Shown here one piece after another: positions 1 to 64,000 of a stretch of 64,000 nt of DNA. Origin of the DNA: Utricularia gibba (Eukaryota > Plantae > Magnoliophyta); assembly GCA_002189035.1 (NCBI GenBank), contig CM007990.1, positions 806,001 to 870,000 of the forward strand, in the 5' to 3' direction. Positions within the stretch are counted from its first letter, which is position 1. Each line of letters starts with the position of its first letter. Position numbers and translations under genes: made by a program. The notes under the pieces are model-generated. The model was not told the DNA's origin. It did no database searches and was given only the letters and a program-made list of their open reading frames with translations.

Positions 1-1017
1 ATTTCATACATAATTTTTTGTTTTAATATAAATAAAAAAATTAGTGATATATTTAATCCCTTATGTAATATATCATTACTTACAACACGTGTAATTAAAA
101 TAATTTAATTTATTTAATTCTTTTTAAGTGGGCATTTTCCCCTCAAAATATGAGTGAATAATCTTTTTATTAATTATATTTTATAAATTTATATTACCAA
201 TCAAACATATTTTATAATTTATTTAATACAATTAAAAATTATAATAATGTCAAATCACAAAAGAGGCAAAAATGTGAGGTGGGAGGAAGAGGAAATCAAG
301 AAAACGGGGGTGGCGGAGATTGAGGAGGGAGCAGCCGGCGCCCCTGCAAATCGGTGGTACAGATGATTTTCTTTTTTGCAGAAACGGCGAAAGAGGGCGC
401 CGGCTTCTACACATCAATCGTGGGTTCGGTGAGCCACCAAATCAAAACCCTATGTTGGTGTTCAGATCAAATTAAATGCGCCTTCGCCAACTCCGCCACT
501 TGTGTTCCTTCGTTGGGAGCAGCAGTAGCACCCAGTATCAGTTTTGCAGCGCAGGGCAGGCGCCGTTTCTCCTCTTTTCCCGAACCCTACTCCATCCCCT
601 TCCCCTTACACTTTCTTTAATACGCTTCGCACACATACCACTTCTATTTCTATATATATCTTCTCTCTGCTGTGTACCCATCTTTGTGCTTCTCAAGTTT
701 CGTCTTTTCCTCACACCTCTTTAGAGGGTTTCTGTTTTGCTATATGTACCCCCTTGGTGTATAGATTTTCTTCAGTTCCCCTCTCCTGGGAAGAAGCAGA
801 AGAACGAAAACATGGTGGGCATTTCTCTTCTCCTCTATGAATTTTGTCATTGTTTCTGATCCGTAGTCTTTCTGTGAATTGTGTTTTTTTTTTTTTTTGT
901 TGTTGCTGGTTTGGGGTTGTTTTTCTGTGATTTTGGCTTCTAGGGTTTGTTTTTCTTTTGAACTCTGCGTCTTTCGTATGAATTCGGTTTCTCTTGTTTT
1001 TGAATTCTGCGGTGTAG

Positions 1018-1965
1018 TTGGTTTCGTCGGAAGTTCTTCCTTCATGGCTGTCTGTGCTGTTGGCTGAGAAGTTCTTCAACGCCTGTATAATTCATGAAGA
1101 TTGTAAGAAGAATGAGAAGAACGTGTTTTGTTTGGACTGCTGCGAGGGTATTTGCCCTCACTGTCTACCGTCTCACACCTCTCATCGTCTTCTCCAGGTA
1201 ATCTCATCAATTCCCCTTCGTCGTCTTCTTCTTCTCTGTAAAACTTTTCTGATTCTGAGAAAACGTTGTGCCCAGATAAGACGATATGTGTACCACGACG
1301 TCATAAGGCTTCTCGATGCTAGCAAACTCATGGATTGCTCCCATGTTCAAGTAAGTTTTTACAGAAAAGTTTCTTGGGAGAATTTGAACGAACTTCGTTG
1401 TTTCTCTGTGAATTCAGATGTACACTACAAACAGTGCCAAAGTGGTGTTTCTCAATCAACGGCCGCAGGCACGGCCGCCGCGTGCCTCCGGTAGCCTCTG
1501 CGTCACCTGCGACAGAAACCTCCAGGAATCGTACCTCTTTTGCTCCCTTTTTTGTAAGGTGAATTTCGAAATCCCGAATCCATTTTTGCTCTCATAGTTC
1601 ATTCAAGTGATGAATCTCAACGGACTGAATCCCATGTTCAGATTCAGCACATTCTGCAGAGTGGAGGCAAGCTCTCCGACCATCTCCGAAATTGCGAATT
1701 CCTTGCTTTACCGGAGCCCGGGCTGGACGACGGACAATTGACGCCAGAGTCGGTCCTCGATCCCGACCCGGCGACCACAGAGTCGGGTTCCAGTAGCGAG
1801 TGCCATAATGTGAGCTGTACGGCGACGACAGAAGCGGTGGTCAGGAAAAAGAGAAGCAATCTTGTCTCCGTCTGCCGGAACCCGTTCCGCACAGTTTGCC
1901 GGCCCGCATCCCTCGCCGGCGAGTCTCGCCGCAAATCCACGCCACATCGCTCCCCCTTCCACTGA
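1018..1965 (+). CDS. PLATZ: PLATZ zinc-binding transcription factor. Exons ~1018-1197, 1276-1350, 1418-1558, 1642-1965; the true ATG probably lies in an unlocated upstream exon.
   Basis: Spliced translation gives C-x2-H...FCLDC...CPHC...H...RLLQIRRYVYHDV...YTTNSAKVVFLNQRP...CVTCDRNLQESYLFCSLFCK...RRKSTPHRSPFH*. All introns are GT-AG. Position 1018 is a TTG following an AG acceptor. Confidence 0.93.
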
Positions 1966-4900
1966 CCCGCTCTCCAAAGGCAAGTGAGTTGGAAGGGGGG
2001 GAGGCGGAGGGACACAATTGGCATTTAGGTAGGGAGGGCATTTCGGTCAATTCAAGTACGCCCAGTTTTTGCCTTTTTTCACCCTCCGCTGGCGCAGTTA
2101 GTTTTTGTTTTCTTACTTGTGTACCGTGATACGGACGGAAATGGCTAGTCTGATCTTTCTTCTTTGGGAGTGGTGACAGACGGTGGTCTAGTCTACGGCG
2201 GGCCGGATCTCTGGACCCGGCCGTATCCCCTCTGTGGCCCCCCACCTTCGCCGATGGACAGTGCGGGGCGGGAGCTTTTGTAATGGAAACTTGAAAAGCG
2301 TTTCCTTTTTTGTCTTGGTTGGGGAGTTAGTTTTGTCTGGTTGCGAACTCATGGTGTGTGTCTGTCTTTTGGTGTGCCGGTGGCTCTCATGGACCACTTG
2401 GTTTCTGTTTCGGGGTGCGATGCCCAGGAACCCAGAATTCCACTTGCTCCTTGACACCCGGACGTCATCCAAATCTTGTCCGAAGTTCAGATCCGATGTA
2501 AGAGTCTGCAGTTTGGCGTTTGGGAAGGTGGAGAGGTGAGAAACGGGGATCGGGACCAATCACGTAAGTTGGGTAGTTTTCTAAACACAGTAAAAGACGG
2601 TGGATATTTTTTAAATTAACTCCAATTTGGCGGCCACTGAGACCAGGCTGCGATCTGGGCCGCAGTTAATTAATGCAGAGGTCAAGCAGTCGAGGTTAGA
2701 ACAGGTAATGCAGAGTTTGAAACGTTGAAACAGAATCTATCTTCTTCTTCTTCTTCTGCTTTTTCTTCTCTGCCAACTCCGATGAGTTCAGAGAGGAGGT
2801 GAGACAGTCGTCGGTGGTTGGGGAGGCTATGGTTCCATTCAAATTGTCTCATAAAAAAAAAGAAATTCTACTGATAAAAAAGGTATAAATATGACGTAAT
2901 AATATGAAACTACTATGTAACATATATTTTCTGGAAAATGGAATTTTGATCGAGAGTTACCTTACTTACCATCCCTAACCCAAGTTTGACGCCCATTAAG
3001 TAAAAGCCCAATTCGGCCCATTTAGCTCCCAGAGAAGCCCGTTTTCGATAGTGCAGCACAACAAAAAAACAAAACACAACAAGGGCTTTGCTGGACTTGA
3101 AATAACGGTTTTAATCAGCTCAAAATCATGGAACATAAATAGAGTTATTAGAATAAAAAATTGATCTAAATTAAATAAAAATGTATAAATTTATAAATTT
3201 ATAAATTATTAATAATTAATTAAATCTATTTTTTATTAATATGATTCACATTTATTACATATTTAAAATTCACTTATATTTTGACCAAAAACTCTTCATG
3301 CTCTAAGCATTTCCAACCGAAATAGCAAGAAGCATGTAGCAGCGTATGAGAAGCATTCTCCACGAAATGGGACTTGGGAACCTTAGAAGGGTTACTTAAC
3401 TGCGCCAAACGGAAGAAAAAACCAGGGGTAGGTTGATTTCCGACCGTGTCTCCGGTGACCCTTCGAGGAATCAGGAGGGCGTGGTCGGTAGCCTGGTCAC
3501 TGAAGCTCCCCCCGGTGCAATAATGCTGCGAGCGTGAATTAACTTCTGCAAGTAGAGCACCAGATTCTAAAACTTACCTCAGGAATAAGTTCCTCGCCCC
3601 CAATTACTCACTCTCCACGGTACACTCTATTCCCTGAATTATCCATCCATCTATCTTATACCAGCAGTCACTCACTGGTGTAAATAAAACTACACAAGTA
3701 ACCCAGATTCTATGTCACCAGGATTTAATTCTTGGCGAGCATTCTGATGCGGGTCATCTCAGTTCCCATCAGGAACCATTCTCGTTCCACCGTGAAACGC
3801 CCCGTTCCATCGGTTTCCTGTAAAACCGCTTGCTTTCACTGTAGATGACGACGGTTCCATGGCTTCAGAGTTGTAACTGAAATCGTAAGGTTTTGGTTCA
3901 GTTCGAGGTATTTAAAGTTGGGAAACAGCGTTTCCGATTCATACTAAACCCATGGTTTAAAACCTATGAACATTGTTAACATTTGTTATTAAAACTTGAA
4001 AAAATATTAAAAATAACGATGTGTTTCCTACGCACCAGATTTATATAAACATGCGAAAAGCATTCTTTATTTGCATGACCTCTAGATACTTTAAACAATT
4101 GTTATGAGAACTTAAAAAAATCATGTAAAAAATAAAGTATCTAGTAAGTATCCACATGAATTGTTATAGATGTTTGAAAATTAATATATAAAAAAATCAT
4201 TCGATTCCAATTTTGATTATGTTCATCGTTTGTTCTTTTTTAAATCGAATTGAAATCATAAGTGAAGTAAATAGTAAACTATGATTTATAAATCGACGGT
4301 TTGAAAAAAATCTTTCGATTGAAACCGATCCGTTTGGAGGATAGCTTAAAAAAGTACTCATCTTCACTTTATATCTTACATACTAAACACAAAACTACAC
4401 ATACAATGTATAATTTTTTCACACACTCATTTGACAGCAGTTATTTTAAAAAATCACACTCCCTTTGGAAGGCATAAACATAGGAACCCTACTTTAACCG
4501 TGGGATTGGGATAGAGGCAAGTAATTAAAGAGACAAGTGATTATTGGTAATGAACTACTCCCACCAAATGCAATAATAATTCTTAGTTATTGATCTCCCT
4601 ATGTCCCTCCCCCCCATGCTCCAAACTTTTGTCCCTGCTTTCAAAACAGATTAATTGAGAATTTGGCAATAATAGTTTCCAATATTTGAAAAAATTGTAA
4701 CAATGATCCCTCAATTGTAATGTTATTTCTAATGTCTTAAAATATTGATAAAATTGATTCAAAATAATTGAAAGATTAGTCCATTACTAATCGTATCTAG
4801 TTTTTGAATAATTGAATACTAATAAAATGATATCGCTTAAAATATATAATATAGGAGATTAATTATACCAAATGCGGTAAAATTTGGAGATTATTAATGT

Positions 4901-6450
4901 ATACATGAAAATTTGATGATTTATTTTGTGAATAAGGATCAATTGAGTAATTTATAGTAAAAAGTAGAGATTGATGTATTAAAATATTGAAAATTGAGGT
5001 TTTTTGATGGAATTTTCTCATTTTTTATTATAATTTACCAAATTAGAAACTGATTGAACTCATTTTCAATTAGTACTCCAATTTAATAAAATCAAACCCT
5101 GTTAATGATATTTATTTTTGAAAAAGGGTGAAATTGTATTTACCCTTTTTATTATTTCAATAAAAATTGTGTGATTTTTAAAAGTACCCATTCACTATTT
5201 CTGTAAAAAAATTAATATTTAAGATAATGATTTTCTCACATTATAAATATCATAATGCTTCCAATTTTATTCAACAAAATTCACCTACTTTTTTGAATTG
5301 CCTGCGTGCACCATAAAGTGGCGCAGTGAATAATGAAAATGTACAGTGGGGCGAACTCTCTCGATCTGGGCCGTCCGTTGGGAGGGATTCATCCACAGCC
5401 GTCGGATGCTGTTTCCCCGCAGGTACAAAATATTTCGTCCCTCGTCCGGTCAGGATCAGTTTCGAAAGCGAGGCTGACGCCATGAATGTACAAAAGTACC
5501 CCTGAGATCGATACACGGTGAGGCGTGGGTGCCAGGGGTACTTTCGGGGTTTCGTCTTGTCTGTCCCCCGCAGGAGCCCTGCAACCGCCGGTCCCGGTGG
5601 AAAACAGCCGCCTTAGTCTCACCACCCAATCCCGCGCGTGTGCCCCACTGCCTACCCTGTGAAATTATCACGTCACCACGAATAATATATTGTACATTTC
5701 ATATTTAAAAGAAACACACAAATATATTCAAAATATATAGTTATTTTTTTGTACACGAAACCCATTTGTATTTTTAATTTTTTATAATAATTGGAATGAA
5801 TAGTAAATTTTGTACTAGATATTTTTGATTCATTTAATACATTTCTTGAAATAAAGAATGAAAAAAATATTAAATAAGGTATGGGTGAAAATTGCATGAA
5901 AACGGAATTAACGACCAGGGAGTGGGACACGCGCGGGGGGTGGGCGTGGGCGGGAGGTTTTATGAAGAGACGAGAAGCCCTAGCAATAGAGATAAAAAGG
6001 AGGAAAACAGTAGACTGGGGGAGCGAGAAATAGAGATAGAGAGAGAATGGTAAGGAAGGAAGCGGGGGTCGGGGTCGGAGAATGGAGACATATAGAGGAC
6101 GGCCGGTGCACTTTTCTACGCCTTTTCTGAAGGCAGCGCAGCCCGGCACGCGTCCACGGCAGCAAATTTGAACCCATTTGCTTCTTCGTAGCTAAAAATT
6201 GAAACCAATGCTCCAAATCTGCCTTTCCATAAACCCCTCTTGTCGTCTAAAAGCAGCAGCAGCAGAAACGATGAACTCCGGCCGCCCAAGTTTTCATTTT
6301 TTTCCCGTAGGCATGAGTGTCTTCTGCTGCTACCCTTGACTTGAGAGTTGATCTTCTTCACTGCGTCGTCGTTTTGCAGGGCGGCTGGGGGATTTCGTGG
6401 CTTCCGTTTTGTTTTTGCTGTGTGTGGGTATTTGGGGATTTTGTTTTTAG

Positions 6451-8811
6451 ATGAAGGGGATGCCCCTGGCCTTTGATTTTGAGGGGAAGGGGGTGTTAGA
6501 CTTGGAGCTTATTGTAAAAAATCAAGGATTTTTCTCTAGTGGTTGTGCTGATTTCTACCAGGGGAGCTGCTTCTTCAACAACTGTTTTGTTGAGCCTACT
6601 TCTGTCCTGGATTCTGTTACAACTCCCAGTCAACTCACATCTTCCTCGACACTGTCTTCATCTCTCGGCGGCGGCGGCGGCGGCGGTGGGGGAGGAGCTG
6701 CTTTTACTGACTCTGCGGCTCTGGCTTTGGCTTCCGACGCGAACCCATCTAGTAAATGGCAGCAGCAAGATTCAACCACTGCCACGAGCACCAATGCTGG
6801 AGGGTCTGAGCCGGGGCTCCTCCCGATTCCGACGTCTCTTGAGATAGGAGGGGCCGTAGGCGGAAGCAGAGAACACCCGCAGAGATTTGAAATGGATGAC
6901 TGGAATTCCGTGCTGTCGGAGTCCGCCGCTGTTTCCCCCAGCCAAGAGCAGGCTATTCTCCGATGGTTTATGGGTGATGTGGAAGACACCGGTTTAGGTA
7001 ACCTGAACAAAGTTTTTCAAACGGGTGACGGCGGTGGTGGTGCAAGTGTAATGCCGTCGGCGGAGTACGGTTTTAGCGGTGGCTATGGGTCTGTGGATCA
7101 GGGCTTTTCTGGAAACCATCTGGGTGGTGGTCTCGTGCCCGCTCTTCCTGTCTTTTCCAGCAACGATAACAGATTCAGTACTTCGAAGCTTGGAATTTTA
7201 CCCAGTTCCGCGCCGTCAAGTCTGAAGCTTTCTTCGAATTCCCACGGCCTTGTTCACCCTTCTCCGGTTTTTAGCAGTTCAGGTTCCATAGCTTTCCAAA
7301 ATCAAACCCCATTTGATTCTCCTGCTGAAACGAAGCCGCAGACTTTGAATTCTGGTCTGCAGATGAACCAGAACTATCAAAATACTTCCTTTGTCCCTCT
7401 TTCATACACACAGCTGCAAGAGCAGGGTAGTGTTTATCTCCCCCCTCAGGCCAAAAAGCGAAACTTCCTTGGAATGGATGAGGATGGCATTCGCCCTGCC
7501 GGCGAGATCTCAAAAGGGCCATTCATTGACACTGGGCAGCAGGAGCATTTAATGGGAAGGTTCCTCCCGTTTAGTCTCCAGCAGCAGGTTCCTCATCCGC
7601 TTCAATGGCCTCCGCATCATCTGCCCCAGAGGCCAATCACAGAAGAAGAGAAGCCAAAGTTTGTTGCTGGGAAAGATTTAGAGAACTGTCATCAGCAACA
7701 GCAGCAGGCTACAGCCGATCAGCTGTACAAGGCGGCGGAGCTACTCCAGACAGGGAATCTAGTACTCGCGCACGGGATATTGGCGCGGCTCAATCACCAG
7801 CTTTCACCAATCGGCAAGCCTTTTCATCGGGCTGCTTTCTATTGCAAGGAGGCGTTACAGTTGCTCCTCCATTGCTCCAGCAACAACCTGAGTCTTCCCT
7901 ATTCGACTCCTCGGTCACCTCTTAACCTGGTTTCGAAGATTGGGGCTTACAGATCCTTCTCAGAGATTTCCCCACTCGTACAGTTTGCCAACCTCACTTC
8001 CAATCAAGCTATAATTGAAGCATCCCAGGGATCTGAGAGAGTTCATATAATTGATTTCGATATTGGGTACGGTGGACAATGGGCTTCTCTGCTGCAAGAA
8101 TTCTCCACACAGAGTGGATGTGCTCCTTCTGTGATGATCACTGCCCTGGTATCTCCCATGACTCATGATCAGGTGGAGCTCAGTCTGACTCGAGAAAACC
8201 TGATTCAGTTTGCAAGGGAGATCAATATTTCATTCAAGTTCCAGGTTGTGAGTATTGATTCACTGAGTTCTGCATCTTGGTTGAGACCTGCACACTCAGC
8301 AGACAATGAAGCAATTGCGGTGAATCTTCCTGCTTCATGCCTTGCAACTTACCAGTTCTCACTGCCCTCTGTCCTTAGGTTCGTGAAGCAGCTGTCGCCA
8401 CGAATCGTGGTCGCCGTCGACTGGGGGTGTGACCGGACTGATCTTCCCTTTCCCAACACCGTAATTCATGCCCTTCAATCATACTCCAGCCTAATGGAGT
8501 CCCTTGATGCTGCAGCTAATGCCCCTCTGGATGCTATTCAAAAGATAGAGAGGTTCTTGCTCCAGCCCGGGATCGAAAAACTGATCCTGGGCCGTTTTTG
8601 TTCTCCAGAGAAGATGCAGCACTGGAGGTCTATGCTGTTGTCAGTTGGATTCTCCCCTGTAAGCTTCAGCAACTTCACGGATGCACAGGCAGAATGCATC
8701 ATCAAAAGGACCCCCGTTGCAGGATTTCAAGTGGAGAAGAGGCAGTCTTCGCTTGTTCTTTGCTGGCAAAGGAAGGAGCTGATTTCAACTTCAGCCTGGA
8801 GACCCCATTAG
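6451..8811 (+). CDS. HAM: GRAS transcription regulator, HAM/LOM (SCL6/22/27) subfamily, 786 aa, intronless
   Basis: Contains GRAS motifs (HIIDFDIGYGGQWASL, PFYRE-like region, terminal SAW), the HAM-type N-terminus MKGMPLAFDFEGKG and an internal miR171 site. Confidence 0.96.
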   Translation: MKGMPLAFDFEGKGVLDLELIVKNQGFFSSGCADFYQGSCFFNNCFVEPTSVLDSVTTPSQLTSSSTLSSSLGGGGGGGGGGAAFTDSAALALASDANPSSKWQQQDSTTATSTNAGGSEPGLLPIPTSLEIGGAVGGSREHPQRFEMDDWNSVLSESAAVSPSQEQAILRWFMGDVEDTGLGNLNKVFQTGDGGGGASVMPSAEYGFSGGYGSVDQGFSGNHLGGGLVPALPVFSSNDNRFSTSKLGILPSSAPSSLKLSSNSHGLVHPSPVFSSSGSIAFQNQTPFDSPAETKPQTLNSGLQMNQNYQNTSFVPLSYTQLQEQGSVYLPPQAKKRNFLGMDEDGIRPAGEISKGPFIDTGQQEHLMGRFLPFSLQQQVPHPLQWPPHHLPQRPITEEEKPKFVAGKDLENCHQQQQQATADQLYKAAELLQTGNLVLAHGILARLNHQLSPIGKPFHRAAFYCKEALQLLLHCSSNNLSLPYSTPRSPLNLVSKIGAYRSFSEISPLVQFANLTSNQAIIEASQGSERVHIIDFDIGYGGQWASLLQEFSTQSGCAPSVMITALVSPMTHDQVELSLTRENLIQFAREINISFKFQVVSIDSLSSASWLRPAHSADNEAIAVNLPASCLATYQFSLPSVLRFVKQLSPRIVVAVDWGCDRTDLPFPNTVIHALQSYSSLMESLDAAANAPLDAIQKIERFLLQPGIEKLILGRFCSPEKMQHWRSMLLSVGFSPVSFSNFTDAQAECIIKRTPVAGFQVEKRQSSLVLCWQRKELISTSAWRPH
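7776..7796 (+). promoter_or_regulatory. miR171 target site in the HAM mRNA
   Basis: GATATTGGCGCGGCTCAATCA is the canonical miR171-complementary site, encoding GILARLN. Confidence 0.95.
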
Positions 8812-9130
8812 ACATTCATCATCACTCATAGCACCCTCTGGTGCGTCATCTCCAACTCACTCTCCCAGTTAATCAATCGCCTGGACTCAATCGTATCTGT
8901 TCCTTCATATGACTATTAATTTTGCCAAGTGCCGCTGCAGCCTATCTTGATGTTTTTCAATTCTTCTGCAAGTCGTGTTGGTTAAAAACAAAAACAAAAA
9001 TGGTACTTTTGCTGCAGCAGCTGCTGTTGGCCTCCTAACTGTGATACAACGAACATTGAAGGGCTTAGGAATTCTAATCCTGCTTCCTTTTATTTACATT
9101 CCGCTTAAATCTGCATATGCAAAATTACCA

Positions 9131-9487
9131 TCAGAACTCAGGAGACAAGCAGCTGATGAAATAAACAGGCAAATGCATTAATATAAACGAAGCAGCAATG
9201 GAAATGTATAAATATAGCCACAAAATAAGTAATGTGCTTGGAGCAACTACGAACGTCAAGGCATGCTGCTCAAGGTCCCAGAAATACTCTCTACCACAAA
9301 ACGGATGGGTAAAGAGTTCATCACATCTGTTAACCAAATTGTCTAAATTCCTGTCCGTGCATTTGGTTGGCCCCAAGAGTATGCCTATCAAACCGGCCAC
9401 AACAAGGGAGATGAATGGATACCGTTGCTTCTCTGAGCTTGGCGCCTCAGCATCTCCACAGTGCACATACAAGAGAACAAAGCCCAA
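9131..9487 (-). other. Open frame resembling a small two-TM protein of unknown family; start codon unresolved
   Basis: 118 open codons with two hydrophobic segments flanking a C-x10-C-x8-C loop. There is no ATG in frame. Donor-like GTAAG sites lie upstream on the minus strand (~9660, ~9987). Confidence 0.3.
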
Positions 9488-10189
9488 TCACTGAAATATG
9501 CTAGATGGTGTGTTGTTGAATGAAAGGAGAATTGAAGTTCAAAGTGTTGCTGATTAAACAAACAGCCTCGAAACATGTTTTAGCCATACATACACAAACT
9601 AAGGATATTGATAGGAAAGTCATAACTAGAAGCTGTAGATATGATCGGATGATGCTTACCACTTCTCGCTCAAGCTTTTGATTTAGCTGGACGGCAGACC
9701 TCTTCTCTTCTGTTTAGCTTGGAAACTAAGGTCATATGTAAAAGAAACTCCAGCATTCACCAGAGCAAGTTATGAAATAATGCTTTCCACTACATAATCT
9801 ATTTCATCCGATTACCCATTTTTCGAACCAAGTTACGATGCCCGTCCACATCAGCAGCACAGAACACGTCAAGAAAGAGATGCAAGTCTTCTAATTCTAC
9901 CATCTTGATTGAAATTCACTAGAGAATATCTAACAACACTATATTCACAAGAGAATATCATTGAAGCTGCTGTCGCTGCCACTTACCGGCTACCAACAGA
10001 GATCGAGCAGCTAGCTTCCCCAGCAATCCCCTCACCATGTCTGAGTTATTTCTTCGCGATCCTACTGCGCAAGATTAGACTGTACGAATACGGTAAATTG
10101 AACCATCATCCACCGTAAATCTCACACAGAAAACAAATCGACGACCTAGAGCCGCCGGAGGAAGAAAATCACCTTCGGACTGAACTGAT

Positions 10190-11393
10190 TGTAACGACCC
10201 GCGACCTGCACCCTAGGCCATTATTGACACCTAACACTCAGTATTGGTGTCCCAATCATTATGGGGTGGGTTAGGAACGTGGTCGAGGGTGCATTCCTCC
10301 CTTGCCACACCGCCATTCTTGGCACCTAGCGATCCCCGGCAGCATCCCTAGCCGGATCCTTTCGCCAAGACTCACCAAACAGCACAAGGAGCGAAGTAGA
10401 TATTTTATTAAGTCAAGACAATTCAAGGTTCCACACCAGGCGGCAAGCCTAGGCGCACGTCGCCACAACACAAAGGAAGAACGAACACAACCAGCAAGGA
10501 AATAGAGCTAAGTCACGAAGATAGAAGTAAGACAGCAAGTCTCGCCACACAGCCATCCACCACACATCCCAGTGATCACGCCTCACTCAACATCCACCTC
10601 CCCTGCACCCGCCTCGCCATCAGCCACGCCACCTACACAGGAAAGAGTAAGGGAAGTCAGTCCTATGCCACACGGCTCCTTCCCTAAGCCTAAACTACAC
10701 ATATTCACGAAGTTTCCCATCCGCACGATTCATCACTGCTGTTCGCACACGCTGCCCCCGCGAGGCATCTCCGTAACTTCTCGTATCGGCTCGCAGCCCA
10801 TCCTAGGCACCTCCGATGTTCTCATAATCAATCCGAACACCTTTCCACACAGAATCCTACATGTTTGGCACCTCTCCCACTGAGCACCAGTGCTCAGTGT
10901 TACAGCCATGACCGTAGTTCGATGGCCCCGCTTATTGCTTGCATGGCCTCACGACCCGCGTCTTCGCCGCGTTGCCATTGGGGGTGCACTCCCCAATCCC
11001 GCCGTAGCTCACAACCCCTCGATCACACAGCGAGGTGCCTCGATCACACAGCGAGGACTTTTAAGAACAAGACCATATCTCCACACACAAAGTTAGCTTC
11101 CACCAATCTGTCCCGCAGCGCAATTCAACCATAAAGCCCTTACCTTTGTGCGTTTTTCGTCTTCCTCTTGGAGTGGCTGCCGTCCCTCTCAGCTGGTGTC
11201 CCTTCCAAGGGCTCTAGCCCTTCTACTTATACCCGTAATTCGTCCTATCGGGTCCATCCTAAGCCCGTCGGGTCTACCCGGAAGACACGCAAGTCTAAGG
11301 GTTGTTCACAGGTACCCTCCCTTTTTAAGGTCAACCCCTTACCATGACCGCATCTTTGTCTCTTTTCTGAGGATTTGGGTCGGGGGTGTTACA
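10190..11393. mobile_element. Probable solo LTR of Ty3/Gypsy type, ~1.2 kb
   Basis: Termini TGTAACGACCC...GGGGTGTTACA form a TG..CA inverted pair around a GC-richer block with an internal 21-bp tandem duplication (~11027-11058). No PBS or internal ORF is present, and the flanks (CTGAT/GGTGC) are not a perfect TSD. Confidence 0.7.
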
Positions 11394-12162
11394 GGTGCAC
11401 CCTAAAACGAACGCCGCTGGGGTACCCTTCCCCTACATGACCTCCGGAGTTCGTTTTACTGTTATTTAAAAATTATTCCAAATAAGTCTAATGACGTGGT
11501 TATTCAATATGTCTATTACATACTCGGTAACATTATATTTTAACGCAACCACAACACTCAGCAAAGATACAAATACCTTCTTGGTTTTTTTTTTTTTTTT
11601 TTGAGTAAGTTTGACACCAGCATTCTAACTTACAACAAGAATAAAGATTTTAATTCATAAGTTTCAAAATTATGTTATATATCTTCTAATTTCCTTTTTT
11701 TTTTACAAATAGTTTGTTTTTTAATTTATTCAATTACATATTTAATTTCTCATGTTATAAAAAATAATTGATTTTGATTCTAACGTCGTTATAAAAAATC
11801 ATTATATAAAACATGATATAATTATTGTCAATTTAAATTATATGAGATATAAATATGATATAACTATCATCACTTCTAATCATACCAGATACAAATACGA
11901 TATGACCATCATCATTTTACCGAACTTGGGACATGAATGCAAAAAGATCAAATATTAAATTTTATTGAGTTTAAATAAGAGACAATATATGATATCGTAA
12001 ATTGATTCACTTTTTAAAAATTTTGAAAATTGTTTAGATTTTCGTTGTAGGGTTTTGAAAACTTTATGTGTATGTTTTATAATTTTGAAAATTAAGGATT
12101 ATAATATTTATAGTTTTATCTTTTTTAATTATAAAAATATTATTCATAAAGGGCAGCTCCAG

Positions 12163-14109
12163 GTGCGGCGGCGTTGCGATTATGTGGGGTGCTCTGGCGA
12201 GGATGCGGCGGAGGAGATCCCATCTCCTTCCTCCATATACGAGTTTCCTTCCTCCCCAGGAACCTAGTAACCCCCTGTGCCGTCAGCACCTCCCGATTCC
12301 ATAGCCCAGCCGTTGTTGCTGCTGGTACGTTCCTGCTGCGGCAAAAACAAAGGATTCTGAATCTCCCCAGAACTCACCCACAAGGGACCTGATTCCTCCC
12401 CACGAGAAAACGAGGAAGGATGGATGCTGGCGGCAGAGTGCGGCACGACATCATCGGAAAGTTTGAGTCCAGAAAAAGCCCGATCAATACCCTGATCGGA
12501 AGCCTGAAGATTGCAAAACGAGGCTGCATCATCTCCCGGCGAAAAGTTTGCGAACAGCAGCAACCACTGATCGGAGAGGAAAAGACGGGGATGAAATGAA
12601 TGAAAGGGGTGTGGGGATAAAACAGGGAGAGGAACGAGAAAAGGCAACCAACGGAAAAGGAGGCGGCAGCCCTGTACAAGTGGACGCCGTTTGGAAGATC
12701 ATGGCGTTGAACATGCATGGCTGCGTAGGCCATGAGAGACATGAGGAGCTTGATGAAGACAGCAGGAGCGTAGCTCGGTAGAGGACTGCGGCGGTCTGCA
12801 CAACCGTTTGGAGAAGACAGACAGAAGTTGACGAACACATTCAAATTCTTGGCCCAATATATACTCCCGGTCATAAGCTGTCTGTCTTCTCCAAACCGTC
12901 GTGCAGACCGCACAGTCCTCCACCGAGCTACGCTTCTGCTGCCTTCATCAAGCTCCTCATGTCTCCCATGGCCTATGCACTATGCAGCCATTCATGTTCA
13001 CGCCATGATTTTCCCCAACAGAAGAAACGGCGTCCACTTGTACAGGCTGCCGCCTCCTTTTCCGTTGGTTGCCTTTTCTCGTTCCTCTCCCTGTCTATCC
13101 CCACACCCGTTTCATTCATTTCATCCCCGTCCTTTCACTCTCCGATCAGTGATTGCTGTTCGAAAACTTTTTCGGGGGAGATGATGCGGCTTCGTTTTGC
13201 AATCTTCAGGCTTCCGATCAGAGTATTGAACGGGCTTTTTCTGGACTCAAACTTTCCGATGATTCCTGCCGTACTCCGCCACCAGCGTCCATGCTTCCTC
13301 GTTTTCTCGTGGGAGGAATCAGGTACTTTGTGGGTGAGTTGTGGGGAGATTCAGAATCCTTTGTTATTGTTGCTACAAGAATACGAGCCTCTTGACGACT
13401 CAGAGTGTTCTTACTTTTGCCCTTGATTATAACAGGCTGAAGCAAATCATTCACTAAATTTAGACAATCCGATGTTGGAGTAGCAACATCCATAACGTAT
13501 GAAAGATATCTCAGTTTCGTGTATGCATCGGAAACTCCATAGTAAGATGCAAACTCAGCCGTCAACCACGCAGTGGCAAGTTTCTGTGCTGAAACTGTTG
13601 GATTTTCATTGCAGCCTCCAACACGCACTTGTGGCTGTTTTCATCTGGAGTTGTTGAATAACTGATCGATAATTGGATTCTTTTCTTCCAACTTGCTCAT
13701 GCTCCGGTTCATGGTATAGGAAACATGTACGTAGCTTCTCACCCAATTCATCAACAATATCAGCCACCTGAACCTCGATCAAAATGTCATCTCCGAGTCC
13801 ATCCGGCAGGAGTATTCGGATTCCGCTTTCTCCTGCTGCATTCTCACAGGATCCTCTTCTTGAGAGCTTTTTAGTCGTAATAGACAGGAATATGATTCTG
13901 GTACCACTTCGTAAGATGGTGAGCTGCCCCTCCAAGCATTAACAACCAGCAGCAACAACGGCTGGGCTATGGAATCGGGAGGTGCTGACGGCACAGGGAG
14001 GTTGGGTTACTGGGTTCCTGGGGAGGAAACTCGTATTCGGAGGAAGGAGATGGGATCTCCTCCGCCGCATCCTCGCCAGAGCACCCCACATAACCGCACC
14101 GCCGCCGCA
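12163..14109 (-). repeat. Unit U1: giant inverted repeat. Inner arms 12346-12824 / 12878-13365; outer arms 12163-12326 / 13945-14109.
   Basis: Direct reverse-complement matches, e.g. AACAAAGGATTCTGAATCTCCCCA vs TGGGGAGATTCAGAATCCTTTGTT and GTTTGGAGAAGACAGACAG vs CTGTCTGTCTTCTCCAAAC. Loop is ~53 nt. Confidence 0.95.
13385..13944 (-). pseudogene. Intronless, frameshifted fragment of a plant C2/Munc13-homology gene (AT4G24610-like, annotated 'pesticidal crystal cry8Ba protein')
   Basis: Peptides SYEVVPESYSCLLRLKSSQEEDPVRMQ, LPDGLGDDILIEVQ, EPEHEQVG and AEFASYYGVSDAYTKLRYLSYVMDVATPTSDCLNLVNDLLQPVIIKGKSKNTLSRQE occur in the expected order but in shifting frames with deletions. Family assigned from recall. 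Confidence 0.82.
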
Positions 14110-14263
14110 TGGATTCCTGCGTAGGGAATGACAGATGTGAGGAACACGATGAAGACAGCAGGAGCGGAGCTCGACGGAGGACTGCGGCCTGCTCCACAGC
14201 GCTTTGGAGAAGAGAACTCATGAACGGGACGACACATTGAGTAAGGGATTTGAACATCTTCAT
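13945..14263 (-). pseudogene. Most complete copy of gene 'Z' (small hydrophobic ORF, distant relative of X), frameshifted
   Basis: MKMFKSLTQCVVPFMSSLLQSAVEQAAVLRRAP^APAVFIVFLTSVIPYAGIHAAAVRLCGVLWRG..., with a 1-nt deletion (GCTCCGCT) relative to sibling copies (GCTCCCGCT at 14813 and 25313). Confidence 0.6.
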
Positions 14264-14338
14264 CGTGGAGGGGGACTTGCAGAAGGAACAGGAGATGATG
14301 GCAATGCCCACCCTCACCGGAAATGTTCTCCTGATTAA

Positions 14339-14677
14339 AATGCTACAAGTCTTCTAGAGTTTATATAATAAAAAAATAACAATATTATTACGTAAATACA
14401 TACTATATATTACGTTAATATAATAATAGTAATAAATTATTATAATATATATAAGTAATTAAAATATTTTATAAATTATAATTAAATATTTTAAAAAATG
14501 ATTTAATTATAAATTTATAAAATATTTGTTTTATTTTTTAAAGGTATTTATTTATATATTATCTTTTAATAATTTATTACAATTTATTATATTAAAGTAA
14601 TTTTTTTTTTTTTTTGTATTCACATAATATTATTGTTATTTTTTTGTTATAAAAAGACTAGAAGACTTGTAGCATTT
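14339..14677. promoter_or_regulatory. Divergent pair of duplicated TATA promoter cassettes driving U1 leftwards and U2 rightwards
   Basis: TATATAAA on minus (14360-14367) and TATAAAAA on plus (14648-14655) are each followed by the identical TAGAAGACTTGTAGCATT and a homologous leader. The AT-rich upstream block is also inverted. Confidence 0.65.
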
Positions 14678-14711
14678 GAATCACTTCTCCAGGGAAAACC
14701 CCATCGTCTCC

Positions 14712-15082
14712 TATTCCTTCTGCAAGCCCCCTTTCATGATGGAGATATGCCGTCCCTGGTCATGAGTTCTCTTCTCCAAGCCGTTGTGCAGACCGCCACA
14801 GTCCTCCATGGAGCTCCCGCTCCTGCTATCTTCATCATGTCCCTCGCGTCTCTCGTGGCCTACGCAACCAGCCATGCGGCGGCGATGAGATTACGTCGGG
14901 TGCTTGGTTGCAAAGGCATGAGGGACACGAGGAACTTGATGGAGACTGCAGGAGCGCAGCTCGGTGGAGGACTTTGGTGGGCTGTAGAACGGCTTGGAGA
15001 AGAGAAGTTACGATATATTGAGTGATGAATTTGAATATATTCATCAGTTTCTCCGTCATGGAGGCGGCGGCTTGCAGATGGA
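14712..15082 (+). repeat. Unit U2 hairpin 1: fold-back of gene Z sequence
   Basis: TTCTCTTCTCCAAGCCGTT pairs with AACGGCTTGGAGAAGAGAA. The stem continues with mismatches to GCAACCA/TGGTTGC; loop ~14874-14901. Confidence 0.9.
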
Positions 15083-15130
15083 AACGGAACCTTACGAGGG
15101 GTTCGAAGATTCAAAACTCACTTTCAGGTC

Positions 15131-15360
15131 TAATTTGTCATATCGTGTTGGATTTCCCAAGGATCCCAGAAACCTGATTCTGAAAACCTCTATTACTCAT
15201 ATGTGGGTGGTTTGTGCCCATGTTTTATTAATACGTTTATATATTCAATGTGTTTCATTAATTTCCAGAGATCGAGATCTTGTTTTAGATGGATATCTTG
15301 AATCTTGGTAATCAAGAAATTATCTTGATCGTTTTTCATTTTGGTGTTGATTTTCATCAG
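15131..15360 (+). pseudogene. Captured genomic fragment of an unidentified gene (exon-intron-exon) inserted in X sequence
   Basis: A 66-nt GT-AG intron (15203-15268) splices to give YRVGFPKDPRNLILKTSITHIDRDLVLDGYLESW, followed by a GTAATC donor. X homology stops at ~15130 and resumes at ~15362. Confidence 0.5.
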
Positions 15361-15421
15361 TGTATTTATAGCTACTTTCTTCGCGATGTGGATGAGTGTC
15401 CTGAAGGGGATATGGCCGCAG

Positions 15422-15768
15422 TTGGACGACCTTCTGATAAATGAAACGCATGGTTTCCCAGTTTCAGAGGACGAAGATCGGCGGGGAGAGCACAACCGGT
15501 ACGTAAAAGGAGCACCAGTAAGTTGCGAAGACAGAGTAGGAAAAGGGTAGGCGCGACTGCTGAGAAGGAAGCAGGATCAACTCGTCCCATGGAGCATCTA
15601 CTCCCCATCATGGGACGAGCAGCATCGCTGCTTCCTTCTCGGCAATGGCTTCAGCCCATTTTCTCCTCTGTCTTCGCACCTCCCCGGTACACCTTCTACG
15701 TACTCCTCGCCGATCTTCGTCCTCTCGAACTGGGAAACCACGCATGTTGTTTATCAGAAGGTCGCCAA
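15422..15768 (+). repeat. Unit U2 hairpin 2: fold-back of the X-B-type 3' half
   Basis: TCGTCCCATG/CATGGGACGA closes a 17-nt loop (15592-15608). Outer pairing is CCTTCTGATAAA/TTTATCAGAAGG. Confidence 0.92.
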
Positions 15769-16010
15769 AAGGGAATAGGAGTAACCTGTGGATCCTGTTC
15801 AAGTTACAACAATGAGAATATTGAAATTTAAATATATAATAAACATGATTTATATTAATAAATATTACTTTATTCTAATATTTAAATATATATATTTCAT
15901 TTTTCGATGTGAGATTGTTTATTATAATATTTGACCTTATGTTGAATTGATATTTGATCCAATTAAAATTTATTTTTTTGTGATTAAAGGTAATGTTGTT
16001 CTAATACGAC

Positions 16011-16110
16011 ACCGTGGGAAGAGTTGATGCTCCTCCTTGCTTCCTTCTCATCAATCACCATAACCCTTTTCCTCTTTCTCTTGACACGTCTGCGGTACTC
16101 CTTCATATTG
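16011..16110 (+). pseudogene. Isolated sense fragment of gene X
   Basis: CGTGGGAAGAGTTGATGCTCCTCCTTGCTTCCTTCTC matches the WEELMLLPASFS segment of X. Confidence 0.75.
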
Positions 16111-16157
16111 ATAAGAAAGAACAAATAATCCAATATTGGAATTTAAAAATATAATAA

Positions 16158-16359
16158 TAAATATATAATAAATTATAAATCATTATTAATCAATTAAATA
16201 CAATATTTTCTAATATGATTTATATTTTTGTGTATTTGAATTTCACATGTTTGTTCATAATAAATATATAATAAATTATAAATCATTAGTAATCAATTAA
16301 ATACAATATTTTCTAATATGATTTATATTTTTGTGCATTTGAATTTCACATGTTTGTTC
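16158..16359. repeat. AT-rich tandem duplication, 2 x ~103 bp
   Basis: TAAATATATAATAAATTATAAATCATT starts at both 16158 and 16261. Confidence 0.9.
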
Positions 16360-17001
16360 GATTCATCAGATTTTAAATTTCAACACATGCCCTTGGTCAC
16401 CCAACTACAACCATATCCTGTTTAGGACATCGAGATACAGAGTGCTCTTAATTACAAATCCTTATAATATACGTTTGATGTGCGAATGAATAACTTTACA
16501 ACATAAAATTTTTATAAAAAAATAAATTTAAGTATAATTTTACACGCATAATATAAAATTATAATAAAAAGATAAAAAAAGATTGGTAATACATATTTTT
16601 CTAAATACAAATTGGATAATTTTTTAATTTCCCCATTAAAAATTTAAGTCAAATCAAACAACACCTATAAATATCATATCCAACTAAAAAAACAGAAATT
16701 AATATTTTAGGTTTTAAAATAAAAATTTAACGTTTTTTAATTATATATAAAACTTTATTGTCCTATAAAATGAGGAATTACAGTAAAAGTTAAAAATTAA
16801 ATCACATATTTTTTCCCTATTATCATAAATGCCTCACACGGTGAACGGGTCTGGTACCAGACCTTCCCGACAGGAGAGAGCACGTGCCTGTGGATTTAAG
16901 ATACCGAGACCATTCCGACACGGCGAGGACCCAGGCAGGCCTGCCTGCATGCAGACACTCGACGTCATCGTTGACTTTCTATAAATAGCACTGCCGGCGG
17001 G

Positions 17002-17463
17002 TCACGCCGGCGCGGCGTCCGCCGTTGCGTCGTCATCTTGCCAACTCCTAGCCTTGTGGTAAATGCGCCGGACGTTTTCCCAATTCACGACGGCGAAGGT
17101 GGGCGGCGAGAGCACCAGGGGGACGTAGAAGGAGTAGTGGGGAGAGACGAAGAGGGAGAAGAAGGAAAGGGTTGCGACGATTGCCGAAAATGAAGCTGGA
17201 AGAAACATCAGCTCGTCCAACGGCGGCCATATCCCGTTCAGGGCATCGATTGTCCAAAACGCGAAGAAATTGGCGATGAAGAGTCTCATCATGGGGACCT
17301 GCAGAGGGTCTATCCCCCGTATTTGGTATGTCACCAGAAGGATACCCAGCGGGATCGGAATCAACCTCCCCGTGACGATCTTGAACACCTCCCGCAGCGC
17401 CTTTATCATCTTCGGACCCCTCGGAGGGTTCCCTTTCTCGGCCTCCGGCGGCGGAGCTCCCAT
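17002..17463 (-). CDS. Gene X-A: intact intronless 153-aa hydrophobic protein (predicted 3-4 TM), function unknown
   Basis: Complete ATG-to-TGA ORF with TATATATAA ~80 nt upstream (17541-17551). It is colinear with X-B with mostly conservative substitutions. Confidence 0.8.
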   Translation of the reverse strand: MGAPPPEAEKGNPPRGPKMIKALREVFKIVTGRLIPIPLGILLVTYQIRGIDPLQVPMMRLFIANFFAFWTIDALNGIWPPLDELMFLPASFSAIVATLSFFSLFVSPHYSFYVPLVLSPPTFAVVNWENVRRIYHKARSWQDDDATADAAPA

Positions 17464-17794
17464 GGCCGGTTCTGCGAAGGAAAGGAGGATGGAAAATTGA
17501 AGGAACCTCTCTTGAGCTTGAGAAGTAACGAGGAGTGAGCTTATATATATAGAAGTTGATGAGCAATTCAGATTTCATTGCACGAGGTTGGAAATCTGGA
17601 ATTACACCAACTGTAGAAACCAAAAGTTACCACCCTCAGCATCCACATATAGGCCTAAAGAAGGGCATTAACCGCACCCAGAAAAGGAGTCGACTTGAAC
17701 ACTGCAGTAAATTTTGTTGGCTTTAAATTCCAGCTGGTTGCACCACAGAGCCACTTGCCGTCCTTTATATAGTGAATTAAATTAAATTAAATTA

Positions 17795-17855
17795 AACCCT
17801 AAACCCTAAATTCGTAACCACTAAATCTCATTAACAAGTAAACCCTAAACCCTAA
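17795..17855 (+). promoter_or_regulatory. Clustered telo-boxes (AAACCCTAA)
   Basis: Two AAACCCTAAACCCTAA doublets. The associated gene was not identified. Confidence 0.5.
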
Positions 17856-20800
17856 AAAAAATTTAGCGTCCAAAGCTGTTTAAAGTAAACTTTCATTGTG
17901 TGTTTGAATCATGGAAAATGATAATTGTTTACTTTGCTGGTATGAATGGTTTGACTGAGAGATAACTCTGACTCACATTTAGGATGCATGAATGGGGTGT
18001 GTTGAAGGTCGAGAAGATGACCACGGGATTCCGGTTCCTCAGAGCTGATTCATTGCACAGAATCCAAGTAGATTGTGGGAGAAGGGGTAGATGGAAAACT
18101 TCAATGAGAAGAGAAAAATGTCACTTATTTTGAATTCCAGATGGTAAGCTCAGCGTGGTTAATCACCTAGTAAAAAGAAAAAACTACTGCGAATTCGGAA
18201 CTATAAGTGGGTAATTAAACTAGTGAAGGGGAGGAATGTGTCACAACTCTGATCCCCGTATCTCACCCCCAGCTTCATGATGTCTTGTGTTCTTTCTCTG
18301 CATTGCGGCGCTCCTTTATTTTAATGTGGTTTTGGATACTGTATGGGCACATTTGCGGCTGCCCCTTTAAGTAGGTTTCTTGTTTGAGGAACATGAACCA
18401 AAACCGCTCGTTGTTTTTGAGTTTTTGGTCATGAAATGGATGAACTTGAAGCAGCACATGTAACGCAGAGGGGATTGATTCCTTCTGGTGATTGTATATT
18501 AAATCAGGCTTGTGTAAATTGATTTGGTTTATGTCGAATAAACACAAGAAGAGCAAGATCCTCCATTCTTGGATTCATCACTGTGATTAATCCCCATCCA
18601 TTTCGAATGAAAAACAAAACATGGAGAGAATCCCAGCAGTCTCTTTATTACATACAAAAGGTACAGCAGAAGCAAGGCCAAGAGGGCACTGCAGTGGGCC
18701 TCCCGTGCAGGTCCTCCTCCAACTTGCCTTCTCCATCTCCAATGGAGTTCTTCTCTCGCAAACCCTGAAACAGAAACTGGAGCATGCATAAACTTCTCCC
18801 ATCACGAGGGCATTCCTTTCATTGCATCGATCACCCAATTCGCCATTGATATGCCCCGAGAAGCATCCACGCAGAAAGATGATGGAACTGCATGGAACAA
18901 CACACACATGTGATTCCTATAATGAAAACACACTAATCACGATTCTCTTTCAAAGAGCGAATGCGTAAATGCATTGGGGCAGGCTGTCTGTGTTAGGTCC
19001 TCGCAGTGTCGTGGATAGCTGCGGTCGGGGGCAGTACAGCAGCGGGACACCACGTCTCCCGATGCCAACTCCGAGTCCCATCGTCTTGTTACTCAAAAGC
19101 AGCCCCTAAAACGAAGCCTCAACGTTCCCTTTTTCTCCCAGTCCCAGTTTCCAAAATCCCGATCACCACACTCTCGATTGCATTCCGCAGATTTTTCATG
19201 TTTCGGTCATTGCAGAATTTCAAATCGATCAACGGTGAATGAAATCAAACGAACACATAAAAACCCACAGCATTTCTCTTACATCCTCACGTTTGTCCGT
19301 AAAAAAAAACGGTAATACCTAACGTTTCATTAAGAAAATCCATTCCGAAAAAAGTTTTATAAATTACGTGTGCATCGTAATAAACAAAAATGGTTTTCAA
19401 TACACGATTGTTTTTTTGTACGCATATTCGAATTATTACGAATTTCACTTTTTGAGTCACTAAGATATTTCATGCTATAAAATGATTAGAATAAGGATTT
19501 GATGTTCTAATATCATGTTTGTCCCCGAATTCATTAATAATATAATTAAATATATTATAATCATGATTAAATATATAAGTCATCTTTTTGAATAAAAATA
19601 ATAAATAATACAAAATTATAAAAATAAAAAGATACATATTAACACATGAATGTTATATCAAATTTTAAAAATAAAAAAATTAAAGGAATTCTTTGCTTTG
19701 ATAATTTTATAAAGTGACTATATTTAATTTTTGAAAATTCTATTGTTTAATAGTTCTTTAGTAAAATTTGAAATTAAGATTTTGTGAAAATTATTAAATT
19801 TCTTAAATATCTATTTTAGTGATTAAATTAGAGAGTAATTAAAAAAAATCAGATTACTCACTTTTTATTTATTCTAAAAATACATGTACATCATAATATT
19901 AAATAATTCAACCTTACAACATAATTTTATATTAGCTATACAAACAGTTTTATAATAATAATAATAATGATTGATTGCTCAATCAGTACGGCTTAAGAAG
20001 CCAGGCCTCGTTGATTTCAATGCACGGATTAGGTGATGTACGGCAGCCCAATAAATTGATTAAATTAATTAAATAATTAATATTTACTAGTGGATTTTGG
20101 GCTTACGTGGGAAAATAAACAAAAAATTCCCCATTATATTTTATTAAAAAGGCACCAAATAAAATATTTAAACAGCTTCGGAATCAATGACTGTCTGCTC
20201 CGATTTAGAATATTTAAATAGCTTCCGAAATTTTATGACACCTCTGTCCCGTTGTAATAAAACAACCGGGCCCACTGTCGGAACCATTGGGAGTGAAAAG
20301 GGGCCCAGGAGGTAAATGGCAAGATTTTATTATTATTATTCAAATTATAATGATAATAATAGTATTAATATCAAGATTATTTAAGGAGAAAAATAAGTTC
20401 GTTCGTTCTTCTTAAGGTTTCATGTGTTTGACGGGTTTGCGGCGCCATTTTTTTTCTTTTTCTGGCTGCAGAAAGAGCATTTGCCGATTTGCGGCGGTCT
20501 TTTTTAGTTATTATAATTTATTATTTCCTTTTATGTTTTTTTTCAATGGTAAATAAAAAAATTCTGAATAAAATGATTTTCGAATTATTCGAACTCAAAA
20601 TGTCCTCTTTTCAATGCTCCATCTAATGTTTTAATGACTAAATATTCATAGTTTAAAAGATTCGATTGCGATTCATTTTTTTCTATTTAAAAAAAATAAA
20701 TTTGATCAAACTTCTATATTGAATTATTTAATGTCCAAAATGGTTTAATCGTGATTTAATTAGGTTTTTTAAAACCTTTTGTATTGAGACTATGTTTGTT

Positions 20801-23031
20801 TCTATTTGAGTTCGAAAAATTAAATTAAAATACTTAAATCATGATAGCTTGGATTTGATTTTTTATAATGTGATCACGTTTTTATATATTTGAATTTGAT
20901 GTGTAATCATAATTATTAATTTTAATATAAAAAATCACTGTCATCTCGACTCCAAGTGATGTCTAATGCAAACACGCTCGTTTCATATCAGAAAAATCGC
21001 GTAAAAAATGGGTTTTTTTCTGGAATTACTTCTGTAGATGAGAAATAACCAGACTTTTACCGATTTTGTGCCAAGATACTTAGAATGAAAATCATTAGGT
21101 TAATTGAGTTGGTAAATGCTAGCGCGGTTTGACTGTGGTAACTCAACAGTTTGGCGAGCGACAAGTTCAGACAAAACCCAGAGAAATGGCGCTGGTCCTC
21201 TGGGAATCAGACAAATGAAATAAAGAAAACATTTGTCTACGGGTACGAAGGAGCTCGGAGGCTGCACCAGCCACGACGCAGAGCCTGTCTCCATTTAATA
21301 AAAACACTCATTTCCCCATGGGAGCCAGCCGAGGAAGAACGCCAAGGCACGGATACCACTGCGCAGAGATCAAGATTCAAGAGTCGAGGGTCGTAGGAGG
21401 TAGATGCGACAATTTAATGTACTGTTTTTTTCACCGCGGTGGGAAAAATTTACCGCCGGAGACGATGGATGGATTACTGAAAATTGAAGAAGATTGGGTG
21501 GGTTAAGAGATGAATGGATGTGATAACGAACTTACTGTTCGGGGGCCGATGTCGGTTCTGGTGATCTGAACGGCGGCGCGTCATTGTTTGTTCTTCTACT
21601 TGTAGTCACTGAAAGCCGCGATGGGGACGTTTGCGGCTCTCCATACTGCGAGCGAAAGAGGCGATTGCGGCTGCTTTTTTTTTTGTTAAAAAATTAATTT
21701 TCCATGTAATGTTATATATTTTATTTCGTGAAAGTTAGAGGAAATGAAAAATGGGAAGAAAAACATGAAAATGGGAGTTGATTCTTGTGCTAATGAAAAC
21801 GAAACACAGTCGATAATGTAGTATTTGGTTGATAGGATTACGAATTATACAATTTTTATTTTATGAGTTTAAATAAACACAGAATTATAAGGGTTTTTGA
21901 AATTTTATGTATTTCGGTTTATTTAAAACTATGGAAGAATATGTTGGAGTTAAAAGGAATATCAAACAGGCATTATTTATCATCATACATTACGTTTGGT
22001 TGTCATTAATGATATTATAACAATATTTAATTGAAGACAAATATTATTTTAAATAAAATAGAAATGTATTAAAATCAAAATTAAAATAGGTTACCAATAA
22101 ACCTTCATTATGCTTGTAAAGTATTCTAGTTAATAACGTATTTAAATTATTTATGTTTATATAAAAATGCATCATATCAATTTTATAAATATGTGAGTCA
22201 AATATATTATTATATTAAGAAATTATGAATATGAAATAAATTAAACATAAAATTTACATAAAATAAGAGTTTTGATAAACATGATTTGATATTCATGTAA
22301 ATGTTTTACATGTAATACATGTACTGGAAAACAAGAGATATTTATAAATCTGACCACTCTTCATGTCTTTTTCATGCATTTAGTCAAAAAATTTTATTAT
22401 ACGTAGCTACTTTTTTCATACATTTAATTAAGAATGATCATTTTTTCTAATATATCTTCGAAAACACATTTATGAATGAGGGGTAGTTTTAAAATTTAGA
22501 GGCATGAACAAGCATATATGGAATACGAATTTAGTAACTAGGCTTGAGTCCACTAAGTGCATTGTTATTGAAGTAATGCCATATTGAAATTAAAGATGTG
22601 ATAAATGTAACAAGTATATGAAAAATTTAAATATACATAAAATATAAATCACATTAAAATAAATAAGATCTAATCGATTATTATTAATCTTTAATCTCTT
22701 TTAAATTTAATTGTCTCATTTTTATGTTTTGCCAATGCATGTGACATCTAGTTTACATTAAACGAGTTGCTAGACGCGCAGCATATTCAATTCAAATTTC
22801 ATTAACAAAAGCTTCATTTTCTCAGATGCTTTTCTGTTTCAGCTCTCGATTTCATGGCAAGAACAGTCATAAATGCATGTGGTATAGCAGTCCATGGAAC
22901 CCTTTCTTTTTGTCCAGAACAGTAACAAACACCACACATCATACTCTACGTACTGAGATTCAGGAACTAAAGCTAACAGTCCAGCAGCGATTCTACTCTT
23001 ACTCCTAGCACTAGACGGCTCGTCTCTCCGG

Positions 23032-23478
23032 TCACACTGGAGGCGACGGCGGCTCGGAATCCACAGCTCCCTCTTCCCTTTTGGCGACCTTGTGATAAAG
23101 CACTCGCATGGTTTCCCAGTTCGAGAGGACGAAGATCGGCGGAGAGAGCACGAGGGGTATGTAGGAGGAGTACCGGGGAGGTGCAAACAGAGAAAGGAAG
23201 GAAAGGGTTGCAGCGATGGCGGAGAAGGAAGCAGGGAGGAGCATCAGCTCGTCCCATGACGGGGAGTAGACGCCGCTCAGGGCGTCGATTATCCAGTAGG
23301 CGAAGAACATGGCAAGGAAGAGCCGCATCATCGGAACCTGAACAGGATCCACCCCTTTTACTTGATACGTTACCAGAAGGATCCCCAATGGGATCGGAAT
23401 CAGACGCCCCGTGATTTCCTTGAACACCGCCCGCAACGCCTTCATCGTCGACGGCCTGGATTTCGCCGTCCGCCGCAT
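23032..23478 (-). CDS. Gene X-B: intact intronless 148-aa paralog of X-A
   Basis: The first ATG is at 23478 (the ORF track begins at a TTG). Translation is MRRTAKSRPSTMKALRAVFKEITGRLIPIPLGILLVTYQ...PPSPPV*, with a TATATA element ~80 nt upstream (~23556-23562). Confidence 0.8.
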   Translation of the reverse strand: MRRTAKSRPSTMKALRAVFKEITGRLIPIPLGILLVTYQVKGVDPVQVPMMRLFLAMFFAYWIIDALSGVYSPSWDELMLLPASFSAIAATLSFLSLFAPPRYSSYIPLVLSPPIFVLSNWETMRVLYHKVAKREEGAVDSEPPSPPV

Positions 23479-24425
23479 CAACCAGGGCCTGAAATCGAGG
23501 ATCAGAAGGGAAGAAAGGATGTACAGTGTGGCCTTTCTTCGCCGTGTTGGGTTCAATATATAGGTAGATAGGAGGAAGAAGAAACTCTAGACAGAGGGAT
23601 CTGGTGGGGGATGGGAATCATCCCCCATACCTCTACATTTATCTCACCTTCACTCCAGCCTTTTCTCCTTGCTTCAGCTCAAGTTGAAATAAACTAAACT
23701 ACATTCAATGCTGCAAACGAGAGAAGGAATGACTCGCAGCAAAGGAAGCATTGAAAATGAAGACATGAGGAAGTACCCGGGGATGGTACTTCGAATGCAA
23801 AATACTTATCACATTTGTTGATCAATTGTGGGGAAGACGAGATCTGCTCCTTTAATTCAACACACTCAAATTATTAGAACAAACAATCACGACGTTATTT
23901 TAAAATAAAATAATCAATTATATGAAAAATTATATATCATATTAATCAATTAAATTTAATATTTTTAATGTGATATATGTATTTTTATATATTTAGATTT
24001 TAGGTATGTTTATCTATTCATCAAATTCTTCATTTGAATAAGAAGAAAGTCAAAAGATCAGGATGGCAAATATCATAATAAAATCAAGAAACGTCGACCT
24101 ATCCGCAATTAAATGAAACCTGCACAAGCGAAAGGTCATGGCCAATCCACGTCGGCCATCTATTATTTACCAATTTTTACGTAAATTTTTTTTTCAAACA
24201 CTCTTTAAAAATACATATAATATGGACGACAAAATATGTTAGATACAAAATTAATTTAAAAATTTTATTAAAAAGCTGTAAAATAATTAATTAAATCAAT
24301 TTATGAAACATTTTTTTATTATTTAAACGTATTATTAACGTATTTTATTTTAATAATTTATTACTGTTATTATATTAATGTAATATGTATTATGTATATA
24401 CGTAATGCTATTGTTATTTTTTTGT

Positions 24426-26490
24426 TATAAAAACACTAGGGTTTGGACAGTGTATCCTCATCCACAACACTCCTCCAGGACAAACCTTCCCGGTGACCGT
24501 GGAGGCCGTAATCGCCTCCTATTCCTTCTGCGGGAGGTGTTCAAAACACTCTGCAGGTCTCCAGGATGAATTTCTTTGCGTATTGGATGATCGATGTCCT
24601 GAACGGAATATGGCCGCAGTTCAACGAGCTTCTGATAAATGACAAGAATGGTTTCCCAGTTCGCGGGGGTGAAGATCGGGGGAGAGCACGGGTTGGAAAT
24701 TTGGTGTTGGAGAAGAGCTGTGTGTGGAGAGTGGTTTAGAAAGAGTACCGTCGATGTGCGAAAATAGGGAGGAAGAAAAGGCTTCCCGTGATTCGAGGGA
24801 GGAACATCAACTCCTCCCACCGTCCAAGGCGCTGCGGGAGGTGTTCATCACGGAACCTGTTTCCCGTCTCCACGATGAAACTATTCATCGCTGAATTCTT
24901 CGCGATTTGGATGATCGATGCCCTGAACGGGATAGGGCCGCCGTTTGACGGCCTTCTGGTAAGCGATATGAATGGTTTACCAGATCAAGAGGAGGAAGAT
25001 CGGTGGGGAGAGCAGGAGCGGTGCGTAGAAGGAGTACCGCTGAGGTGCGAAGAGAGAGAGGAATGAAAGGCTTCCGGTGATTCCTGAGAAGGAAGCAGGG
25101 AGGAGCCGATGGAAAGTAGATCCACCCTTTCTCCCCTACCGATCCTCGATTTCGTACCCTTTTACATCGGCTCCTAACTGCTTCCCAACAAGACTTGTAG
25201 TATTTTAATTATGAGTGCTCAGAAACTGATGAATATATTCAAATTCATTACTCAATATGTCATGAGTTCCCTTCTCCAAACCGTTGTGCAGCCTACGACA
25301 GTTCTCTATCGAGCTCCCGCTCCGGCTGTCTTCATCATGTCCCTCAGTCTCTCCTGACCTACGCCAGCATCATGCGGCGGCGCGCGCGATTCTGTTGGGT
25401 GCATGGTTGCGTAGGCCATGAGAGACGAGGAATATGATGAAGACCGCAGGAGCATAGCTCGGTGGAGACTATGGCGGGCTGCACAACGCTTTGGAGAAGA
25501 GAACTCATGACTGGGACAACAAATTGAGTGATGAATTGGAATGTGCTTATCAGTTTCTCCGTCATGGAGGGGGGGCTTGCAGAAGGAAACGGAACCTTCC
25601 GAGGGGTTCGAAGATGATGAAGGCGCTGCGGGAGGTGTTCAAAACCCTCTTTCACGTCTCCATGATGAAACTATTCATCTCTAATTTCTTCGCGTTTTGG
25701 ATGATCGATGTCCTGAACGGGATATGACCGCCGTTGAACGACCTGCTGATAAACGACATGCAAGGTTTGCCAGTTCAAGAGGACGAAGATCATGTGCGAA
25801 GAGAGAGAGGAATGAAAGGCTTCCGGTGATTCCTGAAAAGGAAGCAAGGAGGAGCCGATGGAAAGTAGACGCTGCTCAGGGCGTCTAATATCCAGTAAGC
25901 GAGGAAATGCCAAGGAAGAGCTCATTGGGACTTCAAGAGGTCCACTGCTTTTACGTCGTAGTTGCCATATGGATCTTCAGCGGGATCGGAATCAAACTCC
26001 CGGTGACTGCTTTGGAAACCTCCCCAACGCCTTCATCTTCAAGGGGATCCACCCCTTCTGATGAGGGCGTTGAGGGGAGGTTTTCAAAGCAGTCACCAGG
26101 CGTCTGATTCCGATCACACTGGGGATCCTTATGGCAACTTATGACGTAAAAGCACTGGATAAGTCCCAATGATAGGCTTTTCCTTGTCCTTTCCTCGCTT
26201 ACTCGATAATAGACGCCCGGAAGGCGTCTACTTTCCATCGGATCTTCCATGCTTCCTCCTCCGCAATCGCAGCAACCCTCTCCTTCCTTCCTCTCTTTGC
26301 AGCTCCCCGGAACTCCTCTTACGTACCCGTCGTGTTCTCCCCGCCGATCTTCGTCGTCTCGAGATGGGAAACCATTCGTCATTTATCAGAAGGACAAGGC
26401 TAGGAGTAGGGAAGATGATGACGTGGTGGTGGACGGCGCGCCGCCACCCTCTCCGGTGTAACCCGCCGGCGATACTATTTTTCAATTAGG
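24426..26490 (+). repeat. Unit U3: promoter cassette plus chimeric X/Z array. Includes a Z hairpin (25221-25558) and an X hairpin (25735-26037 / 26060-26400).
   Basis: TATAAAAA at 24426. AGAAACTGAT..CTCAAT pairs with ATTGAG..ATCAGTTTCT. AACGCCTTCATC/GATGAGGGCGTT closes a 22-nt loop. Confidence 0.92.
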
Positions 26491-26989
26491 TCGAAATATC
26501 TAACAACACTATCTCCTTAAATATCTAACTTTGTTCTGTTCCTATTTGCCGAACATGCAATATCAAAAGGATGTTTTAAATTCAAAAACTATCAAGCAAT
26601 ACTATAACAGAATAGAATTTAACCTTAGCTTAGGACCTGTTATATGTTATAAATTTATTGGAGTTATTCTATTTAATTTTTTAATATTTTAATCTTTAGC
26701 CATTTTGTAATAAAATCAGAAATTTTGAATTTATTGAATCTATTTTTTCTAAATAAGAGATTCACTTTTTGATAATAGATTAATTGAATCTTTAGACATT
26801 TTTCTAAATAAGAGATTAATTAGAAAAAATATAATATTTATTTTTTATATATTGTAAAAATATATTTATATCATAAAAATAAATTATATAATAATTTAAT
26901 ATATTAAACTTTACAATATATATTTAAGTTTATTAAATTTTATAATATAATTTTATGTTATATTATAAAACTTTATGAGTGTCGAATAC

Positions 26990-27100
26990 CATTTCAGCAA
27001 TAATATCTTTACTGTTGATCCAAGGCTGGCTACTGCACTCTGGAGGAGAAACTTATCTTTGGCATGTCCTGAGGCGCCTCTTTTTGTGCTTGCATTGTAA
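26990..27100 (-). pseudogene. VAP27: Single relic exon of a VAP27/PVA (VAMP-associated, MSP domain) gene
   Basis: AG|TT ACA ATG CAA GCA CAA AAA GAG GCG CCT CAG GAC ATG..AAA GAT AAG TTT CTC CTC CAG AGT..GCT GAA ATG|GT reads VTMQAQKEAPQDM(qc)KDKFLLQSAVAS..KDIIAEM, with two small deletions. Confidence 0.88.
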
Positions 27101-27159
27101 CTTAAGTACATAGAAAAAGAATCAGAAAACCCTAAACTGCTAACAGTCAAACACGAGTA

Positions 27160-27600
27160 CACTCGAATACCCGCGTCATCGGACAACAATATTTATGAAA
27201 CTCCATGCTTTCGATACACATGCCATGAGTGGAAGAATTACATATGTAAGAAATTTTACTATGTGAACTGTAAAGAGATTCAGGTGTTATCAGACAACAA
27301 TCTTTACAGAATTTTATGCTTCGGATAGACATGCCATGAATAAAAGAATTACAGATGTAAGAAATTTTACTATGTGAACTGTAAAGAGATTCAGGTGTTA
27401 TCAGACAACAATCTTTACAGAATTTTATGCTTCGGATAGACATGCCATGAATAAAAGAATTACAGATGTAAGAAATTTTACTATAGATTTACATGTCATC
27501 ATACAATAATCTTTATGAAACTCCGTGCTTTCCATAAACATACCATGAGTGGAAGAATTACAGATATAAGGAAGTTCACTATGTAAACAAAAAACATAAT
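27160..27600. repeat. Tandem repeat with 111-bp period, ~3.5-4 copies
   Basis: GTAAGAAATTTTACTA recurs at 27246, 27357 and 27468. The two central copies are nearly identical and the outer copies are degenerate. Confidence 0.92.
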
Positions 27601-28181
27601 GTTGCTGATACAAAAATCGCAAAAACAAAAATCTTGTATGTGTATTCTCTTCTATTACAACAAAAAGGATAATAAGGCAAGTTGTAGACAGTAGCTTTTA
27701 TAGACACAAAGCATAACAAACTTCATACGAAAATAGAATCTAATAAGATTATGTTTCAGATCTCAATAGTATAATTAAACCTGCGAAATGCTGATCGAGT
27801 TGCTCACTTCCAACGGCTGTATAGCTTTTATTACTCGGTATTATTTCAATATTCCAAGATTATCTTTTAGCTTAACATGAACTTGTTCAAGCACGTAATC
27901 CCCGCTTGATACGTGTAGCAGATATTCTTGAAACGTATCTCAAACACCCTAATTTGGTCAGCTTTGATTGGGAGAACATTCCAAGTCTTAGCAAGCTTTT
28001 TAAAAAAAAAAAAAATCTAAATGAATGATTTTTTTTTTAAAAATGAATTATAAATTTATGAAATATTTTTTATTATTTAAATGTATTATTTATGTATTAT
28101 ATTTTCATAATTTATTACTGTAATTATATTAATGTAATATATATATTATGCATTTACGTAATGTTATTGTTATTTTTTTGT

Positions 28182-29190
28182 TATAAAAACTGTAGGGCTT
28201 CGACAGTGCATCCTCATCCACAACACTCCTCCAGGACAAACCTTCCCGGTGACCGTGGATGCCGTAATCGCCTCCTATTCCTTCTGCGGGAGGTGTTCAA
28301 AACACTCTGCAGGTCTCCAGGATGAATTTCTTCGCGTTTTGGATGATCGATGTCCTGCACGGGATATGCCTGCAGGCTGCGGTTGGACGACCTTCTGATA
28401 AATGACACGAATGTTTTCCCAGTCGCGGGGATGAAGATTGGGGGAAAGAGCTGGAGCGGTACGAAGAAGACGTCCCGCTGAGGTGCGAAGAGAGATCGGA
28501 AGGTAAGGGCCCCAGTTATTAGTGAGCAGGAAGCAGGGAGGAGCATCCACTCCTACAACCATGGAAAATAGACGCTGCTCAAAGCGTCTATTACCCAGAA
28601 AAGAAAGAACATGATGAGAAAAACCCTCATTCTGGGGACTTCAAAGGGGATCCAACAGTTTTACGTCATATTTGACTAGAAGGATCCCCAAAGGGATCAG
28701 AATCAAACGGTCGACGAGTGCTCTTGAAACCTACCGCAAGTCCCTCATCGAACGTTTGATTTTGATCCCTTTGGGGATCCTTCTAGTCAAATATGACGTA
28801 AAAGGGGGGATCCCCTTGAAGTCCCTATGGTGAGGCTCCTCCTCATCATGTTCCTTGTTTTCTGGGTAATGGACGCCTTGAGCAGCGTCTATTTTCCATC
28901 GCGGGGAGGAATGGATGCTTCTCCCTGCTTCCTGGTCACTAATCACTGGATCCCTTTCCTTCCGATCTCCCTTGTACCGCTCCTGCTCTCTCCCCCCATC
29001 TTCATCCTCACGAACTCGGAAACCATTCGTGTCATTTATCAGAAGGACAGGGCTAAAAGTAGGGAAGATGATGACGCGGTATTGGACGACACGCCGCCGC
29101 CCTCTCCGGTGTAACCCGCCGGCGGTACTATTTTTCAATTAGCTTTAATTCAAACTTTTTCACAAACAACAAATAATTTGCATATTCATA
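28182..29190 (+). repeat. Unit U4: promoter cassette plus X hairpin (arms 28383-28709 / 28753-29046)
   Basis: TATAAAAA at 28182. A perfect 41-bp stem (28659-28699 / 28763-28803) and a perfect 23-bp stem (28391-28413 / 29024-29046) flank a ~43-nt loop. Confidence 0.94.
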
Positions 29191-29269
29191 CATTAATGCA
29201 AGATGAATTTCTTTGCGTTTTGGATGATCGATGTCCTGAACGGGAAATGCCTGCAGGCTGCAGTTGGAC

Positions 29270-29658
29270 GACCTTCTGATAAGGACACGAATGGTTTCCC
29301 AGTCGCGGGGATGAAGATTGGGGAAAGAGCAGGAGCGGTACGTAGAAGGCATCCCGCTGAGGTGCGAAGAGTGCGATAAAGGAAAGGGTTCCAGTGATTA
29401 CTGAGAAGGAAGCAGGGAGACGCATCAACTCCTCCCACGATGAAAAGTAGACGCTGCTCAGGGCGTCTATTATCCAGAACCCAAAAAACATGATGAGGAA
29501 GAGCCTCATCAATGGAACTTGAACAGGATCCACACCTTTTTCTTGATATGTTACGAGAAGGATCCCAGTGGGATCGGAATCAAACGCTCCATGATTGCCT
29601 TGAACACCTCCCGCAGCTCCCTCATAGTCAGCGGGTAGGGTTTCGCACTGCTCGCCAT
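29270..29658 (-). pseudogene. Gene X-C: frameshifted paralog whose 3' end is fused to an inverted X-A-type fragment (29200-29270)
   Basis: MASSAKPYPLTMRELREVFKAIMERLIPIPLG^ILLVTYQEKGVDPVQVPLMRLF..., with a 1-nt deletion at ~29568 and a second shift near 29325. Confidence 0.85.
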
Positions 29659-29665
29659 CCAGGCA

Positions 29666-29758
29666 GAATCAGGGTATGAAATACGAGTTCAGGAGAGGAG
29701 AAATGATATGCGGAATCAGGGTAGAAATACAAGTTCAGGAGAGGAGAAATGACGCGCG
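29666..29758. repeat. Tandem duplication 2 x ~47 bp immediately upstream of X-C
   Basis: GAATCAGGGTA..AAATAC.AGTTCAGGAGAGGAGAAATGA starts at 29666 and 29713. Confidence 0.9.
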
Positions 29759-30393
29759 TGGTAACGTTTTTTTGGGTTCGCCTTCGCGTATTACATAGGC
29801 GGAGGGTCAGTTATGGTATAACTGTGGCGTTCTTGATTCAGTTCAGGAAATGAATCAAAACCTTGTGGGCGAAGTTAAGCCATCTTGTTTCAATTTTGGA
29901 TATGATGAGGACACTTAGTCAAATCTCTCGCAACGTTTTCATATCGACTAGTTGGATTTCATATGCTGCGCAATAATATGTAGCGAAAAAGGTTAGGTGA
30001 ATGCTGGGGTGGTCATTTCTGAGAAAATGAAAGCAGAAATAGCAAACCGGAACGACTTCACCCCAGTCGAAGACCCCACCGTGCCACAGAAGTCATGGGG
30101 TTTGAATGCGGTAGTTTTTCGGGCTCGAACGAAGTGAGAGGTAGGGAGAGCTCGAAAAAAGCCGAGGAACGAAGTGGCTCGACGATAGGGAGAGAACGCG
30201 ACGAAGTCGAAAAAATGCATACTAGGTATTTTTTAAAAACACTCGTTCATTGGGTGTTGCGTGGCATGCCTGTAGGGTTTTTTTTAAAAAAATACCCATT
30301 GCATTTTAAGTGTGTTAAAAATATAATCACGCTATATGCATAGTGTGTGAGAGAGAAATACACTAGTTAGTGATGAGTCGGCTTCTAAAAGAT

Positions 30394-30814
30394 TGTTAAT
30401 ATGACACATTCTGAAAAGCGGCCGGATTACGGCATAACAGACGGCCGATATCTGAAAAGCGAGATCGTATAGCAGTTGTAGAAATCAACCGATATTTGCA
30501 AACGTCAGGATTCGACCAGATTGAGCTCTTCTATAAATAGAAGAAATCATTACGCAGAAAGGGTTGAATTCTAAGAACTATTCAACTTGTATCATCTTCT
30601 TCGCCATCTCCATCTAGTGGAAATCTTCTTCGGCGAGGTCCGATAGCTCCGTGGTTTTTCTGTACTCCGGCGATTTCCAGATAAAAATCTCCACTTACTC
30701 TTGTTTCAACCGATCAAACCGAACCAATCACGAAAAACACTTAAGTGCGATATTCCCGATCGCACCTATCATACTAAATCGGCTTCTTTCAGGATACCAA
30801 TTTTACTCATAACA
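30394..30814 (+). mobile_element. Possible solo LTR, ~420 bp
   Basis: TGTTA...TAACA termini with an internal CTATAAATAG. No perfect TSD (AAGAT/TTTAG). Confidence 0.5.
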
Positions 30815-31733
30815 TTTAGATTTAAAAAACACCTCATGCCTAGAGCATCGAGTTCATGACGTACTCATATTCACACCTATTTACCGTTATTCAGGGGGGA
30901 GGCCCCCCACGTGTGCATAGGTTTTTGAGTTTCTCAATCACTTTTAAAAATCAATGTGATCTAACCAATTAAAACTTGTACATACGAGATACTTAATTCA
31001 TTCTCAGATCCAAGGATTAAAGGAATATTATTCCATATAAATTAATTTAAATTGATTTCAACTAGCAATATAGAATTACACATCTATTCTCCAATTCAAC
31101 GGTATTTGCCTTTTATTGCTCAGCATTAATTTAAATTGTACCATTAAACCTGAGGTGCAACTCAACATTGAAGTATAAATATGAATTGAAACCAAACGTG
31201 TAAAAGTAGTTTTTGTGTCATGAATATTACAATATCTCTCTCAACCATTGCTCCCCAAGTCCTTCAGTGCATAGCTTCAAGTTAGGAAGCTCAAAACTAG
31301 GCTAGGCTTCAAATTCAGATTCTATAAAACGTCTCCTCCTTTCAAGTCGCCAACAAGAACAAGAAATGGAAAAGATATTAAAAACTTTTTCGGTCGCCGG
31401 TGGCGGATCCCCGTCGAACACTTTGTGAGAACGACGAAAGGGAGAGAAGAGACCCGGTTTTTTTTTTTTTTCATCTTCAATTATTTAACAATTTTTAACG
31501 CAACGACGCAATATGTTTTCATTTTTTAAAACACAAACTAAATTAAAATTCTATTAAAAACTCTAAACTAATTAATTAAATCAATTTATAAAAAGATTTA
31601 ATTATAAATTTATGAAATATTTTTTTCATTATTTTAACGTATTATTAACATATTTTATTTTAATAATTTATTACTGTTATTATATTAATGTAATATATAT
31701 TATGTATTTACGTAATGTTATTGTTTTTTTTGT

Positions 31734-33080
31734 TATAAAAGCACTAGGGTTTGGACCGTGCATCCTCATCCACAACACTGCTCCAGGACAAACCTTCCCG
31801 GTGACCGTGGACGCCGCCATCGTCTCCTATTCCTTCTGCAGGTCTCCAGGATGAATTTCTTTGCGTTTTGGGTGATCGATGCCCTGAACCGGATATGGCC
31901 GCAGTTGGACGACCTTCCGATAAACGACAGGAATGGTTTCCCAGTTCTTGAGGATGAAGACGGTGGAAGAGAGGAGGAGCGGTAGGTAGATGGCGTACCG
32001 CTGAGGTGCGAAGAGAGCGATAAAGGAAAGGGTTCCAGTGATTGATGAAAAGGAAGGAGGGAGGAGCATCCACTCCACCCACGATGGAAAATAGACGCTG
32101 CTCAAGGCGTCCATTACCCAGAAAACAAAGAACATGATGAGGAAGAGCTTCATCATGGGGACTTCAAAGGGGATCCACCCCTTTTTACATCGCAGTTTAC
32201 GAGAAGGATCCCCAATGGGATCAGGATGAAACGATCCATGAGCGTTTTAGAAACCTCCCGCAACGCCCGCATAGTCAATGGGCAGGGAACCGCACTGCAC
32301 GCCATCTAGGATGAATCGGGGCTTGAAATTGAGGATCAGAAAAGGGATCCACCCAATTCTTTCCTCGCACAGTACGAAACCCAACGCGTCGACGGTGAAG
32401 GCGTTAGGGGAGGTTTCTAAAGCGGTCACAGATCGTTTGATCCCGCTCCCATTGGGGATCCTTCTGGTAAACTGCGATGCGAAAAGGGGTGGATCCCCTT
32501 GAAGTCCTGATAAAGGAAGATCCAATGTGCCCACACTCAAGGCAGTAGAATATGACCGTTAAAGAATAATTGTTCATGTATTTAAATAGAATTGCAGTGT
32601 ACAAAAACTCATGGAATGAATGAGAACTCACTTCTTCCTCCTCTGTATTTGCTGCTTCCTGTTTCCACATCCGTGTAGATTGGTTTCTTATCAAGTCCCC
32701 ATGATGAGGCTCTTCCTCATCATGTTCTTTGTTTTCTGGGTAATGGACGCCTTGAGCAGTGTCTACTTTCCGTCGTGGGAGAAGTTGATGCTCCTCCCTG
32801 CTTCATTTTCATTAATCACTGGAAGCTTTTGCTTGATTGCTTTCTTCGCACCTCAGCGGTACGCCTTCTACGTACGGCTCCTGCTCTCTTCCCCCATCTT
32901 CATCCTCACGAACTGTGAAACCATTCGTGTCATTTATCAGAAGGACAAGGCTAGGAGTAGGGAAGAGGATGACACGGTATTGGAAGCCACGCGCCGCCCT
33001 CTCCCGCCGGCGGTACTATTTTTCAATTAGCTTTAATTCAAACTTTTTCACAAACAACAAATAATTTGTATATTCATACC
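31734..33080 (+). repeat. Unit U5: promoter cassette plus X hairpin (arms ~31905-32260 / 32395-32944)
   Basis: TATAAAA at 31734 and the same leader as U3/U4. The antisense arm runs through an X-C-type ATG. The 3' tail is shared with U4 (29110-29190). Confidence 0.92.
32508..32693. mobile_element. 186-bp solo LTR (Copia/TRIM-sized) inserted in the right arm of U5
   Basis: TGATAA...TTATCA termini with a perfect 5-bp TSD AGTCC (32503-32507 and 32694-32698). Confidence 0.85.
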
Positions 33081-34076
33081 TAATAGCTCAACCTACACCA
33101 CAAATGACCATCATATTTAAAAAAAAAATACAAATGATATTCAAGTATAATTTTATATGCATAATTTTAAATTATATTAAAAAATAAAAAAAGATGGGCA
33201 ATCAAACAACACCTATAAATACGTGTTGGTTAATTTTTAATTTCCCCATTAAAAATTTAAGCTAATCAAACAACACCTATAAATATCATATCCAACTCTA
33301 CAAGTAACAAATGCTCCATCGCTAATAAAAGGTTGTTTCTCGAGTAATAGTGAATGCAACAAAATAAAGATTAATATCTTAGGTTTTTAAAATAAAAGAT
33401 TGATTATATATTGCTATAAAATGTGGAATTATAGTAAAATTCATTTGTAAAGTATTTACAAATGGATATTTACAATTTATTAAAAATAAAAAAAAGCTTC
33501 TAGATTTTTTTTAAAAGTAAAAGTCATTTGTAATTTATAATAAAATTTATTGTACAACGTTACAATTTTTTTTCCAGAAACCAAAAAGAAAAACAAAAAA
33601 AAACAAATATTCTACCGTTTTCTAATAAAGAAAATGAAAAAATGGAAAGAATGAGGGCCGCGGCCCATCTTTGGACCGTTGGGGAGAGAAAAAATAGGGA
33701 AAAAGCCCTAAGCCCCGTTTCTTGACTGGAATTTCTGGTCTGCAAAGAGCAAAGAGGTTAGATCGGATTTCTCGTCTTTTGTTACTGCATGAATTCGGCT
33801 TCATTTAAGAATTAGCTCTCAATTTTGTTGAAAGAAAATTCAAATTTCGGTAGTTTCAGAGAACATTGGCTGGTCTGCGAACCAGCGCCGCGTATGGGTG
33901 TGATACCGGATGAATTTGAGACTAAACAGGACTTGTTTAAATCTTCCGCTTGGAAATCGTAGAATTGAGCACTGTATTTTGGTCGAAGATCTTGTTCCTT
34001 TTTTTTTTTGATAAACAATGACTTTCTTTCCCCCGGATGCGTTCTTGATGGGTTATTTGGGTGTTGCGTCAGTGGC

Positions 34077-34928
34077 ATGGCGGGAGCAGGGAGTTCCATG
34101 ACGTACTCGTTTCTTCTATTCGTGGCTACACTATCTCTGCAAGAAGTATATAGAGCAAAGTTGGCATCGTCAGAGCTATTCACCATTCTTGGAGGATTTA
34201 CCAGCTCTCTGTTGTTCCTGCTTCTGCTGACTGTAATTTCTCGTGTCCATTTAGCGAATTTGAATCCAGTTTGATTTTTTTTTTCCTTAATGTAATGGCT
34301 TATACCTTTCATCGACAGTGTATAGATTCTTATGCATGGATCAAGGGCTGACCTTGGTGTTCGTTGTGCTGTTTATTCCCAAAAGTCTTGTCTTTGTCTG
34401 TGAATAATTGGTCACGTTTGTGGTTTTCTTTTATTACCGTATTACTGTCTGACATCGAATCTATTCCCCAGTTCATTGGTAATTATCAGGAAACACTGGG
34501 CGTTAAAACTGGGTGGGGTGCAGGTATGATTCTGTCATTTCAATATGGATTTTAGGCTTCATAGAGGTTCATGAAGGTGTGGATCATCCGACGCTACTTT
34601 TCTGTTTCTTTAATCCAAATGCTTCTGATTTCTTGAATTTTATTCAGTTATTGCGGCGGAAGCAGTGGCGCTGATAGCAGCCAGCACCGTTCATCGTGTT
34701 TGTATCACAACTTGGTAAACAACCATCCTTTAGACTGTTGGAAACTTTTCTGCCGTATGAATGTGCTCATGTTTTAATTTTAAGAATGTGAATGTATTCT
34801 GGGTATTTCACAACTCACTATTCCTTTCTACGTGCAGTTTTTTGTTCTCCGTAGTCCTATTGTATGAGGTCAATAAACTCTCAGAGATGCTGCTGTCCAA
34901 GACTGAGCCCAAGACTAAAAGGTTTTGA
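34077..34928 (+). CDS. KRTCAP2: KRTCAP2/KCP2-like oligosaccharyltransferase subunit. Exons 34077-34232, 34472-34523, 34648-34714, 34838-34928.
   Basis: Spliced product contains LASSELFTILGGFTSSLLFLLLLT-FIGNYQE..GWG-AVIAAEAVALIAASTVHRVCITTCFLFS. All introns are GT-AG. Confidence 0.9.
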
Positions 34929-36127
34929 GAGAAATTTACATGCATCAGTAGAGATGGCCCCTGAATCATCATCCTGTTTTATCTGTACTTGTGTTCTTGA
35001 TAACTGATGAGCTGACAATCATGTATACTTGTGCTTGTATACTTCCTTTTGATCAATGAACTTCTAGACTGGAAGCCAGTCATATGCTTGGCAAAGGCCT
35101 TTTCCTTGCCGGTTTTAAACCGGATTCGGGCCGGAATCCGGTTTAAATCGATATTAACCGGTTCGTCTCGTGGGTTTGAACCGTTTGAGAATTATGGAAT
35201 TTGTGAAGCTGCACGAAATGGGAATATGTTTTAATAAAATTTGTCCATCTTCATCCATTAAGAGCAAGATTATTCTAATGCAGAATCTCCTAAGCTTCAT
35301 TACCCTTGATTGTTGTTGGAAGTTTTTGAAAGATGGACTGGGAAGTGTGAAAGACTAGATTACCCCCGTTCCAAGTCGTCGGGTATAAAATGGTGGAGGA
35401 GAAACCTAGAAGGAAATTTCCGTTTCATTCCTGGAATTTCCGCCCTGCAAAGAGGTTAGATCTGATTCATCGCATTTGTTTCATTTGATCTTTGTATCGC
35501 ATGCCGTTTCAGATCGATCAATTGTGTGGTTTTCTTGGTTCGATTTGTCATTGTTGGACGTTCAGAGGATTTGACCGTGTTTGCGCGTCGATGAAGTGTA
35601 GCTCTTTGATTTTCCGAAGGAAACTAGTCCCTTTTTTGTTTCGCCTGCGAATGAGCGGCTTGTGAGTGCAGATTTTTGGGTTTACTTGCGATGTCTGATG
35701 ATATTTTGGAAATTTCAACCCTTTGTATGCTCGTTTTTGTATTTTGAGACTCGGTCAAATTTCTTGAGTGTTCTCGCATCCAAATTGTGAGATGATCGCA
35801 ATTCCAGTTGTCTAGGGTTGCAATGTTCGTTTTATTTTTTGCGATAATTAATCAAAACTCAAACCGTTTCGTTAGGCAGTTGAATTTCGTAATGCACAGA
35901 GTATGTGGTTCGATGGAAGCTCCTTGTGCAATGGGTTCTGTCAGAAAACGTGTCTGTGTGTATAACTTGACTTTTGTGTCCTACATGGAGTTCTGACTTG
36001 TGAATTTTCCATAGTCTCCAACTCTTTTAAATAATGCTTGTTGCTGGTTCTCATATTTCCAAGTTTACATCTTCTTGGTGTTGGTATTCACTCGTGCTTC
36101 CATTGCAAAAAGTGAGGCTGTAGAGAA

Positions 36128-36376
36128 ATGGCAACTGGTGGAGCTGCACCCCAAAGAGGAACTGCTGCTGCAGCTGCGGCAAACCTCCGGCGAAGGAGAA
36201 CCACATCTGCTGGAGCTGCTGGTGGAGCAGGCGGCACCATGCTCCAATTCTACACCGACGATGCTCCGGGCCTCAAGATCTCCCCAAACGTGGTGCTGAT
36301 CATGAGCATTGGCTTCATCGCCTTTGTGGCAATACTCCACGTCATGGGAAAGCTCTACTTCGTCCGCAGAGAATAG
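36128..36376 (+). CDS. SEC61B: Protein translocon subunit Sec61-beta, 82 aa
   Basis: NLRRRR...[39 protein letters not shown] is diagnostic. Confidence 0.97.
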
Positions 36377-37056
36377 GGCTTGCTCTCAAATCCATGTCGA
36401 ATTTTGTACTGTTAAGACAACCAGAGCATCTCACCTTACACCCCTTCATCAGTTGTAACGCACTGCCTGGAGCCCTACTGCTGCCCGACCTCAACCAGGA
36501 TTGCATTTTATTTAAAAAAAATACAAATTTAAAAATGTTTTTTTATTACAAAATGTGTAGATTTCAAGGTTTTATTGTATTAAAAACGTTTATTGAAATG
36601 TGATTTTCAAGAAATTGAATCAAAATGCTACTAAATATTCCTCTATAGACAATATTCAATTTGTGTATGGTAATGAGACACTTGCAAGAGATGAGATCCT
36701 CCAAAAACAAGAAATTCATTGAATTATCGTATTGAGTAGCAACATTTATTTTTTTTATAGTTTTTTTAAAAATATAAATTATTACAAACTAATCATTAAT
36801 TTCATCTATTAAAATAAAAAAATATTATTAAAACTGATTATTATTCTTTTTGAAACGCGTTCATGATTGCCGTGCGGTACACGCGAGACGGTTGAGAAGG
36901 AAGGAAATCTGACATGGCACTGAAATTGTGATAAATTAAAAAAGGGTTAGCGTAGTTAAACCCTACGATAATTCTCCTCTTCCCCTTGGAATGAAACAGT
37001 GCGCTCGTCGACGCCGGTGAGTCTTCTCCGCCGCCGCGACGTGGGAGGCTGTCCAA

Positions 37057-38051
37057 TCAGATTCTTGGCGGCGGACCCTCCACCGTCACTGCCGGACACC
37101 CTGAATTTTTTATTTAAATGATCCGCATTTCAAAAGTGTTCATTTGATTGCTGAATGTCGATATTACATCACTGCAGAAAGAAAGAAGAAACTTCACTTG
37201 GGAGGTTTTCTGAAGCAGAGTTGGCGGCGGGGGTGGTTTCCATCCGAGACTTGGTGGAGTTGTCCAGACTCGACGGCTGGGGTGGCTTTCTTCTCCGGCG
37301 GTTGTGATCCGCCAGCCTTCTCCGGCAACTCCTCTTCCCGTTATCGAATTCAGACAGCAGGTGGAATCTACAAAGAAAGGGAAGTAAAAGACCCCTGAAA
37401 TCGATTTGCCAGCGATGGGTGGATAGACGGAGACTGACTCCTTGTTCAAAGAACTGTGAAATGGCAATGAGAAATGCGATAGAACCTGCTACACTGTTGG
37501 CAGAATCGTTGAGTGAGGCCGGCGGTGATCACGGTGGCGGCTTTGGAGTGAAACTCACAAACCTTATGACGGCGATGATAATGCTTGGCGTAAGTGAGAT
37601 CGGCGTTGCAGCCCTGAGCTTGGCACCGGGGAGCATGAACGGAGCCAGAATCGAAGATTCTCGAACGGTGATACAAAAGATTCAAAAAATCATCATCGGA
37701 GGAAGAGAAATAGGTACGCCCACCAAAACCCAGGTTCAATCCAATTCTACTGTTCGACTCAAAGCTCCAATGCTCGGGTTCATTTTTCGGAACCACCACG
37801 AACCCCGACGCCATCGCCGCCCCCTGAGCAACCCCTTCATAGAAACCAAAGAACCCGGGGCTTATACCCTGGTGGTGGTGATACAAATAAGCCTCATTTG
37901 TCGGCGCCGCGGCGAACTGAACCTCCGGGAGCAAAAAATTTCCAGGGTAAGGATCCAAAACGTGAGCATTGTTGGAAACCTGAGACGACGATTCTTCCCC
38001 TGTGACCGCAAGCAACATCGGCGATGGATTCCCCCACTGGTAATCCAGCAT
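37057..38051 (-). CDS. SPL8: SBP-box transcription factor SPL8. Exons 38051-37486, 37367-37198, 37100-37057; C-terminus shortened by an early TGA.
   Basis: [10 protein letters not shown] start, RIGLNLG..GRTYFS motif and a complete SBP domain ([10 protein letters not shown]...RFCQQCSR|[27 protein letters not shown]). Confidence 0.93.
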
Positions 38052-38811
38052 CTCCACCCAAGAACTGGAATTGCTCTCTGCTCCACTGCAAGTACATATA
38101 TACATGGCATCGGTATGGGCCAGGCAGAGAGAAGCCAGCTCCGTTCCCCTCTTCGGTATTCGTGCCAAAAGCAGAGGAAAATTCAAAACCCTAATGGTGG
38201 AAGGAATTAAATGTGGCGACCCTGTGTTCCACGGCATTTACTCCATGGGGCCCTGGTCGCCGGGCCCCGGCTGCCGGACCACCGACCCTGCAAGTGAAGC
38301 CGGTGGCAAAGCAGGGTTAATCATTCCCCTCCTTCAATGCACGTGACTAAATAATTACACCAATGCCCCAATTATTAGCTTAATTACAGCGACAACACCC
38401 TCGTTAGTTACACGCCTGTTTTCTTAACCACCAACACCATCAGCTTTTTTTTTTCTTCAAAAAATTACGTTTTTTAAATGAAAATTGAGATTATATTTGA
38501 TTTATTTAAATTATTTAAATGTGGTCATATTTATAAAAAAATATTTTTTAAATATTTTCCCTTCTATTTTTTTTTATATTTTACATTTATTTCGAGTATT
38601 CATCTTTTTTATAATTAAAAATTTTTCAAAGTATAATAAAAAATATTTTTCAAATTTTGAATTATGAAACTTTGTATAATGTTACTATACAATATTTTAT
38701 AAATTTAATTACTAGGAGAATTAATATAAATATAAATATTTTGACAATACTTTCTATTCATTAAACACATGAAAATTAATATTTATAAGTAACATTTTTT
38801 AATAAAAAAGG

Positions 38812-38860
38812 CTAAACCCTACACCCTATAAACCCTAAAACTTAAAACCCTAAACTCTAA
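38812..38860 (+). repeat. Degenerate telomere-like (AAACCCT) array
   Basis: CTAAACCCTACACCCTATAAACCCTAAAACTTAAAACCCTAAACTCTAA. Confidence 0.55.
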
Positions 38861-41800
38861 TGTTTTATCAAATTTTTAAATTTTATTTAAATTAATTTAT
38901 TTTACGTTGAGTAATGAGAAATTTAAAACATTGGAGGGCTTTTACAACCACGAATCTTTTTAATTTTTTTACCTTTTTTTATTGACATTATTATTATTAT
39001 TTTTTGTTTTATCTCATTGGTTGGGGCCCACAAGGAGTATTGCGTCAATTGAATGAAAGTTTCATTACAAATGGTCCACTGTTGGTGTGATGTGCCCAAA
39101 CATTTAAAATATTATATATTTAGATATATTTTTTTATTTATTTAAAAATGTAATAATTTTTCTGCATCACTTTTAACCTGTTTGCCATGGCGCAGACCCC
39201 CCCTTCTCCCGCCGTCCCCCTCTCTGCATTTATTGTGCATTACGAGTCCTCATGCATGGGTTCGCATTCCCACATGAAATAGCGGAAGCGGACGGTGTTT
39301 TCGAGGGCTTTTGTGGGGGTTTTTGGAGGGGAATCCCAAGAGAGTAACTGTTAAAAGGTGGCTGGAGGACTATGGGAACGAACTGGAACCAGATCGATGG
39401 TCTTGTAGTAATGAGGCCTGCCTGTGTATTGTCTCTGTGTCTTGCTCCTATTATTGGCTGCCCCCACAGTGGGAAATATGGGTCGAAATTGGAAGGGCGG
39501 TCGAGAGTGAGCTTTCACTGACGCAAACAAGAGACACAACAGAACAGACCTTTGGGGTGTTCTGAATGATTGTCAGATCGAAACCAACTTGCCTCCTTCA
39601 ATAATTAATTGCAGTTTGTGTGGTGTGCTGTTTTCTCTGCTCTGGGATTTGAACTTGGGAAGCCCTCTTTCTAATTTCGTTCTTTGAGCCCTTGTTCACA
39701 ATAGCACAGTAGTCTGGTTATGGCCTGGTTCTGGGGTGATGATCACACATGGCAGGGATTGGGGATTTGGGGTTCCAGATTTCAGTCACAAAATGCTTCA
39801 TACGGATGCCATTGCAGGGATTGGATGCTCTTGATGCAGCAAAACGAGGGTAAACTCTGATGGGGTGGATGTTTCTCTTGCAACTACTGTGGTAAAGATG
39901 GGAACTCAGGTGGTGAAAAGGGGGGTCAAGTTTGGTGTTACAGTGGGAAGCTTGGGCGTACTTGGGAGTTCCCGACAAGGCAGTTAGATGTTGATCGGTG
40001 AAGTGGTGAGTGGTTGCGGACATAATTGCGAGACAAGGAAAGAGCTTCCCTGCCGTGGCAGTGAAACAAAGATCTGTGCTCACAAAACAACCATTTTTCT
40101 TGCATCCAAGAAAGGGATCCTTCATCTGCACCATTCATTGAATGTGCATATTTTAATATTTCCTCTTCCCGATTTTCAAAACACTGTTCTGCAGATCACA
40201 CACTCCTCCCACACCTAGTGGGAGTGCACAAACTCCCTGGCATTGTTCTGTGCACCAGCATTGGTTTTCTCTCCCAAACTGCCAACTCCTTCAGCTTGCT
40301 TTGGAGCCAGGAGCGAAACCCCAGAGAGCATGAACTGGTTTGGTTTGGCATCTCATCCATCCTTGGAGATGAACTGGGGCAGCTTAATGGGAATGGGTGG
40401 CATTCTAGAAGAGGATCCACATTTTGTCCCCACCTTGACAAGTCCCCAGAAGATTTAAAAGAAGCAGAGGGCAATCAATTGCCCCGCAGAGGGTGAATGC
40501 CGGAAAATTAATACCAGAAGATGAGCAGAAATGGATCCCCACCTAACGCAACTATCACACACACACACACGCCCACACCGAGTGGGAAAATGCAACTGAA
40601 AACTACTTCCAGACAGCCAAAGTCGGCCGGCGTTCCACAATCCTGACAAGAACTCCTATCTGAGAGGTGTCATGGAGTCCTCCGACGTGGCATCCCGATG
40701 ACGCTCCTCCGGCCCATTAACAGCGGACTCCAGTCTCAACGCCTAAATGGATCTGTTTTACATTGTTACTTCATACTTGGCATTTTTTAATCCGATAAAT
40801 GAACGATGATTAAATATTTTTCTAATATAAGATACGAATTATACACATACACATATATTATATGATTAAATATATTACGTGCATTGATTTATCTATAGAT
40901 CGATTTCAACATGGTTTTGGAGCGAATCGATATGTGAATAGTTCAATATTGAATGCTTAACTAAAGCTTTATATTTTGAAAAATGGGAAAATTTATGTAG
41001 ATAATATAAACTCTTTGTTCAAATGATATAATTGTGACAAATTTGATTCTTTGATCCCTTCTCATGCTCGTCTACTGCGCTGCATACCATTTATGTCTCC
41101 GTTTTTTATCATTAAATTTTTTTTAAAAGATAAAGTAGTTAAATATATTTGTAAAAAATATTTATTCAATATAATTTTTTAAAATATACAATAGATTATT
41201 TATCTATTCATATTAATTTAATTATAAAAAAAATATTAATTCATCACCCTCCATCGGCATTACACAATATTTTTCGTTTCAAAAATTCAATTCTTACTAT
41301 TTTATATTTTTCTCATCTTTGATTAAAAACTTATTTGGTGGTCACCTAAAATTATATCGGATAAAACACGCTTAATTTTAAAGTTATTATTAAGAATCAT
41401 ATAGCGTGCTTAAGAAAAGATTTCATACAAGATTTGGATAGTTTTACTTGACCTAATCTTCTTACTGTTTATAATCGATATGAAATTCATCTAAAATGTT
41501 TTATTATCTTTACTTGAATGAAACCTTATATTGTATCACAATTGTATCTATTGATAACTTATAAATTGTATTTTTTCGAATAGTTATGCTAATAAACATT
41601 CAGATAAAGTTCATATGAAACATTTTTCAGTTTTTTAATTCTAAATTATTCAAAATACAACATACAGATAAACTGATATGTATACGTGATCAAACACACG
41701 ATATATTTATATATTATGACGATTGACTATTGAAATTAGGATAAAAAGTAAGATTTAAAAATGTATGAAACATACCAATGCGTATTGACTGTATTATTTT

Positions 41801-42171
41801 AGAAGATTAATGGTGCCATTTTGAAAAAAAAATAATGACTTTACAATTATCAAAATTCAAACGACACGTGTAAGAGTTTTTCTTCATTACGCTGTCTTCT
41901 TGGAATTGCGAAGACCGCTTCGGCTTTGCATTGAGATTCTTGATTCCTCCAAATAAACATCCGGAGCTTTGGGAGGAATTGGTATGTTTGTCTTCGTTGG
42001 ATTGGTTCGGGATCAATTTGGTTTCCCCCATGGATTCTGAAAATTCCAGGAGGGGAGTATCAGGTAATTGTTGCGTTTGATACGCAGGATTTCGTATTTT
42101 TGTGTTGTTTTGGGGTTTTGGTTGAGGTGGTCGCTAATGGTCCTTTGCTCTCAATCTCGATTCGGGTGTGA

Positions 42172-44462
42172 ATGGCAGATTTGGAGAGGGCGACGGTGAG
42201 GGAATATCGCCCTGGTCTTCCTCAATTATTCACGTCGGTCCCAACTTTGAGTGAAGCTGCTTCTTATCTTGCCGAATCGACGTCTATCTTCACTCGCTGT
42301 TTGCCTGGTACTTCTGTAATCCTTTTTACGGTTCTCGGATTAGAGGCCATAGGATTGTTTGCTGGCATTATTTTTGAAATGATTCAATTTATATGAGGAT
42401 TATGGAATGTTGATACCAGATTCGTGTAGGAAATTGAATGTAGTAAGGCGAAGCTATAGGGGTGTTTTACGTTGTCTTGCTTTTCCCGTGTGATGAACTT
42501 CATGTTGTAGTTACCCAGACAAGGCTTTGCCTTGTATATTTTGAGTAAAATCTGTCTGTGTGCTGCTTCTCATCATCATTAGGGAGAGATTTGAAGATGT
42601 GTTACTTTTTTGTAGTAAGATCGCTCTCCCAAGATGATGATGATGATCGTGAAATGTTGTCATTTATCTCGGAAGAGGCTCGGCATATAACATCCAGTAG
42701 GAATGCTTCTTTACCAGGTGGATTTTCGTCAACTCAATCAGTTAAAACCGCACTTGATGCTCCAGAAGTCCATGGTGGAATAGCTACGGTCTCAAGTGCA
42801 GAGGTCCATGCTACGGTCTCAAGTGCAGAATCCTCTCAAAATCCCAACACACTAGTTTTATCTAGTACCACCAACACAAGCGGCACTTCCATCTTTCAAG
42901 GGTACAGTTTAATTCATCACAGTTTGATAGCAGTAGCCAGTAGGGGAACTCATTTTTGCTGTTTGTCACCTCTGCATTGTATTGAAAGCATTTACTGTTA
43001 CTTCTATTCATTTCAAAGTTTGAGTCTTGTGTCAAAATGAACAGATTGTATTCAGCTAACACGTTTTTCTTGTTACTAGACTCATTGAAAAGGTCAGGAG
43101 GACAGTTCGTGGCTCAGCTGATGACATTGCATGGTTACAGCATGATCCAGAAATGCCCCCAGTGGTGGATGGAACTGAAAGATTCACTGCAATTCTTGAT
43201 GATATACGGTAAAGGTATCTCAATAACTCTTTTGAGTAGAACATGTTTTTTTGATTTGGAAATTCTTCTATTCCTACAGGCATGGATTGCATGGGTTGCC
43301 AAATCATTTGATCTACTTACTAGTCCCAGGTATTTTCCACAACTCTATTTGGGTTCACCTATCATGCAGCGCTCTTTTTCGTTCGAGTGCCGATGGTTTT
43401 ACCCGTCTCTAGGTCTCTTCAGTAACCATGGACCCCTTTATTTCGTGAACACGAAAACAAGCTTTTCAAAACTAGGACTCACCTGCCACATAGCCAAAAT
43501 CCACAGCGAGGTATGTCATTTTAGCATGATGCGTGCTTAGTCCTTCCCCTGTTACATAATCAATTTGAATTTCAGGCTTCAGTAGAGAAGAATGCAAGAG
43601 AGATTAAAGAATATATCGAAGAACTGCATTGGGGGTCCAAGAAAAAAGTTCTAATACTTGGACATAGTAAAGGGGGTGTAGATACAGCTGCTGCCCTATC
43701 TATGTATTGGGATGAACTCAAGGGCAAGGTTGCTGGACTAGCACTAGCACAGAGCCCTTACGGTGGAAGTCCCATTGCCTCCGACATCTTACGTGAAGGG
43801 CAGATAGGCGATTATGTGAACATCCGTAAACTAATGGAGATCCTGATCTGTAAAGTGATCAAGGTATATCTAGAACATGATTGCTCATCTTTTTCCTTGA
43901 AATGTGATTGATCCTTCTCTGCTGAGTGCATCACAAAGTTGCAACAATGAACCATTTCCTAATATCTTCGTGGATTGTGAAGGGTGACTTGCAGGCTCTC
44001 GAGGACTTGACCTACGAGAAAAGGAAGTGTTTCCTGAGAAAATACAAGCTGCCGGAGGAGCTCCCCGTTGTTTCTTTCCACACGGAGGCAAGCATTTCCC
44101 CTGCAGTTTTAGCCACACTGTCCCGTGTCGCTCATGCAGAGCTCCCCATGTTCGGCGAACAACCAGCCACACTTCCAGTCATGATTCCTCTGGGTGCTGC
44201 AATGGCTGCATGCGCACAGCTGCTTCAGATGAGATACGGAGAGAAGAGCGACGGCTTGGTGACACGACGAGACGCCGAAGTTCCGGGCTCCGTCGTCGTC
44301 CGGCCGAAACGCAAGCTAGATCATGCTTGGATGGTGTATTCTTCTCTGAACGATGATCCATCGGAAGCCAGTGCTTCACAGGTATGTGAAGCGCTTCTAA
44401 CATTACTAGTTGAAGTTGGACACAGCAAGGGACATGAGCCAGGCAAGCTGCTGGACAGTTGA
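42172..44462 (+). CDS. Alpha/beta-hydrolase (lipase-motif GHSKG, PGAP1-like family), 7 exons
   Basis: Exons ~42172-42307, 42616-42901, 43080-43209, 43280-43329, 43413-43510, 43577-43863, 43983-44462. Motifs LILGHSKGGVD, QSPYGGSPIASD, SDGLV and LDHAWMVY. Confidence 0.9.
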
Positions 44463-44965
44463 AATGAATCACGTGGGATAATTAACTTCACTGTTAGACT
44501 TTTTTTTAAATATAATAATTTTGATTTAATTTGAGGATAATACATTTTGGGCCAAGTTTTTGATTCTTGGGGAAGGGGAAGCCCAGTTGAGATGTTACAC
44601 CAAGCCCAATTGTGGGATAAGGGGTTTTTTGGTAATTTCATTAATCAATGTTAAAATTGAATGTCGAATTAGCCCTCAGCGTTGATGACCATTTTACTCA
44701 CTATTAGGATAAATTATATTTGAAATAGGATTTATGTGAATTTAAAAATATTTTAAATGTAATTTTTCTTTTGTATTAAATACATATTTTTATATAAAAT
44801 TGGTTAACAAACAAATTTATTTATTTTTTATAACATCTAAAGGATAGAATGGTAAATTGTAATTTCTTCAGATTTGTGAAAGGCAGTTGGCCCAACGCAT
44901 TTGTTTATTGGGCCTGGTTCGATTCTCATATTGTTCGTGATCAGATGCTCCGTCGTCGATTAGCC

Positions 44966-47900
44966 ATGGAGGAAGCCCGAAGCACTGGGAACCAGCGTCC
45001 GAGCCTGGACTCTCGCAACGTTCTTGTTACAGGGAAGCCGATTCGCGCATCCGTTGAGGCTTCCGTTCCGGCGGCGAATCTTAAGAGGCCGCGTAGCGAC
45101 GCGGTAGTGGAAGGGGAGTCGGGATCCACGGGTGATGTACCGGATGCGAAGAGGCGCGTGAAGGCGATTCATGATGTTGTTTATCGTATTGTAGTGCCGC
45201 CGAAGCAGATTGGTAAGGTCATAGGAAGAGCGGGTCATCGTATTCAGAAGATTCGGGAGGATGCTAAAGCTACGATTAAGATTGCGGACACCATTGGCGT
45301 GAGTGGATTAATGACAACTTCATTTTTTGCTTATGCTTCGGGTTGCTTGGGGATTTGATAATAAGTGATCTTTTTTACAGTTTTTATTCGTAACCAAGGC
45401 CATATTTATTCTTATCGATGGATAAATGCTGTTTTCTGAATTATACTGAACCAGATAAGACATGGTTTAGGCCTTGGGTGGGGGGTGGGGGGGAGGAGAT
45501 TATGGAGAAAGATCTTCAACTTGATTTTTTTATTTAAGGTGCAGTAAGATCTCTCTGGACGTAATTTATTCATTTGATGCAATGGCGCTTTAGAAGTTTG
45601 GGGTGAGCAAGAATGGGCCGTATCTATCTTTTAATGTATGTTACATGCTGGTATTGCGCCATTGAAATTTGATGGAATGGCTTGAATTAACATGACAAAC
45701 TACTTACAAAGCCATTTACTTCCTCTACTTTTGTCTTTTGCTTGACAGACAGGGAACTATGTTTATAATGGATTCTGGACTTAGATCATTAAGACGGGTC
45801 AGGTCTATGTGTCTGTTCGGATTCTACACCCTCCTGGAACTTTTCAAATGGTTTCGGGAACTGATTCGTGTTAGGTTCAGCACAATAACAATTGTATTTA
45901 GGTCAGACATGCCCCCTTCTTTATCTGGAAATGATTTCATCCCCTCCCCACCATTTCCCTCCCCTTTCTCTACTTTCAATCTCGGTTCTTTCTTTTTCTA
46001 TTGAAAGAGCCATCCCCTGCCCCGCCCCTCCCACGCTGTGCTCCGTCGGCAGTTTCCATTTTCCAGTCTGCTTTTTTTTTTTTTTTTTTGTGTGTTCCAT
46101 TTTATTCTACTTTTTTGGTATTATATGCATTGGTGATTTTCAGAGGACTTGTATTTGCTGTTGACGGGATACAATTCCTGAGTTGATGGGCAAATGCTTA
46201 TGCCTTATAGCCCATCCCCACCCCATAGTGCCACATTTCTCGAAGCAATGATGTTGACTGGGTGTTTCAGATTCTGATCCTGTAATGTGTTGTCAAATGG
46301 AAATTTATGGTTTTACCGTTTTTTTAAATCCTACTCTAGCCTTAAGTTGATTCTAATGCAATTGTTTATTTTTTGAATAAATTTCATTTTGTACTGCTAT
46401 GATATATTTCTTTTTGTGAAAGCTGAACTTTGGCTATATGTTGCACAGCGGCATGAAGAAAGGGTAATTATTATCAGTTCCAAGGACAATGAGAACACTT
46501 TCTCAGATGCTGAGAATGCCCTGCATCAAATTGTGAGCCTAATACTCAAGGTTGTAAGAGAAAACTTCTGAAATTTTAGTGAGCATCAGTAGTCCTTTGA
46601 ACATACAATATTCATATAAATTTTCAATTACTCTCAGGATGATGTTGGCGACTTGGATGCGGTGAAAATTGGCCCTGGACACATCACAGCTAACACTGTG
46701 AGGCTTTTGATTGCGGGATGTCAGGCAGGTGGTTTGATTGGGGTTTCTGGTCAGAACATAGAGAACCTTAGGAGTGCATCTGGAGCGATGATTACTGTTC
46801 TTTCTCCGAGTCAAATGCCTCCGTGTGCATCCGCCCATGAGTCAGATCGTATTGTACAGGTTGTCCGCACGTTCACTCAACAACATTTAAACATGAGTTT
46901 GCGTATTTCTCATTTACCTCCCTCTTGCTTTCCTGTAAAAAATGATAATATTTATGAAGTACCTTTTCGTATTATTTTCTCTTTCATGCTAGTTTTAGTT
47001 CCTATTTATTCCCGTCTGGGGTGTCCTTAAGGTTGCTGTTGCCGCAGATATCCGGAGACGTTCCTGCTGTTTTGAGGGCTGTGGTGGAAATAGGATGCCA
47101 GCTCAGGTAGCTGCTATTTCTTTCTTTGATTTCTATGCGAGTCTACTTAATTCTTTCTCACCTACCCTGTAGGGATAATCCACCTAAACAAGTAATATCC
47201 ATCAGCCCAACTAATGATGTTGGGCTTCATAAGCAGCCTCAACAGTACGTGGATCCCAACTCAGGTAGTGAAAAACTTTCCACGAGCATTACTTTCATGT
47301 GAACGTGTTTAATAGTATATTCTTGTTTTGTATAAAAACTTTGCGTCACATTTGTTGTCAGCTGATTATGCAACCCTGGACCTTCTGGTACCTGAAAATC
47401 TGGTTGGTGGATTGATTGGAAGGTTTGGTGCCAATATTTCTCGGATCAGGAACGAATCTGGAGCAAATATCAAGGTGGAATTCTGATCTTCGAAACGGCA
47501 CTTATTAAGCATATCACTTTCCACTCGGGTGTCATGTGTGGGTGCAAGTTACTGTGCATTATCATGGGCATCATTGTCTTCTACAGGTTTATGGCGGGAG
47601 AGGTGAACAAACACAGCGGCAAATTCATTTAAGCGGCAGCGCCCAGCAGGTTAATCCTGTTCTCATTCTTACCTTCGATGAATTATGAATCAAGTTTATA
47701 CACCTGCATTCTTGACAATACTGATCCTCCATCAGGTTGCTCTCGCAAAACAAAGAGTTGATGAATATGCATACGCCGAGCTGATGCGTCAAGCCGGTGG
47801 CCAATTGATGCACTCCCACCTGACTACCCAATCCACCATGTAAGTGATAATAAGTTTCTCAACACCCCCACCCCTCCTGCACACACGTCGAGTCGAAGTA

Positions 47901-48199
47901 GGTACCAACAATCTCTCTTTTTTTTTTGCAGGCCAGAGATGCTGAGTACTCTATACCCCAGATACAGCCATCTCCAAAGCTTCTACGCTGCCAGGTTCAC
48001 ATCTCAGCACCCTCATTTCATTCAAGGTTACCATTTTTCACCCCATCATTCCCCTGGTTCTCACAGCGCTCAGCAAATGGGGTTGGTCGCCACAATCCCA
48101 GCCCTTTACACTCCAACTGCAGTCAACCAGGGGCCGGTCGCCTATCCTTCATCTTCATCGCTCTCCAACCATGATCCTGCTTACTACACAAACCAGTAG
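44966..48199 (+). CDS. KH-domain RNA-binding protein with three KH domains, ~9 exons
   Basis: IGKVIGRAGHRI, AGGLIGVSGQNI and VGGLIGRFGANI GxxG loops; GT-AG junctions are traceable. Confidence 0.9.
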
Positions 48200-49088
48200 C
48201 TGCCTGATCCCCGCCGATCATCACTGTAAAGATTCATCCTCAGCCGTGTGCAGGTGAATGCCCCTTTCTGCTGTGGTGTGGTTTGTCTATATGCTTTCTA
48301 GTTTATCGGTAATTCAGCACCTTCCTGATATGGTGCATCCGTACACATCGTCCCCATGTGCCCTAAGCTGCTACACTATCCTCAAAATTGTCTGAACAAC
48401 CCCAGGGACCCAACTATTCTAACATGATGACGTTTGCTCTGTCCATCTTTTTTGTGTCCAAAAAAAAAAAAAGCAAAAATCCTTTTCGTTTATGATAATT
48501 ATCCCTGTAATTAATTAAAAATGAATTTATTTAATCTAAGTGTTGAATAATTGTATACGAAATCGCCGCCATTTAAAAGGGTTTTTAGTCGTCTTCTTGA
48601 TTAGCGAGAGATTAGAAGAAGCAGACAGATGAGGAAGAGAGATGAAAGAGGAAACGCCGATGCCGCCGCCCCTGTGCTTTTGTATGACGTTACCTTGAAC
48701 AGATAATGAATATGCTCTCTGGGATGCTCTGGGAATCTGCTTTTCTTCATCCTTGACCATACGTGTATAGCTGTGTTGTACCCTTTTTTTTTTGTTTTTT
48801 TGTTCGGAGGAGTTTTTACGTGGGTTTTTGTGTTACAGACAAATCGTGGTCCAGAAGATGCGGAATCTCTGTTCTGCCTGGGATTTGGTTTATTGGGGCT
48901 GTCGAATTTTTAGTATTCAGGAGTAGGTGGTTGGGTTCTCTGGGTATTGGGATTTTTTTTTTCTTTTCGAATTGGGTTTGGGTAAAGGGGGCTTCTTGGT
49001 GTTCGTTCGTGGAAAGCATCTGATCTTTGCGTATTTCAGAAATTGGTTTCTGAATTTTCTGATTATCAGTCAGAAGGGGGTATAAAAA

Positions 49089-51297
49089 ATGTATATTGAG
49101 GAGTTGAAGGAAGGGGGTGCCGAGTCAGCTGAGGACCAAGTGGCGCATATTCATCCTTTTGCTGGCGCTGTTGCTGTTTGGAACCCAAAGAGGGTTTTGG
49201 TTGGAGCTGGTGCTCGTGTGCTTTTCTATCCCACCTTGCTATATAACGTTGTCAGAAACAAGATCCAGCCTGAGTTTCGTTGGTGGGATAGGGTTGATGA
49301 GGTAGTGAATTTGTGTCAGCCTGTGATCTAATCTAGCCGTAGGTTTGGAGCTAGTTGCTATTGAGCAGTTTGTTAGTTTTGTGGACTTACCTCTCAATAT
49401 GCTTATTGCGAAAGACAATTAGGGATTTTGCTTGTCTTTATGATGTGTTAAATTTGTCATATGCAACCGAGATAAAAGTGATTTTCAAAATCAAAAAAGC
49501 ATCAAGGCCTTTGGTGGAGCGTTATTACATATTTCCTAAATGCAGTCTAATGTTTTCTCACATCGGTTTTAATTTTCTGAATCTTTTTTTGACTGCCCTG
49601 CTTAATATGGTGTGTGTAGTTTGTGTTGTTCACCTCTTGTTACATTCATTGCTACCAACTGCTTGTGTGTGCAGTAAGAGATGTATGCCCTAAAATGTCA
49701 TTTATTATGGAGTTTTTTGTTTGCGAATTTTCATTTGCTGATTTGCACAGTTTCTTAAGTGCAATTATCTAGTATGCGTTGTGTTGACTTCAAGTTTTTC
49801 CCAGTTTCTTTTGCTTGGAGCTGTTCCTTTTCCTACTGATATTCCTCGCTTGAAGGCCCTTGGTGTATGTGGAGTTGTTACCCTGAATGAACCATATGAG
49901 ACACTTGTTTCGACTTCACTGTACCGTGTAAGATGTAGTTTATGCATATTCTTATGATTTTCCACTGGAATAAATCGGGGGTGTGCAGCTTTGAAAAATG
50001 AAAATTTGAGTAACAAGTCAAACGATAGAGTATTTCTGTTGAGAGAAGCCAAAAGCATGTGAATGTTTAATACAGCAGCAGATTTTGGTGAAAAGTGAAA
50101 AATATAATTTGGCGGTTTTGCAGACATGATTCATTTAGAGATGATTGAGCTTGTCTTGCAATCAGATTTTCTATCATGGATTCATTAAAATCTGCATTTT
50201 ACTTATCTGAATAGAAGGTTCTGCACAGATTTCCATGAATCCGTGGTGGAAAATTCGGTTGCAGGACAAGTTCATTCTCTTGTATAAATGTGCTTCGCAG
50301 ATTTTGTATTCATGTTGGAGTACAGCATTCAGTTAAAACTGATAGCATTTTCAAATCCTTCGTCTTCATGACCTTCACATATGTAAAATGAATTAGCTGC
50401 TTATGTTTTCTTATGCTGACTGTAGCATCATTGCATCGATCACTTGGTTATTCCTACCAGAGATTATCTTTTTGCTCCGGTTCTCCAGGATATCTGCCAA
50501 GCTGTAGAGTTTATCCACAGTAAGTTGCATAAACAACCATTTGTGCTTTGATTCCCAACTTCCATGTGTATACTGTTGTTTCAGGGAACTCCCTTTCTGG
50601 GAAAACAACATATGTTCATTGTAAGGCCGGCCGAGGACGCAGCACTACTATCGTACTATGTTACCTGGTATTCTTCATCTGATGCTGAAAATATCCAGCA
50701 CAGCAGAGCATGAGTTTTCCATCTTTGACATTGTTTCCCCCATCTGAAACCCTTTGGTGTAACAGGTGAAACACAAGGAGATGACGCCTGAGGCTGCATA
50801 CGAATATGTCCGCTCCATAAGGCCAAGGATCATGTTGGCATCATCCCAATGGAAGGTATGAACATGTCTCCTGGAGTCATATTGGTATTTCCATCATCTG
50901 ATTGCAGACCACTGAATGGCTGTCACAAACGCAGGCCGTTCAAGACTATTACCTTGGATTGAAGCAACCCAAGGCGGCCGATGCGTTCGACGACATTCTG
51001 GTTTGCAATTCTCCAAGCTTCCCCTACAAAGCAGTTCCAGATGATCTGGATTACAGTTCCTTGGTGCTGATCACTCAATCCGACCTCGATGGCTATGTGG
51101 AAGACAAACCAGTTGGCGGTACAGATAACCAGAAGAGGCTTGCTGAAGCAGCAAACCTTGCTTGCAGGGTGCAGTATGCTCGTCATGCAGCCAAGTCCAG
51201 GCTTTCATGTCTATGGCTGCGAGGCCAAAAGGCACCAAGCAAAGAGATCACCAGCCCCGTGAGGAGCAGCATCGGTGTAGACATTCGTGTTTGTTGA
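49089..51297 (+). CDS. Dual-specificity phosphatase of the PTPMT1/DSP8 (phosphatidylglycerophosphate phosphatase) family, 6 exons
   Basis: GAGARVLFYPTLLYNV, LLGAVPFP, TLNEPYE and the catalytic VHCKAGRGRST (CX5R). Confidence 0.92.
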
Positions 51298-52282
51298 TGG
51301 CAAACAAACACACAAACGGAGGTGATGCTTCTTTCATCCCCATCCAGGTGAATGAAAAATAAAAATGGGGTTCTTTTTTTCCCGCTTCGCCGTTGATGTT
51401 TTTGCGATTCAAGGAAGTGAATCATCAAACCCTTGGTGCTGTTTGGCTGAAGATGCTGCTTGTATTGGAATGTCTGACCTGCTACTGCTTTCTGTAACTT
51501 TTGTTTGTGTGGTGCACAGTAACAGAACGTCAATCAAAAGGCAATCTTCACCATCCGTCAGCCTTGATCAAACTCAACAGAAACGCAGACAGTTTTCCCG
51601 ATTATTTTTGAAAATTAATCATCTTTGATTTTTATTTCATGCACAAACTATTTTTTTTATACATGTGATATTTATTTTTCTCACATATTAAAACTAATAT
51701 GATTATTTTTTTAATACATGTCGATTTTCGCCACGTGCGATTCGAAGTGGGTTCCACTCACGTAAACTCTCTTTTTAAAGAAAAAATAATATCCAATTTT
51801 TTTCGAAACATTTCTACTTATTTTAATTCAAGTTGCGTAAATAAAATTCAAGTTTTGATTTGATTTTTTTTCTAGAACAACAATAATGAAGAATTTTTTT
51901 TAATAAAATATAAAAAATAAGAAATATTTTAATTTTTTTCATTTTTTGATGCTCGTATTTAATAATAAAACTAATTTTAAGCGTTGAAGTTATTTTTAAC
52001 CTTACACTTTAATCTTGGACCTTGGAATGTATATATACATCACTAGGGTTTCTAGATCCTTCTAGACATTCGAAGGTTCGAATATCATGGGCCTAATTAA
52101 CTGGGCCGTAATCACTTGAAAACGTTCCAATCAGGCGTCATAAGGGTTATTTTGTATTGATTCCGCAATTGGGTTTTTGATTGGCCCGGGTAAGTACTTG
52201 AAGCCCATTTTATGTTACACGCTTCTCCTCTAGCTCGCCGGATGCAGATTGCCGACGCTGTCTCCGGCGGCTGCCCAATGTC

Positions 52283-54958
52283 ATGTCGGCAGCCTGCGGC
52301 ATTTTTACGAAGGATCTCAAGTTCAGCCTATTGCGGTCTCTCGTTCACCGAACTTTTTTGGAAGTGCTGTTTGTTCCTCTCCAAAGGCAGGGGATTAGTT
52401 TTCAGTTGATACCGGTAGCTTATTTTGGGAGCTCTAGTACGATTCAGGTTGCTTCGGGTTTCGAATTTATTGAACAGATTTCACCGTTGGACCGTAATCT
52501 CGTTAGTTCAACCTCGAGGACGATTCCGGTTGCTGGGAGTTTTGATTTTCTTCAGCAACTTTCACCATTAGACCGTAATTTCGTTACCTCAATCGATGAT
52601 TTTATAAATGCAAATGAAAGACGCAGGCTTGCCGTTGCACTTTCGAGTATTGTTAAAGAGGGAAACGGGGATGTTTTATTGAGGTTTTCTAGTGAATTTT
52701 GTAGTTTTAACCTTGTACAGATGATGAAACTACTGCCGGATCGGCAGCTTGCGATCGCATTTTTCAGATGTGTGTTTACTGATCATTCGAAAAGTGTGGT
52801 TCAAAGATGTTGTCGGGCTGTGTGTATATTAGATTCTGAAGATTTTAGGTTTCTAGCACAAGATTTGCTCACATGGGTGATCCGTGCTATAGGAGAACAG
52901 AGGAGTCATGAAGAAGTATGGCACGAATTTCGTGAGACTTGGTTTGATTTTCACATTCTAGATACACTAATGCGCGCCTTTGTAAATGCAGAAATGGCAT
53001 CTACTGCTCTGGAAGTTATTTCCAGGATTAGAGAAGTTGGTTATAGGCCCTCTATATCAGCGGTTTGTGTTTTACTAAAATTGCTATTTAACTCTGGTGC
53101 GTTTAGTAGTGCGTGGAAGCTCTTAAGAGAGATGATCCATAAGGGGCCTGTGCCTTCACTTTATGTGTACAATATGATGATTCTTGGATTTTGTAGAAAG
53201 GGGAGCATTTGTATTGGAGAAAGCTTGTTGTATGTCATGAGAAAGTTTCGATGTGAACCTGATGTCTATACCTATAATATTCTGATCAATGCATATTGTG
53301 TCAGGGGTCGGACACAGGATGCATTACAGTGGTTACAGTTAATGGTTGAATGTGGTTGCAGCCCCAGTTCTGCTACCTTTAGCACACTCATATCTGCATT
53401 TTCCAAAGAGGGTAATATTATGGAAGCAAGAAAAATCTTTGATCAAACGCAAGAAATGGGTGTGCTTCCTCACACTGTATTGTATAATGCTATGATGGAT
53501 GGCTACGTGAAGGCCAGAGAGATTGGCCTTGCAAAAATGCTTTATCAAGAAATGAAGAGCAAGGGTGTGGCTCCTGACAGCGTGTCTTTCAACATTTTAG
53601 CATCCGGTCTTTGCAAGTATTCCAAGGAGGTGATCAATGATACGTATCTGATGAACTTATCACATGATAGATGTATTTCAGGACTATGTTGGGCAGGGAT
53701 GCTTGATGAAGCTTCAGAACTCTTGGAAGATTTGCTTGAGAAAGGTGTGCCTCTTACAGTATTTTCGTTTAACACCTTAATCGATGCTTTCGCCAAAGCT
53801 GGCTTCTCTGGGAAAGCTTTTGATACGTATGAAAAAATGGTGGAATATGGACAAACTCCTTCTGCTTCCACATTTTCTTCACTACTACTAAGTTTATGCA
53901 AAATTGGAATGGTAGAAAAAGCTAGATCCTGTATGTATGAGATGATACAAAAGGGGTATCCCCTAAGCAAAGTCGCTGTTACGAATGTTCTAGACAGCTA
54001 TTTCAAGGAAGGTGACTTTGATGGAGCTCAGGGTCTATGGGATCAAATGCATATGCTGGGGATGGCTCCTGATGCTGTTGCCTTTTCTGCTTTTATTGAC
54101 GGTCTTTGTAAGGAGGGTTTTGCTGAGGAGGCATATGGCTCGCTCTCAAGGATGATTCGAAGTGGACTTGTGCCCAACAACTTTGTCTACAATTCTTTGA
54201 TCTTCGGTTTCTGCAGTCAAGGAAAACTAGATGATGCTTTGAAGCTAGAGTGTGAGATGAGGGAGAGAGGATTGGTACCAGACGTTATAACCTTCAACAT
54301 TATCATCAGTGGCTTCTGTAAACAGGGAAAGATGAAGGAAGCCATGCATGCCTACAAGAAGTTGCACCAGCGTGGATTCATCCCTGATGTGGTAACATAC
54401 AACACTCTGATCTCTGGATACTGCAAGCAGTTCGACATGCTTGCTGCTGAGGACTTGGCCAACACCATGAGGTACACAGGCCAGCCCCCTGATATCACAA
54501 CCTACAACATTCAGATTCATGGTTACTGCAGAAGCCAGAGGATGGATCAAGCCATTGTGGCGTTTGAAAGTTTAGCATCTGTTGGGATAGTCCCAGATAA
54601 GGTTACCTATAACACTCTTATGACCGGTGTGTGCCATGATATACTTGAGCGTGCAATGATGCTGACAGCAAAGTTCCTTAAACTGGGGTTTTTACCAAAT
54701 CTGGTCACAGCCAACATGCTGTTGTCGAACTTGCGCAAGCAAGGGCTGCCTCGGCAGGCGTTGATGTGGGCGCAACGACTGAGGGAAGTTTCTTTCGAGT
54801 TTGATGAGATAACTCATGGCATATTGGAGGATGCATCCCGTGATTTAGAGAGTGGTGTGGAGTACAGAGAAGAAATGGTAGCCAGGGGGCACTTGCTGGA
54901 CTTTCTGATGCGCATAACGTATGATTTCATCCAGAAAAGCAAGACTGGGTCTGGGTAA
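52283..54958 (+). CDS. P-class pentatricopeptide repeat protein, 891 aa, intronless
   Basis: Tandem ~35-aa repeats such as PDVYTYNILINAYC, PDVITFNIIISGFCKQG and PDVVTYNTLISGYC. Confidence 0.96.
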   Translation: MSAACGIFTKDLKFSLLRSLVHRTFLEVLFVPLQRQGISFQLIPVAYFGSSSTIQVASGFEFIEQISPLDRNLVSSTSRTIPVAGSFDFLQQLSPLDRNFVTSIDDFINANERRRLAVALSSIVKEGNGDVLLRFSSEFCSFNLVQMMKLLPDRQLAIAFFRCVFTDHSKSVVQRCCRAVCILDSEDFRFLAQDLLTWVIRAIGEQRSHEEVWHEFRETWFDFHILDTLMRAFVNAEMASTALEVISRIREVGYRPSISAVCVLLKLLFNSGAFSSAWKLLREMIHKGPVPSLYVYNMMILGFCRKGSICIGESLLYVMRKFRCEPDVYTYNILINAYCVRGRTQDALQWLQLMVECGCSPSSATFSTLISAFSKEGNIMEARKIFDQTQEMGVLPHTVLYNAMMDGYVKAREIGLAKMLYQEMKSKGVAPDSVSFNILASGLCKYSKEVINDTYLMNLSHDRCISGLCWAGMLDEASELLEDLLEKGVPLTVFSFNTLIDAFAKAGFSGKAFDTYEKMVEYGQTPSASTFSSLLLSLCKIGMVEKARSCMYEMIQKGYPLSKVAVTNVLDSYFKEGDFDGAQGLWDQMHMLGMAPDAVAFSAFIDGLCKEGFAEEAYGSLSRMIRSGLVPNNFVYNSLIFGFCSQGKLDDALKLECEMRERGLVPDVITFNIIISGFCKQGKMKEAMHAYKKLHQRGFIPDVVTYNTLISGYCKQFDMLAAEDLANTMRYTGQPPDITTYNIQIHGYCRSQRMDQAIVAFESLASVGIVPDKVTYNTLMTGVCHDILERAMMLTAKFLKLGFLPNLVTANMLLSNLRKQGLPRQALMWAQRLREVSFEFDEITHGILEDASRDLESGVEYREEMVARGHLLDFLMRITYDFIQKSKTGSG

Positions 54959-55885
54959 AAAAAAAAATTAAACCTTGCCAATGATCCTCCAAGCAAGGGT
55001 CTATAAGCATTCGAAATTGAGGCATTTATCTTTCAGAAGACATGGATGAGAGTAACGGCTTCTGGATGCCCCTGCAGCATCCTGTTCATTTTTGAATCAG
55101 TTGTTAGAAGGTAATGCCCATTTGAGTAACTATACTGTTTTCTTACTCGTTCTTAATGGCTTCTGGATACGGCTGCTACCTCCGGCAGCACACCAGGATG
55201 GAAGTTTTTCTAGGACTTCTGGATGACGATTACACCGTTTCATCCGGTTGTCATCTTCCTCCTCGTTCAGGAATTCTCGTTTCCCCTGGTCGCTGATGCA
55301 GACTGGAATCCTGGAGAGGCAGAGAAAGATCAGTGTTACAAGATTAATAGACTGGGATTCCAGGAGGCGCCATCAGCAGGTTCCATTGTTTGTGTTTATC
55401 ACTGTCTGCCGATTTCTTTGTCCCTATATAACAGCAACTTTTTGTCTTCTTTGGGGTGTGCTACAGCTGCAGAGAAACCAAGCAAGCATACGGAAAAGTT
55501 TGATGAACACATGATTTTACTCTGGGTGAAAATCTGCAGATGGTGTCTGCGCATTGGACGTTGGAAAGTTAGATGGCCATCCCTGAAACCTTGAACTTCG
55601 TCAACATTTCTTCTGTACTACAGGATAGATGTAGTTTGACAAGAATGACACAATTCAAAGTGTTAACAGGGCAGGGCAAACAATGCTGCTATACATAAAC
55701 AATCATACTCGAAATTTTTTCAAAGACATTCATCCTGTATAGAATATAAAGTATGGATAATAAGTCCAAGCTACAGAAACGCGACGGAGCTAAACCTAAT
55801 CAGCGTTCCACATCATTCACAACACAGGAATAATCCAAATGCCAAGGTGGCAGGGAAGAAAGGAGATAATGCAGCGGCAAGCTCA

Positions 55886-57717
55886 TCATAGAGAAAAAGG
55901 CCTGGAGTATACGTCAAATGCTTGGCAAGACGTTAGTTGAGGCTCCTGCAGGAACAACAACAACAACTTGTAATGCTAGTAAAAGAAAAGCTGCAGCATT
56001 GAGAGGGGCTTTGTGCTGTGATAAATCCACTTAGACGATTGTTGAAGTAAATAAGGAACCAGATTTTGGATCAAATAGTTGGAGGCAAGAACGGAAAATT
56101 AGGTGGGCTGATCGACAATCAGCTTTGGTGAAAGTCTAAAATGTAAATCCAGACGCATCACTTGCTAAAGACAAACCAAAACGTGCCAAGTGATTTGAGG
56201 GAAAGAGCATAGAATCACCTGTCTTAAGCCACCCGTGCTTAAACTACCTCCTGTGATGAGCATAGTCAAAAGAGACGTTACCACACCACCTCCAAGGTCA
56301 GGAGTTGAACCCCCAGCATCTCGAATTGCTGTTCGCATTGCATTTAACATGCTACCATACGTGGCTGCGTTGCCTCCACGTTCAATCGCTTGAATAAAGC
56401 AGAAAGTCATGGCTCCTGTTGAAGTGATTTTTGACAGAGCCTGTGAGGCAAAAATGAACCGGATTGGGTTGTGTTCAGATAACATCTATGATCAACGCAA
56501 TTTATACGCAGTGATAATGTATTGCTTACAGATGTGTCAGCTGAAGTCTGATCATCATTACAGCCGCTGAAAGAAATTACCTCCCCACCATTTGTGCCTT
56601 TCCAAACCCCTGATCGTGGCCGATGATCTTCCCACGCATACTGTCCACTCCTGTTTGCCATTTCCATAATTATCAAACATGCCACTCATGTTTCAATAAA
56701 CAGCAATCTCTCACCGGTTCATCCTGCAAAGAAAGGGCAAATCCAGAACTGTCCCGCTGTGGCAAGCGTCTATTATGGCATGAAGCTTGACACCAGCAGG
56801 AAGAGGTCTGACGATAGTTGCATTAATCTCGTCATCTACAAGCATGCCCTGTGTTTCAAAGTCAAGAGGGCATAAGGTTTCATCATATCCATCAACCTCA
56901 TCTCCATTGTAGTTCCTTTGTCTCGAACCATGACCCGAGTAGTGGAAAACCAAGGAATCGCCTGGCTGGCATCCTTGCACAAGCCAAAACAGCGCCATAC
57001 GCATGTTTTGCTTCGTCGGAATTCTGTATGGGTCAGTTTCTTCTTCTGCATTTAAATTTATTTTTTTCAAACTCACTTGAAAACGAAACATATGCTGTGA
57101 AAATAGCCATCAATCTTTCTCCTGTAGGTAACATCAGCATATGCTATCTGCATCTTCTATACTAAAACAACAACCTTTCTATCCGTAGAGGCGAAACACA
57201 ACCCCAAAAGAAGGCCGACATACAGTAATCTTCACCCATATCGTGAAAAAATTTTCATAGCCGTGTCAATTTGCGAAGCCTATATCATGATAGCAATATA
57301 ACAGGAACAAGCATGTATTACAGAAAATTTATCACGGAAAACGACAGTACCCTCTCCTCTTACCTGTTAGCATGAGTATGGACGATTCCGGAAATCGAAA
57401 CTTGTTGATGAGAAGATACTTCATGCACTTGGCATCATTAATGCATCCTTTCAGCTCATGGCGGGAGAACCTATAAGATATGCCGACGATCACAGCTCTC
57501 TTGCGGCCTTGAGGACTGGGTGAGGCCCCATGCGGAGCGTGGAAGTACGGCGACGGAGGAACCGGCGGCCCTGGATTCGTCGCCGCGTGAGAAGATGGCC
57601 CGTTGCGTGGATCGGCTATGCGCGTTACGGCATGACAAAGAGCGCATCGAATCGAAGCAGCCCCGGGGGTAACTGCAATGGGGTGCGACAATTGGAGCAA
57701 TTCACAAGCATGTACAT
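55886..57717 (-). CDS. MC1: Type I metacaspase (LSD1 zinc finger plus caspase-like domain), 5 exons. As given, it carries a 1-nt frameshift at ~57661-57669.
   Basis: MYMLVNCSNCRTPLQLPP^GAASIRCALC, LKGCINDAKCM, LVFHYSGHG, DACHSG. Exons 57717-57364, 57045-56715, 56650-56530, 56440-56219, 55945-55886. Confidence 0.92.
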
Positions 57718-58660
57718 CTCGAAGCTCCGGTGAATCCGACGACGCGACGAAGACCTTTGATCGGAAAACCCAAGGGAATTTCACGAAACCGCCGTTGAAT
57801 GAAACGCCAACTTTTCCAAGCGTTGAAAGTTGTCGAATCTTGGGCCGTAAAGGCAACAAGTTCATGCCCCCACTTCAAATGACGTAACTACCCTTTTCCC
57901 GCGTCAGAATTATCTCCTGCTAACATGTAGGGGACGGCAACCCTCCACGGTAGCCTTTTATGTTGGTCTAGTAACAATCTGGTAATTATTACGCATGACA
58001 TCAGCATTTAAAAAAACAGGATTAAACCAAACCATTTTGAATTTGATCATCATTTAAACCACTGCCGGGTTCCCTTTCCCCACCCAAACAGACTGCCTGA
58101 TGCACCTTACTCAAGACTTTCATCTTGACATAAATAAAGAAGCAAAACACAGGCAAAAAAAGGTGATGGAATACGAAGTAGAATCAACCTAGAGTTTTAC
58201 ATGTACTGCATGGATATGAAACTTATGTGCACATTCCCCAGGACAATTCAAGAAGTTGATTCCCAGTGAAATCCCCATTTTCTGTCCCTTCTCTGGGGTT
58301 GAGATCAAAAGCAGGCAGTTAACCTAGTGAAAGATCTCTCATACAGGGAACAGCATACATGGAATGGAACTAAAAGTTTAGCTGAAAATAGATTTGCAGC
58401 AAAGGCGATCTCTTCAGAGAACATATATGGGTAGATACTTCTCAACATGGAATGAATGAAAAGATTATAAGGTCTGAGAACTCTGGATGTGAAACCTGCA
58501 CGACCTTCATGCTAAGAGATGATCATCCGATACGCTTGGCAACATGGAGACTCGGTGAGCCGCGTGGCTAGTCAACAACTTTTACACTGAAGCAGCCAGA
58601 TGAGTGCCATTCACATGAAGTGGAATCACAGACTGCAGGTGTTTTATGTGACCTTGATCT

Positions 58661-60425
58661 TCAAGGCTTGTGCATTTTGAAGCCAAAAACTCTAGGAACG
58701 TAGCTCTGTGTTGGCTTCTGTGGCTTGAGATGTCCGTATGTCATCAAGAACAGATGCGGAAATGTAGTGCCGAAATATGCTCCATCAATATCTTTCAAAG
58801 TCAAGGAAAAATTGAGGATGGAAGAAAGTTAAAAAAAGTAAATGAAACAAGAAATAAACCACAAAAAAATGTGAGATATGATTGACTCTTGATAGTAAAA
58901 AAAAGGGACAAGGATACTGCCTTGGTACTTGGAACGAGGATAGTAGACGTCCTCGCATTTGGGACAATAAATCTTTGCGGTACTGGAGCGAGGGATGTCT
59001 GACTGACCAACTGGAAGGCAAGGCTGCCCACAGCAATAAACTCTAGGGCATCTTCCGAAGTCATAGTTTTTGTACTTCTCCAACTGTGGTATGTCTCAGA
59101 TCAAGGTGATGAAAGAAAACAACAGATGGAGATACTAAATATGGAAAATTAAAATACTACTAGAACTAATGATATTACCATGGCAGCCATCCCCTTGGTT
59201 GTCAAAATGTACCGAACATGAATAAGTCCATACAGCATTTCAGCTGCTGATTCAACAAGTTCATTCTGCTCCTCTGTGAACATATCACCTGGGTCACCAT
59301 CAAAGATATTGACACTCTAAACACGAACAGAGTAAGGGAAAAACAAAGGATATAGAAATATTTAATACCATGAGAGGACTCAACATCCAGAATAAGGTCA
59401 AGAGCATAATCATAGTATGGTACTTGGCTACTCAATCCACAAAGATTAAAATCATCCTGAATATACTCATCATCGACCTCGCAGAAGAACTCATTTCCCC
59501 GCAGGTTGCAAAACCATGAAATCCATGAGGTATCATCGCCCTCGGAACCACTCACATCAGATTCTTCACTGTCTGTTTCAGATTCCTCTGAAAAATAGGT
59601 TGTTATCCACAAGTATACATCGGTAAAGTTGACTTTTAATTATATGAAAACTAAATACGAACAGAATAAAAAAATATTTGCGTGCAAGAACATAGTAAAC
59701 AGGCACCTTTATCTACCACAACAAAAGAAAAAACCTTCAGGGAACTTTCCAAGGAGGTACTAGGTTTCAAGATAAAAATCAGAAAGCACACAAAAAAGAG
59801 GCTCGTTAGAATACCATACTCAAAAATCATAATTAAAACATGGCAAGTGACACTCTTAAAACATTTCTAGCTTCTTAAAATTTGCGCCAGATCTCGGACA
59901 TAACTCAACCGTTGATGGAGAAAGCACTCTTAAAACTGGTTACTGCTCCAAAACGTCGTTCTTATTTGAAGTAAACTAGTCACACCACGAGTCAAGTCAC
60001 AGCTAGGGGAATTCTAAACTCGCGAATACATGGGCACAAATTCAGAAGCTACATTTTCAGCATCTCGGATGGCAACAAGAAGAAAACTTATCCACAACCA
60101 CTTGAATATTGAAAAAAGCAAGCAGGACAAGCTCAAGAGCAGCAGCTTAACCAACCGAACTAGCTACAGCAAACAAAAAACAAACACCTTGGTCTATACC
60201 GTCAGAGAGCTTGTTTTTGTTCGCGGATAGAGCCGACGAAGAACGGTTGTCCCTGGACTCAAAATTCTTCCCAACGGAGGCCACGGAAGACATGGCACCC
60301 TTGTTTCTAGAGGTCGAAGGCGACGACCTGTCCAATTGCTTGTCCAACACATCGTTGATTCGTTTCCGATCCAGCGTCTCCCCGCCGCCCTTCGATGAGC
60401 CGCCGACCCCCCGATCTCTGTACAT
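58661..60425 (-). CDS. CKB: Casein kinase II regulatory beta subunit
   Basis: [57 protein letters not shown] and [15 protein letters not shown]. Confidence 0.96.
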
Positions 60426-62037
60426 GCTTGGCCCGATTCCCGAAATCTAGATCCTGCCCTAAAAATCTACAAGCACGCAATCGAAACAAGGTGAAGGAAG
60501 ATCATTCGCCACGACTACCCCTCTGATGGAAGAGGTGAAATGACAGCTAGGGTTTTCTTCGATTACGAGAAAATAGGTGTAAAAGAAATCATCAAAAAAG
60601 AAAAAATATTTATTAATACTGTACACACATTTCGGTCTGGATCATGACATCCCTAGTGTTGGTCCGGTTTAATCCCCCGAATATAATAGTTATTTTATAA
60701 ACATTTTTGAATATTCGTATGACTTTTTAATACTCTTTGGTATTGTTTCATTTCAAAAAAAATATTTTCGTGTTACAAATATAGATTCCAAATATTAAAA
60801 AATAGACATTTTAGAAGGCTTCAATTTTTTTAATATTAAAAAATTGTTGAAGCATTTCTAAATTTTTTAATCACTTTTTTGGAGCATATTTATCGGAACT
60901 ATCTTTTCACATGAGTTTTAATAGTCAATCGTGTGTCTTTGATTTTTATAATAATATTTTAAATATTTAAAGTTATTTCTTAAACTTAAATTTAATTATA
61001 GTTATACATATGATTATTTATTAAATTATCATATCAAACAAATATTTAGGATCTATTTGAAATGGATTTTTAAAAATAAATAAAAAATGTGATTCTATAA
61101 AAGTGTTTTTTTTTTGTGTAATTTATGTTTGGTTCACCAGTTTTAAATAGATAGAAACGAAATGTATTTTTTCTGTAACTTGTTTCATGTAAAGTATCTC
61201 TTTATATTACTAATTTGTCCTCTAATTTTTTGTAATTTTGCATCGTTGTAAAATAGAGTGAGGATAAATAATTTGTTGAAATTTAAAATAAATTAAAAGT
61301 TATATAAGTAAAATACATTTCATAAATATTTCATTTTTTTATTGAAACAGAGATCTCTTAATTCATTATCTAAAAAACGAAATCATTTCACTATTTCAGT
61401 TACATGTGAAATAGAATTAACTCGAAAATCATTTATAGAAATGTTTTTATTGAAATTGGAATAACATCAAACTTACCCTTATTGATATGCAAGATTCTTT
61501 TTTACTCCCTTGAGAACATAGTATAGTTTATAATAAAACAATACTTGACAAGTAAATATAATATGGCATTATGGAATTTTAACTACATTTTAAAAAATAA
61601 ATTTTAATTTTAATTTTTTGTATTATAATACAATTTAAAATGCAATAAACTCCTCAAATGAGATTTAAAAAAGGGTAATAATTACTTTTTGTGTTTTAGG
61701 GTTTAATTTGTAAAAAGGTTTGTGAGATGGTATAAAGTGGTACACCTCCTTCAAAATCGTGTTTGTGCCACGTCAGAATTTAGGATTTGGGGAGGAATAT
61801 ATGGGGTGCGGCTTCTTCCGCTTTCTTTTGTGTATAAAAACCTCCAGATTTCCATATCGTTGCTAGGGTTTCGTAGATTTGCGGATTTGTTGCGCAATTT
61901 CTCTTCCAGCTGTTGTCTTAAGGTTAGTATGTTATTGGGTTCTTGGTAATTTTTAGTGGGCGATGTTGTTATCGTTGTTGTTTCACATGCGTTTATTGTT
62001 TTGTGGGTGAAGTATTGTTGTGTGATTTTCGAGAAGG

Positions 62038-64000
62038 ATGCCTCCGAGATCGGCGAAAAGGAGAGTGGCGGGCCCCGGCAGCAGGCGAGCTGCTCGGGGG
62101 CGAGGGATGGCGGCGAAGCTTGTGGCACATACCCAGGTTGAGAATCAGACGGAGGAATCAACACCGAAGGCGGATGAAGAGGTTGGGTTTGGGGAAGCAG
62201 TAAAGATCGATGAGAGCGTAAAGGCTGACGAAGTGGAGGAACAATTGGTTGAGGTTAAAGAGGTGGATACCGTGGAAAAGATACCAGTGGAGGAAATAAT
62301 TGTGGATAAGGATACAGATTGTGGTGCAAAAATAACGGGGGAAGAGGAGATATTGGAGCATAAGGAGGCGGGAATTGTGGAGGTGTTGGAAGAAGAGGAG
62401 ACTGAAGTTGATTCTAAAACTGATTTGGTTTTGGGGGAGACAGAGGCTGCAATTATGGAGGAGGTGGAGGAGCAAAAACTGAACGAGAATGAGGATGATC
62501 TACTCAAAAGTGAGTACATACTGTTTTTTCTGCCAAAAAAGTTTTATTTTGTGCAACATTCTGCTCAAGCTTGAAAGGGGGAAGCCTTGCGAATGAATGG
62601 CTTTATTTAGTGTGCATTATGTTGCATTTGGGAGTCGTTCTCATGGTCACCATGGTGGCTGCTATTGGATAAGAATTAGTTAAGCAATGGAAGCTAGAGG
62701 CGATGATATGATTTGGCCTGAGTTTTAAACTTCACCCAATAATTACGTTATTGCATCCTGAATTCATGAACTGCCTTCAGTTCAATGGTCTTAAACAGAG
62801 TTCTTCTCTGTGTCTGGATACATATCTTATGCGGCCAATCAACAGAGTTCTCTTTTTTCAAGGACACTGTCCTCCCAAGATGCGTGATTGTCTCATAATT
62901 ATGATTCACGCATTTTCTTCCAAGTTTGGTGTTTTATTCGTAAATCAAGAGTTGCAATGGTTCAACTGTTGACTTATTATTGGGTGTCTCTATCTTGTTG
63001 CTTAAACCTAGGTCATGACTACACAAAAGAATCGAATGATGAGTATGAGAAAGATGAGAAGTTGGAATTGGAGGATAATGATCCTGATTATGAGCCTGAA
63101 GATTATGGTGGTGTATACTACGATGAGAGAGAACTGGAGCAGGATCACCTTGAGGGCGGGAAAATAGATGAAGATACAGATGAAGTTCTTGAAGTTGAAG
63201 ATGAGGGCAATGGAGTTCTAGGAACAGATACTAACGATGAACTTGAACATGATGAAGATGATGTGCCGGCTGTAGTGGAGCATGCTGATATGGTTGATGC
63301 TGTTGAGGACGAAGAACATAAAGAAGTGGTCAAGGAAAGACTGAAGCGGAAGGAATTTGAAATATTTGTTGGAGGTTTGGACAAGGATGCAACTGAGAGT
63401 GATTTGCGCAAGGTTTTCAGTGAAGTTGGTGAGGTCACCGAAGTCAGACTTATGATGAATCCACTGACGAAAAAGAACAAAGGTTTTGCTTTCCTGCGGT
63501 TTGCAACTGTTGAGCAAGCAAAGCGAGCCTGTATTCAGCTGAAAAATCCTCTGGTATATCCTCATCAAAATTTTTGTCTTGTTTCCACTTTTTTCCTCTG
63601 CTTACTATTTTAGCAACCACTGGACTACAGATTCATGGAAAACAGTGTGGTGTTACTCCAAGCCAAGACAGTGATACTCTATTCTTAGGTAACATATCCA
63701 GGAATTGGACAAAAGAAGCTGTAAGTATTGCTATATTTCACTTTATGCATTAAACGATTAAACAGGAAGTTTCTGGTCGACCATGTTTTTACTTTTTGTG
63801 CTGTCAGTTGAAAGAGAAGTTGGGGCGATATGGTGTTAAGAATGTAGAGGATTTGACTCTGGTTGAAGATAGCAACAATACAGGGATGAACCGAGGATTT
63901 GCATTTTTGGAGTTTTCTTCTCGAGCTGATGCCATGGATGCTTTTAAGCATCTTCAGAAAAGAGATGTATTCTTTGGAGTGGATAGACCCGCAAAGGTTT
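62038..64000 (+). CDS. hnRNP Q/R-like multi-RRM protein with acidic N-terminus, truncated by the window end
   Basis: MPPRSAKR start, D/E-rich region, RRM1 (IFVGGL...KGFAFLRF) and RRM2 (LFLGNI...RGFAFLEF). Confidence 0.92.

Follow-up and report, generated by a model that had tools for sequence, protein, structure and literature searches.

The fold-back at 12164-14109 is a nested inverted duplication and forms the leftmost and largest member of a cluster of fold-backs that, according to self-BLAST, spans ~12-33 kb of the window (the whole 64,000-nt stretch of Utricularia gibba DNA analysed here). We propose that a piece of a conserved plant gene, here called MHD1-type, was inserted into it as filler DNA, and that the locus is a candidate source of endogenous inverted-repeat siRNAs (endoIR-siRNAs) that arose as a neutral by-product of local rearrangement and is no tuned regulator. 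We put the probability of this overall reading at about 0.6.

Genomic setting of the fold-back

The window is plant nuclear DNA, in which Pfam recognised one gene each of the GRAS (6451-8811, intronless), PPR (52283-54958), SBP-box and RRM types. Neither an Rfam family at its gathering score nor a tRNA was found in it, and an exact-sequence look-up of four window proteins retrieved no identical entry from the protein collection. A scan for bacterial-type promoters and terminators was set aside, being irrelevant to plant DNA.

Several features of the surroundings are recorded here in their own right. A C-rich, strand-asymmetric block with short ORFs only (10190-11420; GC skew -0.23 at 10-12 kb), which may be a TE remnant, precedes the fold-back's AT-rich flank on the left. 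The AT-rich left flank itself contains a 42-nt unit repeated three times in tandem (11809-11934; 62-74% identity to the first copy). Two ORFs of 263 aa overlap almost completely on opposite strands (37419-38210 (+) and 37446-38237 (-)); the SBP domain is encoded by the minus-strand ORF, and the plus-strand ORF has no Pfam match. The CpG observed/expected ratio is 1.1 and 0.96 in the intact orphan X genes (17002-17463 and 23032-23556 (-)), compared with 0.57-0.58 in the GRAS and PPR genes and 0.57-0.73 in the X-derived fold-backs. An Atlas search of X-A was uninformative (scores ≤0.85).

Two stems and an unpaired bulge

The inner stem has a left arm of 483 nt (12342-12824) and a right arm of 492 nt (12878-13369) on either side of a 53-nt loop (12825-12877); both repeat search and BLASTN recovered the two arms, the BLASTN self-match covering 1063 columns at 86% identity (E = 0). 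The outer stem is formed by 12164-12326 and 13945-14109 (BLASTN 91% identity with gaps, E = 5e-59; 93.5% at aligned sites in the global alignment). Global alignment of the inner arms gave 455 matches, 39 substitutions and 45 gap columns, with 92% identity at aligned sites and ~12 indels. In the self-BLAST of the 64-kb window the 12164-14109 fold-back is the longest self-complementary match, followed by 14076-14907 (880 columns, 73%).

The RNA of 12330-13381 has a minimum free energy (MFE) of -872 kcal/mol on the minus strand and -868 kcal/mol on the plus strand. For the 911-nt core (12400-13310) the MFE is -763.5 kcal/mol against -303.7 ± 7.6 kcal/mol for shuffled sequences (z = -60.7). When the entire minus-strand RNA 14340-12150 was folded, a check suggested by the first-pass annotation, both stems were present in the MFE structure with 454 inner and 156 outer pairs, while the 563 nt between them (13382-13944) formed a bulge that is unpaired with the stems and folds mostly on itself. 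The annotation had described this fold-back as the longest hairpin of the window, with ~480-bp arms, a ~53-nt loop and a second outer stem, and as no fresh duplication, given the substitutions and small indels between its arms; all of this agrees with the coordinates, the alignment and the fold obtained here. Seven perfectly paired runs of 22-48 bp each (202 bp in total) survive in the arms, so that dicing of a transcript would be possible.

The fold-back is built on a Z unit

Both tips of the inner stem are copies of the Z core, a sequence of ~110 nt of which alignment detected seven copies in the window, in both orientations (the two tips, 14108-14213, two in 14760-15010 and two in 25260-25545). 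The left tip (12712-12824, sense on the minus strand) was delimited by the alignment of the seven cores, and the right tip (12878-12990, sense on the plus strand) by BLASTN and alignments; the left tip shares 79-86% identity with 14108-14213, 14770-14870 and 25400-25500 in BLASTN. Z gives no sign of being a protein-coding family. Substitutions among the seven cores are distributed 18/16/16 over the codon positions, indels interrupt every frame, and a word-indexed protein search with the 116-aa Z1 ORF yielded no relatives.

The units Z2 (14.7-15.05 kb) and Z25 (25.2-25.55 kb) have a sense and an antisense core flanking a ~40-nt spacer and thereby form hairpins of ~240 nt. Z1 shares their plan on the minus strand, with cassette, leader, sense Z core, spacer and antisense Z core in this order. 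Read from 14345 on the minus strand, the cassette is followed by the leader, the 5' part, the sense core (14213-14108) and then the common ~40 nt (14109-14072), and the antisense core with its 5' part is found far downstream at 12990-12825. As the antisense core runs on into the 5' part, the 53-nt loop is Z 5' part, and the loop is indeed homologous by alignment to the stretch immediately upstream of a Z core (12823-12862 versus 15013-15052, 78%). The leader, 5' part and core of Z1 (14110-14345, minus strand; 79% identity to 12712-12817 in BLASTN) lie outside both stems.

The spacer of Z1 is ~1.1 kb long compared with ~40 nt in Z2, and is made up of another ~125 nt of unique sequence, the bulge and a segment that we call W. 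The left half of the fold-back (12824-12164) is a second-order inverted copy of this spacer, lacking the bulge, together with the antisense core. The right arm of the outer stem (13945-14109, minus strand) is the Z1 3' part, contiguous with the Z1 core (BLASTN, alignments and MFE), and the left arm (12164-12326) is its inverted copy by BLASTN and alignment, which pairs with 13945-14109 in the MFE structure; what the outer stem has in common with other Z copies is confined to its first ~40 nt. Between units, Z cores share 76-86% identity, compared with 92% between the arms of the fold-back, which implies that the secondary duplication is younger than the Z family. A further level is added by the region 14076-14907, where Z1 and Z2 diverge from a common AT-rich cassette, which in turn forms an inverted repeat (14332-14425 versus 14590-14683, 80%); the resulting palindrome of 880 columns (73%) is centred near 14490.

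The middle of the stem and the gene fragment in the bulge

Segment W occupies the middle of the inner stem (12342-12711 in the left arm; 12991-13369 in the right arm, inverted, with 91.5% identity to 12342-12692). Its sole match in the window is the partner arm, blastn and tblastx having found no other paralogue or parent in the 64 kb. Pfam gave no match for any ORF of the fold-back, W included, and no protein relatives were found for the two long ORFs of W (127 aa, W and outer stem; 179 aa, core and W) by word-indexed searches, which are limited to proteins between 0.55 and 1.75 times as long as the query. The same window search (tblastx, blastn) found no parents of the outer stem or of the MHD1-type fragment.

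These results modify the earlier view of the stem as a mosaic with Z in the centre, an unrelated gene fragment in the middle and the Z 3' part outside. Z is present at the tip, and the outer stem starts with Z-derived sequence; beyond its first ~40 nt, however, the outer stem is not common to other Z copies, and the middle has no detectable gene origin. With Pfam, protein searches and the search for window paralogues all empty, a gene fragment at 12342-12711 / 12991-13369 was not corroborated, and the sole recognisable fragment, of MHD1 type, sits in the unpaired bulge and not in the stem.

This fragment was recognised through a stop-free minus-strand stretch (13640-13221), for which a phmmer search against 1.84 billion representatives returned 132 matches, 60 of them with E ≤ 1e-10. 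The matches are mostly angiosperm proteins of ~700-1400 aa, aligned around their middle, and are labelled by their sources as 'MHD1 domain-containing protein' in Brassica napus, as 'pesticidal crystal cry8Ba protein' in Trapa, or as hypothetical; E values go down to 1e-24 for single-copy members. In BLASTX ~217 aa are collinear with the Genlisea protein P0005 (aa ~413-629) and the Erythranthe protein P0004, in four pieces (13940-13818, 13836-13684, 13681-13565 and 13568-13377) with 64-78% identity. The fragment (13374-13940, minus strand, by phmmer and BLASTX) contains three frame changes and two internal deletions (13 and 11 aa) and corresponds to ~20% of the protein length. On homology, it is a dead piece of a conserved plant protein family of ~1000 aa, its frame not intact. 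In its less conserved parts Lamiales proteins show 56-64% identity, versus 29-49% for those of Linum, Trapa and Oxalis, which points weakly to a host within or close to Lamiales.

The MHD1-type family is widespread, conserved and uncharacterised, and its name comes from the source labels only; no Pfam domain (E ≤ 0.001) was found in eight full-length members (P0005-P0010, P0017 and P0032; 700-1231 aa), nor a PDB relative by sequence for the one member tested. The best phmmer matches are the predicted Salvia splendens proteins P0001, P0002 and P0003. P0001 (2492 aa) comprises seven tandem copies, with a period of ~325 aa, of the segment that is captured in the fold-back, which shows that the MHD1-type gene piece has been amplified independently in a Lamiaceae genome.

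The fragment (13940-13374, ~565 nt) coincides with the unpaired region (13944-13383) to within 4-9 nt at each end, and in the global alignment the left arm carries an 'empty' junction at its position. The possibility that the right arm is also MHD1-derived, raised by the ORF 13640-13221 that spans from the bulge into the arm, was rejected; homology stops at 13377-13374, and only Papaver and Manihot proteins extend it, weakly, into the arm. Being located in the unpaired bulge, the MHD1-type fragment would be no primary dsRNA substrate.

Promoter-like cassette and transcribed strand

The motif TATATAAA was confirmed on the minus strand at 14367-14360, within an AT-rich promoter-like cassette (14346-14480, minus strand) that was identified by motif search and by alignment of its five copies, in which a TATA-like element is conserved. 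A 24-nt leader that we tested is exactly present in three X-type units and nowhere else in the window; the Z1 and Z2 leaders resemble each other and are distinct from the X-type leader. The AT-rich left flank gives only a weak alignment with the cassette. A second TATA-like motif (12121-12138, plus strand; 3 mismatches to the cassette TATA motif) is located ~30 nt before the left end and points into the fold-back. The proposal that the minus-strand TATA at 14360-14367 transcribes the whole structure is therefore sustained as far as the motif and its conserved five-copy cassette are concerned, but its choice of strand is not, as both strands fold equally and the motif at 12121-12138 also faces inward, from the left. 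We consider the odds that the locus is transcribed to be about even.

Decay of the arms and potential targets

The inner arms differ by 22 transitions, 17 transversions and 45 gap columns. Nine of the differences would remain G:U pairs in the plus-strand RNA and 12 in the minus-strand RNA, CpG transitions account for 7/21, and identity along the inner arm shows no gradient, none towards the tip. The differences look like the neutral decay of duplicated sequence, with neither strand asymmetry nor an excess of pairing-preserving changes.

Outside the locus, the 64-kb window contains no exact match of ≥20 nt to the fold-back. The longest exact matches outside the fold-back are two 19-mers, one in the Z1 core beyond the right outer arm (14148) and one in Z25 (25408). 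With the whole Z1 unit set aside, only 21-mers of the Z core have matches with 1-3 mismatches in the window, and these are to the Z2 and Z25 hairpins. The first-pass annotation had expected siRNAs against at least two gene families, an expectation that is not supported, Z having neither a coding signal nor protein relatives and the rest of the window containing no exact match of ≥20 nt.

The same observations bear on the reading of the locus as a working hairpin-RNA or proto-miRNA gene, in which a minus-strand transcript from the Z1 TATA would give rise to siRNAs silencing Z and the parent of the fragment in trans. The great stability of the hairpin (z = -60.7), the TATA within a conserved five-copy cassette and perfect dsRNA runs of up to 48 bp would suit such a gene, and the MHD1-type fragment is on the same putative transcript, so that secondary siRNAs by transitivity are possible in principle (PMC10827316). 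However, that fragment is unpaired and heavily decayed, Z has neither coding signal nor protein relatives, W has no relatives, the arm differences show no strand asymmetry or excess of pairing-preserving changes, exact matches of ≥20 nt are absent from the rest of the window, and the Rfam matches described below are structure-driven and far under gathering scores. We regard a working gene of this kind as unlikely, although it fares better than the other alternatives considered.

Comparison with known classes of inverted repeats

The hairpins from which endoIR-siRNAs derive are imperfect and often extended, and their processing relies mainly on DCL2/3/4 and is RDR-independent; IR71 is the model endoIR and Mu killer a functional example, and endoIR repeats are suspected to be starting points of MIR genes (PMC10827316). 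The fold-back resembles endoIR and hpRNA loci in being a long inverted repeat that can adopt an extended, imperfect hairpin structure. Like Arabidopsis IR71 and IR2039 (PMC10827316) it is a long, imperfect, non-coding intramolecular inverted repeat, of the type that serves as DCL2/3/4 substrate with no need for RDR. Unlike IR71, which has a stem of ~3 kb, it has one of ~0.6 kb, split by the 563-nt bulge, and is situated in a cluster of sibling fold-backs. On structure, we assign the locus to this known class as a candidate endogenous inverted-repeat locus.

With young MIRNA genes, in the model of Allen et al. 2004 as cited in PMC10827316, the fold-back shares an origin by inverted duplication and the progressive decay of the arms, and its sibling hairpins Z2 and Z25 have a pre-miRNA-like size. 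It differs in that its arms derive from no recognisable protein-coding gene, the stem is far longer (454 + 156 bp, compared with the short stem of a MIRNA) and no Rfam family reaches threshold. No MIRNA precursor matched at the Rfam gathering score. A MIR533 identity of the tip (39.9 bits versus 80) was rejected, the alignment following structure only. The MIR839 match of the Z2 hairpin (14770-15002 (-); 61 bits versus a gathering score of 200, E = 5e-11, full model) was likewise rejected; it shows base-pair agreement with little sequence identity and is probably structure-driven.

In maize Mu killer, which silences MuDR, a locally made inverted duplication gives a hairpin transcript, according to its citation in PMC10827316. 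The fold-back is likewise a locally made inverted duplication; unlike Mu killer, which as cited there has a defined, near-identical target, it has none to be seen in the window. A further comparison is with the X fold-backs of the same window (25.8-32.5 kb), with which it shares the cluster, the cassette family and a history of repeated inverted duplication and decay. The arms of the X fold-backs derive from the orphan X gene, of which intact copies are nearby, whereas 12164-14109 contains no X sequence and shows no tip-ward gradient of identity.

A transposable element, either a foldback element or MITE or a Helitron or Pack-MULE with a captured MHD1-type fragment, is slightly less probable than a hairpin-RNA gene and in our view improbable. 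It would account for the terminal inverted structure and for the captured host gene fragment. Against it, the flanks have no direct repeat, a target-site duplication being absent both at 12163/12164 versus 14109/14110 and around the fragment; the right outer arm runs straight into the Z1 core and leader, so that there is no element end; no further copy of W or of most of the outer stem occurs in the 64-kb window; and the neighbouring units resemble tandem local duplications with a common promoter cassette. Palindromes can be produced by chimeric long reads, but an assembly artefact, either a chimeric fold-back read or a mis-join, is most improbable here, since it would be near-identical and symmetric, and the ~8% arm divergence, the ~12 indels and the one-sided 563-nt insertion rule out a chimeric read.

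Origin and significance of the fold-back

Our preferred reading is that of a nested inverted duplication with inserted filler DNA. A second inverted copy of the Z1 spacer and antisense core makes up the left half, and produces the 483/492-nt arms and the 163/165-nt outer stem. The equal divergence of the two stems (92% and 93.5% identity) implies that a single duplication event gave rise to both. With K ~0.075-0.08, the duplication would be a few million years old at typical plant neutral rates, if no gene conversion took place.

The MHD1-type fragment would then have been inserted in the right arm as filler DNA at a repaired break in the fragile palindrome. Filler DNA is a kind of insertion seen at repaired breaks in plants. 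PMC8395108 mentions filler DNA at junctions. Insertion is more parsimonious than the alternative, in which the left arm would have lost the fragment by a precise deletion.

RNA polymerase II reading through from the Z1 cassette, or entering from the left, would generate an imperfect dsRNA of ~454 + 156 bp, which DCL2/3/4 may dice into a heterogeneous population of 21-24-nt endogenous inverted-repeat siRNAs. Apart from their own locus, these would match only the sibling Z hairpins of the window, at 1-3 mismatches. The fold-back is thus probably a structural by-product and, as such, a candidate source of endogenous inverted-repeat siRNAs. What counts against a mere by-product is that the perfect runs (202 bp) and the TATA of the five-copy cassette make expression and dicing plausible.

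A far more speculative scenario, to which we give little credence, is that an expressed Z1 hairpin is diced in its stems and thereby triggers secondary siRNAs from the single-stranded bulge, recruiting the MHD1-type gene as a new silencing target. If true, a silencing link to a conserved MHD1-type gene would have been caught at birth, emerging from a rearrangement-prone cluster of orphan hairpins.

Under the nested-duplication reading, the features that set the locus apart are limited to the sharply bounded captured fragment and the three nested levels of duplication; otherwise it is an ordinary candidate endoIR. It also has value as part of an unusual cluster, in which at least six fold-backs have a promoter-like cassette in common. 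New miRNA and siRNA genes of plants are presumed to be built from long endogenous inverted repeats, and with its three rounds of nested inverted duplication and its sharply bordered gene fragment the locus illustrates cleanly the growth of such loci and their uptake of foreign sequence.

Follow-up and report, generated by a model that had tools for sequence, protein, structure and literature searches.

The X Genes and Their Fold-Back Copies

The window analysed here, a stretch of 64,000 nucleotides (64 kb) from Utricularia gibba, holds two intact members of a small gene family, denoted X.

17002-17463, minus strand: intact gene X-A (ORF list), a 153-aa ORF for a small orphan membrane protein.
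23032-23445, minus strand: intact gene X-B (ORF list), 137 aa from MKALR, carrying GTAACGTATCAAGTAAAA at 23356-23373.

X-B serves as the reference for gene coordinates (positions along 23700->22900, with the ATG at 256 and the stop codon at 669). The two proteins are 66% identical, and 7 differences between the genes fall in alignment columns 135-159, a variable segment coding for a loop between the first two hydrophobic stretches of the protein. No family was matched by X in Pfam, a word-indexed search for homologues of the protein returned none, and an exhaustive profile search returned just two unrelated repetitive proteins; the match of the X protein to unnamed Streptophyta clusters in the Atlas (0.90) is a lead only. 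Two metagenome scans for loci related to the X fold-backs found none.

Each hairpin derived from X is the portion next to the loop in a larger structure, a head-to-head fold-back of the whole of this small orphan gene. There are three tandem units (U3, U4 and U5), each a mirror-image X duplicate, in which an X-A-like sense fragment is followed by an inverted X copy (the left arm) and then by an X copy in sense orientation that has a tail of its own (the right arm). The parts of these units, together with related copies, are the following.

24941-25120, minus strand: pre3, a direct duplicate (95-98%) of the outer U3 left arm, with the same 15-nt deletion.
25794-26045, minus strand: U3 left arm (U3L), from the blastn map and alignment; X-B coordinates 520->247, inner hairpin arm at 25940-26045.
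26040-26062, unstranded: U3 centre, read from the sequence; contains a GGGGATCCACCCC fragment and is the tip in the predicted fold.
26047-26463, plus strand: U3 right arm (U3R), a near full-length X copy; X-B coordinates 240-671.
28000-28400, plus strand: AT-rich upstream cassette of U4, with copies at 24282-24637 (89%) and 31585-31922 (81%).
28325-28393, plus strand: X-A-like sense fragment, adjoining the left arm at the inversion junction common to the left arms; further copies at 24569-24630, 25586-25748, 29206-29274 and 31854-31915.
28383-28750, minus strand: U4 left arm (U4L); X-B coordinates 620->254.
28753-29116, plus strand: U4 right arm (U4R); X-B coordinates 295-671.
29264-29707, minus strand: SOLO, a left-type X copy without a partner arm.
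31905-32341, minus strand: U5 left arm (U5L), from the blastn map and alignment; X-B coordinates 620->194.
32375-32511, plus strand: inner piece of the U5 right arm; X-B coordinates 236-371.
32502-32692, unstranded: insertion of about 191 nt splitting the U5 right arm, missing in DNA run X4 (joint 32501->32693).
32681-33021, plus strand: outer piece of the U5 right arm and tail, pairing with 31913-32164 at 89%.

The two inverted arms of each unit are 250-440 nt long and separated by short spacers of 25-72 nt, as in a palindrome. The AT-rich cassette that precedes units carries a TATA-like motif, and part of the insertion in U5 matches an RNA contig from elsewhere. An assembly artefact was ruled out: divergence between the arms amounts to 13-17%, and the sequence is reproduced exactly by independent DNA contigs, those of runs X1 and X5 reading through the loops of U4 and U5 without a single difference.

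All left-type copies carry the same junction, at which the inverted X copy meets the sense fragment resembling X-A. The right arms run about 50 nt, plus a 3' flank, past the ends of the left arms; their tails are 84-89% alike across units, just 59-78% like X-A or X-B, and missing from the left arms, while the 3' flank is 87-90% alike across units. The right arms are thus not fresh copies of the left arms. The common left junction and the common right tail show that the architecture arose once and was duplicated in tandem, which would place the homogenisation of the arms near the centre at a later time. The original prediction had the units sharing their breakpoints by common descent, and this stands for the left junction and the right tail but not for the central breakpoints, since the arms end at the centre at X-B coordinates 247/240 in U3, 254/295 in U4 and 194/236 in U5. 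The U4 loop (28719-28743) is asymmetric, being the left arm's own continuation, and the U5 centre (32340-32366) holds a fragment similar to the one found in the U3 centre.

Changes Shared by the Two Arms of a Unit

Each unit had been predicted to carry a motif of its own on both arms, and the three motifs were recovered as described, with no other site in the 64 kb window. In U3, the right arm reads ATGGCAACTTATGACGTAAAAGCA at 26131-26154, and the left arm (25942-25965, minus strand) equals it bar one indel and one T/C difference. The U4 motif, AGTCAAATATGACGTAAAA, is found at 28659-28677 (minus strand) and 28785-28803 (plus strand), inside a perfect 41-bp stem that had also been foreseen and that pairs 28659-28699 with 28763-28803. 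The U5 motif, GTAAACTGCGATG, occupies 32181-32201 (minus strand) and 32466-32486 (plus strand). Altogether, 20 strictly private substitutions are common to both arms of a unit; independent parallel hits would yield some 3 at most, by our own estimate from the observed divergences. Perfect runs reach 41 bp in U4 and 51 bp in U5, where uniform divergence would yield 0.13 and 0.05 such runs, respectively. Deletions are shared as well: U3L, U3R and pre3 have the same 15-nt deletion, the leader is missing from both U3 arms, and the reading frame is destroyed in both.

The shared private changes are not spread evenly. Nine of the 20 fall in 25 columns between two GGATCC palindromes, versus about 4 of the 77 single-arm changes, a clustering that simple point mutation plus conversion does not predict. 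Within the variable segment, about 5 of 18 positions separate the hairpins from X-B. Inversion of the segment between the GGATCC palindromes was considered as a source of the variants, and rejected, as its reverse complement, compared by eye, gave no convincing match.

Partner Likeness Along the Stems

In the inner region, the arms of a unit are 86.6-87.6% identical, versus 68-82% across units. Quartet site patterns supporting grouping by unit, by orientation or across both were counted as 21:0:1 for U3/U4, 24:1:2 for U3/U5 and 13:0:0 for U4/U5, the last count excluding non-homologous junction columns. The inner tree pairs the arms by unit, as had been anticipated (support 90/87, 88/84 and 79/76), and the six arms form a clade (95/94) separate from X-B, SOLO and X-A. 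In the inner 100 columns, the AU test rejects a clade of left arms (p 7.8e-5), the grouping that would have contradicted the original prediction, and also one of right arms (p 4.4e-4). An internal control is provided by two Z-derived hairpins at the same locus.

25221-25558, unstranded: Z-derived hairpin copy 2 (copy 1 at 14712-15082), with arms that group by orientation.

For the Z hairpins, the unit:orientation:cross count is 1:7:4.

The partner likeness had been expected over the full stems; it holds for the loop-proximal 100-200 nt and fades or reverses further out. U3R is partner-like up to about alignment column 259 and X-B-like past it. A U3L+U3R clade is rejected in columns 260-333 (AU p 0.0025) and a U4L+U4R clade in columns 334-426 (AU p 0.0096), both groups having been named after seeing the trees. 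In the outer stems, U3R groups with X-B and U4L with SOLO (96/94); U4R is nearest to U5R (94-95% identity), a grouping that the tree leaves unresolved. SOLO is itself composite, with 92-96% likeness to U4L in its outer part and 85-90% likeness to X-B in its inner part. The inner and outer trees are thus incongruent, as in a mosaic, and no one tree fits the whole arm. Over their whole length, the arms of a unit are just 83-87% identical, which indicates that most of the copying is old.

How the Arms Came to Resemble Each Other

These observations are probably best integrated by assuming DNA-level copying from arm to arm within each unit. The whole-gene head-to-head X fold-back formed a single time and gave rise to the tandem copies; in each of them, DNA would later have been copied between the arms, mostly in the 100-250 nt beside the centre. 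Two routes can be proposed. One is intramolecular gene conversion between closely spaced inverted repeats; in the other, a switch of template during replication, or repair of a fold-back, would span the centre of the palindrome. By either route, a single event would move both substitutions and deletions to the partner arm, and the outcome would be "private" changes on both arms, perfect patches and, via deletions, unit-specific centres. Afterwards the arms would have decayed roughly neutrally, with no need for selection on an RNA stem. Of the three mechanisms originally put forward, the one that fits acts on DNA, whether by gene conversion within the fold-back, by template switching or by partial renewed copying that starts at the centre; support for compensatory selection is lacking.

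Several results bear on this copying. The palindrome centre is unstable, as seen in DNA run X4, where 39 additional nt in the U5 right arm form the reverse complement of 32302-32339 (33/38) and the loop region has an 11-nt deletion. X4 also hints at a difference in the form of a 4-nt cluster at 28655-28658. The perfect runs of 41 and 51 bp and the clustered shared changes are compatible with template switching. On the opposing side, a Sawyer-type test for the longest concordant run over 36 pairs yielded no tract surviving correction, the best one (uncorrected P 0.007) joining U4R and U5L, a non-partner pair. A test for GC-biased conversion gave no signal, with shared private changes of 8 W>S versus 9 S>W (small counts), and 22 W>S and 30 S>W among the single-arm changes.

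A different source for the shared changes would be ectopic conversion from differing X paralogues elsewhere in the genome, which would have overwritten both arms, separately or together; the motifs would then be differences between paralogues, and the donors would encode loop variants such as VKYDVK or VNCD. This would suit the clustering of the shared private changes in the variable-loop segment, where X-A and X-B differ as well, and the mosaic nature of the family, with its exchanges between non-partners (SOLO/U4L and U4R/U5L, for instance). However, no donor was found in the 64 kb window, and paralogue donors leave unexplained the frame-destroying deletions common to both U3 arms. Moreover, unit-informative sites are distributed 11/11/15 over the codon positions, versus 23/18/47 in the intact genes, a near-uniform spread unlike divergence under coding constraint, albeit in a comparison of low power. 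An origin in paralogues is thus regarded as unlikely.

The arms of a unit could also be alike because they are young, each fold-back having been made afresh by independent inverted duplication of a left-type copy. The unit-specific central breakpoints, the existence of SOLO as a left-type copy without a partner, and the asymmetric U4 loop, which is what fold-back priming would leave, can all be read in this way. Such repeated re-creation does not account for the tail and 3' flank that the right arms share across units and the left arms lack, nor for the outer right arms, which cluster among themselves or with X-B instead of with the partner arm. It is also at odds with the GGATCCACCC fragment common to the U3 and U5 centres and with the X4 allele, which shows the U5 asymmetry to be a secondary deletion. 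Full re-creation in every unit is therefore quite unlikely; partial re-copying from the centre is counted here as part of arm-to-arm copying.

The possibility that selection on a functional hairpin RNA (hpRNA or proto-miRNA) has maintained the pairing of the stems, with unit-specific small RNAs, appears very unlikely. For the inner hairpins, folds of high stability are predicted, at -163, -125 and -215 kcal/mol and with z-scores between -17 and -21, as is expected of any inverted repeat; the upstream cassette with its TATA-like motif could be taken in the same sense, and so could the perfect 21-mers to X-B (4 in U5R1, 1 in U5L and 13 in U2R). Nevertheless, the count of compensatory and G-U-preserving changes, proposed as a check, revealed no excess of G:U pairs, the transition mismatches giving G:U in 39 cases on the plus strand and 40 on the minus strand, and 76 of the 155 mismatches are transversions. 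The indels shared by the U3 arms are not compensatory point changes, the unit-specific changes have no coding or structural bias, and the variable segment itself mismatches X-B, as noted above. Among the runs listed for U4 there was none of RNA, and no RNA contig of run X10 lies on the hairpins, although contigs cannot show small RNAs; the matches of the X10 contigs are confined to the 191-nt insertion and an unrelated repeat. An Rfam scan of 12-34 kb gave generic matches to miRNA models, all below the gathering score (the best, MIR8565, at 66.7 bits versus 136), so that no curated miRNA family is matched. CpG is mildly depleted in the arms (0.78-0.87, versus 0.91-1.10 in the intact genes) and C>T plus G>A account for 18 of the 76 changes confined to one arm, which leaves no mark of long dense methylation.

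Least probable of all is that the array is an active hairpin-RNA cluster whose payload of 18-25 nt between the GGATCC palindromes diversifies by unit on both arms. If so, each unit would follow its own rapidly evolving variant of the loop in the orphan X family, arm-to-arm copying would change the siRNA while the stem was kept, and the locus would be a plant counterpart of the hpRNAs that in Drosophila suppress selfish gene families as these expand.

Comparison with Known Systems

Plant hairpin-RNA and proto-MIRNA loci reportedly arise by inverted duplication of their target genes, a model attributed to Allen et al. (2004), and natural inverted-repeat silencers include soybean CHS and Arabidopsis PAI. 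The X fold-backs resemble such loci in being head-to-head gene duplicates that adjoin intact family members and in their long, stable predicted hairpins. They differ in the 20-30% divergence of the X arms from the intact genes and in bearing no sign of selection for pairing. The copying proposed here bears on the ways in which proto-MIRNA or hpRNA precursors, while still young, might retain or alter their stems.

In genomic palindromes, conversion from one arm to the other is documented (10.1101/800185, PMC8600007), with examples on the mammalian X and Y and on the sex chromosomes of willow and poplar (10.1101/800185, PMC8600007, PMC7023750). As in these, the X units have a short spacer and arms nearer to their partner than to the same arm of a sister copy, that is, concerted evolution. 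However, the X arms measure 0.25-0.45 kb and not >10 kb, are 83-87% alike and not >99%, and are dead gene copies, whereas sex-chromosome palindromes carry expressed genes; homogenisation of the X arms is confined near the centre and mostly old, with no GC bias detected.

Template switching homogenises the arms of inverted repeats, yielding multibase changes that look "compensatory" (PMC8794818, PMC13100816, PMC5453318), and mutations of this kind perfect or maintain hairpin stems (PMC8794818, PMC5453318, PMC10710096, PMC13100816). The X units would share with these cases the copying of one arm from the other and perfect patches arising without selection, to which the 41- and 51-bp runs and the clustered changes conform. 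The published cases span tens of nucleotides and were inferred by ancestral reconstruction with outgroups, while the X arms were compared within one locus.

The arm-to-arm copying proposed for this locus would be ordinary inverted-repeat behaviour and no new kind of system. What the array offers is a clean, small-scale case in which "compensatory-looking" hairpin changes would be explained by the copying of DNA from arm to arm instead of by selection on RNA, with the Z hairpins as a built-in control of ordinary pattern, and it cautions against reading covariation in young inverted-repeat loci as function.

Intact Genes and Fold-Back Architecture

The window has the look of plant nuclear DNA, and the runs containing it are labelled with one coded species and as "plant metagenome". 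The two intact copies of X, a small orphan membrane-protein gene, are single-exon genes whose small, hydrophobic protein products share 66% identity:

X-A, 17002-17463, minus strand
X-B, 23032-23445, minus strand

No Pfam family was found for these proteins, a word search of 5.8 billion proteins yielded no relatives, an exhaustive profile search of 1.84 billion proteins returned just two repetitive, unrelated proteins, and none were detectable in the JGI metagenomes. The X genes appear to form an orphan family that is lineage-restricted, with amplification and rearrangement taking place locally.

The copies were mapped by blastn in X-B gene coordinates (ATG at 256, stop at 669). This map shows the X hairpins of the original prediction to be the loop-proximal portions of whole-gene, head-to-head fold-backs (units U3, U4 and U5), accompanied by SOLO, a left-type copy lacking a partner arm:

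U3 left arm, 26045->25794, X-B coordinates 247-520
U3 right arm, 26047-26463, X-B coordinates 240-671
U4 left arm, 28750->28383, X-B coordinates 254-620
U4 right arm, 28753-29116, X-B coordinates 295-671
U5 left arm, 32341->31905, X-B coordinates 194-620
U5 right arm, inner piece, 32375-32511, X-B coordinates 236-371
U5 right arm, outer piece, 32681-33021, X-B coordinates 350 to end
SOLO, 29707->29264

An X-A-like sense fragment adjoins all left-type copies through an identical junction, while all right arms continue past the stop codon into the tail (84-89% alike across units) and 3' flank, which the left arms lack. Since the tail is common to right arms and never occurs in left ones, and the junction is common to left arms, the fold-back architecture predates the units, and the resemblance of partners near the centre arose later. 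SOLO is itself a mosaic, resembling the U4 left arm over its outer 90 columns (92-96%) and X-B farther in (85-90%); a tandem duplication of ~45 nt (about 29665-29750) lies in its leader.

Resemblance of Partner Arms near the Loop

It had been predicted that the two arms of each hairpin share substitutions absent from the other units. In an alignment of all copies, the motifs quoted for each unit indeed appeared on its two arms, and the perfect 41-bp stem of U4 was recovered; pattern searches found each motif nowhere else within the window. Identity across alignment columns 92-183, the inner region, is 86.6-87.6% between partner arms compared to 68-82% between units, and the quartet site patterns (unit:orientation:cross) were 21:0:1, 24:1:2 and 13:0:0, the last of these figures excluding the non-homologous junction columns. 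In the inner tree the arms paired by unit (90/87, 88/84, 79/76), and all six formed one clade (95/94), separate from X-B, SOLO and X-A. The AU test rejected a clade of left arms (p 7.8e-5) as well as one of right arms (p 4.4e-4), and independent DNA contigs (runs X1 and X5) span the U4 and U5 loops with zero differences. On the basis of these motif, identity, site-pattern, tree, AU and contig results, the hairpins as originally delimited show excess partner identity and no grouping by orientation.

A control was provided by a second hairpin family at the X locus, derived from Z and likewise duplicated as units:

Z-derived hairpin, 14712-15082
Z-derived hairpin, 25221-25558

Unlike those of X, the Z arms group by orientation (1:7:4), same-orientation arms being 79-82% alike versus 71-80% for partners, as would ordinarily be expected if arms did not exchange sequence. 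Neither the method nor the locus can therefore account for the X result.

Mosaic Structure of the Outer Stems

Confirmed for the loop-proximal stems, the excess identity of partners does not extend to the outer stems, as evidenced by a sliding nearest-neighbour scan and segment trees. Past about column 260, the U3 right arm is closest to X-B (84-88%) and the U3 left arm to pre3, a direct duplicate (24941-25120) of its outer part (95-98%). The U4 right arm is closest to the U5 arms at columns 160-259 (90-98%) and, in the outer 90 columns, is 94-95% like the U5 right arm, the U4 left arm grouping there with SOLO (96/94). With groups named after the trees had been seen, a unit clade was rejected for U3 at columns 260-333 (p 0.0025) and for U4 at columns 334-426 (p 0.0096). 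That no single tree fits the whole arm is the signature of exchange between sequences.

Instability of the Centre and Surrounding Repeats

The palindrome centre is structurally unstable. The U5 right arm is interrupted by a ~191 nt insertion (32502-32692), bordered by a short imperfect duplication (..AAGTCC..) and absent from DNA run X4; segment 32511-32586 of the insertion matches, with 6 differences, an RNA contig of 720 nt from elsewhere. The insertion probably represents filler DNA or a small mobile element that varies between accessions. Run X4 comes from a divergent accession; its U5 right arm retains 39 nt corresponding to the reverse complement of 32302-32339 (33/38), and the loop bears an 11-nt deletion. 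In U4, the left arm continues asymmetrically into the loop, and a GGATCCACCC fragment is common to the U3 and U5 centres.

Just outside the perfect U4 stem, at 28655-28658 in the left arm, X4 reads CGCC versus ACAG in the window, a 4-nt clustered difference in which CGCC gives the better pairing with the right arm; with 9 differing sites in about 60 nt, this contig may represent a paralogue rather than an allele. As for the spacers, 30092-30755 (between SOLO and U5) is a high-copy repeat, with contig word depth tens to hundreds of times that of its surroundings in three DNA runs and many loose ends, and the AT-rich U3-U4 spacer holds a tandem array of four copies of a ~111 nt unit (27175-27605). 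Each of the upstream cassettes (28185-28200, 24428-24445, 31738-31752) shows a TATA-like ttataaaa(a/g)c followed by (c/g)tagggtt/ctagggttt, which in reverse complement gives a telo-box-like AAACCCTA(G) motif.

Origin of the Arm Resemblance

If compensatory selection acted on an RNA, G:U-compatible differences should be in excess on whichever strand is transcribed. Summed across the stems, transition differences yield G:U 39 times on the plus strand and 40 times on the minus strand, and a further 76 differences are transversions. Partner arms have indels in common as well: a 15-nt deletion occurs in both U3 arms and in pre3, and the leader is missing from both arms of U3. Point compensation is unable to produce such shared indels. 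The inner hairpins fold very stably, as is expected of any inverted repeat; no RNA run was among those listed, no RNA contigs were found on the hairpins, and all Rfam matches fell under threshold. The hairpins share few perfect 21-mers with X-B (4 in U5R1, 1 in U5L, none in U3 or U4) and none with X-A. The different small RNA proposed for each unit remains a putative output, favoured by none of these observations. Split by codon position, unit-specific shared changes number 11/11/15, single-arm changes 34/23/18 and those of the intact genes 23/18/47, indicating, in a test of low power, that the hairpins diverged mostly without coding constraint. CpG depletion is only mild, and C>T/G>A changes do not predominate.

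The interpretation originally offered is partly supported: compensatory selection finds no support in the G:U counts and shared indels, whereas exchange at the DNA level fits. Copying would occur between closely spaced inverted arms, by intramolecular gene conversion or by template switching during replication and fold-back repair spanning the centre, and would be followed by secondary deletions at the centre and neutral decay. The indels, the unstable centre and the length of the perfectly matched patches, 41 bp in U4 and 51 bp in U5 (uniform divergence predicts 0.13 and 0.05 such runs), are consistent with such arm-to-arm copying. A Sawyer-type run test left zero individual tracts after correction, and the changes showed no GC bias.

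Of the 20 strictly private substitutions shared by partner arms, 9 fall within 25 columns (135-159), a segment that in each arm lies between two inverted octamers, GGGGATCC and GGATCCCC, and in which single-arm changes are not enriched. Such a concentration is not what simple mutation and subsequent conversion predict. This clustering would fit a multibase event subsequently copied to the partner arm; it would also fit conversion from unseen paralogues differing in this protein-loop segment. Because the octamers are inverted, each arm can fold separately into a small stem-loop whose loop is the hypervariable segment (for example at 28675-28690 and 28640-28655, and at 32455-32500). GGATCC palindromes permit alternative arm-to-arm pairings.

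The kind of process proposed here, DNA-level copying between arms, is already documented in other inverted repeats and palindromes. Template switching is known to homogenise inverted-repeat arms, resulting in multibase "compensatory" changes (PMC8794818, PMC5453318, PMC13100816), and palindromes are known to undergo conversion between their arms (10.1101/800185, PMC8600007).
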